Assembly (NCBI GenBank): GCA_965208835.1 | Contig: OZ242358.1 | Location: 576,001-640,000, forward strand | Direction of reading: 5' to 3' | Length of the DNA stretch: 64,000 nt | From: Candidatus Latescibacterota bacterium | Lineage (GTDB): Bacteria > Latescibacterota > UBA2968 > GCA-2709665 | Shown here: in pieces, positions 1 to 64,000 of the stretch | How the letters are laid out: the number at the start of each line of letters is the position of its first letter | Numbering within the stretch: position 1 is the stretch's first letter | The notes under the pieces: model-generated | What the model saw: the letters and a program-made list of their open reading frames with translations, nothing else | The model's database searches: none | Told to the model about the DNA's origin: nothing | Program-made: the position numbers and the translations under genes

Positions 1-1550
1 GAGGCTGTCGCCATCAAGACATTGGGATGTTTAAGAAATTCCTCCTTAACGATCTCGTATTTGTTCGACAGGGCGCTCTTTTCAGCTTTCATCAGTTGGG
101 TATTGTCGAAAACAGGCATAACCAGCACGTGCTCATTATCGAAACCCAGGTCTTTTTTGTTTATGAATTCCAATTGCCGATACGCGACGAACGCACAGAT
201 TATCAACAGTGTGGCAATCGCAAACTGTAAAACAACGAGCGATTTTCTACACCAGACGGCACTCGAGCCGGTCTTCGATATTCCACGTAGAGCGGCCGCC
301 GGTTGAAAGCCCGACATGAAGAAAGCAGCATAGCTGCCAGAAAGAAGCCCTGCAAAAAGGGCAATTCCAATCAGCCAGATTGGCGCCGTCGAATTCGTGA
401 TCAGACCCAGTAATAATCCTCCACCAACGAACATCGTGAAGTAGGGCAATAACAGCGCTGCAATTGACAGTGCAAGCAACATGGCCAGGCCGGACAGAAA
501 AACGGACTCGCCGAGTAACTGCGTAATCAGTTGATGACGCTTTGCCCCCATTGCCTTTCGCATTCCGGCTTCTCGAAGGCGGTTTGTGGCGCGTGCTGTG
601 GCGAGATTCATAAAATTGATACATGCGATGATGAGAACAAAGGCACCTATGGAAATCAATAGATACAGATCTTGTATATCGCCCCTTCCGCCCCGACGGT
701 ATCCATAGTCGAGACCGGAGTAGAGGTGAATGCGGTTTAGCGGCTGAAGATGATAGAGATTCTCGGTGCCTTTATGTTCGCCCCTGCCCGGCCCCAGATG
801 CATAGCGAGCAAATCGGGCAATTTGCGCTCAGTTGCCGACGCGGAGACACCTTTTGCAAGCCGTACGTACGTGTGAGCAGGGGTCGTGATTCCGTGTTTC
901 TTCCAATCGTCCCAGAGTTGCTCCCTGCGAATGTAATCTGTCGGAGTTGCTGTTATGAAATCAAACCTGAAATGAGAATTGGAGGGCATGTCCGCCAGAA
1001 CTCCGGTGATTTTCAGGTCCACCCTCCCGAAATACAGGCGTTCTGCCGTAATGACCTTCCCAATCGGATTCTCAATTCCGAAGTATTTCTGCGCCATCTC
1101 CTGTGTGAGTACAACCGATGACGGTTCTGAAAGAACGGATTCAGGGTCGCCGAGTAGAACTTCGATACCGAAGAATTCCAGGATGTTCTTGTCCGCGAGA
1201 CAGAACTTCTGTTTGAATCCCGTGTCACCGGAACTCACCCAGCTGGAAACCGCCCAGAATCGCGTTGCATCTTCCACATCTCCGAAGTCTTCGCGCAGGG
1301 CCGAGGCAAGCGCACTTTTCTGACCTGTTGACCATTGAATGCGTCCACTCGGCCACCGTGTCTCCCTGAGAATTCTGTAGATCCGGTCGGAATGGGGTCG
1401 AAACCGATCATAGCTCAATTCAGATTGTACATAGAGTACGATCATCAGCGCAGGGGCCATACCAAGGGCCAATCCTGAAAGGACGATAAACGTATAGCCC
1501 TTGTGCCTCAGCAGGTTTCGGAGAGCAACGACAAGATAGTTCTTGAACAT
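1..1550 (-). CDS. ABC transporter permease, MacB/FtsX family (3' end runs off window)
   Basis: Not in the ORF track. Manual translation from ATG 1550 gives MFKNYLVVALRNLLRHKGYTFI...LQPLNRIHLYS...IACINFMNLATARATNRLREAGMRKAMGAKR...LVVLQFAIA...KDLGFDNE, with no stop found before the window edge. Confidence 0.93.
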   Translation of the reverse strand, partial: MFKNYLVVALRNLLRHKGYTFIVLSGLALGMAPALMIVLYVQSELSYDRFRPHSDRIYRILRETRWPSGRIQWSTGQKSALASALREDFGDVEDATRFWAVSSWVSSGDTGFKQKFCLADKNILEFFGIEVLLGDPESVLSEPSSVVLTQEMAQKYFGIENPIGKVITAERLYFGRVDLKITGVLADMPSNSHFRFDFITATPTDYIRREQLWDDWKKHGITTPAHTYVRLAKGVSASATERKLPDLLAMHLGPGRGEHKGTENLYHLQPLNRIHLYSGLDYGYRRGGRGDIQDLYLLISIGAFVLIIACINFMNLATARATNRLREAGMRKAMGAKRHQLITQLLGESVFLSGLAMLLALSIAALLLPYFTMFVGGGLLLGLITNSTAPIWLIGIALFAGLLSGSYAAFFMSGFQPAAALRGISKTGSSAVWCRKSLVVLQFAIATLLIICAFVAYRQLEFINKKDLGFDNEHVLVMPVFDNTQLMKAEKSALSNKYEIVKEEFLKHPNVLMATA

Positions 1551-1584
1551 GTCGGCGTGAACGAGGTCGAGCAGGCCAGGAATG

Positions 1585-1770
1585 TCAATACATGATACAC
1601 TTGACCGGACGCAGGGGCCGGAGCGCCAGTTCTTGCCTCGCCTGTTCGATCGTCTTCGGGAAGTAACAAATGACGCAGTGCTCCGGAACGTCTCGATGCC
1701 TGATCGTTTTCGACGGCTCGATGACGGCTTCCCGTTCCCCGTCGAACTCCAGAATCGGGTATGTTTTCGG
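1585..1770 (-). pseudogene. N-terminal remnant of a nucleoside phosphorylase-family gene
   Basis: YPILEFDGEREAVIEPS...VPEHCVICYF resembles the start of PNP/UDP-family proteins, but the frame stops after about 60 codons, 35 bp before the permease start. Confidence 0.55.
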
Positions 1771-1826
1771 CAATTTGGGCGCCGCTCCTGAATTTGGGGT
1801 TTTCAATTCCCTTATGGATCTCGACG

Positions 1827-3167
1827 TCACTCGCTCAGGCGCTTCAGGATAGCTCTGGCGACCTGATCTGCCAGGCGCCTGGAGCCCTCTTTTGTGAAGT
1901 GAACGTCTTGCGGTAGCTGGATTTCCTTCAGTCGCGGCAGGGCGAAGGCATAGAGATCGTTAATCGTAATGCCAGGCTGATTCATGATCTCCTTCGCGAC
2001 GGCGTTATAGTTCGCCGCGTCTCCCTTCTGCCGACCGTTGGCCCCCGCCGGCACGGGTGTCGTCGTCGCCCAGATCAGCTTCGCTCCCGTCGTCTTCAGC
2101 CTCGACACCAGCTTGTCCAGATTCTGCTTATATTGATCGACAGACGTGAAATGTCTACCCTTTTCCGCGTCGGTGAGTCTACCCTCGTCATCGACAAATT
2201 TCAGGTCATGCAGGCCCCAATTGAAGTGGATGACATCCCACTTCCGAGTGCCCAGCCATACTTCCAGCTCCGCGAGCCCGCGGCTCGTCGGACCGCAGTT
2301 CCGAGATGGACGGTGGACGTTCGCCTTACCTCCGAGCCGTTCTCGAGTCGGAATCGTATATCCCATCGAAATCGAGTCACCGATCAGGAGCACGGCCGGC
2401 AGGTTGGGCTCGCCGGTTATCTCTACAAATGAAGCCTGGCGTAGGGCAGGGTTCGTATCTTGCATAGAGCGCTCCTTAGATTGAATCAGATTCGAGATTA
2501 CGGCTTGAGGACGTCCGTTATAGTGGCGAATCCTCGGGTCCCTGAATCGGGCAACCGCGTGATGTCCCCAGGTGCCCAGCCCAACCGCACCTTTCGGATT
2601 CGCTTCGAGCGTCAACCGGTTGACGAGCTTCCCGTTTACGTAGGTCGTGACGGAATGTCCCCGCACAGCCAGAACAAGATCGAATTCCCGACCTCCCTCA
2701 AGGACCAGATTGACAACGTCGAGTTTGGCGACGCCGCGTTTACCGCGCTCGTAGGTGCTGATCGCCAGCGCCTTCCAGCCACCGAGGTAATCGACCATAT
2801 ACTCCCGGCTCTCGTCGGTAATGCCGAAGCGGATCTGCACGTTGGCGCCCTCTACCCACATAACCTGGACCTTGAACTCATAGTGTGACCATGTACTGTC
2901 TCCCTGCACGAGTCTGGTTGCGCCATCCTTTCCGGCCGCTTGCGCGATTATGGTGTCTCCCTCCCGGGACCATACCGCTTCGTTGCCCGGCTTCCAGCCC
3001 TCCAGACCCTCGCCGTGAAGCATCGACTCCCACTTTATTTTGCCCTTCATGCCGCCAATCCTGGCGCGTCCGTAATCGTTTTCCGAATTTAGCCCCTCAT
3101 TCGCAAATGCGGGTGTCATCGCGGATTGAAGAATAAGGATGAAAGAGAGTACTGCGGATGCCGTCAT
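1827..3167 (-). CDS. Secreted DUF1080-like (3-keto-disaccharide hydrolase-like) domain in frame with an SGNH/GDSL hydrolase
   Basis: GGAGG SD before ATG 3167 and a signal peptide; LEGWK...W...GDTI and FRDPRIR motifs; SGNH blocks GDSIS, NWGLHD, DVHF; internal AAGGAG-6nt-ATG at 2465. Confidence 0.8.
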   Translation of the reverse strand: MTASAVLSFILILQSAMTPAFANEGLNSENDYGRARIGGMKGKIKWESMLHGEGLEGWKPGNEAVWSREGDTIIAQAAGKDGATRLVQGDSTWSHYEFKVQVMWVEGANVQIRFGITDESREYMVDYLGGWKALAISTYERGKRGVAKLDVVNLVLEGGREFDLVLAVRGHSVTTYVNGKLVNRLTLEANPKGAVGLGTWGHHAVARFRDPRIRHYNGRPQAVISNLIQSKERSMQDTNPALRQASFVEITGEPNLPAVLLIGDSISMGYTIPTRERLGGKANVHRPSRNCGPTSRGLAELEVWLGTRKWDVIHFNWGLHDLKFVDDEGRLTDAEKGRHFTSVDQYKQNLDKLVSRLKTTGAKLIWATTTPVPAGANGRQKGDAANYNAVAKEIMNQPGITINDLYAFALPRLKEIQLPQDVHFTKEGSRRLADQVARAILKRLSE

Positions 3168-3235
3168 CGATTTTCCTCCGTACGAATAACGGTTCGTTGC
3201 CGAAATCGAACACGTCCCGATGGTCCGGCCGAAAT

Positions 3236-3259
3236 GGCAGGTTTTAAACCTGCCCCTAC
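3236..3259 (-). repeat. Single GTAG-type REP palindrome
   Basis: Minus strand reads GTAGGGGCAGGTTTAAAACCTGCC: GTAG followed by a GGCAGGTT/AACCTGCC hairpin. Confidence 0.65.
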
Positions 3260-3311
3260 ATTCCCATGCCAACGGAGGTCGTGCGACAAGGGCCCCGTCG
3301 CGATTCCCTAT

Positions 3312-4349
3312 TCACAGGTCCTCCATCCACTCGAGGACGAACGGTTCGCCTTCGAGATATTTCCGGCAGGCGCCTTCAACGAAACGGGGCAGTGTCGAGA
3401 AATCTTCTTCAGGACTCTCCGTACGCCAGGATAGGAGTCGAATGCAGGACTCGATATGGAAACTTTCGATTATTCGCAGATGGTTATCTGGCAGATTGTG
3501 CTGCCGTTCGTACCCGTTCAGAAAAGCCTGGCATAGCGCCGGTCTCATCGGATTTACGGCGAAGCACCAACCAACGTCTGCCAGTAAATGCCCGAACCGA
3601 CACCAGTCGAAATCAATGGGACGGATCTCGCCCAGATGTACGATGCAATTGCCGCATGAGAAATCGCCGTGAAGCAGTCCCCGGGATTTCGGTGATCCGT
3701 TCATTTTCGCTAGGTCCTCGATAATCTGGCGCACCGTCAGTTCCAGAACCGGGAAATCATCGGTGGCGATCCGTCCGTCCTCCGCGGCCGGACGCAGGCG
3801 GTTCAGGTCGAGTTGCAGGTCTTCATGTTCGCTCCCGGGACGAAAGAAGCCTTCGGGAAGGGTCCACTGACTGCCGTGCCGGTGGATTTTGCCGAGGACC
3901 GTTCCGACGTTGTAAAGTGTTTCCGCCGGCAGGTCAACGAACACCTCGTCCCCGTAGTTGTCCCAGACCAACTCGCCGCCAATCCAGCGAAGAAGGGTCA
4001 CAAGAAGGGACTGATTGCCATCGGACGGGACGTCTGTGATGAGATCGCCTGACAGATTGCGGACGGGTTTCTGTATGACCATATCGGTGTCGCGGTCCAT
4101 GGCTTCGAGCCAGAGAAGGTGGGACCGGATTGCTGTTCGATAATCATGGATGTCTCCGTCTACCCTGGCATAATACACGGTGACGAGCCAACTCCCGGAT
4201 GCGCCGTCCGCACGGAACTTGACCATGCGGTAACCGGAAAAGCCTATATGGCCCACTTGCTTGCGCTCGTGAATGCGGACTTCCCCGATATCGTAGTATT
4301 CCAGGGCTCGATCGGCGGCTTGCAGATAGTGCTGAAGATGCTCACTCAT
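3312..4349 (-). CDS. Phosphotransferase, APH/homoserine kinase type II family
   Basis: LGKIH, LLHGDF..GN and IDFDWC kinase motifs. Confidence 0.85.
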   Translation of the reverse strand: MSEHLQHYLQAADRALEYYDIGEVRIHERKQVGHIGFSGYRMVKFRADGASGSWLVTVYYARVDGDIHDYRTAIRSHLLWLEAMDRDTDMVIQKPVRNLSGDLITDVPSDGNQSLLVTLLRWIGGELVWDNYGDEVFVDLPAETLYNVGTVLGKIHRHGSQWTLPEGFFRPGSEHEDLQLDLNRLRPAAEDGRIATDDFPVLELTVRQIIEDLAKMNGSPKSRGLLHGDFSCGNCIVHLGEIRPIDFDWCRFGHLLADVGWCFAVNPMRPALCQAFLNGYERQHNLPDNHLRIIESFHIESCIRLLSWRTESPEEDFSTLPRFVEGACRKYLEGEPFVLEWMEDL

Positions 4350-4379
4350 TGGATTGGGAACTCAATCGACGCTTGAATT

Positions 4380-4576
4380 ACTCCCCCCTTGAGGGGGAGT
4401 CGCAGAAGCTGAGCCGGTCCCTGAGCTTGCGGCCCCTGAGCCTGTCGAAGGGTCAAAAGGCTGTTGAATAGCGGGCATTTCGACAAGCTCAATGACCACG
4501 CGTTATTCAGTTCATTGGACGTAATGAAGCCGCTGTCAGGAGACCCTTAACCTGCCCTGAGCCGTTGTCCTGAGCA
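4380..4576. repeat. Cluster of short palindromic intergenic repeats
   Basis: ACTCCCCCCTTGAGGGGGAGT (4380-4400), CCCTGAGCCTGTCGAAGGG (about 4434-4452), TTCGACAAGCTCA (about 4479-4491) and further CCTGAGC copies. Confidence 0.6.
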
Positions 4577-4597
4577 TTCCTGAAGCAATTCAATACC

Positions 4598-5272
4598 CTA
4601 CCGCCTGCGTCCCACCAGGAGCGTATTGGGCGGGTCCTGCCACGTGCATTCGGCAACGAACCCGGCCTCACGCATCGCGTCGAGTTCTTCTTCGACGGGG
4701 AAGTACGTGTCTTCGGAGGACCACTCTTCGAAGTGCTCGCGGGCCCGCTGTTCGTCGATGCCGCGCGAAACGAGGTGAGCCGTCCAGATTCGGTAGCACC
4801 GCTCCCTTGCCTCGGGGTCTGCGGTCATCGTCACGTCGGCGGTCACGAACACCCCTCCGGGGCGGAGCGCACGGAAAATATGCTTGTACAGGGTACGCTT
4901 GCGTTGCATCGCCGGAATATGGTGCAGGGCCAGGCAGGCGGCCACCGCGTCGCACGCGGGGAGCGGCGCCTCGAATGAACATTCGCGGAAACGCACCCGG
5001 GCACCGAAACGCACCAGCCGGGTGCGGGCCCGATCCAGCATCTCCGGATCGACGTCGATGGCTTCCACGGCGCCCACGCTTTCGTGCTCGAGCATCGCTT
5101 CGGCGAGGGCGCCCGTTCCGGTGCCGAGGTCCAGCACCAGGGCGGGTCGGATCGCGGCGACCTTGCAGGCAATTCTCTTCAGGCCTTCCTCGTAGCCCGG
5201 GATGAACTGGCGGATGGCTTCGTCGTAGGCATCAATCTCAAGACGAAGGTGGCTGCGGACGGAATGACTCAC
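4598..5272 (-). CDS. Class I SAM-dependent methyltransferase (CmoA-like)
   Basis: VLDLGTGTG motif I, ALHHI, ALRPGGVF. Confidence 0.9.
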   Translation of the reverse strand: MSHSVRSHLRLEIDAYDEAIRQFIPGYEEGLKRIACKVAAIRPALVLDLGTGTGALAEAMLEHESVGAVEAIDVDPEMLDRARTRLVRFGARVRFRECSFEAPLPACDAVAACLALHHIPAMQRKRTLYKHIFRALRPGGVFVTADVTMTADPEARERCYRIWTAHLVSRGIDEQRAREHFEEWSSEDTYFPVEEELDAMREAGFVAECTWQDPPNTLLVGRRR

Positions 5273-5401
5273 TTGCGTTTCCCGATCCGGGGTTATGCGT
5301 CAACATCATGCAAACGGGTCGACGGCTCAGGTATCAGCCTTCAATATAACACACTCTCGTGGACAGCTCAGATCGCTCGTCAAGGAAGCCGTCCGATTCA
5401 A

Positions 5402-5800
5402 TCACACAAGATGGAACTCGACTTTCATTCCGTCCGGATCGTAGCAGAAAATCGCTGTCCCACCAAAGTCGTCATTTGTAATGCCCCCATCTTCCATTTC
5501 TATGTCCTCTGCTCGAAGCCGTTTTTCGATGGCCTGTAATTCCTCTTCTGTCTCGACCCCAAAGGCAAAATGGTCAAGGCCGATTCGATTTCGATCGAAC
5601 ACATTGTCTGTGACGTGATAGTCTCTTGGCGTACCAATGACAAACAGGAAGTGTTTTCCGCCGGGGTCGTCCGAAGGGACGAATTCCGTATAATTCTCCG
5701 CCTGTTCCCTGATCTGCCAATCGGAAATTTTACTGTAAAAATCCGTCGATTTCTTGACATCACTCACCGTTAAAACAATGTGGTGGATACATTGCTTCAT
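5402..5800 (-). CDS. VOC/glyoxalase family protein
   Basis: IHHIVLTVSD, GLDHFAF, YDPDGMKVE; start taken at MKQCIHH. Confidence 0.9.
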   Translation of the reverse strand: MKQCIHHIVLTVSDVKKSTDFYSKISDWQIREQAENYTEFVPSDDPGGKHFLFVIGTPRDYHVTDNVFDRNRIGLDHFAFGVETEEELQAIEKRLRAEDIEMEDGGITNDDFGGTAIFCYDPDGMKVEFHLV

Positions 5801-6063
5801 AAGCCTATCACCATTGGTGTTTAAGGAACCACGGATTTCGAGCATACAGCGTCGTAAAACGGCTTGATCCGAATAATGCCATGGAGCAAGCCTGATGGGG
5901 AAGGCAACGGTTATGTGTAGCGTTTCACCAGTCTGTTGATACAAGCTTGGCCGCGGAGCCTGAACCCTTAGTCTGTCTGCATTGCGTGTGCTGTTTGCAC
6001 TGTTGAAGTGTGGGAATTTCCTGGCGGTTCTCGTAGTACACCCGTAGAATATTGCAGTGTCGA

Positions 6064-7293
6064 TCAGCCTGCGAATATCCCCGCTTCAATCGCCTTTACC
6101 GCCGCTTGATTCACATAGCTCTGGTCGTGAAATCGAACGGCGTATTCAATCGGTGTCACCTCCCTATATTCACGTACGGCTTCATCGGGTGTTGACTTAA
6201 GGCCCTTTCGGAGGGACGCTCGATGGGACGGGTCCGCTCCCCTTTCGAGGAGCACGACAGCCATTCTGTCCTCCTTCCGGCCTTTCTTGACGACACAGTT
6301 GAACAGCGGCGTGTGCCCCCCAAAGCCGTCGACATCGATGTCGGCAACGGCGTTCGCGTCCGCGCCGTTATCGATAACCCAATCGAAAATTTCATCCTCG
6401 TCAAATTCGATAGCCATGTGCAGGAGTGTTGTGCCATCCAGCGGTGTACCGTGGAGACCGGTGTCGTCGCCCACGCGGAAGTCGGAAGGATAGATATCGT
6501 CATACTGATATCTGCGGGAAATAAGGCCGGGATCCCCGTCCAGATGACGCTCCAGCAAATCGATCCGCCCAAAATGGAAGGCCATAGCGGGGGTGTCCGG
6601 AAATTCCACGCCACTTTCGGCCAGAATTCTCAGACACTCATGTTTTCCGGCCGGGCTGCGGCTGTAGGTCTCAAGAACCATCGCAGCCGGCGCGGAAAAA
6701 TCCCCGTCTTCGTCGCAAAGTTCGCCGCCGAGATCAAGAACCATCTGCAGTCCCCTGCTATTCAGGGTTTCACAGGCTCCCATCGCGACCCCGCGCTCTA
6801 CCTTTGCGCCTTTCTTTACCAGCGCGCGAACCGTATCGGCATTTCCCTGCAGGATGGCTCGCCCGAAAGCGTGTTGGATCTCCGGACTACCCAGGTCGGC
6901 CAGCATCTCTACAATCTCGGTCTTGCCCAATTCAGCAGCAAAGCCCATCGCAGCGCCCCAGTGTGAACCCCGTCCCCGAGCCCCTTCTGTCAGGAGTTCG
7001 GGGTGCTTCACGACCAGATCACGTACGGATTTCAGGTCGTCGCGAGACACAGCTGCGCACAGTCTGGCCGCAATCTGCATTCTGGGCCAGCTTGGGTATC
7101 GATACGATCGCGCGAGTACGAGTTGGGCGTCGGCCAGCCTGGCGCTTTCTGCGGAAACGTCTCGTGGATGCAGACTCTCAAATGCGGAAATCGCCTCAGG
7201 ATCGCCCGTCCGAAAGGCGTCCAGAAGCGATTTAGCCTGCTTCCTGAGGTTCTCGATGTTGGGTCTAACGGGAAGACTTCGACGGCGGGGCAT
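6064..7293 (-). CDS. Ankyrin-repeat protein with N-terminal LPxRPNxExLRKQAK helical domain
   Basis: GTTLLHMAIE...GADANA and GHTPLF...LLERGAD ankyrin motifs; N-terminal RPNIENLRKQAK...AQLVLARSYRYPSW. Confidence 0.85.
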   Translation of the reverse strand: MPRRRSLPVRPNIENLRKQAKSLLDAFRTGDPEAISAFESLHPRDVSAESARLADAQLVLARSYRYPSWPRMQIAARLCAAVSRDDLKSVRDLVVKHPELLTEGARGRGSHWGAAMGFAAELGKTEIVEMLADLGSPEIQHAFGRAILQGNADTVRALVKKGAKVERGVAMGACETLNSRGLQMVLDLGGELCDEDGDFSAPAAMVLETYSRSPAGKHECLRILAESGVEFPDTPAMAFHFGRIDLLERHLDGDPGLISRRYQYDDIYPSDFRVGDDTGLHGTPLDGTTLLHMAIEFDEDEIFDWVIDNGADANAVADIDVDGFGGHTPLFNCVVKKGRKEDRMAVVLLERGADPSHRASLRKGLKSTPDEAVREYREVTPIEYAVRFHDQSYVNQAAVKAIEAGIFAG

Positions 7294-7461
7294 AGCAGCC
7301 TCCTCTCGCAGAGTCGCCCGGCGTCCGCAATATCGGGCAGAAAGAAGGTGCTATTGGAATTTCAAAATCTGGTGAGGAGGGTGGGCTGAGCCCTTTCCGC
7401 GGACCGGAGGCTCCCTGTCGAGCACGACAGCTATGATAATCATAACCGGGCTCCATGGCAA
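7294..7461 (-). promoter_or_regulatory. Sigma70-like promoter plus structured 5' leader (candidate cis-regulatory RNA)
   Basis: Minus strand TTGCCA-17-TATCAT (7461-7433); leader contains several hairpins, an anti-SD and a possible pseudoknot. Confidence 0.55.
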
Positions 7462-7576
7462 GCCGACTCTCTGAGTATCTCCATCAGGGAGTCCGAACGA
7501 ACGCTGTTCCGGCGGTTTCGTGATAATCCAGGTCACGCGGGCGTTCTATCTGTTGCTGCCTTCCGGCGCCGGGAAA

Positions 7577-7855
7577 TCAGGTGAGGACGATGCGGAGCTG
7601 CTTTCCCAGGGCCCGCGCAGCGCGGTCCATGGTACGCAACGTTACGGAGGAATTCGAGGAGTCGAGCAGACGGTCCAGCGCCGAACGGCTTGTCTGCATG
7701 CGCCTGGCCATCGCCGACTTGGACAGTTTGTTCTCCTCCATAAATTGACTCAACTGATACGCAATTACCCGTTTCGTTGCTGTGGCTTCCGCTTCACCGA
7801 GAAGGCCCTCTTCGGTGAGGAAATCGTCAAAGTTGCTGCCGGAATGTTTTTTCAT
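7577..7855 (-). CDS. XRE/HTH antitoxin (HigA-like), orphan
   Basis: HSGSNFDDFL.EEG...KRVIAYQL...MARRMQTSRSALDRLLD...TLRT...AARALG. Confidence 0.85.
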   Translation of the reverse strand: MKKHSGSNFDDFLTEEGLLGEAEATATKRVIAYQLSQFMEENKLSKSAMARRMQTSRSALDRLLDSSNSSVTLRTMDRAARALGKQLRIVLT

Positions 7856-7891
7856 CTTGCCTCCCATAGCTTCCTTAGTCTGCTGCGTGCC

Positions 7892-8701
7892 CTACTTCTC
7901 CACGACGAAGTGAACGTGGTTCGTCGCATCTCTGAACTGCGGCGATTCCGAAGTTTCAGCCGCGAATTCCAGGACATTTTTGTATGCCTCTGGTTCGTTC
8001 GTCCTCAGCGCCTCGAGAAGCGGCGCCATGCCTTCCAAAAAGCCCTCAGCGCCGGCATAGCTTACAATTCGCAGCCCTGCATCCAGGAGTTCTTCGCGGG
8101 CGATCTCCGGGTTGGACCAGTGACATTCGGTGAAATTGGGACGCTCATGACCTTCGAAGGTTGTCTCACCGAGCAAGCTTCGAAGAAAGGCGGGATCGAT
8201 GAAGCGTTTCGGGAACCCGGTTATACCGCTTCGGAGCATGCCCCACGAATTGAGGAAGGCGACAATCCCCCTGCCGCCGGGCCTCAATATGCGGAACATC
8301 TCGCTCAAAGCCCGTGATCGATCGTCCCTTTCGATGAGATGATATAGAGGACCGAGAAGCAGGGCGGCATCGAAAGATTCGTCCTCGAAGACGCCCAGAT
8401 CAAGTGCATCTCCCTGAAAAAACCGATCGGCGGGTGTTCCTTCCGATGCAAAAGCCCTCTCTGCTCTCTCCAGCAGCTTCTCCGAGAGGTCGCACAGCGT
8501 CATCCGGTACCCGCGCCTGGCGAGTTCGATGGCGTAACGACCCGGTCCGCAACCGATGTCACAAATCGCGCCGTTCGAGGGAAAGTATCTCTCAATCAGG
8601 CGCAGGGTGGACGCGAATTCGATTCTCGGAAGCCCGGCATCCAGCCGTTCCCACTCGCGTTCTGGCGCCGAGTCGTAGAAAGTTCTGACTTGCTTTCTCA
8701 T
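7892..8701 (-). CDS. Class I SAM-dependent methyltransferase (paralog A)
   Basis: DIGCGPGRY, FDAALLLGPLYHL, ILRPGG. Confidence 0.92.
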   Translation of the reverse strand: MRKQVRTFYDSAPEREWERLDAGLPRIEFASTLRLIERYFPSNGAICDIGCGPGRYAIELARRGYRMTLCDLSEKLLERAERAFASEGTPADRFFQGDALDLGVFEDESFDAALLLGPLYHLIERDDRSRALSEMFRILRPGGRGIVAFLNSWGMLRSGITGFPKRFIDPAFLRSLLGETTFEGHERPNFTECHWSNPEIAREELLDAGLRIVSYAGAEGFLEGMAPLLEALRTNEPEAYKNVLEFAAETSESPQFRDATNHVHFVVEK

Positions 8702-8769
8702 TCATCCGATGATTTCAGAATACGGCTTCACTGACTCCAAATCACGAAAGCGATCTGGCGAAGGGGCCT

Positions 8770-9516
8770 TCAGAGGCAATCTTTCCCTGCCTCGGCTGGT
8801 GCATTTCTTCTACCGAACAATGACTGGTAGATAAAATGCCGGTGGGGAACGTCGCGGCTCTCAAACTGCTCGAACAGAGCACGATCATCGTACGGAACGT
8901 GCCGCATTTTCAATTCGTAACTCCCGGAATCACATTCCACAATGACGAAACGGGCGATCGGTTCGGAATGGCAGCCAAGAGAACCGGGATTCACGTATCT
9001 GGCCTTCCCGATCAAGTCTGACGGCCAATGATCGTGGCCATAGAATACGAGATCGGACTCGATGTCCGCAAAGAGTCTGTCCAGGTCGGCAGGACGTGGC
9101 TCCCGGACGACGGACGCGAAATCATCCCGGGACGCTGTGAGTGCGTAATGAAGGAACGATATTCGAACACCTTCGAATACGCCTTCAATCAGGTGGGGCC
9201 ACTGTCTTATTGAATTGCGATATTCTGGTTCAAGGCTGGAATGTACCCACTTCTGGTGTTCCAAATCACCGTCGCTCATCCACGTCGGCGTCGGTTCCGG
9301 AAGTCCGTCCGCAAACCAGGAATCATGATTCCCGCGGATGAGTTTCATGCCGGGCGTGCGCAACATCAGTTCGAGGCATTCTGCCGGAAATGGTCCAATG
9401 CTTATTGCATCGCCCGTATGATATACCGCATCGACGCCCTCACGTCGAATTGTCCTCAGGGCAGCCTGAAGCGCAGGCAGATTGCCGTGCACGTCTGTCA
9501 TTACAGCGATCTTCAT
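8770..9516 (-). CDS. Metallophosphoesterase (calcineurin-like, YfcE type)
   Basis: DVHGN, GD, GNHD, GHDH, NPGS motifs; start at MKIAV. Confidence 0.92.
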   Translation of the reverse strand: MKIAVMTDVHGNLPALQAALRTIRREGVDAVYHTGDAISIGPFPAECLELMLRTPGMKLIRGNHDSWFADGLPEPTPTWMSDGDLEHQKWVHSSLEPEYRNSIRQWPHLIEGVFEGVRISFLHYALTASRDDFASVVREPRPADLDRLFADIESDLVFYGHDHWPSDLIGKARYVNPGSLGCHSEPIARFVIVECDSGSYELKMRHVPYDDRALFEQFESRDVPHRHFIYQSLFGRRNAPAEAGKDCL

Positions 9517-9818
9517 ATTCCGTCCAGTGCCGTTTTTAGTCAAGCGACTGGCAATTCTCAATCCCGTATCTTGCCATTGAGGCCGCGATCCGTGAGCCTA
9601 ACCTTGATTCGTAAGTCTTCGGTGACGTTAATTCGAATATGTGCTTGTAAATAAAGGCGATTAGACAGCGGATTACCAGGATACACCGGGTCATTGGCCG
9701 TGAAGGAAAAAAATGTCCTTCTATACGTCGAAAACGCCCCGTTTCGGAGGGTTTTATCGCGTCGCCGCGTTGCTGTTTTTTTCGGATTGAGGCTAAGCCT
9801 CGAGATCATCGACGTGCG

Positions 9819-10628
9819 TTATTTTTCAACGACGAAGTGAACGTGGTTCGTTGCATCTCTGAACTGGGGCAACTCCGACGTTTCAGCCGCGAACTCCAGG
9901 ACGTTTTCGAATGCCTCCGGTTCATCCTTCCTGAGTGACTCGAACAGCGGCGCCATGCCTCCCAGGAATCCCTGCGCACCCGCATAGCTGATGATTCGCA
10001 GCCCCGCATCCTGAAGTTCCTCGTTGGCGATATCGGGGTTGGACCAGTGACATTCGGTGAATCCGGAGAGTTCATGGTCTTCAAATGCCTGTTCGCCGAG
10101 CATGCTCCGCAGAAAAGCGGGATTTCGGAAACGCTTCGGGAAATCGACGACACCACTTCTGAGCAGCCCCCACGAATTGAGAAAGGCTATTATTGCCCTG
10201 CCGCCCGGTTTCAGTATGCGGACCATCTCACGCAAGGCCTTTGATCGATCATCCCTCTTGATCAGGTGGTACAGAGGACCGAGAAGCAGTACGGCATCGA
10301 ACGATTCGTCGCGAAAACATGCAAGGTCGCGTGCATCACCCTTAATAAAGCGTTCCGCGCTGATTCCTTCCGATGTAAACGCTTGTTTTGCTCTCTCCAG
10401 CAGTTTTCCGGAAAGGTCGAACAGCGTCACCCGGTACCCGCGTCTGGCGAGTTCGATGGCGTAACGACCCGGTCCGCACCCGATGTCGCAAACGTCCCCG
10501 TTTTCGGGAAAGTATTTCTCAATCAGGCGCAGGGTGGCTGCGAACTCGACTCGCGAAAGCCCGGTATCCAGCCGTTCCCACTCGCGTTCAGGCGCCGCGT
10601 CGTAATAGTTCCTGACGTGCTTGCTCAT
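9819..10628 (-). CDS. Class I SAM-dependent methyltransferase (paralog B)
   Basis: Same length (269 aa) and same motifs as 7892-8701. Confidence 0.92.
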   Translation of the reverse strand: MSKHVRNYYDAAPEREWERLDTGLSRVEFAATLRLIEKYFPENGDVCDIGCGPGRYAIELARRGYRVTLFDLSGKLLERAKQAFTSEGISAERFIKGDARDLACFRDESFDAVLLLGPLYHLIKRDDRSKALREMVRILKPGGRAIIAFLNSWGLLRSGVVDFPKRFRNPAFLRSMLGEQAFEDHELSGFTECHWSNPDIANEELQDAGLRIISYAGAQGFLGGMAPLFESLRKDEPEAFENVLEFAAETSELPQFRDATNHVHFVVEK

Positions 10629-10760
10629 TCAGGGTTCAATACAACAAAACGGTTCCTGTCTGCAAGAACCGCGAATGCGAATTGGCGACCGGGCGCATGC
10701 GTCGAAACCTGCGTTATGGTATCACAGGCTGCCTGGCCGGGAGCAGGTCTGAGCGGATGT

Positions 10761-11051
10761 TCAAGCGCTCAAGGACTGGGCGACTGCTGCTGGGTTTTCG
10801 GAAGCGATCTTGAGAAGGGCACGGGCGGGACCCCTGGGACGGCGGCGCCCCTGCTCCCAATTTTGCAGAGTAGAGACGCTGACACCAATCATCAGCGCGA
10901 ACTCAGATTGGGATTGATTCAGTCTCTTTCGGATCAACCTGATATCTGCCGGATCCATCTGCGTCGTGCGCCCTGGCTCCAACGCTCCTCGCTTGATCTC
11001 TCCGGCCTGTTTGACGCTGGCCGCCAGTCGGGCAAAGTCGTGCTCATTCAT
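10761..11051 (-). CDS. HigA2/NadS-like HTH antitoxin
   Basis: IRKRLNQSQSEFALMIGVSVSTLQNWEQGRRRPRGPARALL; 4-bp overlap with the toxin gene. Confidence 0.9.
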   Translation of the reverse strand: MNEHDFARLAASVKQAGEIKRGALEPGRTTQMDPADIRLIRKRLNQSQSEFALMIGVSVSTLQNWEQGRRRPRGPARALLKIASENPAAVAQSLSA

Positions 11052-11365
11052 GCCAGATACTCCTTTACGAGTCTACCAAGCTGCCTGCACTGTTGAGGAG
11101 TGAGATCCTCCTGTCGGCTCTTGCGATACACCCACAACATATAAATGACTTCGGCCGGCCCATCCCAATAGTAAATCACCCGGAGACCACCCTGTTTGCC
11201 AGCGTGCGGCAATTTCCATCTAAGCTTTCGCAATCCACCACTGCGTTGAATGACCTCTCCTGACTCCGGGCGGAACAGGAGCGCCAGTTGCATCTTGCGG
11301 TAGCCGTCGTCGGGCACCAGAGTGACGATCTCCTTTGTGAAGATTGGCGTTTCAACAAAGATCAT
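11048..11365 (-). CDS. RelE/HigB2-family toxin
   Basis: MIFVETPIF...SGGLRKLRW...GKQGGLRVIYYW...YRKSRQEDLT. Confidence 0.9.
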   Translation of the reverse strand: MIFVETPIFTKEIVTLVPDDGYRKMQLALLFRPESGEVIQRSGGLRKLRWKLPHAGKQGGLRVIYYWDGPAEVIYMLWVYRKSRQEDLTPQQCRQLGRLVKEYLA

Positions 11366-11374
11366 GATAATGAT

Positions 11375-11403
11375 AGTATACGCCAATGGCGTATAAAATG
11401 CAA
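11375..11403 (-). promoter_or_regulatory. TA promoter with palindromic operator
   Basis: TTGCAT-17-TATACT on the minus strand; perfect inverted repeat TATACGCCA-A-TGGCGTATA at 11377-11395. Confidence 0.7.
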
Positions 11404-11499
11404 GGTCTTTACTCAAGCAGCACGACTAATTTCGCTATGTCCGAACCGCGAATACGTACATCGGTTTGTGGACGTCGTTGGCGTGACTACGGTAGGGTC

Positions 11500-12282
11500 T
11501 CAGAGGAAGTTGCGCAGCTCCAGCAGATTCCCGATCTCCGCAAATGGCTGGATCTCGCCGGGATCCCTGTCTTTCCGATTCACCCAGATTCCCCTGATTC
11601 CGGCCTCTTGCGCGCCGCCGATGTCTCTTCGGATATTGTCTCCTACCATCAGTATCTGCTCAGGTCCGGCATCAGCAAGTCGAAGCGCGTTCTCAAAGAA
11701 AAATGGATGGGGTTTGGCGAATCCGATGTCAGCCGAGACAAGCACGTCGTCGAAAAAATCCGTCAGACCGCTGGTCTCGAGTTTCAGTCGCTGCAGATCG
11801 GATGCGCCGTTTGTGGCCAGAACCAATCGAACCGCTCCTTCAAGTTCATCCAGTATCTCGGCTGTCTCCGGAAAACACTCGAACAGTCCCGTCCGGGTCT
11901 CGACAAATTCGTCAGCAAGGATCCGGGCCAGCCGTTCGTCATCGACACCCAGATCTTTCAGAGCCCGTGACCACGACTCGAACCGGTACGTTGGAGCCCA
12001 CTCCCGCAGCCAGACGAGGTTCTCATCCTCCCCGGCGAACCCGGCCCACAGGCCCTCCCAGGAACTGATCCCGACCCGGCGGCAGTAGTCGATTACCGGC
12101 GTTGAACGCCAGAGTTCGCCGGCCTGCTCCAGGACCCTGTCCCGGAGTTCAGGCGGATGGACGCCGGCGGCAGCGTTCGCGCGTTGTCCGGTCTGTTCGA
12201 GCGCCTTGATCGCAATCGGTTTTTCGAGAATGAGGGTTTCGTCAAGGTCGAATAGAATCGCTTGAACCGCAGTTCGGACCAT
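11500..12282 (-). CDS. HAD-family hydrolase
   Basis: FDLDETL, ATNG, KPHP, VGDN..RDIGGA. Confidence 0.9.
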   Translation of the reverse strand: MVRTAVQAILFDLDETLILEKPIAIKALEQTGQRANAAAGVHPPELRDRVLEQAGELWRSTPVIDYCRRVGISSWEGLWAGFAGEDENLVWLREWAPTYRFESWSRALKDLGVDDERLARILADEFVETRTGLFECFPETAEILDELEGAVRLVLATNGASDLQRLKLETSGLTDFFDDVLVSADIGFAKPHPFFFENALRLADAGPEQILMVGDNIRRDIGGAQEAGIRGIWVNRKDRDPGEIQPFAEIGNLLELRNFL

Positions 12283-12337
12283 TAGTTTTCTCGATTTCCA
12301 CCATCTTGAATGATGTCCGGCCGATTGCAAACTTGAA

Positions 12338-13138
12338 TCAGCCCGCAGGTTGACGCTGCGCGGCTTCCCATAGTGCCGGCACGTCCTGGGCACTTTCGAT
12401 TTCGGGGAAATACCGTGCCATGTTGTCAGCGCAGATCGATTGGACCATGTCGGCGACGTAGGACGGATCGACGAGAGACTCGATTCGTTCGTGCCAGGTA
12501 CTGCGGTTCTGATGTCCGCTTCCCGCGTCGAGCGTGTCCACGGGTATCTGCAGGAAGTCTGCCAGTCGCCGATGCGAACAGGCCAGTTCGTGGGTCCTGA
12601 TCACCAGCCGCCGGTCCGGCGGGATTGAATGGCACCTGTCCACGTGCCCGTTCCATGTATGAAGGAAGGCCTCAGCCGAATCCAGCCCTCTCTCCGCAAG
12701 GGCGCGATCGTGACGCGAGTGGGGATATCGTTCCGGTTTGGTCCACCAGGGGAGGAAGTCCAGGATTTCAGAGGGCATCTCGCGGCTGACGAGGTGCCCG
12801 ACGGCCGATTGAAGCCACGAATAACAGTCGCGAATGAGAACGATGAACTTCGCGGCAGGGAAGACGTCCAGCAAGTGGCCGATGATGAACTGGTTCGCCC
12901 ACGAGACATCGTATTCCAGGTTGAGCCGGTCATCGCGCTCGACGAGAAACTCTCGAAATGCGAGGGCTGAGACTTCGCCTCGGGATTCTCCGAGTATCAT
13001 ATCAAGCAACTCCGGTCGCTCTGGTTCGTGTGCCGCGCGGTAATTCGCTGAAAGCAGACCGACGAGAGATGCCGTACCGGACTTCGCCTGCCCGACGCAG
13101 AAGGCCTTGACCCGAACTGGCCTGTGATTAACGGTCAT
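12338..13138 (-). CDS. Sulfotransferase-family (P-loop-like) protein
   Basis: FCVGQAKSGTASL PAPS-binding loop; FP.AKFIVLIRD..SW..S. Confidence 0.75.
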   Translation of the reverse strand: MTVNHRPVRVKAFCVGQAKSGTASLVGLLSANYRAAHEPERPELLDMILGESRGEVSALAFREFLVERDDRLNLEYDVSWANQFIIGHLLDVFPAAKFIVLIRDCYSWLQSAVGHLVSREMPSEILDFLPWWTKPERYPHSRHDRALAERGLDSAEAFLHTWNGHVDRCHSIPPDRRLVIRTHELACSHRRLADFLQIPVDTLDAGSGHQNRSTWHERIESLVDPSYVADMVQSICADNMARYFPEIESAQDVPALWEAAQRQPAG

Positions 13139-13224
13139 GGAATTCCCGAGAGTGCTTGTATCGGTAACGATGTTGTCCTCGAATATCGTACATCGAAACC
13201 AAATGTCGCGCCGAATTTCCCAAG

Positions 13225-13869
13225 TCACGATTCAAGCGGTGGAAGGTCAATTGGGGTCAGCACGCCGAAAAAGCCATACTTGATTCCAGAAGGATCTCCT
13301 TTGCCGGGTGGAAAGTACTCCTCTATCAGTTCCAGGAGCCGACGGTTGAATTCGGCCGCCTGCCGTTCCGAAAGTCGAGCGCGGTTATGGTTGACGGAGC
13401 TTTGAAATCTCGGCCCGAATATGCCGTCCGCACTCTCCCGAAACGCCTGGTTGAACTGGCAGGCCACTTCTGAAGATACCGCCTCAGTGGATTCGGCATC
13501 ATTGTCGCCTGGGTCCGGGAATCGGATTCTGGCTGCCGCCGGGAGACAACGCCAGGCCCTCGGGTCGCCACCGTTCTGCTGAAGATGTACGATATCTGAT
13601 TCCGCAAGTCGCTCCAGGTGGCGGAGGATGCGGGAATCAGTCACACCCAACGTCGACGAAATCTCCGCCACGGTCTTCCCTTCCCCGAGAGTTTCCAGGA
13701 TGCGCCGGCGAAGGGGGTCAGCGAGCAAACGGACTCGTTCGTCATCGACGACAAGCAGAGATTCCCTTCCGGTTTCAACCGTGAATGTCAATTCGATCCA
13801 ACCCACCATCCGGATCCTCCATCGGAATGTCGTTGCCGTTGTGGTACTCCAGCTGAGGATTAACTCCAC
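13225..13869 (-). CDS. ArsR-like winged-helix regulator (start uncertain)
   Basis: LADPLRRRILETL...TVAEIS..LG......RHLERL. Confidence 0.75.
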   Translation of the reverse strand: MELILSWSTTTATTFRWRIRMVGWIELTFTVETGRESLLVVDDERVRLLADPLRRRILETLGEGKTVAEISSTLGVTDSRILRHLERLAESDIVHLQQNGGDPRAWRCLPAAARIRFPDPGDNDAESTEAVSSEVACQFNQAFRESADGIFGPRFQSSVNHNRARLSERQAAEFNRRLLELIEEYFPPGKGDPSGIKYGFFGVLTPIDLPPLES

Positions 13870-13884
13870 GACAATGGCGCGAGA

Positions 13885-14583
13885 TCATCTGCGACCGACC
13901 CCTAATAGTGGAGGCAGGTCCGCCAACGAAGTAATCTCGTAATCAGCCTGTATCCAGGAGTCGTTTCTCCGGCCTTCGCGATTCAACCACACGGTAGGCG
14001 CTCCGGCATGTCTCGCTCCCGCAACGTCGTTTTCCAGAGAATCTCCCACGTGCAGAAGCTGCTCCAGCTGACAGCCCGCACGTCGCGCGGTGATCTGAAA
14101 GATCCGTGGATCGGGCTTCTCAAAACGCACATCCTGGGAGTATACAACAAAGGCGAATCGTCCTTCAAGTCCGCATTGTTCGGGGTAGCTGTTCCCGTTT
14201 GACAGAAGTCCGATCTTGAAATGCGGCGATAGAATGTCGAGAGCCGGCGCCACGTCCGGATACAACTCGATGTCTTCAAAACGGTGCTTCCGATATACCT
14301 CATTCAAATCAATTGCCAGGCTGCTGTCGTGACAGCCAACCCGCTCGAGCGTCCTCTCAAATGCAATCCGTCGGATCTCCGAGAGATTCCAGACCTTGCC
14401 CCGCAGTTCCTCGGCAATCTGATCGCGAATGCCAATCATTTCGTCTACGGTGAGACGCGATGCGTGTTCTGTAGGCGCCATTCTGCGCAATTCCACCAAT
14501 GCGTGTTTCAGTGAATGTCTCATGACCTTATGAAAGTCCCACAGGGTCATGTCCCCATCGAATGAAATCGCTGAAATGCGCAA
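13885..14583 (-). CDS. HAD-family hydrolase
   Basis: FDGDMTL, SNGN, KPDPRIF, HVGDSLENDVAGA. Confidence 0.9.
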   Translation of the reverse strand: MRISAISFDGDMTLWDFHKVMRHSLKHALVELRRMAPTEHASRLTVDEMIGIRDQIAEELRGKVWNLSEIRRIAFERTLERVGCHDSSLAIDLNEVYRKHRFEDIELYPDVAPALDILSPHFKIGLLSNGNSYPEQCGLEGRFAFVVYSQDVRFEKPDPRIFQITARRAGCQLEQLLHVGDSLENDVAGARHAGAPTVWLNREGRRNDSWIQADYEITSLADLPPLLGVGRR

Positions 14584-14607
14584 GGTTTGCGCCTCCTGAT
14601 ATCTTAT

Positions 14608-15054
14608 CTACGCCGCATCTCCGCTGGCGCCGCGCAACGCACCCATCTTCGCCATCCTGGCAATCAACGCGGTTCCGACCGCCGAGGCTGAACTCAGTAT
14701 CGTCACGGCGCCGACGGTTACAACGCCCCACAACCAGAGCGGAAGGGCGGGATTCACCGTCCCTACCAGAAAGGGAAGTACGCCTACCAGTAAGCCACTC
14801 GCGGCTCCCCACGCACCGACTCGCGATAGCGTCAACGCATCGAGCCTGCGCCGGCTCTCCGCGATTCTGACCACCGCGGAAAAGACCGCCCCGCAAAGAA
14901 AGCCCGGGTACGACCCGATCGCCACCCACATTTCATCCATGGAACCGCCTGGGTCCACGATGATCCCTGTCAGCACGCCAACGGGCGACCATACCACGGC
15001 CCAGCCCACGGCTACGAGGACGACAACGACGATGCGTCTGAAGTACACATTCAT
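14608..15054 (-). CDS. Hypothetical membrane protein (about 4 TM)
   Basis: Four hydrophobic segments; GGAG SD; fits gene spacing. Confidence 0.7.
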   Translation of the reverse strand: MNVYFRRIVVVVLVAVGWAVVWSPVGVLTGIIVDPGGSMDEMWVAIGSYPGFLCGAVFSAVVRIAESRRRLDALTLSRVGAWGAASGLLVGVLPFLVGTVNPALPLWLWGVVTVGAVTILSSASAVGTALIARMAKMGALRGASGDAA

Positions 15055-15155
15055 CGGCTAACTCTCCGTTTGCGCTTGTTCGTTTTTCGCGATTACTTCT
15101 GTCATTCTCGAGTCTGGCGTCGCGTGTTGAAGCGGTTCCGGCAGCTTCTGAATGC

Positions 15156-15539
15156 CTAAATATCCACTTGGTAGTTCAACGCGGCTTCGTCCCCCGTCAT
15201 TCCGCGGAATCCCCAATTGCCGGCAGGAGTCTCGAACAGGGTGATCTCCACGTCAATCGTCGCAATACCCAAATTCTCCTCAATTCGGTCGAACAAAAGG
15301 CGGATGAGCTTCTTCCTGGCTTCGGCTGACCGTCCTTCCATCAGAGAAATCTCAATTACCGTGTACGCATCCGTACGGCCATCGGGATAGAAAAAGTCCT
15401 CAGGATCCATTGGAATGAAGCGATGAGCGCGCTTGTCACCCGGAAATGACAGGGCGTCAACCATACATTCGTTGATCACATCAGATAACTTCGCCTTGAT
15501 TGGATCCAGATGGTTTCTCAGTCCGTAGACTCGAATCAC
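15156..15539 (-). CDS. Tautomerase-family protein
   Basis: KRAHRF...YTVIEISLMEGRS.EARKKLI...ETP..NWGFRG. Confidence 0.85.
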   Translation of the reverse strand: MIRVYGLRNHLDPIKAKLSDVINECMVDALSFPGDKRAHRFIPMDPEDFFYPDGRTDAYTVIEISLMEGRSAEARKKLIRLLFDRIEENLGIATIDVEITLFETPAGNWGFRGMTGDEAALNYQVDI

Positions 15540-15834
15540 GCGGTACCTCCGTCCGAGTGAATGTATCAGCGAATCCGTCAGGCTTCGCTTTCACCCGGAA
15601 TCAACTCGCCGGCTGTCTGGTGCCGGATCGTTCCAACACAACCGGCAGATTCCTGCTTTCTTGACTGCTCTCGTCGAGTCGAGACAATTTACTTGGGAGC
15701 TTTTTCGTGTTCCTATGCGTTTTTTTGGTCCCGAATTTCGGTATCGTCGGACCTGTGTGACAATCGGGTGCAGGTTAATCGATATACCAATATTCATGAT
15801 CGTATCGACCTGTAATGATCGTATTCCCAATATA

Positions 15835-15858
15835 TAAAAAATGCCCCAAAGGGGGCAT
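15835..15858 (-). terminator. Rho-independent terminator downstream of hicA
   Basis: ATGCCCC-4nt-GGGGCAT stem followed by a T-run on the minus strand. Confidence 0.6.
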
Positions 15859-15888
15859 CATCTTGTTTCGAATTCGACTGACGGAATC

Positions 15889-16113
15889 TTACGTTCGAAG
15901 GAAGTCTTCCGTCGTTACTCCGGCTTGTTTTAGAATCGAGGCTAATGTACCCTCCGGCAGATCTCCAGAGTGATTGGGAATCGTCGTTCGACGTCGAGTG
16001 ACGGGATTCCACCAAATCTCATGACTGCCTCGTGCGTGTCGGTCAAATGTGAATCCCAACCGCCTCAATCTTCGGATTAACTGTCTATATGTGAAACCCG
16101 CGAGCCGGCCCAT
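15889..16113 (-). CDS. hicA: HicA-family toxin
   Basis: LRRLGF...RHARGSHEIW...TTIPNHSGDLPEGTLASILKQAG. Confidence 0.9.
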   Translation of the reverse strand: MGRLAGFTYRQLIRRLRRLGFTFDRHARGSHEIWWNPVTRRRTTIPNHSGDLPEGTLASILKQAGVTTEDFLRT

Positions 16114-16358
16114 CAAACACCTACGGGAATATCCAACTCCACGACGTCCATATTTATCGCATGCAAACCATCCGGCAGCGGGTCGCCATGTTCCCTGCAG
16201 GATTCGACAAGCTTCCTGGCAACATCTTGAGCGATTTCAACCGTCTCGGCCACTGTTCGTCCCTGCGCCACAAGTCCGTCGAAATCTTCGGAGGTAGCCA
16301 GGAATTGACCGTTTTCTACTCGCCTGATTTGAAGACGAAGCCGGTATTCCACTGACAT
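16113..16358 (-). CDS. hicB: Short HicB-like antitoxin (no DNA-binding domain)
   Basis: LATSEDFDGLVAQGRTVAETVEIAQDV; overlaps hicA start. Confidence 0.8.
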   Translation of the reverse strand: MSVEYRLRLQIRRVENGQFLATSEDFDGLVAQGRTVAETVEIAQDVARKLVESCREHGDPLPDGLHAINMDVVELDIPVGV

Positions 16359-16537
16359 TTTCTGCTCCTGTTGGATGCGATGTACCCGATAAGATAGACT
16401 CTACGTTCTGTAATATTTCAGGTTTGAGGGGTTTTGGGCAGGGCCCCTGTGTATGTCTTCAAGCGGACCGAAGGTGGCTACGATGTGAGAAGCCCGATAT
16501 TGCGCCAATCGTAAAGCAATGTTCTCCATTCGATCCC

Positions 16538-19500
16538 CTAAACAATCAGCGCGGTGGCTTTTTCCTTGAGCGCGGGCAGGAGTTCGTCCGCCGCTCGTTC
16601 GAGCGCGGCGAATGCCTCATTCACGTCTTCCAGGTCCCCTACGCGCGCCATGTCTTCCAGCCTCAGCGCCGCCTCCACGGTAGAATTGGCTAGAAACACG
16701 GCCGCCGAGCCCTTCAGCGTGTGCGCCGCGCGCCGCAGCAGGGTGCTGTCGCCGTGGCCGATCGCCCGTTTCATTTCTTCAATGTGCCTGGCGTATTCGG
16801 TAACAAAAAGCCCGGCAAGTTCAGCCAGAATCGCCTCGTTGCCGCCAACCTGCTCCAGCGCACCCTGCCAGTCCAGCGTGCCGTCGTTGGCGACGGGTTC
16901 CGCCGGCGGTGCATCGTCCGATGGGACGTTGTTCTCCACGATATCGTAGAGGTCTCCCGCACGGATGGGTTTGGGGAGATAATCGTCCATCCCCTCTTCC
17001 AGACACCGTTCTCTGTCGCCCTGCATCACGTGGGCCGTCATCGCCGCAATTCGAACGTGCTCGCCCGACGACCGTTCGCCTTCCCTGATAATCCGCGTTG
17101 CCTCCAGCCCGTCCATCTCCGGCATCTGGATATCCATGAGGATCAGATCGAACGTCTCGTTCTCCAGCGCAGCGAGTGCTTCCTTGCCGTTGTTGACGGC
17201 CGTAACCTGATGGCCGCGCGGCTCGAGCAGGTCCACAATCACTTTCCGGTTGACCAGGCCGTCCTCGGCCAACAGGACGCGACGCCTGTCGGCGGGCGGT
17301 ACCGGTTCCAGGATTCTCGGGACGTCCACGGTTTCGACAACGCTTACCTCCAGGGCTTCCAGCGCGGCATCGAGCAGATCGGACTGCTTGACCGGCTTCG
17401 TCAGACTTCGGGCAAGCCCCAACGCGTCACATCGCACGGCGTCGTGGGTTCTTCCAGCCGAAGAAAGAATCAGTATCGGTACATCCTTCGCCGCGGGATC
17501 TTCCCGAAGGCGCTCCGCCAGCGCGAATCCGTCCATATCCGGCATCACCGCGTCCAGAAGAAACAGATTAAACGGCTGATTCGCTTTGCCGGCCCTCCGA
17601 AGCGTGTCGAGCGCCGCCGGACCCGAGTCCGCGACCTCGATATCCATGCCCCAGGTTCCCAGCATCTCCTCAAATATGAACCGGTTTGTACGGTTGTTGT
17701 CCACCACCAGCGCGCGAAGGCCCACCAGGGTCTGCAGGTCGGCCGCGGACCGTTTCGCCAACGGGGGTTGCGCCTCGAAGACTGCCGTAAAATAAAACGA
17801 ACTCCCCTTGTCCGGTTCGCTTTCCACCCACATCCGTCCGCCCATCATCGCGGCGAGCTGCGATGAAATCGCCAGGCCCAGCCCCGTGCCGCCGAACCTC
17901 CTTGAAGTGGAAGAGTCGACCTGGCTGAACGAGTCGAAAATCAATCGCTGATCTTCGGGCGCGATGCCGATGCCCGTGTCGCGCACAAAAAACCTCAGAC
18001 TGACGGTGTCTTCCTCACGGGCGTCCACTTTCACATCGACCAGCACGTCGCCGTTCGCGGTAAACTTGATGGCATTGTCCACCAGGTTGATCACGATCTG
18101 CCTAAGACGGCCGGGGTCGCCGACGAGCCGGTCCGGAACGTCGGGTGCGATATGGCACGCCAACTCCAGTCCCTTTTGCGTTGCTTTGACCGCGAGCGTC
18201 TGCACGGTATCCCCAAGCGTATCCCGGAGGTCGAAGCCGATCGACTCCAGATCCAGCCGGTTCACCTCCAGCTTGGAAAAATCGAGGATATCGTTCAGCA
18301 GCGCCAGCAGCGCCTCGGAAGACTGCCTCGTCAACTTGAGATACTCGCGCTGCTGGGGCGTCAGGTCCGTGTTGCCCAGCAACTCCGTCATCCCCATGAT
18401 GCCGTTCATCGGCGTGCGGATCTCGTGGCTCATATTGGCCAGAAATTCGCTTTTTGCGCGATTCGCCTTCTCCGCGGTGTCTTTTGCCGTCTGCAGCTCC
18501 GCGCCCGAACGCTCCAGGGCGACGGTGCTCGTCTTCAGCGCTTCGTTGGCTTCGCGCTCGGCGGCTGCCGTATTCTCGAGTTGCCGGTTCTTTTCCTGAA
18601 GCTGAATCTCAGCGCGCTTGCGCAGCGTGATATCCCGAACCGTGCCGATCATATGTACGGACTGCCCCGCCCTGTCGCCGAAAATGCGGCCCTTGTTGCC
18701 GAGCCATCGAATCTTCCCGTTCGGCCAGACCACCCGGTGCTCCACTTCAAAGCCCACCCCTTCCTTGATCGTGCGCCGCACCGAGCCGCGGACCATCTCC
18801 CGGTCTTCGGGATGCACGAGTTCGTAGAACGCCTCGCGCGTGCCTTCGAATTCCTCCGGTTTCAGGCCGAACAGCGGCGCTACCAGGTCCGACCATACGA
18901 GTTCTCCGGTGAGCAGATTGGAGTCCCAACTGCCCATATGGGCGGCTTCCATTGCCAGCTTCAGACGGGCTTCACTTTCCCGCAACGCCTCCTCCGAACG
19001 CTTCCGTTCGGAGTCCAGATAAGCGAGCGAGCGGGCGTACCACCAGATCAGGATATTCAGTGCGACGATCACCCCCAGAGAGAACAGCGACATCCCAGAC
19101 TCGAACCCCAATATCACTTCTCCATGAGGCCAGAGCCAGCCCAGCGCCAGTGGAATCAGGAAAGCGGCAGGCAACAGCCGGCGCGCCATTGACCCTCCGG
19201 CCGTCGAACTGACGATTGTGGTGGTCGGTTCAAGGTCTGGCCGGGACAGAAACACACCGATGCACAACAGCCCGAAAGTGAGCGTTGTTACGGCGCTCAT
19301 CTGGAGATCCCAGGTCACTTCTCTCGGGGAAAGCGCCAGGTAAAAGTGTCCGACCGCATAACCGCACGATACGATCGATGCAATAGACAGACACGTCTGC
19401 GCCGGCCAGGCGTTCCCGCGCACCCTGAAATGCCAGAGAAACAGCGCCAGGCCGATCAGCGCGAAGTTACACGCTTCATTGCGCAGCATATGCCCGGCAC

Positions 19501-19810
19501 CCGCGCCGAAACCGATAAACACGGGTCCCGCGCCAATCAGCTCCAGAATCCCGAAGACCACGACGACCGCGGCGATTGCCTTCCCCAGGAACTGCCTGCG
19601 CGCGGAAGACCCGCCGCTACGCAGCAGCCACAGCGCCACGCCGGTGAGTACGAACATGCCAGCCGTCAACAAAGACATCCATTCGGCCACGGGCGCGCTG
19701 ACCAGCCATCCGGAGAATACCAGGATGGACAGCATGACGACGATCAGATTGGCGGTCTGCGCGGCAATCGCGGCGATTCGCACCAGACGCGGGTCTGCGT
19801 AATCGTCCAT
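16538..19810 (-). CDS. Membrane hybrid histidine kinase (TM-PAS-HisKA-HATPase-REC-REC-Hpt)
   Basis: Several TM helices; PAS VHPEDRE; H-box FLANMSHEIRTPMNG; NLVDNAIKFT; DTGIGI; GGTGLGL; two REC domains (LDAVMP, MDIQMP); Hpt AHTLKGS. Confidence 0.95.
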   Translation of the reverse strand: MDDYADPRLVRIAAIAAQTANLIVVMLSILVFSGWLVSAPVAEWMSLLTAGMFVLTGVALWLLRSGGSSARRQFLGKAIAAVVVVFGILELIGAGPVFIGFGAGAGHMLRNEACNFALIGLALFLWHFRVRGNAWPAQTCLSIASIVSCGYAVGHFYLALSPREVTWDLQMSAVTTLTFGLLCIGVFLSRPDLEPTTTIVSSTAGGSMARRLLPAAFLIPLALGWLWPHGEVILGFESGMSLFSLGVIVALNILIWWYARSLAYLDSERKRSEEALRESEARLKLAMEAAHMGSWDSNLLTGELVWSDLVAPLFGLKPEEFEGTREAFYELVHPEDREMVRGSVRRTIKEGVGFEVEHRVVWPNGKIRWLGNKGRIFGDRAGQSVHMIGTVRDITLRKRAEIQLQEKNRQLENTAAAEREANEALKTSTVALERSGAELQTAKDTAEKANRAKSEFLANMSHEIRTPMNGIMGMTELLGNTDLTPQQREYLKLTRQSSEALLALLNDILDFSKLEVNRLDLESIGFDLRDTLGDTVQTLAVKATQKGLELACHIAPDVPDRLVGDPGRLRQIVINLVDNAIKFTANGDVLVDVKVDAREEDTVSLRFFVRDTGIGIAPEDQRLIFDSFSQVDSSTSRRFGGTGLGLAISSQLAAMMGGRMWVESEPDKGSSFYFTAVFEAQPPLAKRSAADLQTLVGLRALVVDNNRTNRFIFEEMLGTWGMDIEVADSGPAALDTLRRAGKANQPFNLFLLDAVMPDMDGFALAERLREDPAAKDVPILILSSAGRTHDAVRCDALGLARSLTKPVKQSDLLDAALEALEVSVVETVDVPRILEPVPPADRRRVLLAEDGLVNRKVIVDLLEPRGHQVTAVNNGKEALAALENETFDLILMDIQMPEMDGLEATRIIREGERSSGEHVRIAAMTAHVMQGDRERCLEEGMDDYLPKPIRAGDLYDIVENNVPSDDAPPAEPVANDGTLDWQGALEQVGGNEAILAELAGLFVTEYARHIEEMKRAIGHGDSTLLRRAAHTLKGSAAVFLANSTVEAALRLEDMARVGDLEDVNEAFAALERAADELLPALKEKATALIV

Positions 19811-19879
19811 TTCAGTGCTTCCTGTCGTTTTGTCCCGGAGACAGTTCGTCGAATGGGAACAAATCCAGGGGACGGGACA

Positions 19880-21529
19880 CTACGGAAACAATCCTCTCAG
19901 GAGTTTCGCCTGGGTCACGCGGTGTATTCCTTCTATCAGCGCTGCGGTGCGTAGATCCAATCCATCGCGTTCGGACCGTTGAGTGGTCCGCTGGAACGCG
20001 TTGAGCAGAATCTGCCTGAGTCGATCGTTGATCTCCTCCAGCGTCCACATATAATTCTGCGTGTCCTGTACCCACTCGAAATAGGAAACCGTAACCCCTC
20101 CGGCATTGCCGAGTACATCAGGCAGAATGAACACGCCTCTTTCCTGCAGGATCTCATCCGCTTCCAGGGTTGTGGGTCCATTGGCGCCCTCGGCCAGGAT
20201 TCTGCACGAGATCCTCTCCGCGTTGTCGGCGCTGATCTGATTCTGTATCGCGGCGGGAACGAGTACGTCGCAGGGCAATTCCAGCAATTCCCGGTTGCTC
20301 ACGGCGTCCCCGCCCTTATATCCTTCCAGAACCCGGTTATCATCCACGTGACGCAGCAGCGAATCCACGCTCAGACCATCGGGATTGTAAATGCCGGTGG
20401 TCACGTCGCTTACGCCCACAACCCGGACGCCGCAGGCCTCGAGGAATCTCGCCGCGCTGCTTCCCACGTTTCCGAATCCCTGGACGACGGCGGTCGCGCC
20501 GCTCAAATCCATACCAAGATGTCTGGCCGCTTCTTCAACCAGATACACCAACCCCCGTCCCGTCGCTTCGCGGCGGCCTTCGGAGCCGCCAAGCACAACC
20601 GGCTTGCCGGTCACGACCGCGGGCACTGTATGACCCATCTGATGGCTGTACGTGTCCATCATCCACGCCATCACGTTTTCGTCCGTGCCCATGTCCGGCG
20701 CGGGGATGTCCTTCTGCGGTCCGATAACGTCGATGATCTCAGACGTATACCGGCGCGTCAGGCGCTGCAGTTCGCGACGGGAGAGCACGGTTGGATCAAT
20801 GCGCACGCCGCCCTTGGCGCCGCCGAACGGGAGGTCCATCAGGGCGCACTTCCAGGTCATCCACATGGCCAGGGCGGTAACCTCGCCCAGGTTCACGTCG
20901 TGATGGTAGCGGACGCCGCCTTTCGTGGGCCCCATCGTCAACAGATGTTGAATCCGATAGCCGGCAACCGTCTCCACGTATCTGTGCTCGTCCCGCCGGA
21001 ACGGAAAGGTGACCACGTGGGTGCGCTGTGGAAACAGCAGCCGCTGCCGGATGTTATCGTCCAGCCCCATCAGGTGGGCGGCCTTCAGGAACTGCTGCTG
21101 TGCCAGGCGGAACATCGGCGATTCCCACTCGGCGTGCTGCGCCCGGCTGCGTTCCACGGCGTATCGGATCGACCTCACCAGAAGCGGGCTGTCCAGCTGG
21201 GATTTTACCAGATAGTCCTGCGCTCCCGCCTCAACCGCCCGTGCGGCCAGTTTGATGTCCTCCACGCCGGAGAGGATGACAACGGTCAGGTCCGGATACG
21301 CGGCGCGCACACGCAGGTATGTTTCGAGTTCCTCGCTGTCCGGCAGTACCAGGTCCAGCAGCAACAATTCGTATCCGTCCGCCGCAAGCCGATTGAGCCC
21401 TTCCGCGAGCGTACCCGCCGAATCCACCTCGAATTCGGGGCCCTCGGATTTGGCAAGCAGTTCCTGAATCAGACGGCTGTGAAGCGGATTGTCCTCAATC
21501 AACAGCGTTTTCAGCTGTGTGCCTGGCAT
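19880..21529 (-). CDS. Receiver domain fused to Glu/Leu/Phe/Val (glutamate) dehydrogenase
   Basis: REC: IEDNP, LLDLVLPD, VILSG, QDYLVK. GDH: GPTKGGVRY, MTWK...GGAKGG, DIPAPD, GKP...ATGRG, QGFGNVG, NAGGVTVSYFEW. Confidence 0.93.
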   Translation of the reverse strand: MPGTQLKTLLIEDNPLHSRLIQELLAKSEGPEFEVDSAGTLAEGLNRLAADGYELLLLDLVLPDSEELETYLRVRAAYPDLTVVILSGVEDIKLAARAVEAGAQDYLVKSQLDSPLLVRSIRYAVERSRAQHAEWESPMFRLAQQQFLKAAHLMGLDDNIRQRLLFPQRTHVVTFPFRRDEHRYVETVAGYRIQHLLTMGPTKGGVRYHHDVNLGEVTALAMWMTWKCALMDLPFGGAKGGVRIDPTVLSRRELQRLTRRYTSEIIDVIGPQKDIPAPDMGTDENVMAWMMDTYSHQMGHTVPAVVTGKPVVLGGSEGRREATGRGLVYLVEEAARHLGMDLSGATAVVQGFGNVGSSAARFLEACGVRVVGVSDVTTGIYNPDGLSVDSLLRHVDDNRVLEGYKGGDAVSNRELLELPCDVLVPAAIQNQISADNAERISCRILAEGANGPTTLEADEILQERGVFILPDVLGNAGGVTVSYFEWVQDTQNYMWTLEEINDRLRQILLNAFQRTTQRSERDGLDLRTAALIEGIHRVTQAKLLRGLFP

Positions 21530-21728
21530 AGTCCCATCGTCTGCGACTGGCGCGATTCAAGATGTGAGGGTGTACATCGGATATTTAGTCCTATTGCCGA
21601 TACGAGTCAAGTCCAACGCGCTGCAAGAGGCGCATTTATGCGATTTGTTGCGGTATTTCCCGTCGAAACGGCAAGGGATGTTTCAATGCCCTCCTTGATT
21701 TCATCACGAAACCGATCCCAAGGATTTA

Positions 21729-21890
21729 GAAGCTGTCTTAAGATTCCCAGCGGTCTTCGCGCGGCTGCAAAAGCGCCGGTCGGCGTTGGTCAAACCCACC
21801 CGTATAGACAAATAGGGGCGGGTTTTCCCGCCTTGACCGCTACTTTTTCGCTCGCGCTCGGGAACTCACCGGAAATTTTAAGACAACTTC
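21729..21890. mobile_element. 162-bp MITE-like element with TTA target duplication
   Basis: TIRs GAAGCTGTCTTAAGATTCCC and GGAAATTTTAAGACAACTTC (17/20 match); TTA at 21726-21728 and 21891-21893; no transposase. Confidence 0.75.
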
Positions 21891-21928
21891 TTAGACGAAT
21901 AGACCGGTTTCGGGTTGCACGTTATCCT

Positions 21929-22900
21929 TCACCGGCGCTCGCTCCTCAGGTCAAGCCAGTCCAGCTCATCCGGCGTCAGCCGGATTTCCATCGCCTCACG
22001 GTTCAGGCGGCTTTCCTCGACCGACCTGCAGCCCGACACGGTAAAGACGTTCTGGGGCTGGTTGAAGAGGTACGCCAGCGCGATCTGCGCCACGGTCTTT
22101 CCGCGATCGCCGGCAAGTTCCGTCGCGCGTTCCAGCCGGTTGAAGTTCTCTTCGTACCCGTAAACCTGCGCGCAGCCAACCGTCAGTGTATTTGCCGTCT
22201 GGTTGATGTTCTCGCGCGTCAGGAGACCGGAGAAGAATCCCTGCGCCAGGCTGGACCAGGAAAACACAGGCATCTGCGACTCCCGGTACCAGGCTCGTTC
22301 CCCGGCTGCGCGGGGGCCGGAGATACTCAGGCAGCCCTCCCAGATCTCATTCATCCGCACGGCCAGACTGAAATTCGGACTGCTGGCCACAAACGGCCTC
22401 AGGCCGCGTTTCTCCGCATACAGGTTTGCTTCCCGGATTCGATTCACCGTCCAGTTGGACCCGCCGAACGCGCGGATGCGCCCTTCGGACATGTGCTCGT
22501 TCAGTGCCTCCACGAGCGGCCCCACCGGCACCCCCGGATCGTCCCGGTGAAGCAGGTAGAGGTCGATATAATCCGTTCTGAGCCGCGCCAGGGAGTCGAA
22601 GAGGTCCGAAGCGATGTCGAAAACCGTCACCCGGCGGTCCCGGTCCGCATTGGGATGCCCGCCTTTACTCAGAATGAACACATCGCTGCGGTTGTTTCGC
22701 CGGTCCATCCAGGCGCCCAGCGCACGCTCCGACTCTCCGTTTCCATAAACGGGCGCGGTATCGAAACTGTTGCAGCCAAGCGCCCTGATCCCGTCGAGGA
22801 AATCGATGCTCGCCTCGAGATCGTCCGTCGAGACCATCAGCGTACCTTGAACCAGCCTCGAGACCGGTTTGTCAATGCCCTCGACCCGGCCGTATTTCAT
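21929..22900 (-). CDS. Aldo/keto reductase
   Basis: FDTAPVYG, SKGGHP, DYIDLYLLHRDD, GGSNW. Confidence 0.92.
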   Translation of the reverse strand: MKYGRVEGIDKPVSRLVQGTLMVSTDDLEASIDFLDGIRALGCNSFDTAPVYGNGESERALGAWMDRRNNRSDVFILSKGGHPNADRDRRVTVFDIASDLFDSLARLRTDYIDLYLLHRDDPGVPVGPLVEALNEHMSEGRIRAFGGSNWTVNRIREANLYAEKRGLRPFVASSPNFSLAVRMNEIWEGCLSISGPRAAGERAWYRESQMPVFSWSSLAQGFFSGLLTRENINQTANTLTVGCAQVYGYEENFNRLERATELAGDRGKTVAQIALAYLFNQPQNVFTVSGCRSVEESRLNREAMEIRLTPDELDWLDLRSERR

Positions 22901-22985
22901 AGGGACTCCATATTAAATATGATATATAGGATATGCTATATATAGTATAAATCGCAGTGTTGAAAGGAAGCTATCAGATAAAGGC

Positions 22986-23415
22986 GGGCGCCCACAAGGG
23001 ACGCCCCTACAAATTCATCTTCGGCGCGGCACGCAGGACGTTCAGTTCGTGGAATATTGGTATTGTAGGGGTGTGCCTTGTGGGCGCCCGTCCCCGGACA
23101 TAGATGCGGGCCGCCGATGGCAAGTCCCATTATCCGCACCACGACGAGGGCACCACAAGGGTTGCCCCTACGAATTCAACGTCGACGCGAAACCTAGGAC
23201 GTTCAATTTCGTAGAAATCTGGTTTTGTAGGGGCGCCCCTTGTGGGCGCCCGTCCCCCGGACATAGATGCGGGCCGCCGATGGCAAGTCCCGCAATCCGC
23301 ATCGCGACGAGATTACACACAAGGGACGCCTGTACGAATTCAACAACGATGCGGAAGGCAGATGCCTGCGATTCGTGGATGCGTGGTCTTGTAGGGGCGT
23401 CCCTTGTGGACGCCC
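22986..23415. repeat. Tandem REP-doublet (BIME/REPIN-like) array, 6 GTAG-type REPs in alternating orientation
   Basis: Consensus GTAGGGGCGyCCCTTGTGGGCGCCC at about 22986(-), 23065(+), 23148(-), 23227(+), 23317(-, degenerate), 23391(+); period about 162 bp. Confidence 0.85.
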
Positions 23416-23428
23416 AGTCTCCCCGAAA

Positions 23429-24415
23429 TCATTCCATCGGAAATTTCAGCCCGATCCGGTCGCGGATCGTGTCCATCGTCCCCATGATGTCAACGGTCTC
23501 ATCCAGCGGGATCTCCTCGCTTTCCAGTTTCCCTTCGCGCAGGTAACGGCCGACCGCTTCCGCCTGGCAGTTGTACCCGTTCCCGTCGTACTTGCGCTCG
23601 ACCGGCGTCTCCTTGCCGTCTCGCACCAGAGTCGCGGTCGTTCCGCGCCAGTACGGCGGATGAATGCGGATTACCCCCTTGGTACCCATAATGTGAGCCC
23701 AGTGAGACGTGCCGCACTGAATGGACGTGAACAGCATGGCCATCTCTCCCGCGTCGTATCCGAGCATCATCCCCGCCTGCTCGTCCACCTCCAGTTCTCC
23801 GATATGCCCCATACTCATCACCCGGGACGGCACGCGGCGGTACACCATCGACGCGAACGAGAGCGAATAGATGCCGACGTCCATGAGCGCCCCGCCGCCC
23901 AGGGCAGGGTCATAGAGGCGGGACTTCGTCGTGCCGGGACTGGATCCGAACCCGAAGTCCGCCGAAACCATGCGCACCTCGCCGATCTGGCCGTCTTGAA
24001 GCCATTGCCTCACCTGATACATGATGGGCAGGAAGCGCGTCCACATGGCCTCCATCAGAAAGAGCCCTTCCTCCCGGGCAGCCGCGACGATGTCCGCGGC
24101 TTCAGAACAATTGATCGCGAACGGCTTCTCGCACAGTACCGGTTTGCCCGCTCGCAGACAGAGGATACTGTTCTCTCTGTGGAGAGAATGCGGCGTTGCA
24201 ACGTAGATGACGTCCACGTCCGGATCGTTCGCCAGGGCCTCGTAGCTGGGGTGCCGCCTGGAAATACCAAATTCGTCTCCGAACGCATCGGCAGCCTGCT
24301 GCGTCCGCGAACCTACTGCGACCGGTTCCGCGTCCGGAACCGCACTCAGGCCCTTCACGAACGACCGCGCAATGGCCCCCGTGCTCAGGATACCCCATCG
24401 GATGCTCTCGCCCAT
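23429..24415 (-). CDS. Gfo/Idh/MocA oxidoreductase
   Basis: WGILSTGAIA, YVATPH, LCEKP, MEAMWTRF, GGGALMDVGIY. Confidence 0.93.
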   Translation of the reverse strand: MGESIRWGILSTGAIARSFVKGLSAVPDAEPVAVGSRTQQAADAFGDEFGISRRHPSYEALANDPDVDVIYVATPHSLHRENSILCLRAGKPVLCEKPFAINCSEAADIVAAAREEGLFLMEAMWTRFLPIMYQVRQWLQDGQIGEVRMVSADFGFGSSPGTTKSRLYDPALGGGALMDVGIYSLSFASMVYRRVPSRVMSMGHIGELEVDEQAGMMLGYDAGEMAMLFTSIQCGTSHWAHIMGTKGVIRIHPPYWRGTTATLVRDGKETPVERKYDGNGYNCQAEAVGRYLREGKLESEEIPLDETVDIMGTMDTIRDRIGLKFPME

Positions 24416-24487
24416 CTCCTTTTCCTCCCTGTTATTCCCATATCCAACGCGACCTTGCGATCTGTCCCGGCGGAACGACGGCACCGA

Positions 24488-26344
24488 CTACGCGCCCGTG
24501 CCGCGGGATGTTCCGCCATCGCCCGCGGTCAACACGCGGGGCGACAGCGCCTCGAGCCGCGAGAGCGGCTCCTCCAGGCTGCGAATCGCCTGCACCCAGA
24601 AGTCCGACTTTTCGAGGTCGCTGCCGAGGCTGCGTTTCGCCACGTTCTCGGCGGTGTCACTGCCGGTTAACCGAAGGAAGCTTTCATACCGGGGCAGGAA
24701 GTCCGGCCCCTCCTTCCGGAACATGGCATAGAGCCCCCGGCTCAACAGATAGCCGAAGGTGTACGGAAAATTGTAAAACGTGACTCCCGTTATGTAGAAA
24801 TGCAGCTTGGATGCCCAGAACCAGGGGTCTTCTTCCCCCTCCTGAAGCACGTCGCCGAGTACGCCGCGCTGCTTCTCCGTCATCAGCGCCTTCAACTGAG
24901 AAACGCTCAACTCACCGTTGCCGCGTTCCTCGTAAAGCGCCTTTTCAAACTCGAAACGGACCGGAATGTCCAGAAGATAGGTACCCCCGTGGCCCACCTC
25001 CGAATCGAGGACCACCGCTTTCTGCAGGTCGCCCACGTCCGGGTTCGAAAGGACCCCGTCGGCCAGGATCATCTCGGCGAACGTGGAGGCGGACTCCGCC
25101 AGCGTCATCGGGTAATGTCTCGCAAACGGCCGCAGATCGCGCATCACGTGGCTGTGAAACGCGTGGCCCGCCTCGTGCGCGAGCGTCAAGGCGTCGCCCA
25201 TGGTGCGGTTGTACGTCATGAATATCCGTGACTCGGAGATCATCGGGGATCCTGTGCAAAAGCCGCCGGGTCGTTTTCCCGCACGCGGCTCATAGTCAAT
25301 CCATCGCCTGTCGTACATATCCTGCGTAAACCTTCCCAGCGCAGGATAAGCCGTGGCGAACGCACTCTGCACCAGGGATTTCCCCTCATCCCAATCCATG
25401 GGCGACACATCGGGAAAGGGCAGCGGGGCGCCAAGATCGTACCAGGCCACCTTTTCCTGGCCCATCGCCTTCGATCTGAAACGCTGGATACGGCGCCCCA
25501 CATCGATTTCGGAGAATATCGCGTCGAACATCGCGTCCAGCGTCTTCCGCGAAATAGCGGACTGGAACAGGGCCACCTCGAGAAAATGCGGGACCTCGCG
25601 GTAGCGATTCATCGTCAGCCGTGTGCCGGATATCGCGTTCAGCGCGGCCGCCGCTACGTCTTCAACGCTTTCCCATGCCGCGTTGCCCCCCTCGAACGCG
25701 GCCCGCCGTACCCGCCGGTCCGGATTTTCCATCAACGACCGCCGCTGGGAGATGGGCACCTTTTCCTCCCGGCCGTCGGGAAACCGCATATCGAATTCCA
25801 GCTTCCCGGACAGGGTATCGTAAAGCCGGCCCCACGCCGAGATGCCGTCCACCCTCAGGTCGGCTGCGAGCGCCTCGCGCGCCGAGTCCATGGTATAGCG
25901 GGCCTCGCGGCGCATGCGACCCAGGAGATAACCGGCGTCCGAAAGCGACTCCCGGCGTGTGAGCGCCTCGAAGTTGCCGTCGGACGCCGTCTTCAATCCC
26001 CGCAGCAGTTCCGTCTGAAGCTTGGTGGCTTCTGCGTATTGCAGCGTCAACGCGGCCTCTTCCTTCAAATAGGCCTCGTTTCGCGCGTCGGCTGCCGTCA
26101 GGCATCCCACGTAGGAGGCCACGTGTCGCAGACGCGTGAACAGGTCCTCGCTGCGGAGGAGGAGATCCTCCCAGGTCTCGACATTACCCTCGTCCAGCGG
26201 CTCCAGAGCCCTCGCCAACTCCAGCAAATCCCGCGTATCCGTCTCCAGGGCGTTCTTGAACTTCACCATCTCCGGCCCGTTGAACGTCGGGAAGTAGCTT
26301 TTCAGATCCCAGTCCATTCCTGCTTCGGCAACAGTCTCCACCAT
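24488..26344 (-). CDS. pepF: Oligoendopeptidase F (M3B)
   Basis: GKRPGGFC, TLAHEAGHAFH, AESAS, FYNFPYTFG. Confidence 0.9.
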   Translation of the reverse strand: MVETVAEAGMDWDLKSYFPTFNGPEMVKFKNALETDTRDLLELARALEPLDEGNVETWEDLLLRSEDLFTRLRHVASYVGCLTAADARNEAYLKEEAALTLQYAEATKLQTELLRGLKTASDGNFEALTRRESLSDAGYLLGRMRREARYTMDSAREALAADLRVDGISAWGRLYDTLSGKLEFDMRFPDGREEKVPISQRRSLMENPDRRVRRAAFEGGNAAWESVEDVAAAALNAISGTRLTMNRYREVPHFLEVALFQSAISRKTLDAMFDAIFSEIDVGRRIQRFRSKAMGQEKVAWYDLGAPLPFPDVSPMDWDEGKSLVQSAFATAYPALGRFTQDMYDRRWIDYEPRAGKRPGGFCTGSPMISESRIFMTYNRTMGDALTLAHEAGHAFHSHVMRDLRPFARHYPMTLAESASTFAEMILADGVLSNPDVGDLQKAVVLDSEVGHGGTYLLDIPVRFEFEKALYEERGNGELSVSQLKALMTEKQRGVLGDVLQEGEEDPWFWASKLHFYITGVTFYNFPYTFGYLLSRGLYAMFRKEGPDFLPRYESFLRLTGSDTAENVAKRSLGSDLEKSDFWVQAIRSLEEPLSRLEALSPRVLTAGDGGTSRGTGA

Positions 26345-26355
26345 ACGTTTTTCCC

Positions 26356-27492
26356 TCAAGAAGTAAGTTCCAAACCAAGAATCCTTGCCGTGGTTCCCCC
26401 CATGATCATCCTCTGGTCGTCCGCGCTCAAGAATGCGCAGTATTTCTCAATCCACCGCCTCGACTGCCTGTACGTACAGAACCGGTTCTGAAACGGCATA
26501 TCCGTTCCCCAGTTCAGGTGTTCCGCGCCCACATTGGCGACCATGGCTTCCATCACCGGCCACACCTCACGGTACGGAAAGTCGAACCAGTCTCCGATTC
26601 GGACGGGGAAGCAGACCTCCAGATTGCAGTTCGGGTTCTCGAACGGCAGCCAGATCTCCCCCGGCATCGGCAGGAACTTTCCGTCCGAAACGAATGCGCG
26701 CCAGGGGAAACCGTGCGTCAGATTCACGACGACATCAGGATAGCGTTCCATCCAGCGGACCAGGACCTTCTGTTCGTCCAGGTAGCCCTGACGTGCCCCT
26801 TCGGGCGTCATCCGCCGCCTCACGTCGCCCGGTCCGGATCCCAGCGTAAAGAAAACCGGCACGCCCAGCGACGTCGCCGCATCCCAGAACGGCCGGCAGG
26901 ATGCCGCGTCCCACGGCTCGGTGGCGCCGAGGTACGCCGGCCGCGCGTTGAACTTGATCGCGTGGAGCCCGTGTACCCGTATCGCTGTGTCGAGTTCCTC
27001 GATCACCGCATCCGTCTCGGTACGGATGCGCCACTCGTCAACAGGGGCCATGGACCGGAGCCGGTCCGGGTACTGACGCACGCACTCGGCCAGGAATTCG
27101 CTGTTGCGGGTCAACATCGGGTTCGTGTGGATGAGCGCCATGTCGACGTACGCGTAGTCCATTTCCGCGATCAGGCTGTGCGGCGTAAATTCCAGGTTCC
27201 GCAGGTTCGGTGGATAAAATTGCTTGGTATAGTCCTCCCCGTCGATCGTCCAGACCACCCGCCCCTTCTCTTTGTCCACGCGGAAGTTCGCGTCGGGCAG
27301 GTCGCTCCAGGACTCGTAATCCGTGGGGATCAACCCGTCCGACGTCGCCGGCGCCCGGTCCCGCACGCGCCAGGCCGGCTGGTGGTGGAGGCCCTGGGCC
27401 TCCTGGACCCACTTCAGGTGTTCCTCGCTGTTTTCGAACCCGGCCGGATCGTCACCCGGCTCGAAGCAATAGGCGTGGGAGTCGAAGATCAT
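26356..27492 (-). CDS. Amidohydrolase-family protein
   Basis: MIFDSHAY, AEMDYAYVD, WGTDMP; the usual HxH appears as HAY. Confidence 0.8.
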   Translation of the reverse strand: MIFDSHAYCFEPGDDPAGFENSEEHLKWVQEAQGLHHQPAWRVRDRAPATSDGLIPTDYESWSDLPDANFRVDKEKGRVVWTIDGEDYTKQFYPPNLRNLEFTPHSLIAEMDYAYVDMALIHTNPMLTRNSEFLAECVRQYPDRLRSMAPVDEWRIRTETDAVIEELDTAIRVHGLHAIKFNARPAYLGATEPWDAASCRPFWDAATSLGVPVFFTLGSGPGDVRRRMTPEGARQGYLDEQKVLVRWMERYPDVVVNLTHGFPWRAFVSDGKFLPMPGEIWLPFENPNCNLEVCFPVRIGDWFDFPYREVWPVMEAMVANVGAEHLNWGTDMPFQNRFCTYRQSRRWIEKYCAFLSADDQRMIMGGTTARILGLELTS

Positions 27493-27509
27493 CGAATGAA
27501 ACCCTCGTG

Positions 27510-28310
27510 TTATGCTGCGACCTGTTCGGGCATCAATGCGTCCTCTCCGAAGATCATTGAGAAGGACGATTTGCGACTGGACCGGGTCCGCGCGTCGATA
27601 TAGCAGACGCTGAATGCCCGCCTGGGAATATCGACCCGGTTCAGACCCGAGCGGTGCAGGAGCCAGTTGTGCAGTATCACAACCTCGCCCGGCTCCATCG
27701 TCAGGTCCACGATCCTGTCTTCGGGACAGAATTCCCGCTCCTGCTCGTCGGTAATGGTGTGTCCCTTCTCGCTCAGAATCCCCAGTTGATGCGACCCCGG
27801 CACCACCTGCACGCATCCGTTTTCAGTTGTGGCCGGGTCCAGCGCCGTCCAGACCGTGACCAGCGGGTCCCGGTCCACGTACCACGAACTCCCGCCGTCC
27901 TGGTGCCAGGGCAGGTCGGAGCCCTGTTGTGCCGGTTTGTTCATGAACATCGCCCTGAAACAGGCCACAGACGCGTGTGCGCCGTAGATGTACCCGCAGA
28001 TTTCCCTGAAAACCGGCTTCTTCATATACGCCAGAAACAATGCATCGAACTCCAGTCCCTGAATCTTCCGATACCCCAGACTGGCGCCCTGATGGCCGAT
28101 TCCGCCGCCCTTCACCTGGTCATACCGATCGGTGTTCGAATCCAGCTGCATCGTCAGCCGTCCATAGTCCAGTGGCGCCCGGCCCAGCATGACTTCGTCG
28201 ATACGCTGCTGCAAATTCGCGAGTTCCTCCCGGCCGGACTGTCTCCCGATTTTCAGGAAACCGTCCCGGTGGTAATCGCTCCACTGGTCCTGTGAAATGA
28301 TCCGTTGCAT
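27510..28310 (-). CDS. Phytanoyl-CoA dioxygenase (PhyH) family protein
   Basis: PWHQD, TENGC..VVPGSH, LLHRSG.N. Confidence 0.92.
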   Translation of the reverse strand: MQRIISQDQWSDYHRDGFLKIGRQSGREELANLQQRIDEVMLGRAPLDYGRLTMQLDSNTDRYDQVKGGGIGHQGASLGYRKIQGLEFDALFLAYMKKPVFREICGYIYGAHASVACFRAMFMNKPAQQGSDLPWHQDGGSSWYVDRDPLVTVWTALDPATTENGCVQVVPGSHQLGILSEKGHTITDEQEREFCPEDRIVDLTMEPGEVVILHNWLLHRSGLNRVDIPRRAFSVCYIDARTRSSRKSSFSMIFGEDALMPEQVAA

Positions 28311-28381
28311 GAGGTATTCCCCCGGTAGAGATTGAAAAAATGCGCGGTTACCCTCGGTTGATTCCGCGTGAGTTCCTGACG

Positions 28382-29956
28382 TCACGACACGGTTGCCAGG
28401 CGGTCCCGTACGACCTGCTTCTGAATCTTGCCGACCGATGTCCTGGGCAACGCATCCACGAACTCGATCGTGTCCGGGACCTTGAACGCCGCGAGCCGCC
28501 GGGCGCAATAAGCCCGTATTCCTTCCTCGTTCAGATCCGCGCCCGGTACAGGCACAACCGCCGCGACGACCCGTTCGTCCCGAATCTCATCGGGCACGCC
28601 CACCACGCAGACATCCGCGACGCCTTCGCATTCCTGGATCACGCCCTCTACTTCGATACTGGAGATATTTTCTCCCGCCCGCCTGATCAGGTCCTTGCCG
28701 CGGTCCATAAAATACAGAAATCCGTCTCCATCCGCCCGTACCGTATCCCCGGAATACAGCCAGGTCCCGTCCGAATGGCTTCGCAGGGTTTCGGCCGTTG
28801 CGGCGGGGTTCTTAAGGTACCCCAGCATGATCGTCCGTCCCGGGATCCCCTTCACGATCACCTCGCCAGGCGTGCCCGCACCCACCTCCTGATCCTGTTC
28901 GTCAACCACCTTCACTTCGTATCCCGGCACCGGTTTTCCCATTGCCTCAAGGTTGCGTTCGCCCGTCAACGGACTCATCACGGGGAGCCCGCACGTCTCC
29001 GTCATTCCCCATAGCTGCTGCAGCGGCGCCCTGAACCGTCGATGCCAGGTCGCATACTGCGCAGCGGTCAGATTCTGGGCGAACGTGATGTTGCGGATCC
29101 CGTGCGCCGCGTCGGTGTTTCGCTCCGGCTGGTTCAGCAGCATCCGCAGCAATGCACCGAACACGGCGGCCATGGTGCAACCGTATTCAACGGCCTGCTC
29201 GAAGAACCGGCTCGCGCTGAAACGGGCCATCACCGCCACACTCGCACCGGTTACCACGGACGGCCACAACGCGTGGCATTGCGCCCCGGCGTGAAAGAGC
29301 GGGAGCGTCACCAGGTGCCGGTCGTCACGTCGCAGGCCGGAACCCGCGGCGAACACTTCAGCGCCGTAGACGAAACATGCATCGGTCAGCATCACGCCCT
29401 TCGGCCGCGAGGTGGTGCCGGACGTATAGAGGAGTTGCACCACACGGTCCGCCCCTCCGTGCCCGTTCGGCGGTTCGGCCTTCTGCCCGGACAGCGCTGC
29501 TTCGTAGACCGGGTATCCGTCTGGCAACGATTCTCCGGTATCGCATACCACCGTGAGGATTTCCGAATCCGCCGCAACCCCGTTTGTCACCTTCAGGCAT
29601 TCCGCTTCCGTAAATATCGCCTTGCTTTCCGAATGGGCGACCAGATACGCCAGTTCGTCCGTTGTAGAGGCCGGATTCGTGGGCATCGCCGTCGCCCCCA
29701 GGTAAGACGAGGCAAGGATCAGCTGTGCGTAGGCCGGATGGTTGGACAGGTGCAGATTGAAGACGTCTCCACGGCGAATTCCCAGTTCCCGCAACAGATT
29801 GGCCGCCTGATGTACGCTCTTCAGGAACGCGGCGTAAGACCACCGGAAGACCTGCCCGTCTCCCCGTTCGTACACCATCCACTCACGGTCCGGATGTTTC
29901 CCGGCGAAACCTGCGAAATCGCGGTAGAGCGTCCGGTCCGGCGCAATTTCGATCAT
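28382..29956 (-). CDS. Acyl-CoA ligase, CaiC (crotonobetaine/carnitine-CoA ligase)-like
   Basis: YTSGTTSRPKGV, WGMTET, SGD, DRGKDLIRRAGENIS, PRTSVGKI. Confidence 0.88.
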   Translation of the reverse strand: MIEIAPDRTLYRDFAGFAGKHPDREWMVYERGDGQVFRWSYAAFLKSVHQAANLLRELGIRRGDVFNLHLSNHPAYAQLILASSYLGATAMPTNPASTTDELAYLVAHSESKAIFTEAECLKVTNGVAADSEILTVVCDTGESLPDGYPVYEAALSGQKAEPPNGHGGADRVVQLLYTSGTTSRPKGVMLTDACFVYGAEVFAAGSGLRRDDRHLVTLPLFHAGAQCHALWPSVVTGASVAVMARFSASRFFEQAVEYGCTMAAVFGALLRMLLNQPERNTDAAHGIRNITFAQNLTAAQYATWHRRFRAPLQQLWGMTETCGLPVMSPLTGERNLEAMGKPVPGYEVKVVDEQDQEVGAGTPGEVIVKGIPGRTIMLGYLKNPAATAETLRSHSDGTWLYSGDTVRADGDGFLYFMDRGKDLIRRAGENISSIEVEGVIQECEGVADVCVVGVPDEIRDERVVAAVVPVPGADLNEEGIRAYCARRLAAFKVPDTIEFVDALPRTSVGKIQKQVVRDRLATVS

Positions 29957-30705
29957 CGGTCTTTCTTTCGCGCAATGAACGCCTCCAGGTTCGCGCGGGC
30001 CTCGTCCGTTCCGAAACAGGCCTCGAACGCTTTCGAGGCCGCGGCGTCCCACCTTGCGTCGCGAGCGGATGATATCCGGTTCAGCAGCGCCCGGGTCTCT
30101 CTCAACGCCGCCGGGGGAAACGACGCAAGACGCAGCGCGAATGTCCTGACCCGGTCTTTCAACGCGTCGTCGGCGACACACTCGTGCACCAGGCCGATTG
30201 CCTTCGCTTCGCCGCCGGTCAACGTTTCGCAGCCCATCGCGATCCACCTCGCGGCCGCGCCGCCAACCACGTCGACCAACCGGCCCAATCCCCAGGGCGG
30301 CGTCCATCCCAGTTCCACTTCCGGCATCCCCAGCCGTGCCGACTCCGATGCGATCCGGAAGTCATGGTACACCGCCAGCCCCACCCCGCCGCCAAGGACG
30401 TGGCCGTGCAGCATCGCGACGGTGGGTTGGGGGATGTCGTCGAGTAGCGCGAAGGCATCGGCATGCACCCGTTCCGCCTCCGTGGCGCGCTCCGGTGTCA
30501 ACGGCGCCAGCTCTTTCAGGTCGCTGCCGGCGCAAAACGCCCGGCCCGCGCCACAGGTGACCACAACCCGCACGTCTTCATTGCCGCGAATCCCTTCGAG
30601 GCGGGCGCCGTACGCGCGCACGCTTTCGAGATCCATCGCATTCAACACCTCGGGCCGGTTCAACGTCAGCCAGGCGATTCCGTCTTCAATCGTCAGGTCG
30701 ATCAT
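29953..30705 (-). CDS. Enoyl-CoA hydratase/isomerase
   Basis: LNRPEVLNA, FCAGSDL, GGGVGLA, GMPEVELG. Confidence 0.92.
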   Translation of the reverse strand: MIDLTIEDGIAWLTLNRPEVLNAMDLESVRAYGARLEGIRGNEDVRVVVTCGAGRAFCAGSDLKELAPLTPERATEAERVHADAFALLDDIPQPTVAMLHGHVLGGGVGLAVYHDFRIASESARLGMPEVELGWTPPWGLGRLVDVVGGAAARWIAMGCETLTGGEAKAIGLVHECVADDALKDRVRTFALRLASFPPAALRETRALLNRISSARDARWDAAASKAFEACFGTDEARANLEAFIARKKDR

Positions 30706-30711
30706 TGCAAT

Positions 30712-31206
30712 CTACGCGTGTTTTTTGGGATAGTCGTACGATACCATCATTCCGAGACCGGCCGTTACGCTCATCCAGGAATCAACATCCAGATCCACGC
30801 AATAGACGGCGCAGGTTGGCATATAAACTGTGGAATCCGATGCAAGGTACCCGGCCAGATCCGAGAAGCCCGGATTGTGGCCCACGATGATCACTTCGCC
30901 GCAGGCGTCCGGGATCTTCCGTACGACGGCAATCAGGTCATACAGGCTCGCCTCGTAGATCGTCATTTCCTCGACGATCTTTCCGGCAGGGAAGTCCAAT
31001 GCCTTCGCGATCTCGCGGGCTGTCTTGACGGCACGTTTTGCGGGACTGGAGACGATCATGTCGGGCTTCGCGCCGCCTTTTTTCAATCGCGCGCCCATAA
31101 ACGGCGCGTCCCGCTTGCCGCGCTTGTTCAACGGGCGATCGAAATCGCCGAGCGCCGGATCGCTCCAACTGGACTTCGCGTGTCGAATCACATATAGCCG
31201 CTTCAT
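30712..31206 (-). CDS. Histidine phosphatase, SixA-like
   Basis: IRHAKS, DRPL..RG, SSPAKRA, VGHNP. Confidence 0.9.
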   Translation of the reverse strand: MKRLYVIRHAKSSWSDPALGDFDRPLNKRGKRDAPFMGARLKKGGAKPDMIVSSPAKRAVKTAREIAKALDFPAGKIVEEMTIYEASLYDLIAVVRKIPDACGEVIIVGHNPGFSDLAGYLASDSTVYMPTCAVYCVDLDVDSWMSVTAGLGMMVSYDYPKKHA

Positions 31207-31226
31207 ACGCTAACGCCTCCAAAACC

Positions 31227-31327
31227 AGGAGAGAGGAGTGAGGAGTGAGGAGAGAGGAGTGAGGAGTGAGGAGAGAGGAGTGAGGAGTGAGGAGAGAGGA
31301 GTGAGTAGAGAGGAGTGAGGAGTGAGT
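31227..31327 (+). repeat. Purine-rich heptamer tandem array (GAGGAGT/GAGGAGA)
   Basis: About 14 heptamers with a 21-bp higher-order period. Confidence 0.9.
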
Positions 31328-31379
31328 AACGATAAGGAGCGGATCGGGAAACGCGAATGGAAAGAGGAGTGAGTGGCCT

Positions 31380-31560
31380 TTGCCTCTCCTTCTCTTTTCT
31401 CACTACTCTTCACTCACTCCTCGACAATTGCCTTCTCTCTCTTCTCACTACTCTTCACTCACTCCTCGACAATTGCCTTCTCTCTTTTCTCACTACTCTT
31501 CACTCACTCCTCGACAATTGCCTTCTCTCTTTTCTCACTACTCTTCACTCACTCCTTGAC
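31380..31560 (+). repeat. 45-bp pyrimidine-rich tandem repeat, about 4 copies
   Basis: Unit CACTACTCTTCACTCACTCCTCGACAATTGCCTTCTCTCTYTTCT starting at 31401, 31446, 31491, 31536. Confidence 0.92.
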
Positions 31561-31919
31561 TTCTTTCCCCTGTTCCTGCGACGCATCGTCGTTAACATCC
31601 GACTCACTTCGTCCAGCAGCGAGCGTAGTGTCTGGGTTTCCTTCGTTGGGAACCAACCCAGATCTTCGCATAGTGTCAGCAAGGTTTCCGTCTCGGCTAG
31701 GGACCCCTGAGCGATTGCCAGAAAATTCGCTTTGTCCTTCGCAGTCTCCCGCGTCCAACCTTCCGCGATGTTCGCTGGAATCGAGACTACCGAGCGCGTG
31801 ATCTGAGAGCGCATTCCGTATGTCTCTTCCTGAGGTAGCCGTGGCGTCAGACGATACACTTCACGTGCTGCCTTCATCGCCTTCCGCCACAGAATCGTCT
31901 CTCGATAGTGCATGCTCAA
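31545..31919 (-). CDS. Four-helix-bundle protein (23S rRNA IVP/S23-like family)
   Basis: W.KAM.....VY.LT..LP.EE.YG.RSQI.RS.VSIPANIAEG..R....FL.IA.GSL.ET.T.L. Confidence 0.92.
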   Translation of the reverse strand: MSMHYRETILWRKAMKAAREVYRLTPRLPQEETYGMRSQITRSVVSIPANIAEGWTRETAKDKANFLAIAQGSLAETETLLTLCEDLGWFPTKETQTLRSLLDEVSRMLTTMRRRNRGKKSRSE

Positions 31920-31929
31920 CTCCTTCCCC

Positions 31930-32345
31930 CTCCTGCCTCGACTTTCCCCCTATCTTTTCTCACTTCTCTCCGCTCTCTCCTCGACTATTGCCTTTTCTCT
32001 CTTTCCTCACTTCTCTTCACTCTCTCCTCGACTATTGCCTTTTCTCTCTTTTCTCACTTCTCTTCACTCTCTCCTCGACTACTGCCTTCTCTCTCTTCTC
32101 ACTACTCTCCACTCTCTCCTCGACTATTGCCTTCTCTCTCTTCTCACTACTCTCCACTCTCTCCTCGACTTTCGCCTTCTCTCTTTTCTCACTTCTCTTC
32201 ACTCTCTCCTCGACTTTCGCCTTCTCTCTTTTCTCACTGCTCTCCACTCTCTCCTCGACTTTCGCCTTCTCTCTCTTCTCACTACTCTCCACTCTCTCCT
32301 CGACTACTGCCTTCTCTCTCTTCTCACTACTCTTCACTCTTTCCT
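31930..32345 (+). repeat. 45-bp (43-47) pyrimidine-rich tandem repeat, about 9 copies
   Basis: CCTCGAC anchors at 31936, 31979, 32026, 32073, 32118, 32163, 32208, 32253, 32298. Confidence 0.92.
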
Positions 32346-33241
32346 CTGCTTTTCTCCGGGTCGCCTGCGGGTCCGGCCGCATCCCAGATCAGACGCGGGC
32401 CGCCGGCAAGCCCCCGAATATGCCCGTTCTCCCTTTCCCGCGGGTATCCCAGACAATGGGAAACATAGGTTACGCCTTCAATCTCGCGAAACCGGTTGCG
32501 ATGCTGATGGCCGTAAATATGAATGGTCGATCCAAGTCGGCGAATCTGCGCATCCAGGCCCCGGCAACCCGCCACACGGCTGAAGTTGAACGCCGGATGG
32601 GGATCTCCGGGCGATTTTCCCCACCGCAGCGGCGCGGGTATGCCGAATATCAGTTCCCTTCTCGGCAGGAAGTGGCTGAACGAGATCACCGGCGCTTCGT
32701 ACGTCCCTGATACGTTCCTCTCATTCGCGCCGAGGAAAAACTCCGCGGGCGGCCGCGCGGTTTCGGGCCACCTGACGAAGTGGTCATCGCTCCACATTGA
32801 CAGGGTCTCGTCTTCGCCCGCCTTGGGCGTGAACAAGCTGTCGGGACCCTCCTCGGGTTTCAGATACCACGAAAAGAGAGGGACAATCCATACGCTCTTC
32901 CGGTTTCCGACCCTGCCGGGACGCGTCCTGACGTCGATTCGATCGCAAAGGGAAAGCACCTGGTCGAATTTGCCCAGAGAGCCGCGCGGCAGCCCCTCTC
33001 TCCGAACCCACAACTCATGGTTTCCCGGCACAAAAAACACGTCTGCGAACCTGGAGCGTACACTGGCCAGCGTCCTCTCCAGCCGGTCCATCCGGTCGCT
33101 CACGTCGCCGGCCAGAATCAACACGTCCCGCTGGAAGTCGGACTCCGACAGCGAATTCATCCAGGCCTGATTCAGCGCGGAGTCCACGTGGACATCCGAC
33201 AGCGCGAAGATGCGCGCCGTATCTTTTTCGTTTTTGCTCAT
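32327..33241 (-). CDS. Metallophosphoesterase
   Basis: SDVH, LAGD, PGNHE, SHFLP, GHQH. Confidence 0.9.
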   Translation of the reverse strand: MSKNEKDTARIFALSDVHVDSALNQAWMNSLSESDFQRDVLILAGDVSDRMDRLERTLASVRSRFADVFFVPGNHELWVRREGLPRGSLGKFDQVLSLCDRIDVRTRPGRVGNRKSVWIVPLFSWYLKPEEGPDSLFTPKAGEDETLSMWSDDHFVRWPETARPPAEFFLGANERNVSGTYEAPVISFSHFLPRRELIFGIPAPLRWGKSPGDPHPAFNFSRVAGCRGLDAQIRRLGSTIHIYGHQHRNRFREIEGVTYVSHCLGYPRERENGHIRGLAGGPRLIWDAAGPAGDPEKSRGKSEE

Positions 33242-33319
33242 GTCCTGTCAATCGGTCCGCGCAAAGAAAACGGTCCCCGCCCACCGGCGCCGGCGGGTTC
33301 TACGGCGAAATTGGCGACC

Positions 33320-33952
33320 TTACTGCCTCGTCACCCGGCATACCGACCGGGACGCGGCGTCACAGTACCAGAACGCCCCGTTCCACATCGTCATCCCGTG
33401 CGGCTCGGGGTACTCCGTCGGAATATCGATTTTTTCCAGAATCGATCCATCCGCGGTATTCAAGCGGTAGATCGCGCGGTGATCGGTCTCGACGCACCAG
33501 AGGTCCCGGCCCTCCCAGGCGATACCGTGCGGACGGTCCCCTGGCGCGGGGATCGCATGTACCACGTTGAAGCCGTTCTCCAGTTTCACCTGGTATATCG
33601 TTGCCGAGGGTGGCACCGCCATCCAGAGGCATCCATCGCGCATCTCCAGTCCGTGGGCGCCCGTTGCCACGGCGCCGGGCGTGTCGAACCGTTCCAGGGT
33701 CACGCCCGTTTCACGATCCACGCGGAGAATTTTACTGTCATACGTGGAGGCCAGCCAGAGTTCTGAACCCACAGCCGTAATCCCGCTCCCCCGGTCCGAC
33801 GCCGTATCCAGCGTTTGCAGGGTTTCACCGGTGAATGAAACCAGAGCTGCCTGGTTCGATTTCTGGTCCAGAAACCAGATTCCGTCCGCCGTGGCCTGCA
33901 TGCCGTTCGGCTGCGGCCCCGGCGCGTTGAATTCGTGCGTGATTTCAATCAT
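33320..33952 (-). CDS. Beta-propeller protein (glutaminyl cyclase/Vgb-like repeats)
   Basis: Repeated P-[HN]-G-[ILM]...W blades (QPNGM, AHGLE, RPHGIAW, EPHGMT). Confidence 0.7.
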   Translation of the reverse strand: MIEITHEFNAPGPQPNGMQATADGIWFLDQKSNQAALVSFTGETLQTLDTASDRGSGITAVGSELWLASTYDSKILRVDRETGVTLERFDTPGAVATGAHGLEMRDGCLWMAVPPSATIYQVKLENGFNVVHAIPAPGDRPHGIAWEGRDLWCVETDHRAIYRLNTADGSILEKIDIPTEYPEPHGMTMWNGAFWYCDAASRSVCRVTRQ

Positions 33953-34006
33953 TCGAATGCTCCCGGTTACACGGATTCCCGCGAATTCGACCGGTTGCCG
34001 GCCGGA

Positions 34007-34828
34007 TTACGCCACCCTTGTTTGCGACATATTCATCAGTCCGATGATGCTGCCGGGGTGCTCGTCGCGGGTGCTGAATCCGGGTGAATCGCCGCGCTTG
34101 CGGTAACGTGCGGTGCGTATGTACGGCGGCATCATTTCAGGATATCGGAAAGACGAAGGTTCCCGCTTCAGCTTTTCGATCGCGTTCAATGCGCCTTCCC
34201 GTATGAGCGCGCGGGACCGCGCCGGCGCGAGATTGACCGCGCTCAGCTTGGCGCGGCTGTAGGCGTCCGCGTCCAGGTCTTCAAGCCCGTCGGGAAGCAG
34301 CCCGCGTTTCACGCCAACGGTGACCACGCCGGGTGTGAGCGCCTCGGCCTCGGCGGCGAAGGCTTCCTCTCCCGCCGCGAAAATCGCCGGCACCCCGAGT
34401 TCCATCGCGCACAGCACCAGTTGCCCGTATTCTCCAATGGAAATCCCGTTGATCGCATAGTCCACGCAAGCGAAACTCCCCGTGTGGGTCAGATGCGACC
34501 ACGGCGTTCCGGCCTTCGCGTGCTGCCCCACGTATGCCACCCCGTGGTAAGACCCGTCCAGGCTCCAGGGCCAGATCGGCGCCGCGTGGCCACGCATCAG
34601 TTGCGCGCGCTCGTCCAAGAGTTCCGGATCCATGGCGCCGTGCCCGTGCCCGTCGACCACCAGGATCTCTTCCGCGCCGCCTTCGCTGAACCCGTCCACC
34701 GCGGCGTTGACTTCCAGCGTCAGCAGCCTCTTCGCCTTATCGTAATACATCGCGCCCGGAACGCACCAGTCCTCGAAATTCAGAATGCCGGCCACGCCTT
34801 CCAGGTCCGTCATCATCATCAGCTTCAT
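34007..34828 (-). CDS. M55 D-aminopeptidase (DppA family)
   Basis: TDLEG, EVNAAV, VDGHG, GQHA, HT motifs. Confidence 0.88.
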   Translation of the reverse strand: MKLMMMTDLEGVAGILNFEDWCVPGAMYYDKAKRLLTLEVNAAVDGFSEGGAEEILVVDGHGHGAMDPELLDERAQLMRGHAAPIWPWSLDGSYHGVAYVGQHAKAGTPWSHLTHTGSFACVDYAINGISIGEYGQLVLCAMELGVPAIFAAGEEAFAAEAEALTPGVVTVGVKRGLLPDGLEDLDADAYSRAKLSAVNLAPARSRALIREGALNAIEKLKREPSSFRYPEMMPPYIRTARYRKRGDSPGFSTRDEHPGSIIGLMNMSQTRVA

Positions 34829-34868
34829 CGTCCATCTCCCGTCATTAAACGATCTTCGGCTCGTGAGT

Positions 34869-36062
34869 CTATGACTCGCGCCCGACCCAGAGGTCGTTGA
34901 AGCCCGTCACGGGCCCGTCGTCGTTCGGGCCGCTGGCCAGGTCCAGTCCACCGAACAGGTACACCGAGTCATCCAGGGCTGCCATGCCCGGCACGCGCCG
35001 GACGCCCGGATGAGCCGCGGACTCCGAATAGTCCTTCGAGCCGTCGTGCGCCTGCAGGCAGGTCCAGTCGCCAGTGCCAAGATTCAGGCGCCAGAGATCG
35101 TTCATTTGCGGTCCGTTCACTTCCTCCGGCATGAAGGTTTCCCGGGGCCCGAACCCGCCGAAAACATACCATTGGTCCCCGATCCTTGCCGAACCCTGGC
35201 CGTACCTGGCTGAAGGCCGGTTCACCGCCCCGAAGTCATTTTCCGCGAGGCAGGTCCATCCGCGCGTGGCCGGATCGAAGCACCACAGGTCGTTATAGAA
35301 CTGCGGATCCCGATCCTGCGTGTCTCTCCCCGCCCAGACATATATCCGGTCCTCCCAGGCTGTCATCGACATGACGTACCGTTTCGGCGGGACAGCCGCG
35401 CCTTCCGCCGGTTCGATCCGGTCCCAGGTCCCGGTCCGGGTATCATAGATCCAGAGTTGTCTGCTCAGCACCGCGGTTTCGACGGTCGGGGGAAGCGGCG
35501 CCCGGTGGCCCCAACCGCCAAAGAGATAGATCCTGGCACCGATAACGGCCGTGCCGAACCCGCCCATCGTCGCCGGTCGACCGCACCCGGCAAAATCGGG
35601 ATGTTCCAGCAACACGCCGTCATCCGGCTCCAGCAGCGTCCAGCGCCCATCCACGGGTTCGTACATCCACAGATCGTTCAGAAGCGTGAACTTCCAGCCC
35701 TCGCTCAGGATCGACAACCCGCCAAACAGGTAGAACCGGTCGTCTATTTCAACCCACGCGGGCAGCATGCGAGCGCACGGTCTTTCTGCCGGGACGTCGA
35801 ACCCGGCAGCGCCGTCGTTCGCTTCCAGCAGGTTCCATGCCTCGAGCGACGGATCGTACACCCACAGGTCGTTCAATGCGCCCAGCGTGGACTTGTTTCC
35901 CTGTCCGGAGGAGGCGCCGTATCGGAGGGTACCGCCGCCGAACATATAGATGCGTCCTCGGTAGGGCAGCAGCGCTCCCGGCGCCTCTCTTGCACAGGGC
36001 ACGTCGGCGCCTGTCGAGTCGACTTCGGGATGGCAGAGGCGCCAGTTGAATCGGGGCGTCAT
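34869..36062 (-). CDS. Kelch-repeat protein
   Basis: Six Y.FGG...NDLW.YDP...W repeats. Confidence 0.9.
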   Translation of the reverse strand: MTPRFNWRLCHPEVDSTGADVPCAREAPGALLPYRGRIYMFGGGTLRYGASSGQGNKSTLGALNDLWVYDPSLEAWNLLEANDGAAGFDVPAERPCARMLPAWVEIDDRFYLFGGLSILSEGWKFTLLNDLWMYEPVDGRWTLLEPDDGVLLEHPDFAGCGRPATMGGFGTAVIGARIYLFGGWGHRAPLPPTVETAVLSRQLWIYDTRTGTWDRIEPAEGAAVPPKRYVMSMTAWEDRIYVWAGRDTQDRDPQFYNDLWCFDPATRGWTCLAENDFGAVNRPSARYGQGSARIGDQWYVFGGFGPRETFMPEEVNGPQMNDLWRLNLGTGDWTCLQAHDGSKDYSESAAHPGVRRVPGMAALDDSVYLFGGLDLASGPNDDGPVTGFNDLWVGRES

Positions 36063-36104
36063 TTGACTCTCACACAGCCTTTCGCCGCATATCCAGTCGC
36101 GCGT

Positions 36105-37805
36105 TCAGGGAAGAACAGGCAGGACCAGGCGCGAAGGATATTCCCTGGAATGATGTACCTCCTGTATCGCCGCCACGAGTTCCGTTTCCGCCAGGTCGTT
36201 CCCGCCCGTGTTGTGATTCCTGTCGTGGTTCGGAAAATCGCTGCTGGTGATTTCGAGGCGTATCCTGTGGCCCGCGAGAAACCTGCAGGCCGTCGGCGTC
36301 ATGCGGATGCGGTATTCGGTCACCGCTTCCGGCGTGATGAAGTCCTCCTCGTCCAGCGAATGGCGGTGGCGCGCGCGGACCATTCCGTATGCGACGTCCA
36401 TTGCCGGACCGCCGGGATCTTCATCCACGAGACGGACGAAAAAATCGGTATCCGCCGCCGAAGTCGCCGCGTAGAGAACGACTTCGGGATAGCCCACGGT
36501 CTCCACGTCGGTCTCCAGAATCGGCGTGCGGAAAATCAGGATATCCGGGCGATAATCGAGCCGCCTTCTGTCCGACGGTTCGGTGAAAAGGGCGGTTGAC
36601 CAGAGCGTGGGTACGGGGTCGTTCGGATCGTACACGTACGAATCAGGGCTCTCGCCGGCGGGTTGGGCGTCCAGCAGACGGCCGGACCCCGCGGGCAGGT
36701 GCGCATCGCCGTCGCTGTCCAGAAAGTAGACCGCCCGCTTCGTTCCTTCCGGCGGCCAGGTCGACGCGGACTTCCAGGCGCCGGACCCCATCACGAAGTA
36801 CCGCACGGCCGGATCCCGGTCCACCCCGTTGTCATCGCCCTTGAGCCAGCGGTCGAACCAGCGGATCATCGCATCCTGAAGGTTCAATTTGGCCGCCGGC
36901 CCGAAATCGACGGGCCCCTGTTTCCGGCCGCCCAGGTTGTTGTGGTTCCACGGTCCGATCACGAGCCGGGTCTGCGTCCTTGCGTTTTCCGTCCGTCCGT
37001 GTTTCTGCATCAGCCCGAGATGGGCCATCGTGCCCCCGCAATGGTCGTACCAGCCGCTGAAATCCAGGTTCGGAACCTCCACGTCGCGGTGGATTTCGTC
37101 GAATTTCCAGCACCGGCGGTTCGGGTGCCGCAACCAGTCCTCGACGTAACCGGCGAGTCCCTCGGGCAGGTAGCGCGGCAGATCCAGCCACGGCATGAAA
37201 TACAGCCATCGCATACGCTCAACGTCTTCCCATATTTCCACCGCGTCGTCCCTGTGGTGGGGACCCGGAGCGCCCTCCCTCCGCCGTATATCGGGCGCCA
37301 TGGTTCCCATCCACCACTTGACGCGACGCGCGGGTCGAAAGGACCCCCACCAGTCCACTTCCGTATTCTCGAGCGGAATCGACCAGGCGCACATCGCGAC
37401 CAGGTGCGGCGGCCGCAACCGGGCCAGCATCCACTGCATCCAGGCGTTGTAGGAACCGCCGAACGTGCCGACCTTCCCGTTGCAATACGGCTGCCGCGCC
37501 AGCCACTCGACGCTTTCGTATCCGTCCTGCGCATCGGGCGTTCCGCTCTCGACCGTATACGGGATATACGTTCCTTCAGAAGCATAGCGACCGCGTGAAT
37601 CCTGGGTGACCACGGCGTATCCGGACCGCACCACCCGCTGGAATCCGCCGTTCGGCTTTCCGTACGGGGTGCGCATCAACAGTCCGGGATACCGCCCGGT
37701 TCCCGCCGGCCGGAACACGTTCGCGCGCAACACCACGCCGTCGGACATCGGTACGGCGACGTCATTGTCCACGACGATCTCCGGTGCGTCCTCTTTCCCA
37801 CTCAT
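36105..37805 (-). CDS. CocE/NonD (peptidase S15) hydrolase
   Basis: RTPY, QDSRGR..SEG, GGSY, GWYD, IGPWNH, ITSSDFP. Confidence 0.93.
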   Translation of the reverse strand: MSGKEDAPEIVVDNDVAVPMSDGVVLRANVFRPAGTGRYPGLLMRTPYGKPNGGFQRVVRSGYAVVTQDSRGRYASEGTYIPYTVESGTPDAQDGYESVEWLARQPYCNGKVGTFGGSYNAWMQWMLARLRPPHLVAMCAWSIPLENTEVDWWGSFRPARRVKWWMGTMAPDIRRREGAPGPHHRDDAVEIWEDVERMRWLYFMPWLDLPRYLPEGLAGYVEDWLRHPNRRCWKFDEIHRDVEVPNLDFSGWYDHCGGTMAHLGLMQKHGRTENARTQTRLVIGPWNHNNLGGRKQGPVDFGPAAKLNLQDAMIRWFDRWLKGDDNGVDRDPAVRYFVMGSGAWKSASTWPPEGTKRAVYFLDSDGDAHLPAGSGRLLDAQPAGESPDSYVYDPNDPVPTLWSTALFTEPSDRRRLDYRPDILIFRTPILETDVETVGYPEVVLYAATSAADTDFFVRLVDEDPGGPAMDVAYGMVRARHRHSLDEEDFITPEAVTEYRIRMTPTACRFLAGHRIRLEITSSDFPNHDRNHNTGGNDLAETELVAAIQEVHHSREYPSRLVLPVLP

Positions 37806-37847
37806 GCCGTTCCTTCCGACAGCCCGGCTGTTGCCGAAACGCGGCTT

Positions 37848-39407
37848 TCAGATTCGCTTGATTATATTTCGAAATCCGTTCACGGCGTCCAGGAATCCCG
37901 TAGCGCCCGGCAGCGGCCACAGGCAGAAGACCCCGTCGAAACTTCGACACCTGAGATTGGAGAGAATCTCCACGAGTTCCGCGTTGCCTTCGCCGGAAAT
38001 CGCCGGCGCCCCGCTTTCCGCGACGACGTCCCTGAAGTCGACGTGCCTGACGGACCGCCGGATCGGGCCTTTATAGAGTCCCATATAGAACGGGCTTCCG
38101 CCCGATACCGCCACGGCGGCCGGATCGTATGCCATGTTTACTCTGTCCGACCGGATCTCTCTCAATCCTTCCGCGATATCCGACGGGTTCACTCCGGCGG
38201 GATTTCCCACGAGTACGTTGACTCCGTTGTCATCGGCGACCCGGGCGAGCCGTTCAAGCGAATCGTCCAGGTCCACCCGCTCGACGTCGTCTGCCAGATG
38301 GACGTGAAGGTACCCTGCATCGAGACCCGCTGCAATTGTACAAGCCTCCGCCAGAGCGCCGGAAGACGCGAACGGCGTGCGCAATACCACGACTTCGAGG
38401 TCCCGATCTTCCATGCGAACACGAAGGTCGTCGACATCGACCAGGTGATTCCTGTGCAGTTCGACCGATGAAACCCCCGCCTTTGCGACCAGGTCCAGCG
38501 CTTTTCCGGTATCTGCACCCACCGCCCACAGCGGCGTGCTCAGACTGAAATCCTCTTCCTCCAGCACGGACTTCAGGGGTTCCCCGGATGCGGCCGGCGC
38601 GCCGCGCCGGATCGCGGGAGGGCCGGCGGAGGATCTCGCGATTTTCTCCCTGTATCCCACGCAGTCCGCGCAATGCGGATTTTCGTCCAGCGCAAAGCCG
38701 GGGTCGTGCGACATCTCGCGCCGCATAATGGCCGCACCCCTGGGAGCGTCGATCAGGCGGCAAACCGCCGGCCCGATCGTATCCACCTCCATGGCGCCCT
38801 CCGCCCTGAACAGCCGATCGAACTTCAACACGCCCCCGCGATGCCCGCCCGGACAGCGGCGAATCGTCATCGCGCGGACCTCGCCGTTTTCGCCCACATA
38901 TTTCATATCCAATTCACGGAGATAGGGCAGGTCCAGTTCCGCCTCCACCGTGTGCAGCAGCGTCATCGTATCCAGGTCGCATCCGATGTGAAGCACCTTT
39001 CCGCCGAGGGTGATCAGGCGGCCATAGGGCGTCTCCGGCCCGTCCGGCACAGCGCTTTCTTCGTGATCGGAGAGGATCTCCTCCGCCCTCGCACCGTACC
39101 CGGCCACCGGATGATACGGATGCCGGCTGCGCAGCACGCCCGGCCGCAATCGGAACGTTTCGCTGATGACGCCCATGTCCGAAGGGATCGTGTCCGGATC
39201 GAACGTGCGTCCGTCGCGGGCCGGATGGGTGGGCATCATCAGGGTTCCCTCGGGACCCACGGCTTCGATGAGTGCGTCGATCACCGCGTTAGCGCCGCCC
39301 GATACGGGTCCCAGGCTGCTCAGTGACGAATGGACCACTACAATCGCGCCGGGCTGCAATCCCAGCGCCAACAACCCCTCTTCGATTTCGCGTTGAGTCA
39401 ACATCAC
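37848..39407 (-). CDS. AAC(3)/YokD-family acetyltransferase fused to xylose-isomerase-like TIM barrel
   Basis: VHSSLSSLG, TLMMPT, RSRHP, LHTVE; C-terminal YDPA...HVDFRD...GEG...FDGV. Confidence 0.8.
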   Translation of the reverse strand: MMLTQREIEEGLLALGLQPGAIVVVHSSLSSLGPVSGGANAVIDALIEAVGPEGTLMMPTHPARDGRTFDPDTIPSDMGVISETFRLRPGVLRSRHPYHPVAGYGARAEEILSDHEESAVPDGPETPYGRLITLGGKVLHIGCDLDTMTLLHTVEAELDLPYLRELDMKYVGENGEVRAMTIRRCPGGHRGGVLKFDRLFRAEGAMEVDTIGPAVCRLIDAPRGAAIMRREMSHDPGFALDENPHCADCVGYREKIARSSAGPPAIRRGAPAASGEPLKSVLEEEDFSLSTPLWAVGADTGKALDLVAKAGVSSVELHRNHLVDVDDLRVRMEDRDLEVVVLRTPFASSGALAEACTIAAGLDAGYLHVHLADDVERVDLDDSLERLARVADDNGVNVLVGNPAGVNPSDIAEGLREIRSDRVNMAYDPAAVAVSGGSPFYMGLYKGPIRRSVRHVDFRDVVAESGAPAISGEGNAELVEILSNLRCRSFDGVFCLWPLPGATGFLDAVNGFRNIIKRI

Positions 39408-39504
39408 AGCTGTCCAGGAAAATTTGGTAACGATGATTCCGGACAGGCAAGCCCTTTTGTGTTTTTGTGCCTTTTGTGGTAATTGCCTTTTGGCGGCCCT
39501 GTAC

Positions 39505-40200
39505 CTACCGCCATTCGATCAGCGCCTTCGCGTACGCGCGCCCTACCAGCCTGGATCCTTCTCGCAGATACGGAATATGGTGTCCGGACAGGATGCAATC
39601 CACGTGCAGCGTGGAAAGCCGTTTCAGGGTCCTTATGTACGTGGGTTTGTCGAACTCTTCGCCCCCCTGCCAGCCCAGTTCCGGCTGGTAGTAGGTATTT
39701 CCGCAGAACAACACGTCGCCAGCCAGCCAGATGGTCTTGCCGGCGTGTTCGAGTTTGTAGATGACACATCCGTTGGTGTGGCCCGGCGCGTGGATGACCT
39801 CGAACCGGAATCCGCAGGCGTCGATCGTGTCGCCGTCCTCAACCACTCGGTCCACCTTGCAGGCCGGCAGACGGAACCCCGCGGCGTACGGAATCGTACG
39901 CGCGTCCGAGTTCTCGATCCCTTCCGCGTCGCCGGGCCCGGCGATCACGAAGGCGCCGCGTTCCCGAATCGCCGCCGCGTTGCCGATATGATCGTAGTGG
40001 CTGTGGGTCAGAAACAGGTAATCCACCTTGTCCAGCGAGATCCCCCACAGGGCCAGCTGTGCTTCGGCCCGGTTCAGGTCGCCGGGTACCGACCCCGAGT
40101 CGACCATGATCGTTCCTCCCCGGCTGTGCAGCACGTAGAAATTAGGGTGTTGGGCGTAGGCAAACCCGTCCGCGAGATAGATATTCGGCAGAATCTGCAT
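39505..40200 (-). CDS. MBL-fold metallo-hydrolase
   Basis: THSHYDHIG, PGHT, AGD, SGH. Confidence 0.92.
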   Translation of the reverse strand: MQILPNIYLADGFAYAQHPNFYVLHSRGGTIMVDSGSVPGDLNRAEAQLALWGISLDKVDYLFLTHSHYDHIGNAAAIRERGAFVIAGPGDAEGIENSDARTIPYAAGFRLPACKVDRVVEDGDTIDACGFRFEVIHAPGHTNGCVIYKLEHAGKTIWLAGDVLFCGNTYYQPELGWQGGEEFDKPTYIRTLKRLSTLHVDCILSGHHIPYLREGSRLVGRAYAKALIEWR

Positions 40201-40225
40201 TCTGGTCTCCGTAGGCGCTGTGACC

Positions 40226-41101
40226 CTAAACGTCGGAAGTGCCCGTATATCCTGGAGGAATAAGCCCCCGTTGATGGTCTCTGCAGTGCTCCAGGAAACT
40301 GCGGTCCCTCAACAGGAAACCGGGATCTTCCACGATGCACCGGGTGCCGGCGTCAATCAGTTTCCTTGCGTTCATAATCGTGATTTTCGCGTCGCCGATC
40401 CTGCCGTACGTCACAAGATCCAGCCTCTGCATTTCGGGCTCCATCAGACTGTAGTCCCTGGGCACGTTCGGCGTATGCACCTTCTGAACGTGGACATGGA
40501 TCCGGCCCCGCTCGTCCGCCACCTCCAGCCGGGAGGGCTCGTCCATAAGCGCATAGGGCGCGTGACCGTATTCCTCACACGCGTGCATCATCGTGCAGCT
40601 GGTCCATCCCGTTCCCAGAAACATGTAATGAGCGTCGATTTCGCCCAGCTTTCCCCAGGCCGTATCCCGTCCGCACGGCGTGAAACAGCGGACCGCGCCG
40701 TCCGCGAGGTATTCAGCATGGCGCCCGATCGCACACATCGGATTGCTGGAATCCAGGCATCTGACGGCATATGGATGGTGCCGGAAGACTTCCGTGATGC
40801 GACCCATCCTGGAGGGCGAGCGTCGCACGTCGAATGCCGGACTTCCGCTGTTGAGCGCATACTCGCAGTGCCACCCGTTGAAATGACACGTATGCACCGC
40901 AATCGTGCCCCGGGGCCCTACCGCCTCGAGAAACGCGTCGATCACGGTTTCCGCGCCGCCCTCCACGTAACCCATACTGCTCAGGGAATTGTGGAAAAAC
41001 ACCGCGTCGCCGGGATTCACCACCAGGTTCCGCAGGCCTTCGATGATGTCGTTTTTCCTGACGACGGTCTTTCCTTCCGGTGACCAGGGTTTCTTTGCCA
41101 T
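40226..41101 (-). CDS. AAC(3)/YokD-family acetyltransferase
   Basis: FHNSLSSMGYVEGGAETVIDA, MGRITEVFR, CTMMHACE. Confidence 0.85.
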   Translation of the reverse strand: MAKKPWSPEGKTVVRKNDIIEGLRNLVVNPGDAVFFHNSLSSMGYVEGGAETVIDAFLEAVGPRGTIAVHTCHFNGWHCEYALNSGSPAFDVRRSPSRMGRITEVFRHHPYAVRCLDSSNPMCAIGRHAEYLADGAVRCFTPCGRDTAWGKLGEIDAHYMFLGTGWTSCTMMHACEEYGHAPYALMDEPSRLEVADERGRIHVHVQKVHTPNVPRDYSLMEPEMQRLDLVTYGRIGDAKITIMNARKLIDAGTRCIVEDPGFLLRDRSFLEHCRDHQRGLIPPGYTGTSDV

Positions 41102-41175
41102 CCGGGGAGTCTCCCTTTAAATGAGCGATGCCTGTTCCAATAGTTGAGCCGGTCGCCGCCGCGTCCTTTTGCCAG

Positions 41176-41766
41176 TCAGCCGCGGTACCGGGCGAGAGAC
41201 GGATGGTCCAGGACGGACGCGAGCCACGTCCATCCCTCTTTACATCGACTGTAGGTCTCAAACGGGATGAAGTCGAAGTCCAGGTACAGGTTGATCGCGC
41301 GAGCGCTGGTGGTCTGGGTGGTCAGGTAGGCGCGATCGTGGAAGTCCGCGATCCGCCGAAGCGATGCCGCCAGAAGCGGCCTGGCGAGTCCCCGGCCCTG
41401 ATACTCCGGCCGGATGGCGATCCAGTGGATGCGGCCGTAGTCCTTTCCGTTGAACGCGTCGTTGTACCAGGCCGTGCTCGTGCCGATCACCCGACCGTCC
41501 GGGGTTTCGAGATAGAGGCACCGTTCCTCCATTCTGTCCCGGCCAGCACCGAACTCGCGTTCGAAGCCGGCGAGCGCCCCGTTCATCGAATCGAACGAAG
41601 CCACGGCGACCTCGATTTCCGCCCAGAGGTGGTCTTCTCCGGCCCGGTAGTAGCGGAGGCGGTACCCTGCGGGAAGCGGATATACGGGTAGGTCCGTGAG
41701 GTCTTCCCTGACCATCACCACCGGAATGTATTCCTGCTTCTTCTCCCAGATTGCTTCGATTCTCAC
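41176..41766 (-). CDS. GNAT acetyltransferase
   Basis: IHWIAIRPEYQGRGLA, AINLY...F. Confidence 0.9.
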   Translation of the reverse strand: MRIEAIWEKKQEYIPVVMVREDLTDLPVYPLPAGYRLRYYRAGEDHLWAEIEVAVASFDSMNGALAGFEREFGAGRDRMEERCLYLETPDGRVIGTSTAWYNDAFNGKDYGRIHWIAIRPEYQGRGLARPLLAASLRRIADFHDRAYLTTQTTSARAINLYLDFDFIPFETYSRCKEGWTWLASVLDHPSLARYRG

Positions 41767-41815
41767 AATCCCTGCCTCCGTGTCGCATTGTCGGGGGGCA
41801 ACCCTCGCGCTGCGC

Positions 41816-43924
41816 TCAGTCGCGCTTGATTATGGCCGTTCCGGCCTCGGTGAGCGTATATGCCGGGCCCTCGCCGAGCACCGTCCCCCATCTTTCGCGA
41901 CCCTGGTGCTCCAGTGCAAGCGTGATCCTGCCTCCGGGCGGGCCGCCCACGATGTAGATGCTGTCAGGACGCTGCGGAAGCAATGGTCCGTGGATCGGAC
42001 CGGGGGCTTCCTCCAAGGGAGGCGCCAGAACCAGCTGCGGCGCTCCGCCCGGGACTGCGTACCAGAAGGAGATCATCGAACCTTGCGCCCGTTGTCCCGC
42101 AACGCAGTCCGCGCCGAAAGGCAGAATCGCCCACAGGACGTCGAGCGACGTCTCGCCGGCCATCTCGAACCGGAAACGAAGGTCCACCTGATCCATCGCC
42201 TCCAGGTCTTCCGGCGGGATGTCGTAGCCGGACAGGTACTCTCTCCAATAGGGGTCGACCGGTTGCGGAACCCGTTCGAATGTCGCTGCCCGCGACGACG
42301 CCTGAAAGAGCCGGCAGGCCTGCTCTGGTGGCGTCTGCAGCCGGAGCGATCCGTCCGCGTGGATCCGGGTTTCGACTTCGTGTCCGACGTGGAAGTGGGC
42401 TTCCACCGGGCGGGTCTCAGGGCCGGAGAAGCGGACGCGATCCAGCACGAATACGACGTGGCGGTCCCTTGCGTGCAATACGGTCCGCTCGAAGGCGGAC
42501 AGGCCGGACACTTCCCGGTACGCGCGCTCCGCCCGGCAACGCGCGGCCGAATACACGTCGTTCTCGCCCCGATACACACCCGTAATCTCGCCACCGGTGT
42601 CGGGTTCGACCGACTGTCCCCGGCCGTCGAAGGTGAGCGTATTCTTGAGCGCGGTGTCGAACCTGAAATATCCTGACGGCCGGAAGAAATAGTGACCGTT
42701 TACAAAGTACGTAAACGCCGCGCGGTCTTTGTAATGGGCGTGCTTGTTCTGTGTAATGGTCTGTATGGGAAGCCCCGAATCCAGCCCCGCCTGCGCCAGA
42801 GGTCCGCCGGGAACGGTACACTCGAAGCTGAGTACGGATGCGCCCTCGTCAAACCCCGTGCGGGAGAAAAACTGGCCCATCGACGGGAAAGCGGCGGCGG
42901 CCGCCAATCCGTCCGGAGGTTCCGCTTCAACGCCGGGATCGTACCACAGGAAGCTCCAGCCGTAATCGTGATAATCCTTCAGGAACGAGCGGGCGGATTC
43001 CCGTTCCGCCTGCCACTGCGCCAGGCCGTCGTTGAACTCGGCCGCGAGTTTGTACAGTTGAAAAGCCACAACCCCGCCGGTCTCCCCGTGGTACCGGCCG
43101 CTGGGTGTCGAATCGTCAAGAAATACGTAGCTTCCGTCGGGAAGCAGGTGGTACGCGCGCCAGCACGCCAGCGCCCTCAGCCAGGGAATATCAAACGCAC
43201 TCTCCCCGAAGACCCGCTTCCTGCCCTCCAGGTAGAACAGCATCGGTCCCAGCGCGTAATTCAGAGGGGCCACGCCCTCGTTCCATGCCCCGTCTTCTCC
43301 CTGGATGGAGATGATTCGCTCAACCTCCCGTTCCACCGTGGATAACCAGGCCTCGGCTTCGGGCGCGTACGGTAACAGGGCCAGACAGCCGACGCCGGCG
43401 CCGAAGACCGGCACCCAGCAGTCGTGGTAATGGTATCGCCGGCTCCAGCCGGCCTTGCCGGTATCCATGTGCCGGACCATGCGTCCGGTCTCGACCCGCA
43501 ATACCTCGACCGCGCGCTGTACCAGCGGTTCCGGCAGGACCCGCCCGAACAGGTCCACGCCATAGGCAAGCGCCATGACGTGAAAGGCCACCAGGTAGGA
43601 CGCCCTGACCTGTTCGTCGCGTGCGCTTTCGACCTCGACCCATCGCGCCAGCCAGCGTTCGGCCAGTCCGCTCCACCTCCCGTCTCCGGTAACGTGCCAG
43701 GCGATGCCGCAGTTCACCACCAGAGAAAAACAGATCTCGAGGAGATCGCTGTACGCGGGCTCCTCCAGGTCCCAGAGCGTTTCCGGCGGATCGACAGGCA
43801 ACCGGCCGTTCAGGTCTTCGGCCATTGCCCTGAAGAACCGCTCGTGCGTCGAAGCGCTGCGATTGCGCAGTTCATCCAGTTCGCGGTCAGACAGAATCAA
43901 CCGCGGCGCCTCGGGATCGACCAT
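41816..43924 (-). CDS. DUF4962/heparinase II/III-like protein (start uncertain)
   Basis: Helical N-half with DGAWNEG...Y; F...G.F.SRTGF; HAH; NTLTFDG.GQ. Confidence 0.7.
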   Translation of the reverse strand: MVDPEAPRLILSDRELDELRNRSASTHERFFRAMAEDLNGRLPVDPPETLWDLEEPAYSDLLEICFSLVVNCGIAWHVTGDGRWSGLAERWLARWVEVESARDEQVRASYLVAFHVMALAYGVDLFGRVLPEPLVQRAVEVLRVETGRMVRHMDTGKAGWSRRYHYHDCWVPVFGAGVGCLALLPYAPEAEAWLSTVEREVERIISIQGEDGAWNEGVAPLNYALGPMLFYLEGRKRVFGESAFDIPWLRALACWRAYHLLPDGSYVFLDDSTPSGRYHGETGGVVAFQLYKLAAEFNDGLAQWQAERESARSFLKDYHDYGWSFLWYDPGVEAEPPDGLAAAAAFPSMGQFFSRTGFDEGASVLSFECTVPGGPLAQAGLDSGLPIQTITQNKHAHYKDRAAFTYFVNGHYFFRPSGYFRFDTALKNTLTFDGRGQSVEPDTGGEITGVYRGENDVYSAARCRAERAYREVSGLSAFERTVLHARDRHVVFVLDRVRFSGPETRPVEAHFHVGHEVETRIHADGSLRLQTPPEQACRLFQASSRAATFERVPQPVDPYWREYLSGYDIPPEDLEAMDQVDLRFRFEMAGETSLDVLWAILPFGADCVAGQRAQGSMISFWYAVPGGAPQLVLAPPLEEAPGPIHGPLLPQRPDSIYIVGGPPGGRITLALEHQGRERWGTVLGEGPAYTLTEAGTAIIKRD

Positions 43925-44293
43925 CGGAGGAATCCATTTCAGGATCAGGCATGAAATCGAACGGTCCGGCTTCGCAAAGCCCTTCAACCCAAGTCTAAAC
44001 CATACCGGGAGGGATTGCAAGCCCCTTTGACCGAGGAGCGGATGGCGGCGCCGTGGCGCCCGTCCGTGTCCGACGACCCCGCGGACGGGTTTCCACCGTT
44101 TCAACGCGCCGCGCGTTCCGAAACGCCCGTTGCACGTTCAGACGACAAGGACGCCGTTCGGAATTTCATCAAAAAATCATCGATCTCCATCAAAAAATCA
44201 GCATATATTCGAATTTATACTCGGCTTGGCGATGCTCCGGACTGTATATTTCTAGAATTTCAAAATTAAATCTGAAAAACTGTGATTTTCCAC

Positions 44294-44321
44294 TTGACAT
44301 TCGAATATCAGTAGTTAGATT
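44294..44321 (+). promoter_or_regulatory. Sigma70-like promoter
   Basis: TTGACA-16-TAGATT in the AT-rich divergent region. Confidence 0.5.
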
Positions 44322-44530
44322 GGCCAATGGAAGGGACTTTTGTCGGATATTTTATCGTTGATTTCCTTAGCGCTTGATGTATGAGTTGTCCCTGACAATT
44401 CAGTTGATATGTCAATTTGGAGGTAGTATGGCGGTCAAGTTGCATTCGACTCACCTGAACACCCGCCAATCTACCGGAGTCTATGCCGGCGAGAATCACT
44501 TTAAGTACAATAAAAACAATTTCTTAATTA

Positions 44531-44546
44531 CCCCCCCCCCCCCCCC
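44531..44546 (+). repeat. C16 homopolymer
   Basis: 16 consecutive C in an AT-rich context. Confidence 0.85.
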
Positions 44547-44601
44547 TGAAATTTAAGGAAGACCGTAAGGGAACCAGCAAGAGAGATTACCATCGGACCG
44601 G

Positions 44602-44679
44602 TGAAGCCGTCAGTTTTCACGGCTTCTTTGTTTTGTACGATCGAGAATTGCCACTCGCCTCGCGGGTGGTTTTTTTATT
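44602..44679 (+). terminator. Two tandem terminator-like hairpins upstream of the giant gene
   Basis: GAAGCCGT-8-ACGGCTTC-TTTGTTTT and CCACTCGC-ctc-GCGGGTGG-T7. Confidence 0.65.
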
Positions 44680-44729
44680 GCGCGCGATGGTCGACGGAAA
44701 TATGAACCAACCATATCTGGAGGTCTGCG

Positions 44730-47700
44730 ATGCGGCTTAACCTGACTGTTTATACCGGCACCCTTTTAGCAATCTTCGGCCGGTTGCGTCGTATTCCGGC
44801 GGGCCCGGGCCATCGGCGCATTTTGCTGACCGTACTCTTGCTGGCGTCCGCCGTGGCGCCGGCTCACGGCTCAAATATACCCACAAACCTCGTCGCGACG
44901 CTCGGGGCGGGCGGGGTCTCGCTGAGCTGGAGTGCGCCAACCGGTAACGCGTCGACTGTTACGGGCTACCAGGTTCTTCGCCGGCACCTCGGAACCGACG
45001 CAGCCGGTGTTTTCAATGAAATTGGAACGACGGGCGCCCGCCAGACAACGTACACGGACGCAAGCGTCGTGGGTGGAGCGTCGTACGTGTATCGGGTGAA
45101 GGCCCGTCGCGGGGACAAGCTGAGCGGCTTTTCGAACTTTACACGGATCGAGGTGCCGCCGGAGCCGTCGAAGCCGTCAGGGCTGAGGGCGGCCGCCGGT
45201 CACCAGTCAGTGACGCTGTCGTGGAATAACCCGAACAACGGCACGATTACGGGTTACGAGTATCGCTACCGGACGGGCGGTGCCTGGTCGGAATGGACGG
45301 CCATCGATCCGAGCGACTCGAAGACGACCAGCCACCGTGTGACGGGTCTGGTCAATGGGCAGTCGTATACGTTTGAAGTGCGCGCGCAGAACCCGGCGGG
45401 ACCTGGCACCTCGGCCAGCGTCTCGATGAGGCCTATAGGGTTTGCGCCGACGAATCTCACAGTCGCGATCGTCGCCGGTTCGGTGACGCTATCGTGGGGG
45501 GTGCCGGCGGCCGATGCCGAATTCGTTACCGGCTATCAGGTGCTGCGCCGGCGGCCTGAAGTCGACGGGGCCGGGGTTTTTCATGCGATAGCCACAACGG
45601 GCGGCAGCGAGACGACGTACGTGGACGGCGGCGTGGAAGGAGGAGAGAAATACGCCTATCGGGTGAAGGCGTTGCGCGGTACGGATTTGAGTCTGTGGAC
45701 GAAGCCGGTGAATATCGTTGCGCCGTCGGTTCCTTCGGCGCCGGGCAACCTGAGCGCGGCGGTGGGTGACGGGTCGGTGACGCTGTCGTGGGACGATCCT
45801 GACGACGACGAAATTACGGGGTATCAGGTCCGCTATACGACAACCGGGACGCGCCTGCCGGAGTGGAACAATGTCCCGGGCAGCGATGCAAACACGACCA
45901 GCCATACGGTGAACCGGCTGACGAACTGTACGGAGTATACGTTCGAGGTGCGGGCGAGAGCGGGGGACATCACAGGCGCATCGTCGAGCGTGACTAGGAA
46001 GCCGGGTGCGGCTCCGTCTCAGGTGACGGGCGTGTCGGTGACGGGCCGGGGCGATGGGACGGTGTCGTTGAGCTGGAACGGCCTCAACGACGCGACGGTG
46101 ACGGGATACAGGATCACGTACAGCGGTGCGACGAGCGGTACGATAGACGTAGCGGGCCGTACGACGACGACGCACGACGTGACGGGTCTGACCAATTGCA
46201 GCGAGTATACGTTCGAAGTGAGCGCAACGAACAGTTGTGGCGTGGGTCCTTCGTCGAGCAGTGTGACGGGAACGCCGGGCGTGGCGCCGTCTCAGGTGAC
46301 GGGCGTGTCGGTGACGGACACGGGAGACGGGACGGTGTCGTTGAGCTGGGATGGTTCTGCCGACGCGACGGTGACGGGATACAAGATCACGTACAGCGGT
46401 GCGACGAGCGGCACGATAGACGTAGCAGGCGGAGCGACGACCAGCCACCGCGTGACGGATCTGACCAACTGCAGCGAATATACGTTCGAAGTACTTGCGG
46501 TCAACTGCGTCGGGGGTGGTTCTCCTTCGTCGAGCGTGACTGGGACGCCGAGCGCGGCGCCGTATCGGGCAAAGCGTGTGTCGGTGACGGGCACGGGCGA
46601 CGGGACGGTGTCGTTGAGGTGGGAACTTTCTGCCGACGCGACGGTGACGGGCTATAGGATCACGTACAGCGGTGCGACGAGCGGCACGATAGACTTAGCG
46701 GGCCGCACGACGAAGTGGCATGACGTGACGGGTCTGACCAACTGCAGCGAGTATACGTTCAAGGTGCTTACGGTCAACTGCAAGGGTTATGGTGAACCGT
46801 CTGTCGGCGTGACGGGAACGCCTGGTGTGGCGCCGGCTCAGGTGACGGGCGTGTCTGTGACGGGCACGGGCGACGGGACGGTGTCGTTGAGCTGGGATGG
46901 TTCTGCCGACGCGACGGTGACGGGATACAAGATCACGTACAGCGGTGCGACGAGCGGCACGATAGACGTAGCAGGCGGAGCGACGACCAGCCACCGCGTG
47001 ACGGATCTGACCAACTGCAGCGAATATACGTTCGAAGTACTTGCGGTCAACTGCGTCGGGGGTGGTTCTCCTTCGTCGAGCGTGACTGGGACGCCGAGCG
47101 CGGCGCCGTATCGGGCAAAGCGTGTGTCGGTGACGGGCACGGGCGACGGGACGGTGTCGTTGAGGTGGGAACTTTCTGCCGACGCGACGGTGACGGGCTA
47201 TAGGATCACGTACAGCGGTGCGACGAGCGGCACGATAGACTTAGCGGGCCGCACGACGAAGTGGCATGACGTGACGGGTCTGACCAACTGCAGCGAGTAT
47301 ACGTTCAAGGTGCTTACGGTCAACTGCAAGGGTTATGGTGAACCGTCTGTCGGCGTGACGGGAACGCCTGGTGTGGCGCCGGCTCAGGTGACGGGCGTGT
47401 CTGTGACGGGCACGGGCGACGGGACGGTGTCGTTGAGCTGGGACAGTTCTGACGACGCGATGGTGACGGGATATGAGATCACGTACAGCGGTGCGACGAG
47501 CGGCACGATAGACGTAGCGGGCCGCACGACGACGACGCAGGACGTGACGGGTCTGACCAATTGCAGCGAGTATACGTTCGAAGTGAGCGCGAGGAACAGC
47601 TGTGACGCGGGTCCTTCGTCGAGCAGTGTGACGGGAACGCCGGGCGTGGCGCCGTCTCAGGTGACGGGCGTGTCGGTGACGGGTACGGGCGACGGCACGG

Positions 47701-50700
47701 TGACGTTAAGCTGGGACAGTTCTGACGACGCGTCCGTCACGGGATATCAGATCTTGTATAGCGGCGCCACGAGCGACACGATAGACGTCGGTTCTGACGC
47801 GACGAGTCATGCGGTGGCAGGATTGACCAACTGTGAGGATTATACGTTCGAGGTGCTTGCGATCAACTGCAAGGCGGATGGCGCACCTTCGTCGAGCGTG
47901 ACGGGTACTCCGGGCGCGGCGCCGGCTCAGGTGACCGGCGTGACGGTGACGGGTACGGCCGACGGGACGGTGTCGTTGAGCTGGGACAGTTCTGACGACG
48001 CGACGGTGACGGGGTATAAGATCTCATACAGCGGTGCGGCGAGCGGCACGATCGTTGTAGCGGGCGGCGCGACGACGACGCAGGACGTGACGGGCCTGAC
48101 CAACTGTGAGGAATATACGTTCGAGGTGCTTGCGGTCAACTGCATGGGTGATGGCGCTGCTTCGTCGAGCGTGACGGCGCGTTTGGGCAATGCGCCGGGT
48201 GCGGTGACGGGTTTGAGCGGGTCAGAAGGGGACGACGGGGAGGTGACGTTGTCGTGGACGAATCCGAGTGGTGCGACGAAGAATGAGATCCGCTATGCGC
48301 CCAAGGGCACGACCCTGCCGACGACGTGGACGGAAATCGACGCTGCGACGAGCTACGAGGTAACGGGTCTGACGAACTGCACGGAGTATACGTTCGAGGT
48401 GCGCGCGAAGAACGGATGCGGTAACGGCGGTGCGGCCAGCGATGACGCGAGGCCGGGAAGCGCGCCGGGTGCGGTGACGGGTCTGAGCGGTTCGGAAGGG
48501 GACGACGGGCAGGTGACATTGTCGTGGACGAATCCGAGTGGTGCGACGAAGAATGAGATCCGCTATGCGCCCAAGGGCACGACCCTGCCGACGACGTGGA
48601 CGGAAATCGACGCTGCGACGAGCTACGAGGTAACGGGTCTGACGAACTGCACGGAGTATACGTTCGAGGTGCGCGCGAAGAACGGATGCGGTAACGGCGG
48701 TGCGGCCAGCGATGACGCGAGGCCGGGAAGCGCGCCGGGTGCGGTGACGGGTCTGAGCGGTTCGGAAGGGGACGACGGGCAGGTGACATTGTCGTGGACG
48801 AATCCGAGCGGAACGATCACGAACAACCAGATCCGTTATGCGAAAGCGGGTACTTCGTTGCCGTCGACGTGGACGAGTATAGGCGTCAAGACGAGCCACA
48901 CGGTGGAGGATCTGGACAACTGTGATGAATATACATTCGAGGTGCGTGCGGTCAACTGTGACGGGAATGGCGGCGCGGACAGCGGTGACGCCACGCCGTC
49001 AAGCGGATCAGCGCCGGGTTCTGTGACGGGCCTGGAAGCGACGAAGGGCAACGGGCAGGTGACATTATCGTGGACGAATCCGAGCGGAACGATCACGAAC
49101 AACCAGATCCGTTATGCGAAAGCGGGTACTTCGTTGCCGTCGACGTGGACGAGTATAGGCGTCAAGACGAGCCACACGGTGGAGGATCTGGACAACTGTG
49201 ATGAATATACATTCGAGGTGCGCGCGGTCAACTGTGACGGGAATGGCGGCGCGGACAGCGGTGACGCCACGCCGTCAAGCGGATCAGCGCCGGGTTCTGT
49301 GACGGATCTGGAAGCGACGAAGGGCAACGGGCAGGTGACATTGTCGTGGGCGAATCCGAGCGGTACGATCACGAACAACCAGATCCGTTATGCGAAAGCG
49401 GGTACTTCGTTGCCGTCGACGTGGACGAGTATAGGCGTCAAGACGAGCCACACGGTGGAGGATCTGGACAACTGTGATGAATATACATTCGAGGTGCGCG
49501 CGGTCAACTGTGACGGGAATGGCGGCGCGGACAGCGGTGACGCCACGCCGTCAAGCGGATCAGCGCCGGGTGCGGTGACGGGTCTGAGCGGTTCGGAAGG
49601 GGACGACGGGCAGGTGACATTGTCGTGGACGAATCCGAGCGGAACGATCACGAACAATCAGATCCGTTTTGCGAAAGCGGGTACTTCGTTGCCGTCGACG
49701 TGGACGAGTATAGGCGTCAAGACGAGCCACACGGTGGAGGATCTGGACAACTGTGATGAATATACATTCGAGGTGCGTGCGGTCAACTGTGACGGGAATG
49801 GCGGCGCGGACAGCGACAAGGCGACGCCGTCGAGCGGGTCGCCGCCGGGTGCGGTAACGAACCTGACCGCAACGGCTGGTAACACTCAGGTGGAGTTGTC
49901 GTGGACGAATCCGAGCGGCACGATAACGCACGTCCATTTCCGATATGCACCCAAGGGAACGACCCGTTGGTCGTCTTGGGCTAGAACCGACGCCGCGACG
50001 AGACACACTGTAACGGGTTTGACCAATTGCACTGAGTATACGTTCGAGGTGTGTGCGGTCAACTGCGACGGGCCCGGCGCCGCGGACAGCGATGACGCGA
50101 GGCCGGGTAGTGCCCCAGGCGCGGTGACGGGACTGAGCGCGACGAAGGGCAACGGTCAGGTGGCCTTGTCGTGGACGAATCCAAGCGGTGCGACGAAGAA
50201 CGTGATCCGTTATGCACCCAAGGGGACGGACGATTGGTCGTCGACGGAATTTGACGCAGCGACGAATCGTACGGTTGGGGAGTTGGCGAACTGTACGGAG
50301 TATACGTTCGAGGTGCGCGCGAAGAACGGTTGCGGTACCGGCGGAGCGGACAGTGAGAACGCGACCCCTGTAGGTGTGCCTGGAGAGGTGGACGACCTGA
50401 AAGCGGCGAAGGGTGACGAGCAGGTGACGCTGTCGTGGAGTGCGCCGTCGGGGTCGTGCGGGATAACCGGATACGAGATTAGCGTTGGTGACAGGACGCT
50501 TACCACGACGGGTACGAGTATTACGGTGGATGAGCTGACGAACTGCACCGAGTATACGTTTTCGGTGCTTGCAAAGACGATGATTTCAAGCGGCGCATCG
50601 AAAAGCGTGACGCAGACGCCTGTACCCGTGCCAGGACAGGTAACGAATCTTAGCAAGGCAGAGAATGACGGCAAAGTAACACTTTCGTGGGGCGCGCCGT

Positions 50701-52181
50701 CTGGGTCGTGCGGGATAACAGGCTATGAGATTAGCAACGGGGATAACACGTATACCACGACTGGGACGAGTTTCTTTGTATCGGGATTGACCAACTGCAC
50801 CGAATATACGTTTTCGGTGCTTGCAAAGACGATGATTTCAAGGGGCGCATCCAAAAGCGTCACGGCTACACCCGGCGTAAGGCCCTCTAAGGTTACCGGC
50901 GCGTCGGTGACGTCTGTAGGTGACGGGTCGGTGACGCTGGGCTGGGACCAACATAGCGACGCCACCGTCAGAAGCTATAGGATCTCCTACCTTGTGGGCC
51001 TCATGGTCGACTCGAGTATCGCAAACGGTCGTACCACGACGAGTTACAGAGTGACAGGGTTGAGCAATTGCGTTCAGCACAATTTTCAGGTACATGCGAG
51101 AAACTGCAAAGGCTTGGGTGGCGGGTCGGATGCGTTATCGGGCACACCGGGCGTGAAGCCCGCCGCACCCACCGGACTACAGGTCACATCGGAGGGTGAT
51201 GGGTCGGTATCGTTGAGTTGGACCCAACATAGCGACACCACCGTCCGCGGGTATAGGATCATTTACGGCACCAGCGGCGCGTCGAGTGATACTGTAACCG
51301 TAACCGGCCGCGGCACGACCAGCCGCTCAGTGTCGGGATTGACCAACTGCAGCCTGTATACGTTCAAGGCGCTTGCGTACAACTGCAAAGGGGATGGAAC
51401 GTCGTCGGGCGGCGTGACGGCTACGCCACATGCGCCGATTTCCGTATCGTCCATTTCGAATAGGGTGGGGACGAAAGGCAAGGCTGTTTCAGGGTTCAGG
51501 GTAGGGGTGAGCGGCGGGTGTCCCCCGTACACCTATTCTCTTTCGTCCGACCCTTCGTCAGGGTCCAATCTCTCTATTTCGAGCGGCAGAATTTCCGGCA
51601 CACCAACCGCAACGGGGAGTTTCACGATTGACGTGGAAGTAGAGGACGGATTGGACAATTCCGGATCATCGTCGTTCACGTTTACTGTGGCGGATCCAGT
51701 CGTTATTGCCAGCATTTCGGATAAAACAGAAAGTGTGTCCGTGCCGTTCTCGGAACAGGTTTCGGTGTCCGGTGGACGTACGGCTTACAGTTATTCCGTT
51801 TCAGTTACGCCAACACTGCCGCAAGGATCGACGCTTACGATATCAAACAGCGGGCTGATTGAAGGGGAGATTACCGGCGCCGATACCTATTCCGTTACCG
51901 TCACCGTGAGCGACGCCGACAGCCGGACCGATACCGAAGAGTTCGACGTAACCGTCGGACTACCTGGCGATTTCAACGGCAATGGCAGGCGCGATGCAGC
52001 CGACGCAGAAATGCTCAACAAGAAATCCGGCCTGAGATCGTCGGATGCGGGGTATGACCGGAGGATGGACCTGAACGGAGACGGGGTCATCAATTTCGCG
52101 GATCTCGTCATTCTAAGTGGATATATACAAAAGGACGCGTCGTCGCAGAGCGATAGTGAGTCGAATGATGAATCCGAATGA
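44730..52181 (+). CDS. Giant secreted Fn3-repeat protein (about 24 Fn3, 2 Ig-like/He_PIG, C-terminal dockerin/EF-hand pair)
   Basis: GGAGG SD; signal peptide ending AHG; repeats V.LSW...Y.I.Y...GLTNC.EYTFEV; GDFNGNGRRD...DLNGDGVINFAD. Confidence 0.92.
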   Translation: MRLNLTVYTGTLLAIFGRLRRIPAGPGHRRILLTVLLLASAVAPAHGSNIPTNLVATLGAGGVSLSWSAPTGNASTVTGYQVLRRHLGTDAAGVFNEIGTTGARQTTYTDASVVGGASYVYRVKARRGDKLSGFSNFTRIEVPPEPSKPSGLRAAAGHQSVTLSWNNPNNGTITGYEYRYRTGGAWSEWTAIDPSDSKTTSHRVTGLVNGQSYTFEVRAQNPAGPGTSASVSMRPIGFAPTNLTVAIVAGSVTLSWGVPAADAEFVTGYQVLRRRPEVDGAGVFHAIATTGGSETTYVDGGVEGGEKYAYRVKALRGTDLSLWTKPVNIVAPSVPSAPGNLSAAVGDGSVTLSWDDPDDDEITGYQVRYTTTGTRLPEWNNVPGSDANTTSHTVNRLTNCTEYTFEVRARAGDITGASSSVTRKPGAAPSQVTGVSVTGRGDGTVSLSWNGLNDATVTGYRITYSGATSGTIDVAGRTTTTHDVTGLTNCSEYTFEVSATNSCGVGPSSSSVTGTPGVAPSQVTGVSVTDTGDGTVSLSWDGSADATVTGYKITYSGATSGTIDVAGGATTSHRVTDLTNCSEYTFEVLAVNCVGGGSPSSSVTGTPSAAPYRAKRVSVTGTGDGTVSLRWELSADATVTGYRITYSGATSGTIDLAGRTTKWHDVTGLTNCSEYTFKVLTVNCKGYGEPSVGVTGTPGVAPAQVTGVSVTGTGDGTVSLSWDGSADATVTGYKITYSGATSGTIDVAGGATTSHRVTDLTNCSEYTFEVLAVNCVGGGSPSSSVTGTPSAAPYRAKRVSVTGTGDGTVSLRWELSADATVTGYRITYSGATSGTIDLAGRTTKWHDVTGLTNCSEYTFKVLTVNCKGYGEPSVGVTGTPGVAPAQVTGVSVTGTGDGTVSLSWDSSDDAMVTGYEITYSGATSGTIDVAGRTTTTQDVTGLTNCSEYTFEVSARNSCDAGPSSSSVTGTPGVAPSQVTGVSVTGTGDGTVTLSWDSSDDASVTGYQILYSGATSDTIDVGSDATSHAVAGLTNCEDYTFEVLAINCKADGAPSSSVTGTPGAAPAQVTGVTVTGTADGTVSLSWDSSDDATVTGYKISYSGAASGTIVVAGGATTTQDVTGLTNCEEYTFEVLAVNCMGDGAASSSVTARLGNAPGAVTGLSGSEGDDGEVTLSWTNPSGATKNEIRYAPKGTTLPTTWTEIDAATSYEVTGLTNCTEYTFEVRAKNGCGNGGAASDDARPGSAPGAVTGLSGSEGDDGQVTLSWTNPSGATKNEIRYAPKGTTLPTTWTEIDAATSYEVTGLTNCTEYTFEVRAKNGCGNGGAASDDARPGSAPGAVTGLSGSEGDDGQVTLSWTNPSGTITNNQIRYAKAGTSLPSTWTSIGVKTSHTVEDLDNCDEYTFEVRAVNCDGNGGADSGDATPSSGSAPGSVTGLEATKGNGQVTLSWTNPSGTITNNQIRYAKAGTSLPSTWTSIGVKTSHTVEDLDNCDEYTFEVRAVNCDGNGGADSGDATPSSGSAPGSVTDLEATKGNGQVTLSWANPSGTITNNQIRYAKAGTSLPSTWTSIGVKTSHTVEDLDNCDEYTFEVRAVNCDGNGGADSGDATPSSGSAPGAVTGLSGSEGDDGQVTLSWTNPSGTITNNQIRFAKAGTSLPSTWTSIGVKTSHTVEDLDNCDEYTFEVRAVNCDGNGGADSDKATPSSGSPPGAVTNLTATAGNTQVELSWTNPSGTITHVHFRYAPKGTTRWSSWARTDAATRHTVTGLTNCTEYTFEVCAVNCDGPGAADSDDARPGSAPGAVTGLSATKGNGQVALSWTNPSGATKNVIRYAPKGTDDWSSTEFDAATNRTVGELANCTEYTFEVRAKNGCGTGGADSENATPVGVPGEVDDLKAAKGDEQVTLSWSAPSGSCGITGYEISVGDRTLTTTGTSITVDELTNCTEYTFSVLAKTMISSGASKSVTQTPVPVPGQVTNLSKAENDGKVTLSWGAPSGSCGITGYEISNGDNTYTTTGTSFFVSGLTNCTEYTFSVLAKTMISRGASKSVTATPGVRPSKVTGASVTSVGDGSVTLGWDQHSDATVRSYRISYLVGLMVDSSIANGRTTTSYRVTGLSNCVQHNFQVHARNCKGLGGGSDALSGTPGVKPAAPTGLQVTSEGDGSVSLSWTQHSDTTVRGYRIIYGTSGASSDTVTVTGRGTTSRSVSGLTNCSLYTFKALAYNCKGDGTSSGGVTATPHAPISVSSISNRVGTKGKAVSGFRVGVSGGCPPYTYSLSSDPSSGSNLSISSGRISGTPTATGSFTIDVEVEDGLDNSGSSSFTFTVADPVVIASISDKTESVSVPFSEQVSVSGGRTAYSYSVSVTPTLPQGSTLTISNSGLIEGEITGADTYSVTVTVSDADSRTDTEEFDVTVGLPGDFNGNGRRDAADAEMLNKKSGLRSSDAGYDRRMDLNGDGVINFADLVILSGYIQKDASSQSDSESNDESE

Positions 52182-52356
52182 TCGACTGGGCCGACGGGTT
52201 CGATCATGGTGACAGTTTCACCATGATTCGACTCGCTCGTGGTAGACATAATTCATCGCCAAGGCCATTTGGATTCTCTGTTACTTTGGCATGGATTCAA
52301 CTGATCGCAGCATTCACGACGTCACCGCAGCGGTGACACCAGACGGGGAGGTATCT

Positions 52357-53166
52357 ATGAGTAACCGCATTATTTCAATAGCTTGTTCGGCGTCTGTTTT
52401 TATGGGTACGGCCTTCGCGGGAGAGATGACCACGGGCCTCGACGTCGGCGGAGGACTCAACGCTTCTGCAAAACTGACGCTGGAACGTGTGGACGATCGG
52501 GCCGCCGAGAAGGGAACTCTAAGAGTGCGCGTCTCTTTGTCTCAGGTCACGAACGTCAAGGGTTACGGCTTTTTGCTGCTATATGACCCGGCGAAGTGTG
52601 AGTTTGTAGAAGCCACGAAACTTGCGGACAATTTGCTGAAATCGGATGCCGGCGGGAAGCCGGTGTTCATGGCCTCAATCCCCACACCGGGCAAATTGGA
52701 AATCGGCGCGCTAAACGTCGACGATAAGGGCGTAAGCGGCAAGGGCGGCCTGGTGGATCTCGTCTTCAGGTTGAGCGAAACAACGTCGTCATCGGATTTT
52801 CATGTCTCTGAGAGCGTGCTGGTGGGTCTGGACGGTGCGGTCGAACCGTTAACGCACGTCGAGATCGGCGACCTCAGGCCGCTCCCCGATGCCTACGGTC
52901 TGGATCGGAACGCGCCGAATCCGTTCAATCCGTCCACGGTCATAGGTTTTCAGCTTCCCGAGGCCGGCAGGGTACGGCTGGTGATCTACAATCTGCTCGG
53001 CCAGCAAGTTCGTGAACTTGTAAACGAAAAAATGGAGGCAGGTTACTTCACGGCGACGTGGGATGGGACGGATGCACTGGGCCGGCGGGTTGCGAGTGGG
53101 GTCTATCTCTATCGGATACAGGCAGGGAACTTTTCGGCGGTACAGCGCATGTTGTTGCTGAAATAG
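52357..53166 (+). CDS. Secreted cohesin-like domain plus FlgD-Ig/T9SS type A-like sorting domain protein
   Basis: GGAGG SD and signal peptide ending AFA; VKGYGFLLLYDPAKCEFV...G.L..L.F; C-terminal NAPNPFNPST.I.F.LP...IYN.LGQ...WDG.D..G..VASGVYLY...MLLLK. Confidence 0.85.
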   Translation: MSNRIISIACSASVFMGTAFAGEMTTGLDVGGGLNASAKLTLERVDDRAAEKGTLRVRVSLSQVTNVKGYGFLLLYDPAKCEFVEATKLADNLLKSDAGGKPVFMASIPTPGKLEIGALNVDDKGVSGKGGLVDLVFRLSETTSSSDFHVSESVLVGLDGAVEPLTHVEIGDLRPLPDAYGLDRNAPNPFNPSTVIGFQLPEAGRVRLVIYNLLGQQVRELVNEKMEAGYFTATWDGTDALGRRVASGVYLYRIQAGNFSAVQRMLLLK

Positions 53167-53420
53167 CCCGGTAGCAGCCATAACCTTCTGACAGGTGCGC
53201 CGGAGCGCATTCTTCGTCGCTCGGCAGGCGTTTTGACGATCCACAAACGTGTTGGAACATCGCCACAAAGGTGAGGTTTTCATTGATATACGAGAATGTT
53301 TGGATGAACCGGCACGGAAACGAGGCTGGAGGGCACATCGATGAGATGGAGGCGAGCCGCCTCTAAACAGAGAAAGAACAGCGTATTAGCGGTAGAGTCT
53401 AGACCTCCAATTGAGAACCA

Positions 53421-53455
53421 CGAAAGACCCCTCCCTGAACCGGAGGGGTCTTTCG
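53421..53455. terminator. Strong hairpin, probable terminator
   Basis: CGAAAGACCCCTCC-7-GGAGGGGTCTTTCG perfect 14-bp stem. Confidence 0.75.
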
Positions 53456-53513
53456 CATGGCCGTCGGGAAACCTGACATCCGGAAAACTGAAATAAAACA
53501 CCTCTTTTTTCGC

Positions 53514-53543
53514 TTGACAAGATCCGATAGTTGGTGTTATCAT
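53514..53543 (+). promoter_or_regulatory. Sigma70-like promoter for the OMP/TBDR cluster
   Basis: TTGACA-18-TATCAT with TGn extended -10. Confidence 0.6.
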
Positions 53544-53832
53544 TGCTAATAGTATGCTGTAGATCGGTACCTGCTGCACAGGAGGTTATCAAAACGGCGT
53601 CTCAAGGGCTTTCTCTGTGGGAGGGGCACCGTCTTGCCGTATCTGTAATTATCGGCCCCCTGGGATTCGCGGACGCCCGTTCCAGTTGCCGCCGGACGGG
53701 CAATCGAAGTAACGTCGGGAACTTGCCGGGGAGTCGGTGACAGGTTGGCCAAAGTACTGCAAACGGACCGGGTTTTGCGAGAATGCCGGCGGCACGCTTA
53801 CGGCCTGATCCATCACTCAAGGAGGGCAGTCT

Positions 53833-54579
53833 ATGGGCACATGGAGGTATACGGCTGTTGCCGGGCTTCTGGTGGCGCTTCTCGCCCCGGATTCCGGCGC
53901 GCGGGAGTTCGACCGGATCGGCGGGCGGTTGCTGTTGGGCTACAACCTGCCCGTTTTGGGGCTTCGGAACAACTGGTACACCCAGGCAGTGCGTTGGGGC
54001 GGCAGCGTGGTTTACAACCGGAATGCCAACAACGCGCTCGAGTTCGAATATCACCGTTTACAATACAAAGACGGCAAGATTGAGAATCAGACGTTCACCT
54101 GGAACGAAGACTCGAAGGATTATGCAAGCCCACGCTCGGATGCCAGTATGCGGATCAACAGCGTGCTGTGCAACATGATTTTCCGACTCGGTGACAAGTC
54201 GCGGCTTTTCACTAACCAGGCGACTTCGCCCTACGTGGTAGCCGGCGGCGGATTTCACAGCTACAGCAATCGCGTGAGCGGCCTGATCTATCCCGGGCAG
54301 AAGGGCATCCCTGTCGCGGGCTCCGACCAGAACAGGCTGGATCCAGGCGTGGTTCTCGAACCGGTGGTGGAGAGCCGGTGGGCGCTGGGGGCCCATTTCG
54401 GGTTCGGCGTCGAGAGGTTCATGACCAACAACATTTCACTGGATTTCCGGGCTCAGCACAATTTCCTGGTAGGGACGCTCGGTCCGCGGGAGGCCTGGGG
54501 AATCAAGGGTGTGATGCCACTCCTGCAGATGCTGGACCTCGAGGTGGCCGTCAAATTCTACGAATCCGGAAGGAAGTAG
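53833..54579 (+). CDS. Small outer-membrane beta-barrel protein
   Basis: Signal peptide; amphipathic strands SPYVVAGGG, GAHFGFGVERF, ISLDFRA; aromatic residues near the C-terminus. Confidence 0.8.
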   Translation: MGTWRYTAVAGLLVALLAPDSGAREFDRIGGRLLLGYNLPVLGLRNNWYTQAVRWGGSVVYNRNANNALEFEYHRLQYKDGKIENQTFTWNEDSKDYASPRSDASMRINSVLCNMIFRLGDKSRLFTNQATSPYVVAGGGFHSYSNRVSGLIYPGQKGIPVAGSDQNRLDPGVVLEPVVESRWALGAHFGFGVERFMTNNISLDFRAQHNFLVGTLGPREAWGIKGVMPLLQMLDLEVAVKFYESGRK

Positions 54580-54668
54580 AGCGCCTTGAACGCCCGGGAA
54601 AGGAGGAGTCGTATTCCGAATCGGGAGCGAAAGGCGATTTGTTAAACCATACAAACGGAGGTTCTGCA

Positions 54669-57600
54669 ATGAAGAAGTGCGTTTTGTTTTTCGGGATTCT
54701 TTCCCTCTGCACGGCGCTGGCGTTCAGCGGTAGCGCCTTTGCCGGAACGACGGGAAAGATCGTTGGAAGGGTCCTGGACAATCAGGGTGAACCGCTGCCC
54801 GGCGCCAACGTGGTCGTCGAGGGCCTGAACATCGGATCGACAGCCGATGCGGAGGGATTCTACGTGATTCTCCGCGCCGATCCGGGGCTGTATACGCTCA
54901 AGGCGTCTCTGATCGGTTACCAGGCCGAGTCGCAGACGGACGTGCGCGTGCAGGCGGACGTGACCACGGAGGTCGATTTCAGGCTCCAGGAGGCCGTACT
55001 CGAACTCGGTGAATTGGTTGTCAAGGCGGAACGTCCCCTGCTGGAAGTCGATAAGACTTCCAGTAAGTACATCGTGGGCGCCGATGAGATCGAGCAGCTT
55101 CCCATCGTGCGCACCACCAGCGAATTGATCACGCTGCAGCCGGGTGTGCACCTCGACGGCTCCGACCGCATGCGGGGCAGCAACCGGCCCGGAGAATGGC
55201 GGAGCCGCACGGGCGGGGACGTGGCCTATTACGTGGACGGCGTGAAAATCGTGAACAGCGACGGCGCCGGGTCTCACAACTGGAAGGCCATCAACCGGTC
55301 GATTGTCCAGGAAATATCCGTGGTTACGGGCGGGATGAACGCCGAATACGGCAACGCCCAGGCAGGCGTCATCAGCATCATCACGAAGGACGGGAGCCAG
55401 AACTTCCACGGATGGGCGGAGTATCGCAGGACGCCCCCGGGGCAGAAGCACTGGGGCGCGAACGTCTACGAAAGCCCGTCGCACCTCGACAAGATGAGAT
55501 GGGGCGAGGGCGAATGGGAGAACGAGCGGGACCCGGAAACGGGACGTCTCACCCACCAGCGCTCGGCCTACGATGAGATCACCGGCCACGAGGTGGAGGG
55601 GAATGTCTCGGGTCCGCTTTCCAGGAGCGCTTCGTTCATCGTTTCGGGCAAGACGGCACGGAATGCGCCCATCTATCCCTCGGGGACGGAGAGGGGCTAT
55701 TATGACGACATAGGACGGTTTGTCCCTTCTCTGAATAACTACCAGGGATCATACAGCGTCACCGTCCGCGCGTCCGAAAACGTAAAGATGAAGGTCGGCG
55801 GTCTGTTCGAGTACAATAAGAAGTTTATCGGAACCGAACGTGACTCATGGCGGAACGAGCGGAACGCGGGTACCTCCAGCGGCGTCATCCGCGGCTCAGG
55901 CAAGAACATATTCCTGCCGGTTGACTGGAGCGCGGCGGGCAAGATGAGCACGACCCACAATATGCAATACGTGGCCATCACCCATTCTCTCTCACCCAGG
56001 ACGTTCTACGACCTGCGGATATCGCGCTATTCAACCGTCGACGACACCAGCGAAATCGCGGCGAGAACGTCGGACGTGCGTACGGATGCGGACGGATGGT
56101 TCGCCGTGGACCGGGAGGTCCGGCATTACCAGGTTGCGGACCGGAAGCGGTACCAGGTCAAGCTGGATCTGGCCAGCCAGATCACGAAGGGGCATTTCGT
56201 GAAGGCCGGATTCGAATTCATCAAGTACAGCATGTTTCTTACACGCTATACCGGAGAGAGCGCACAGGCCAGGCGGCTGGAGTTCGCGGGCGCGCAGGGC
56301 GTGATCGGAGACCCTGTCAAGCCCCAGCACCTTGCCATTTACGCGCAGGACAAGATGGAGTTCGAAGGCATGGTAATCAATGCCGGCCTGCGCCTGGACC
56401 TGTTCGATCCGGTATCCAAGTTCCCTGCATCGGGCGCTTACGCGTTCTCGCCCATGTACAACTCGCCGCTGAGGTTTCAGAATGCGCCCCACCGCGAACC
56501 GGTGGTGTTCAAGAACCTGAGCCCGCGGGTGGGGGTATCGCATCCGATCACGGCGCGGTCGGCCATGCACTATTTCGCGGGTCTGTTCCTGGCCTATCCC
56601 GACATCTATTACCTGTTTAACGGGGACTGGCGGACGTCCGGTCCGGACCAGGACTGGAACGGGAACGGCGTGATCGACCCTGGTGAACAGTATAACGCGA
56701 TGCGGCCGTCATACCCGATCCGCAGCGGGCAGGGCACCACCGAAATCCGACCCGAGAAGACCGTTTCGATGGAGGTGGGCGTCGACTGGAACTTCGTGCA
56801 GGACTACACGGGCGCGATCGCGCTGTACTATAAGAGCGCGAAGGACCAGTACCATTACCATTCCGACGTCCGCTTCTTCGCCCCGCACAGACCGGGCTTC
56901 GTGCATCCCTACGCCCGGGTCCTGCACAACAACGGTTTCGAAGAGCAGCGGGGTCTGGAATTTTCCCTTCGGAAGCCGCTCAGCCACAACTTCGCCATCA
57001 ACCTTGCGTACAACATGACCTGGGCCCAGGCCGGATGGGGCAACTTCGACGCCTGGTTCAACTTCCTGTATCCGGACTCCCTCTACATCGCCAGCGGGAG
57101 ATACTGGTACGAGTACAGGGTGGAGAACGGCGTTGAGGTGCCGGTACCCCTCACCGTAGAGCAGATCCGGGAGATCGGGGCCACCGCCAACAGATATATC
57201 CGGAACAACGACCGGCGGGACGGCAATCCCGGAGGCAGGGGATACGAGCAGACCCGTATGACGGCCCGGGAGTACGGGCTCATCGGTCTGGACGACTTCG
57301 AACTGGACCACATCCACGTCTGGGCCAGGGGTTATCAGACCGGCCTGAACGCCGACGGCGGCAACATCCGCAACCAGGGCAGTGTGCAGTTCCTCTACCT
57401 CACGCCGGGGGACTACGGACCCGATTTCAAGGTGTTCGGAAGCAAGTTCCTTGCCAACTGGCGGGTCAACCTGCTCTGGCGCATGCAGAACACGGGTTCG
57501 TTCTGGTACACGCCGCCGAATTCCGGCCGCGAACGGAGGCTGCGTCCCATCCGCACCTGGACCGACGTCGCCATCGAGAAGCGCTTTCCGTTCGGTCATG

Positions 57601-57809
57601 GCCGCGGCGACGTCAGCCTCTTCCTGGAGGTGCGGAACCTGTTCAACCAGAAGGACGACAGTTCATTCAATACCACTGACTGGACCAACTGGGGCCTGCT
57701 GACGGCCCGTCCGGACAACTCTCACTTCCTCCTGTACGGGGATACGGCCGACCGGAGCTTCTACAGCCATCCCCGGCGCACGGAAATGGGTCTGAGAATA
57801 CAGTTCTGA
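54669..57809 (+). CDS. TonB-dependent receptor with N-terminal carboxypeptidase-regulatory-like domain
   Basis: GTTGKIVGRV...PLPGANV; plug motif EISVVTGGMNAEYGNAQAGVI; AIYAQDKMEF; SPRVGVSHPI; C-terminal PRR..MGLRIQF. Confidence 0.93.
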   Translation: MKKCVLFFGILSLCTALAFSGSAFAGTTGKIVGRVLDNQGEPLPGANVVVEGLNIGSTADAEGFYVILRADPGLYTLKASLIGYQAESQTDVRVQADVTTEVDFRLQEAVLELGELVVKAERPLLEVDKTSSKYIVGADEIEQLPIVRTTSELITLQPGVHLDGSDRMRGSNRPGEWRSRTGGDVAYYVDGVKIVNSDGAGSHNWKAINRSIVQEISVVTGGMNAEYGNAQAGVISIITKDGSQNFHGWAEYRRTPPGQKHWGANVYESPSHLDKMRWGEGEWENERDPETGRLTHQRSAYDEITGHEVEGNVSGPLSRSASFIVSGKTARNAPIYPSGTERGYYDDIGRFVPSLNNYQGSYSVTVRASENVKMKVGGLFEYNKKFIGTERDSWRNERNAGTSSGVIRGSGKNIFLPVDWSAAGKMSTTHNMQYVAITHSLSPRTFYDLRISRYSTVDDTSEIAARTSDVRTDADGWFAVDREVRHYQVADRKRYQVKLDLASQITKGHFVKAGFEFIKYSMFLTRYTGESAQARRLEFAGAQGVIGDPVKPQHLAIYAQDKMEFEGMVINAGLRLDLFDPVSKFPASGAYAFSPMYNSPLRFQNAPHREPVVFKNLSPRVGVSHPITARSAMHYFAGLFLAYPDIYYLFNGDWRTSGPDQDWNGNGVIDPGEQYNAMRPSYPIRSGQGTTEIRPEKTVSMEVGVDWNFVQDYTGAIALYYKSAKDQYHYHSDVRFFAPHRPGFVHPYARVLHNNGFEEQRGLEFSLRKPLSHNFAINLAYNMTWAQAGWGNFDAWFNFLYPDSLYIASGRYWYEYRVENGVEVPVPLTVEQIREIGATANRYIRNNDRRDGNPGGRGYEQTRMTAREYGLIGLDDFELDHIHVWARGYQTGLNADGGNIRNQGSVQFLYLTPGDYGPDFKVFGSKFLANWRVNLLWRMQNTGSFWYTPPNSGRERRLRPIRTWTDVAIEKRFPFGHGRGDVSLFLEVRNLFNQKDDSSFNTTDWTNWGLLTARPDNSHFLLYGDTADRSFYSHPRRTEMGLRIQF

Positions 57810-57836
57810 TCCATTCCGGAATTGAGTCTTCGAATG

Positions 57837-57875
57837 GGCGGGGGGGACCCAGAGGGTTACCCGGGTCCCCCCGCC
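57837..57875 (+). other. GC-rich intergenic hairpin (mRNA stabiliser or attenuator)
   Basis: GGCGGGGGGGACCC...GGGTCCCCCCGCC with no immediate U-tract. Confidence 0.55.
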
Positions 57876-57917
57876 ACGCGATTCTTTCATTGACGATCTA
57901 TAAACGCTAAGGAGGAT

Positions 57918-60353
57918 ATGATGCGTTCGAACCGTATAAACACCGTCCTGAAAGGGTGCGGTGGATGGGCGTTCGCAGCAGTCCTGGCGATATGCTGGTC
58001 CGGGCAGGTCTGGGGCCAGGCGAATCACCCGGGATCCGCCGGCAGAGCCGCCCTGGAACGCGGGATGCTGTACACCTCCGTGACCACTCTGGGCACGCAG
58101 GGAGGCTCCATCGGCGCGGCGCTCTCGCGGGCCTCCAGCATGGTGTACCCGGCCACGGTGGGCGGGGACATCATCACGGGCCAGGGCTGGGCGAGCCAGT
58201 TGCCCTTCTTCCGCGTCGACTGCAACAGCGAAGGGCGGATCGAGAGCACGTCGCACGGGGAGGGCATTGGCTTGGCCTTGCGCCTTCCATCCAGTTTCCA
58301 GGGCTCGAGAGCCTACGACAATTTCTCCAAGAACGGGTACTACGTGGTATTGACCGGCCCGCGGTCGGACATGCTGGACGAGATCGTGCCCATGGTGGGC
58401 GACCCTGCCATGGATGAGGAACTGCGGTACCTGGGCGGGGAGATCAGGACGCAGCCCTCCTCCGCCGAGAATCCGGGCCTGGACTGGCGTAAAGGCGCGC
58501 CGTGGTACTATGCGCCCACGTGGAGCGAGAACCTCGCGCAGATTCTGGAGAATGCGCCGCTGAACAGGTCCCCCGTGAGGATCAGCAACTGGTCGTGGGG
58601 GGAATACGCGACTCCGGGGCCTCCGGCCGCGCCGTCATCCCGTTCCGACGAGTGGCCCGAAGAGATTATCGTGACAAAGTGGACCACGCTTGCCGGCGTT
58701 ACCTTTACGCGGCGCACGATGGCCTGGAGCTATCCGGCGTGGGACGACTTCATCATCACCGAGATCGAATTCGAAAACACGGGCGACAGCGACGGAGACG
58801 GCGAGAGGGACCTGCCCGCGGAAAGCCTGGATGGCGTATTCGTTCCCATCATCGGCGCCTGGATGATCTCTGACTCGGGGCTGTCCCACTACAACCGGTC
58901 GGACAGTTGGCACTGGTACAACGTGGGCGGCCTCGACGACTGGATCGTCTATACCGAAAACGCCGGTTATTCCGGCCCGGCCAAGGGGCTGAAGATGATC
59001 GTTGACTGGGACGGCGACAGTCCGGAGTTCCCGTGGGACGATACCGGCGATCCCGTCAACAAGCTGATTATTTCGCCCTCCTGCGATACGGGCCGCAAGG
59101 ACGGCGAATTCACCTCCTACCAGTATATGGGCTTCGGTCCGCTGGCGTATGAGGACGGCGGGGACTGGGGATTCAATACCAGGGACGCGGGGAAGTATAT
59201 CCAGCCCCAGGGCGACCAGCCCCACGCCGTGCGCTTCTGGCGGATCGAAAGTACCACGGTGTCCGAAGACCCGCGGCCCGGCGCGCACGACCGGCAGACC
59301 ATGTTCAATATGATCGCGGATGCCGGGTATCAGGCGAATCCCGGCGAGATCGGCGTGTTCTACAGCGCCCAGACCTTCGGGCCGTATTCGCTTGGCCCCG
59401 GCGAAAAGGCCAAGCTGGTGGTGGCCTGGGTGGGTGGCTCGGGCGCCGGCGAGAGCGACCTCTACACCTGGACGCGGTCGCACCTGTACGACTTCGAGGG
59501 CCTGAAGAAGGGCGAGGAATGGATGGTGGAGTTCTTCAATCGCGCGAAGTGGGCCTATGATAACGAATACGACGTCCCCGATTCGCCGCCGGACGTGTAC
59601 GTGGACGTATCAAACAGCCCCGACGCGCAGAACCTGCTCACGTGGAACTCGGCGGACGGCGCGATGAATCCGGATTACATCGGCGCGGAGGCGCAAGACG
59701 TGGCCGGTTACCGCATCTACCGCTCCGAGTGGAACCCGGACGGGCCCTGGACGAGGATTGGCGAGGTTCCGGCCGGGACGCATACATATACGGACGTAGA
59801 GTCGGTAGCCGGATTCAACTACTGGTATTCGGTAAGGCCGTTCGCCAACGGCCACGAGGACTGGGTAGGCCGCGTGGGCACCATGGCCACGCTTCCCGCC
59901 CTGGTGCAGGCGCAGGTGAAGGCCGGCCTGGAAGGCGGCCAGTGGGCCAGGTCCCAGCGTAAACCGCCGTTCTTCAGCCCGAAGCAGCCCGCGGTTGGCG
60001 AAACCGAGGCGTTGGGCCGGGAGGTGTTCGTGGTGCCCAATCCGTTCCGGGTTGGCGACGCGAATCTGCAATACCCGGGCAAACCGCAGATCCGGTTCGT
60101 GAACGTGCCGAGCAAGGCCTGGATCTACGTGTTCAACAGCGCGGGCGACATGGTCGGAAAGATCCTTCACGACGACCGCACGGATGCGCCCAACGATCCG
60201 AACGTCTGGCTGGGCGAAGCGCAGTGGGACCAGCTGGCGATGTCGCTGGGCACCGGGTCGATCTCTGCAGGCGTCTACTTCTTCGTGGTGGAATCTCTCG
60301 TTTCCGAAAGTATGGGGAAGAAGCGGATAGGAAAGTTCATGGTCATCCGATAG
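57918..60353 (+). CDS. Secreted protein with Fn3-like domain and C-terminal VVPNPF sorting-type domain
   Basis: AGGAGG SD and signal peptide; LTW...GYRIYRS...YTD...YWYSV; C-terminal VVPNPF...IRF.N.P...IYVFNSAGD...WD...AGVYFFVV...GKFMVIR. Confidence 0.82.
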   Translation: MMRSNRINTVLKGCGGWAFAAVLAICWSGQVWGQANHPGSAGRAALERGMLYTSVTTLGTQGGSIGAALSRASSMVYPATVGGDIITGQGWASQLPFFRVDCNSEGRIESTSHGEGIGLALRLPSSFQGSRAYDNFSKNGYYVVLTGPRSDMLDEIVPMVGDPAMDEELRYLGGEIRTQPSSAENPGLDWRKGAPWYYAPTWSENLAQILENAPLNRSPVRISNWSWGEYATPGPPAAPSSRSDEWPEEIIVTKWTTLAGVTFTRRTMAWSYPAWDDFIITEIEFENTGDSDGDGERDLPAESLDGVFVPIIGAWMISDSGLSHYNRSDSWHWYNVGGLDDWIVYTENAGYSGPAKGLKMIVDWDGDSPEFPWDDTGDPVNKLIISPSCDTGRKDGEFTSYQYMGFGPLAYEDGGDWGFNTRDAGKYIQPQGDQPHAVRFWRIESTTVSEDPRPGAHDRQTMFNMIADAGYQANPGEIGVFYSAQTFGPYSLGPGEKAKLVVAWVGGSGAGESDLYTWTRSHLYDFEGLKKGEEWMVEFFNRAKWAYDNEYDVPDSPPDVYVDVSNSPDAQNLLTWNSADGAMNPDYIGAEAQDVAGYRIYRSEWNPDGPWTRIGEVPAGTHTYTDVESVAGFNYWYSVRPFANGHEDWVGRVGTMATLPALVQAQVKAGLEGGQWARSQRKPPFFSPKQPAVGETEALGREVFVVPNPFRVGDANLQYPGKPQIRFVNVPSKAWIYVFNSAGDMVGKILHDDRTDAPNDPNVWLGEAQWDQLAMSLGTGSISAGVYFFVVESLVSESMGKKRIGKFMVIR

Positions 60354-60390
60354 CCGGCGTGAGGCAATCCCGGGAAGGAGCGATAAGCTT

Positions 60391-61371
60391 ATGAAGCGGA
60401 TATTATGCGTGACACTGATGACCGTTCTCGCGGCCGGCGCAATGGGGAACTCGCCGGCGGAAGCGCGGGACGTGCCCGAAATCCTCAAGTCCGAGGATTT
60501 CCGGAAGCTGGGACTGGCGTCGTTTCCATGGATGAAGGTGACCCAGTCCCCGCGCGCGGCCGCCATGGGAGATGCGTTTACGGCCGTGTCGAACGACATC
60601 AACGCGATCTTTTCGAACCCGGCCGGCCTGGTCCACCTGGAGCGGTTCGGGTACCAGTTGACCCACACCAGGTGGCTGGTCGACACAGGGTTCTACAGCG
60701 GTGCCTTTGCCTACAGGACGGGCTGGGGTGTTCTGGGCGCCAGCGTTTTGAACTACGACGTGGGCGATATGCCGGTACGGACCATTTTCAACCCGGAGGG
60801 CACGGGAGAGATGATCAAGGGCGGCGGGACCTCCGTCGGCCTGGCCTATGCGTTTCACGCGACCGACAAGCTGGGTCTGGGCGTCCGGGTGGTGTATATT
60901 TCGGAGACCCTGCACGTGGACAACATGACCTCCCTGGTTCTGGACGCCGGAACCCACTTCTACACGGGTTTCCGGAGTTCCCGAATCGCCCTGGCCATGC
61001 GGAATTTCGGGCCGGATACCAAGGTGCTGGCGGAGGACCAGAAGTTCCTGATGCCGATGAATTTCGATATCGGCGTGGCCATGGAGCTCTTCGGTCAGAT
61101 GGACGAGCCGAATTACCTGACCGTCTCTTTCGCCAGTTCCTATCAGGTCGACTACGAACAGCGGTGGCAGATCGGCAGTGAGCTCTGGCTTTCCAGTGCG
61201 GTGGCCCTGCGCGCCGGTTACAAGTTCAACCACGACCTTGAAACTTACAGCTTCGGCGCGGGCTTCAAGGGCGACTGGGGCGACCGGACGGTGCTGGTGG
61301 ATGTCGCCTATACCAACGTCGGCGAGTTGCTGGATGCACCGATTCGGTTCAGCATTGGGGGCGCATTTTAG
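60391..61371 (+). CDS. PorV/PorQ (UPF0164)-family outer-membrane barrel
   Basis: SPRAAAMGDAFTAVSNDINAIFSNPAGL, HTRWL, RNFG, LRAGYKF, C-terminal F. Confidence 0.88.
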   Translation: MKRILCVTLMTVLAAGAMGNSPAEARDVPEILKSEDFRKLGLASFPWMKVTQSPRAAAMGDAFTAVSNDINAIFSNPAGLVHLERFGYQLTHTRWLVDTGFYSGAFAYRTGWGVLGASVLNYDVGDMPVRTIFNPEGTGEMIKGGGTSVGLAYAFHATDKLGLGVRVVYISETLHVDNMTSLVLDAGTHFYTGFRSSRIALAMRNFGPDTKVLAEDQKFLMPMNFDIGVAMELFGQMDEPNYLTVSFASSYQVDYEQRWQIGSELWLSSAVALRAGYKFNHDLETYSFGAGFKGDWGDRTVLVDVAYTNVGELLDAPIRFSIGGAF

Positions 61372-61422
61372 GTTCGTTTGCCGGGCGGTTCTTGTTGCGG
61401 GCCGCTCGACGTAAAAAGCGCT

Positions 61423-61481
61423 AACGGCGGCGCAATGTGTCTCCGGCCGGGTCGGCGGGAAGGGGCATTGGCCGCCGTTTT
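61423..61481 (+). terminator. Long hairpin with T-run after the porV-like gene
   Basis: AACGGCGGC-GCAATG...CATTG-GCCGCCGTT-TT. Confidence 0.5.
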
Positions 61482-61566
61482 GTTATCGGTGCACGGATCG
61501 CTAAGTGAAAGGATCCGGCATCAGCAGTCAAGAGCCGGGGGAGACGTCCCCGGTGCGAGGTGGTCC

Positions 61567-62454
61567 ATGCGTGCCATCGGACGTTGCTGTGTTTGTCTGA
61601 TCTGCTGGGGCGTTCTGGCTTGCGGCGGAGCGGACGAACCGCTCACCAGTCCCGTAGAGGAGTTCGATCCGAACCAGGATCGACCCCTTCCGGTGGGTCT
61701 GGTGCGGCTCTTCCGGGGTGTGGAAATGGTTCGGGTGCCCGCCGGCCATTTCACCATGGGCATGGAAAGAGGACCGGCGGACCAGCAGCCCGCGCGGCAG
61801 GTATACCTGAGCGCCTTCTACATTGACAGGTATGAAGTGACCAATGCGCAGTATTTCCAGTTCTGGGCCGCGCCGGACGGCGGCAACCGCGAAAGGTATA
61901 CCCCGGCCAGCCATGGATCCACTAACGGTATCGGTGACTGGCCCGCCCGGGTGGAGACCAGGCCGGATTTCCCGGCCGTGGGGATCAACTGGTTCGACGC
62001 GGCCGCCTACTGCGCCTGGCGCGGGGCCAGGCTGCCCACCGAAGCGGAATGGGAGAAGACGGCGCGCGGCGACGAAGCGAGGGAACCCTACCCCTGGAAC
62101 AAGGGGCTGAACGGTTCCCGGGCGAATTACAGGGACGGCGACGACGGATACGACAATACCCTGGCGCCGGTGGGGAACTACCCGGAGGGCGTCAGTTTTT
62201 ACGGGGCAATGGACCTGGTGGGAAACGTGTGGGAGTGGTGCGCGGACTACTACGACGCCGAGCATTACAAAGTGGCGGTAACCATCGGCCCCACGGGACC
62301 GGAGCAGGGTAAATTCCGCGTACTTCGGGGCGGCTCCTGGCGGACCGCCGCAGGACAGGATCCGAACAAGCTCAGCATCACCTATCGCAGCTGGTCGGAT
62401 CCCGCGGGAGCAACGGACGGATGGGGCGTCCGCTGCGCGAGGGACGTAAACTGA
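61567..62454 (+). CDS. FGE-sulfatase (SUMF1) fold lipoprotein
   Basis: Lipobox VLAC; FYIDRYEVTNAQY, RLPTEAEWEK, GNVWEW, VLRGGSW, GVRCA. Confidence 0.9.
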   Translation: MRAIGRCCVCLICWGVLACGGADEPLTSPVEEFDPNQDRPLPVGLVRLFRGVEMVRVPAGHFTMGMERGPADQQPARQVYLSAFYIDRYEVTNAQYFQFWAAPDGGNRERYTPASHGSTNGIGDWPARVETRPDFPAVGINWFDAAAYCAWRGARLPTEAEWEKTARGDEAREPYPWNKGLNGSRANYRDGDDGYDNTLAPVGNYPEGVSFYGAMDLVGNVWEWCADYYDAEHYKVAVTIGPTGPEQGKFRVLRGGSWRTAAGQDPNKLSITYRSWSDPAGATDGWGVRCARDVN

Positions 62455-62456
62455 GC

Positions 62457-63314
62457 ATGCGCCGGTGCAAGCGGTGGCTGGTTGCCTGGTATGGACTCCT
62501 GGTGAGCGCCGGGTGCAGCGGAGAGTCCCTCCTCGATGAACTGCCCGAGGGGGTCTTCCTGGACCGCACGCCGGCCGGTACCGTGGACACGATGCTGGTC
62601 GTAGACGCCGGCGATTTTCTGATGGGTACGAATCAGGGTTTCGACCCTGAAGGCCCTGCACACGTCGTCTATCTCAGCGCGTTTTATATTGACAAATACG
62701 AGGTGACCAACGCTCAGTTCCGTGCGTACGCGCGCGCGACGGGGGCTTCATTGCCGGCCGAAGCGGGGAATCCGCTATTTTCGAGAGACCGCCAGCCGGT
62801 CGTGGGGGCGACGTGGACGGAAGCGGACGCCTACTGCGGGTGGCGGGGCGGACGCCTGCCCACGGAGGCGCAGTGGGAAAAGGCCGCTCGGGGAACGGAC
62901 GGACGGACCTATCCGTGGGGTGAAGCAGCGCCCGGCGCGGACTACGCAGTCATGGATCTGGGCGGGACGTGCGGCCGCACAAACTGGGCGAATCCTTCCG
63001 CCGGTCCCGTGCCGGGGGAGTTCTGTCATACCCTGCCGGTGGGTTCCAGGCCCAGGGGCGCGAGCCCTTACGGGTTGCTGGACATGGCAGGCAACGCGTG
63101 GGAGTGGTGCAACGACTGGTACGACGACACGTACTACGGTCGCAGTCCACGGGAAGATCCATCCGGCCCTGCGACCGGGACGTTTCGCGTTGTAAGAGGC
63201 AGTTCATGGCACCACCTTCCCCATTACCTTAAAACCTCCGCCCGGTTCAGATTCTATCCCGACCAGAAGGGCAATTTCATCGGATTTCGCTGTGTGCGGG
63301 ACGTACTGCAATAG
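62457..63314 (+). CDS. FGE-sulfatase (SUMF1) fold lipoprotein
   Basis: Lipobox SAGC; FYIDKYEVTN, RLPTEAQWEKAARG, DMAGNAWEW, GFRCV. Confidence 0.9.
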   Translation: MRRCKRWLVAWYGLLVSAGCSGESLLDELPEGVFLDRTPAGTVDTMLVVDAGDFLMGTNQGFDPEGPAHVVYLSAFYIDKYEVTNAQFRAYARATGASLPAEAGNPLFSRDRQPVVGATWTEADAYCGWRGGRLPTEAQWEKAARGTDGRTYPWGEAAPGADYAVMDLGGTCGRTNWANPSAGPVPGEFCHTLPVGSRPRGASPYGLLDMAGNAWEWCNDWYDDTYYGRSPREDPSGPATGTFRVVRGSSWHHLPHYLKTSARFRFYPDQKGNFIGFRCVRDVLQ

Positions 63315-64000
63315 CCTGTGCGCCGGCACGCTGCGCCGCGCACTGCGGCAGGGGTTGCTGGCGGTCTGCGTTTCGTCAGCGCAACCTCTGGCGGCGAGCG
63401 TAGCCGGGTTCGCGCTCGAGGATAGCGTGGCTGCCCGTCTGCGCGACGTAACCGGTCTGGCCGCGCGGGAGTCGACGGGATTCGGGGCTGGAGGGACGAC
63501 CCGCGCATATCCAACGTTCGCCGAAGCCGCCAGATCCGTGGCCCGGAGACGAACCGGGAATGCACAGAGTTGGAGTCTCACCCAGGCGGAGATCGGTCTC
63601 GCGGTTGTACGCCTGCGCGAAGCCCTGGCCGCCGCTCCGGATTTCGCGGCGGCGCACTACCTGCTGGGCCTGGTGGAAGCGCGCCGGCGAAGGTACGGGG
63701 ACGCGCTGGCAGCCTATCGCCGGGCCGCACCTGCAGGGCTACCCTTTTCGGGCGATCCGATGAAGGCGCTGTTTTTAGGTGCGGTCGCCCGCTGCCAGGC
63801 CGCCGCGCAGCAGGTCGCGACGGGCACCCAGTTTCTGGACAGGGGAAAGGTCGACGAGGCGGGAGCGGCATATGCAGAGGCCGTCGCGCTGATGCCGGAC
63901 TACGCCGAGGCGCACGCGAATCTGGGCCTTGTCCATATGCTCCGCGGAGACCTGGACGGGGCCGTTTCCCGGCAGGTGGAGGCCATCCGGCTGGATCCGG
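63292..64000 (+). CDS. TPR-repeat protein (start uncertain; runs off window)
   Basis: Not in the ORF track. Frame +1 is open to the end: APDFAAAHYLLGLVEARRRRYGDALAAYRRA; PDYAEAHANLGLVHMLRGDLDGAVSRQVEAIRLDP. Confidence 0.82.
   Translation, partial: MCGTYCNSLCAGTLRRALRQGLLAVCVSSAQPLAASVAGFALEDSVAARLRDVTGLAARESTGFGAGGTTRAYPTFAEAARSVARRRTGNAQSWSLTQAEIGLAVVRLREALAAAPDFAAAHYLLGLVEARRRRYGDALAAYRRAAPAGLPFSGDPMKALFLGAVARCQAAAQQVATGTQFLDRGKVDEAGAAYAEAVALMPDYAEAHANLGLVHMLRGDLDGAVSRQVEAIRLDP

Follow-up and report, generated by a model that had tools for sequence, protein, structure and literature searches.

Organisation of the locus

The window, that is, the whole 64,000-nucleotide stretch of DNA analysed here, comes from a Candidatus Latescibacterota bacterium. 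On its minus strand, to which all the coordinates below refer, it carries a gene (19880..21529) for a protein of 549 amino acids in which a response-regulator receiver is joined to a glutamate dehydrogenase (REC-GDH). Pfam places Response_reg at residues 9-111 (E 2e-15), ELFV_dehydrog_N at 167-296 and ELFV_dehydrog at 314-546. The receiver domain (residues 5-125; 21155..21517) is defined by PF00072, residue conservation and dN/dS. Its key residues are complete, namely E12, D13, the phospho-acceptor D59 within LLDLVLP (codon 21353-21355), S87 and K109. The PF00072 match lies above its cut-off, and residues 6-136 form five strands and five helices in the structure model. A linker of fixed length (K109-W135; 21125..21205) leads into GDH domains I and II (residues 136-549; 19883..21124), where the motifs GPTKGG (K203), MTWK (K227), GGAKGG (K239), APD (D279) and GFGNVG are intact. 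K203, K227, K239, D279, V479 and S482 are taken to be the glutamate-binding and catalytic positions, with roles assumed from solved GDHs.

A gap of 69 bp (19811..19879), in which no terminator-like match was found, separates this gene from that of a hybrid (unorthodox) histidine kinase of 1090 amino acids (16538..19810), with the Pfam architecture TM-PAS-HisKA-HATPase-REC-REC-Hpt. A promoter scan of the locus gave nothing exceeding chance. The kinase starts with a membrane sensor region (about residues 15-262; 19025..19768), in which a simple hydropathy cut-off marks five hydrophobic segments between residues 23 and 250. This region matched no Pfam family; its closest matches among Atlas clusters are hypothetical proteins without names (0.94 and 0.91), with MASE3 at 0.83 serving as a lead only. 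It is followed by a PAS domain (residues 282-399; 18614..18967), HisKA with H462 and HATPase_c (17786..18457), two internal receivers with D753 and D893 (16937..17713) and an Hpt domain with H1030 (16580..16822), the residues being placed by alignment. The Pfam limits are 304-391 for PAS_3, 452-515 for HisKA, 564-675 for HATPase_c and 997-1077 for Hpt, in addition to the two receivers. The Hpt domain is the only PF01627 match in the genome, and this is thus the only Hpt-bearing kinase there.

The sequence-only reading of the locus had reported the receiver and GDH motifs in one reading frame, placed 69 bp before the kinase, and this description is confirmed by Pfam, the residues and the gap. 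It had also stated that the window holds no other response regulator. That is true, as the only receiver matches in the window are the two of the kinase and the one of REC-GDH, while the genome has 24 in all, 21 of them outside the window. Lack of support by reads had been named as a ground for doubting the fusion. Contigs from three of four sequencing runs (X1, X5 and X9) bridge the receiver-GDH junction in one piece, with no insertions or deletions listed there, and one X9 contig covers the kinase and the C-terminal half of the GDH. The fusion is therefore not an assembly artefact; X1 may be the source sample.

Type of dehydrogenase and metabolic setting

REC-GDH is the only small GDH of this genome. 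No large GDH was found in the genome, and both glutamine synthetase and glutamate synthase (GS and GOGAT) are present. The catalytic residues align with those of the Thermotoga maritima enzyme. R259/R260, D292 and R545, which match the Thermus leucine site with a mapping uncertain by one residue, are invariant in alignment A1. The coenzyme motif reads S374-D375-V376; of 147 sequences, 140 have V, A, M or L at position 376. A hydrophobic residue after SD is given as a marker of NAD preference in the Arabidopsis GDH1 work (PMC7326016). Judging from the SDV motif, REC-GDH is probably an NAD-type GDH.

Distribution and conservation of the fusion

The sequence-only reading had proposed a domain-architecture search, and the fusion does occur in related genomes: all 120 listed homologues have the same three Pfam domains. 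E12, D13, D59 and K109 are each kept in 120/120 of them, as are K203, K227, K239, D279, V479 and S482; 119/120 have T or S at position 87. Across all domains of the REC-GDH and kinase genes, dN/dS ranges from 0.055 to 0.142, the value for the receiver of REC-GDH within its own genus being 0.125.

The fusion is present across several phyla and in cultured strains, including Halomonas and Sinorhizobium fredii NGR234, where the REC-GDH and kinase pair is carried on pNGR234b at about 1,463,435-1,468,092 (L208). In Ensifer adhaerens the corresponding proteins are WP_275027555.1 and WP_275027556.1. Sampling of the phyla of one Planctomycetota and one Gemmatimonadota locus gave at least 6 of 401 and at least 1 of 301 genomes, respectively, the latter copy being incomplete. 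None was found among 391 genomes of the class of Pleionea, with few candidates scored per genome. Since only a few candidates were scored in each genome, all these counts are floors. A separate scan of a genome collection with full alignment returned just 2 fusions among 80 loci, because its patterns were generic GDH motifs; the remaining 78 loci served as unfused control and outgroup. An apparent fusion match at one locus (L027, 6-540) was rejected as a plain GDH adjoining a separate regulator. A single-chain fusion of kinase and GDH was likewise rejected, a GDH domain being absent from all 92 longer matches, which argues weakly against it.

Pairing of the kinase with the receiver

A fusion locus was counted as positive when a gene for a kinase, an Hpt domain or the kinase membrane region lay no more than 600 bp away in the same orientation, and as negative when no such gene was present although both flanks measured at least 2 kb. 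The 97 fusion loci comprise 61 positive, 11 negative and 25 that are too short to judge; at 90% clustering, the numbers are 23, 10 and 13. The synteny with hybrid kinases that had been put forward as a check is thus seen in 61 of the 72 informative loci. Among the loci scored as unfused, one of 86 is positive, and this one (L130) is a frameshifted fusion. The kinase may lie upstream or downstream of REC-GDH. It is immediately downstream in all four Sinorhizobium/Ensifer plasmid loci fetched, and in 9 of 78 metagenome loci a separate Hpt gene directly precedes REC-GDH. No third gene near the cassette is common to more than single lineages.

The relay residues of the kinase are also well kept: over 73 aligned kinases, H462 is found in 72, D753 in 69, D893 in 73 and H1030 in 59, and the rows that lack H1030 mostly have no fused Hpt or end at a contig end. 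GDH and kinase distances correlate (Mantel r 0.48 over 19 dereplicated pairs related by kinship and hence not independent; none of 5000 permutations was higher). The kinases adjacent to REC-GDH are not a clade of their own; five similar kinases from loci without REC-GDH fall among them and adjoin other regulators. Among the fusions without a neighbouring kinase, decayed receivers were looked for and rejected, as the key residues are intact in 8 of 8 distinct aligned ones. One further receiver (L004), below the alignment cut-off and outside these eight, looks degenerate.

The sensor regions vary by lineage and include membrane regions, CHASE, dCache, MHYT, YfiR-like and propeller types. An ammonium-transporter sensor was looked for in the cassette kinases and not found. 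A membrane signal, proposed earlier as the input, fits the present copy, but sensors differ among lineages. Synteny, co-divergence and residue conservation together strongly support the view that the kinase or Hpt protein feeds the receiver of REC-GDH, and a portable phosphorelay cassette is the best explanation for the two genes.

Linker and predicted structure

From K109 to W135, the linker measures 26 residues in 147 of 147 sequences, and the loops of the receiver vary. In the model of REC-GDH (pLDDT 87.6, pTM 0.80), helix alpha5 (114-136) abuts helix alpha1 of the GDH (138-154). Foldseek matches the protein to T. maritima GDH (1B26) with an E-value of 7e-46 and a target TM-score of 0.92. 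Residues 4-340, modelled as a dimer, scored 0.49 against 0.00 for the best control. This pass reflects likeness to solved GDH dimers, and the mark is one that 20 of 30 solved homodimers attain, as does 1 of 23 single chains. The separate runs have at least 53% of contacts in common, with pLDDT of at least 75. In this dimer model, linker residues 133-136 touch residues 213-215 of the two-fold partner, which form the start of the K227-bearing helix; the model names no confident contact between receivers or between receiver and body. E134, W135 and G215 are found in 5, 4 and 6 of six unfused sister GDHs, respectively, and so the contact predates the fusion. In Arabidopsis GDH1, the N-terminal helix is described as bending between open and closed states (PMC7326016).

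Proposed mechanism

The most probable route can be outlined as follows. Input at the membrane or PAS region would lead to autophosphorylation of the kinase at H462, from where the phosphate would pass to an internal receiver (D753 and/or D893), then to H1030 of the Hpt domain and finally to D59 of REC-GDH. The residues themselves are observed, and the transfer to D59 is expected from family knowledge and synteny. The state of D59 could then be conveyed along the fixed-length helix, alpha5 extended to W135, as far as helix alpha1 of the GDH and the interface between two-fold related subunits, and would alter how active the enzyme is or how it assembles; this GDH is probably NAD-dependent and catabolic. 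We lean slightly towards phosphorylation controlling GDH activity. The members of the clade that lack a receiver match the fusions at all catalytic positions; a brake acting in one state is therefore likelier than an obligatory activator. Most likely, the cassette would serve to turn glutamate oxidation on and off without new gene expression, and in a host that assimilates ammonium by GS-GOGAT such a switch would avert a futile cycle.

Receivers on dead dehydrogenases and on their own

In an examined set of 105 sequences, enriched for catalytically damaged forms, 19 lack at least two of four catalytic residues, and these dead REC-GDHs have several origins. The protein of the window is not among them, as its catalytic residues are all present. 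In all 19, the receiver residues are complete and the linker is still 26 residues long. The dead forms, of which WP_146803861.1 and WP_346060975.1 are examples, remain long open frames of 428-555 aa. Their Halomonas cluster has 15 members, with 95% identity over the GDH among the eight compared. Halomonas species carry both intact and dead versions, H. pacifica being one with a dead form. Over eight dead representatives, the invariant positions are retained to 95% in the receiver, 71% in the predicted two-fold interface, 47% in the rest of the GDH and 34% in the active site. The interface value is reached by 6 of 10,000 random position sets, with positions and lineages that are not independent. 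A dead form is still modelled as a GDH-like fold (pLDDT 81), although its linker helix is interrupted and was modelled with low confidence from an alignment of six sequences.

In genus g25, the kinase is accompanied by a lone receiver that is under purifying selection (dN/dS 0.135); in 28 of 29 genomes with this receiver, the two lie in the same orientation on one contig, 2-3 kb apart. A split fusion with the GDH nearby was considered for g25 and rejected, as no GDH remnant was found at any of 12 lone-receiver loci, ten from g25 and two from g24; at the two g24 loci, the receiver is kept and the kinase is absent. A fusion near a contig end (L197) and two apparently frameshifted ones (L100 and L144) stand outside this count.

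As the receiver persists on catalytically dead GDHs, and as receiver and kinase persist where the GDH is absent from the locus, GDH switching cannot be the whole story. The earlier proposal that a membrane kinase switches GDH flux thus stands as to the pairing, by synteny and co-divergence, and falls short as a complete account, for the receiver outlives the GDH. Some lineages at least must also use the receiver in a way that does not depend on catalysis, and a sink, scaffold or sensor becomes a serious rival.

One such alternative, unlikely on the whole, is that the flow is reversed. REC-GDH would then be a phosphate sink or feedback input, in which occupancy of the GDH by glutamate, 2-oxoglutarate or NAD(H), through its open or closed form, tunes the phosphate on D59, and the true output would be another regulator. 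After loss of the GDH, the receiver would be a constitutive sink, as the dead forms and the g25 loci would allow. In a rough check, several of the genome's other regulators (sigma-54 activators and REC-SpoIIE) had no same-strand kinase neighbour, which favours this reading, and a rigid link to helix alpha1 would transmit either way. Nevertheless, the substrate and coenzyme sites are the first to be lost in dead GDHs, and the GDH domain there is therefore not a glutamate sensor. In addition, the surroundings of the cassette hold no second conserved regulator, and in intact members the GDH is better conserved than the receiver (mean identity 83% and 73% against 54%).

A scaffold or regulatory subunit, with protein contact as the output, is distinctly unlikely. 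The GDH dimer or hexamer would present receivers in a fixed geometry, the dead forms would co-assemble with or bind active GDH, and intact GDH would be little affected by phosphorylation. The open frames, the conserved Halomonas cluster, the modelled fold and the preferential retention of receiver and interface over the active site all suit this reading. So does Thermus GdhA, a catalytically inactive regulatory subunit according to PMC9570180. Against it, a lone receiver is unable to join a hexamer, the g25 GDHs are just 42-44% identical, and the linker helix is broken, at low confidence, in the dead-form model.

It is very improbable that the receiver gets its phosphate chiefly from an unlinked kinase or from acetyl phosphate, the adjacent kinase being simply co-inherited. 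The 11 of 72 informative loci without an adjacent kinase, their intact aligned receivers and the two g24 loci would accord with such a donor, but the adjacency outlasts changes in gene order, sensor swaps, Hpt splitting and GDH loss, and the genome has no other Hpt. That the fusion is a vestige or an artefact and plays no part in signalling is scarcely credible: the receiver is lost in at least five loci nested inside the REC-GDH clade, yet its residues are invariant in 120/120 homologues, its dN/dS is low (0.125) and independent contigs cross the junction.

Returning to the switch itself, a fuller version with coupling in both directions may be envisaged and is somewhat unlikely as a whole. 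Phosphorylation of D59 would switch a hexameric GDH through the rigid interface helix, the open or closed state of the GDH would feed back, and the signalling half would have been repeatedly kept alone. If true, central nitrogen metabolism would be switched directly by a two-component system, something for which no precedent was found in the literature searched, and naturally occurring versions of both kinds, intact and dead, would be at hand in Halomonas, a single cultured group. The dead and lone-receiver forms also raise the question of what role a His-Asp-His-Asp relay has when its last protein shows no visible output.

Comparison with known systems

The guess that surveys may list such fusions is borne out: Table 1 of P2CS (2009) gives EC 1.4.1.3 as a 'Probable' enzyme activity in two-component proteins, GDH being a probable accessory enzyme (PMC2716373). 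The word 'dehydrogenase' is absent from the main text of Galperin et al. 2018 (PMC5847659). The available parts of these two sources do not describe the partner kinase, spread or mechanism of the GDH fusion (PMC2716373, PMC5847659). No experimental study of REC-GDH was found in the literature searched; Galperin 2006/2010 or survey supplements may list the fusion.

With BarA, TorS and ArcB, which are among the best NCBIfam matches to the kinase, every one below its cut-off, the present kinase has the HisKA-HATPase-REC-Hpt relay in common. It differs from them in its two internal receivers and in having something other than a transcription factor as its partner, and the sensors of the cassette are interchangeable.

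The GDH half resembles the small hexameric enzymes of T. maritima (1B26), Thermus (GdhB, 3AOE), B. subtilis (GudB/RocG, 3K8Z and 7MFM) and Arabidopsis (GDH1), with 44-53% identity, target TM-scores up to 0.94 and the catalytic residues kept. No solved chain matches the receiver and the GDH in one stretch. Small GDHs are known to be controlled by allosteric ligands or partner proteins (GdhA; glutamate synthase, according to the title of 7MFM), and are not known to be controlled by an aspartyl phosphorelay. Some are controlled by Ser/Thr phosphorylation. The dead REC-GDHs can be likened to Thermus thermophilus GdhA in that catalytic residues are lost and the subunit interface is preferentially kept; GdhA has no receiver, whereas the protein of the window has one and is catalytically intact.

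Enzyme-output response regulators include CheB (REC-methylesterase), PleD and WspR (REC-GGDEF) and RpfG (REC-HD-GYP), and those that are characterised mostly act on signalling molecules. Receivers joined to metabolic enzymes are recorded in survey papers. Among longer proteins, the closest receivers belong to PAS-kinase, GGDEF/EAL and HD-type proteins, which have the alpha5 'R.IRYAIER' helix in common with REC-GDH. CheB has a flexible linker, by which its receiver covers the active site. The linker of REC-GDH is not of this type, being of fixed length, helical in the model and ending at the interface. If a phosphorelay does end on GDH, the glutamate/2-oxoglutarate node would come under fast control, and the exchange of sensors suggests a reusable module from signal to nitrogen flux. 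REC-GDH is thus like CheB, PleD, WspR and RpfG in bearing an N-terminal phosphorylatable receiver on a catalytic domain, and unlike them in its fixed-length helix to a subunit interface, in its natural dead and lone-receiver derivatives, and in an output that is a central metabolic oxidoreductase, presumably hexameric, rather than a signalling enzyme.

The two genes and their genome

The fusion of a receiver with a small glutamate dehydrogenase (REC-GDH; 19880-21529, minus strand) is, as the sequence-only reading held, an ORF of 549 aa, in which Pfam places the receiver at 9-111 and the GDH domains at 167-296 and 314-546. It is followed, after the claimed gap of 69 bp, by the co-oriented hybrid kinase (16538-19810, minus strand), a protein of 1090 aa with a hydrophobic N-terminus and the Pfam order PAS-HisKA-HATPase-REC-REC-Hpt. 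The fusion is also borne out by sequencing runs: in three of the four, contigs cross the receiver-GDH junction, and neither insertions nor deletions are listed. Sponge and marine metagenomes are among the runs containing part of the window.

REC-GDH is the sole small GDH of its genome (5.18 Mb, a single contig, 97.8% complete), where no large GDH was found and where both GS and GOGAT, the ammonium assimilation route, are encoded. The Hpt of the kinase is likewise the only one, and three of the 24 receiver matches lie in the window. Four single-chain GAF-(PAS)-kinase-receiver-winged-helix regulators are present near 939000, 1248000, 2378000 and 4410000 of the contig (G000:C1; L217-L219, L222).

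Around 200 bp upstream of REC-GDH, a 168-bp element (21726-21893) folds into a long hairpin. It has very high contig depth and 169 blastn matches in the genome, 98 of them of at least 120 bp, the best copies being 93-96% identical; it is MITE- or REP-like. Just downstream of the kinase, the stretch 15889-16358 (minus strand) contains a HicA-family toxin ORF (PF07927; 15889-16116). An 81-aa ORF without Pfam match, HicB-like in appearance, precedes it.

Spread and origin of the fusion

The proposed domain-architecture search gave all three Pfam domains in 120 of the 120 homologues listed (69-96% identity, 539-566 aa). Receiver residues E12, D13, D59 and K109, and GDH residues K203, K227, K239, D279, V479 and S482, are each present in all 120. 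Their named sources include Planctomycetales, Ca. Latescibacteria, Gemmatimonadota, Amphritea, Pontibacterium, Cribrihabitans and Roseiconus; later searches added Halomonas, Zobellella, Sinorhizobium, Ensifer, Leisingera and Nitrococcus. The spread is patchy. The fusion occurs in 23 of 168 genomes of its own phylum, among them all 14 other members of its genus; as lower bounds, it was scored in at least 6 of 401 genomes from the phylum of a Planctomycetota locus, at least 1 of 301 from that of a Gemmatimonadota locus, and none of 391 from the class of Pleionea. Among longer proteins, the closest receivers are found in PAS-kinase, GGDEF/EAL and HD-type proteins.

A quick tree search on 159 GDH domains, rooted at the midpoint and with sampling biased by use of the junction motif, puts the fusions in one clade with an SH-aLRT of 99. 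Because its deepest branch is fused and five receiver-less GDHs are nested inside it, a single gain of the receiver followed by loss is the probable history. These five (L005:281-1579, L115:2091-3389, L119:5800-7125, L133:213-1562 and L161:6953-8236) keep the EWD-PMF junction, and none has an adjacent kinase. They are natural controls for the effect of the receiver.

Pairing with the kinase

The suggested synteny with kinases was confirmed at 61 of 97 fusion loci, where a same-strand kinase, Hpt or kinase-membrane-region gene lies within 600 bp; 11 lack such a neighbour and 25 are too short for judgement (23, 10 and 13, respectively, after clustering at 90%). Only one of the 86 loci scored as unfused has a kinase-type neighbour, and it is itself a frameshifted fusion. 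The kinase may lie downstream or upstream, or be split, with a lone Hpt gene directly before REC-GDH. Its sensors vary among the 29 examined (a membrane region without Pfam family, with or without PAS; CHASE; dCache-HAMP-PAS-PAS; MHYT; YfiR-like; beta-propeller; PAS arrays). The relay residues are conserved in the alignment. Over 19 pairs, GDH distances correlate with kinase distances (Mantel r 0.48), and no third gene common to cassettes across lineages was found. The pair is present in all four Sinorhizobium/Ensifer plasmid records compared, out of nine. Kinase and REC-GDH make up a genuine cassette of two genes, both ancient and mobile, and the predicted wiring from kinase to receiver is very likely correct.

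The pairing is not exclusive: five similar kinases from loci without REC-GDH group among the REC-GDH kinases in a fast tree, and count against exclusivity. Regulators near such kinases include REC-HATPase_c_2 proteins and receivers without further Pfam match.

The membrane region of the kinase (19025-19768, minus strand) has no Pfam family; the clusters that it resembles (scores 0.87-0.94) are unnamed and comprise 74-204 hypothetical proteins. It is possibly an undescribed membrane sensor domain. In one case, Ensifer adhaerens (L209:1-7275), a methylaspartate glutamate-catabolism cluster lies upstream of the cassette, with genes for methylaspartate mutase, methylaspartate ammonia-lyase, a CoA-transferase, a CoA-ester lyase and fumarate hydratase. 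A kinase-less fusion (L180:5099-6748, genome G154) has a long GDH branch (0.77) and an altered receiver helix, and is possibly at an early stage of decay.

Linker, coenzyme and proposed control

The spacing from K109 to W135 is 26 residues in each of the 147 aligned sequences, whereas the receiver loops vary. In the structure model (pLDDT 87.6, pTM 0.80), helix 114-136 reaches as far as GDH helix alpha1. A dimer model built from residues 4-340 scored 0.49 against 0.00 for the best control; of the solved homodimers 20 of 30 reached the mark, as did 1 of 23 single chains, and a pass was expected from likeness to solved GDHs. It reproduces the known strand-strand two-fold contact (165-176) and sets linker 133-136 against the partner's 213-215, the start of the K227-bearing helix; no confident contact emerges from it for the body of the receiver. 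One caution is that unfused sister GDHs already have E134, W135 and G215, so the receiver was grafted onto a contact that existed before. For Arabidopsis GDH1, the available part of a study (PMC7326016) describes an N-terminal helix that bends as the enzyme moves between its open and closed states, and takes a hydrophobic residue following SD as the mark of a preference for NAD. That residue is V, A, M or L in 140 of 147 family members; the motif reads SDSRG in T. maritima, SDTKG in the Thermococcus-type enzyme 1BVU and SDAYG in a NAD-specific Bacillus enzyme.

The receiver state would be relayed via the fixed-length helix toward alpha1 and the two-fold interface. A NAD-type GDH alongside GS-GOGAT is most likely catabolic and would at times have to be shut off. 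Control of GDH by phosphorylation is predicted with slightly better than even odds; a role as a sink or in reverse flow is unlikely.

Dead enzymes and lone receivers

At least two of the four catalytic residues are missing in 19 of 105 sequences, a set enriched for such dead forms. Among representatives at 50% identity, eight fusions have lost catalytic lysines or D279, and several of them also GxGxxG and domain II blocks. All 19 of the enriched set retain E12, D13, D59, T87, K109 and Y123 as well as the linker of 26 residues. In the Halomonas salifodinae/pacifica form, identity to the nearest intact relative is 84% over the receiver but 45-58% over most of the GDH, where intact pairs at that receiver identity average 91%. 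Dead forms fall in at least four separate places (fast tree, receiver and helices alpha1-2). They keep 95% of invariant positions in the receiver, 71% in the predicted two-fold interface, 47% in the remaining GDH and 34% in the active site. That REC-GDH serves as a scaffold or regulatory subunit is judged unlikely, somewhat more so than a sink. The dead-form proteins (P0273, P0274, P0275, P0276, P0277, P0279, P0286, P0308 and relatives) have several origins, and cultured carriers include Halomonas salifodinae and Bisbaumannia pacifica.

In genus g25 of the same class, a receiver of ~125 aa, 44-55% identical to that of REC-GDH, occurs in 29 of 31 genomes and groups among fusion receivers in a poorly resolved tree. 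At the ten loci compared (L188-L195, L203, L204), it stops after helix alpha5, is immediately followed by a kinase of the same type (called start 1-2 bp away in eight, called frames overlapping in two) and shows no GDH remnant. Its dN/dS of 0.135 compares with 0.125 for the receiver of the fusion. Two loci of genus g24 (L198:5832-6308, L202:6714-7130) have a lone receiver without kinase, among similar neighbour genes. Together, the two genera suggest stepwise loss.

If GDH catalysis were the sole output, receiver and kinase should decay after its loss; both persist, and the receiver therefore has a further role, at least in the dead-form and lone-receiver lineages. Both cases strengthen the receiver-kinase pairing, and in this family the receiver has repeatedly outlived catalysis.

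Comparison with known systems

The guess that surveys list such fusions proved right: the accessible portion of P2CS 2009 (PMC2716373) includes EC 1.4.1.3, graded 'Probable', among the accessory activities found in two-component proteins, and that of Galperin et al. 2018 (PMC5847659) places receivers on standard metabolic enzymes. The architecture is already catalogued; experimental work on it appears absent from the literature searched, in which no study of the fusion was found. As the cassette is present in cultured strains, it is open to testing. REC-GDH belongs to the small GDHs by sequence and fold and would work like an enzyme-output response regulator. The anatomy of its linker sets it apart from the occluding arrangement of the CheB type. 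Nor is it a dead subunit of the GdhA type, although some of its relatives may be.
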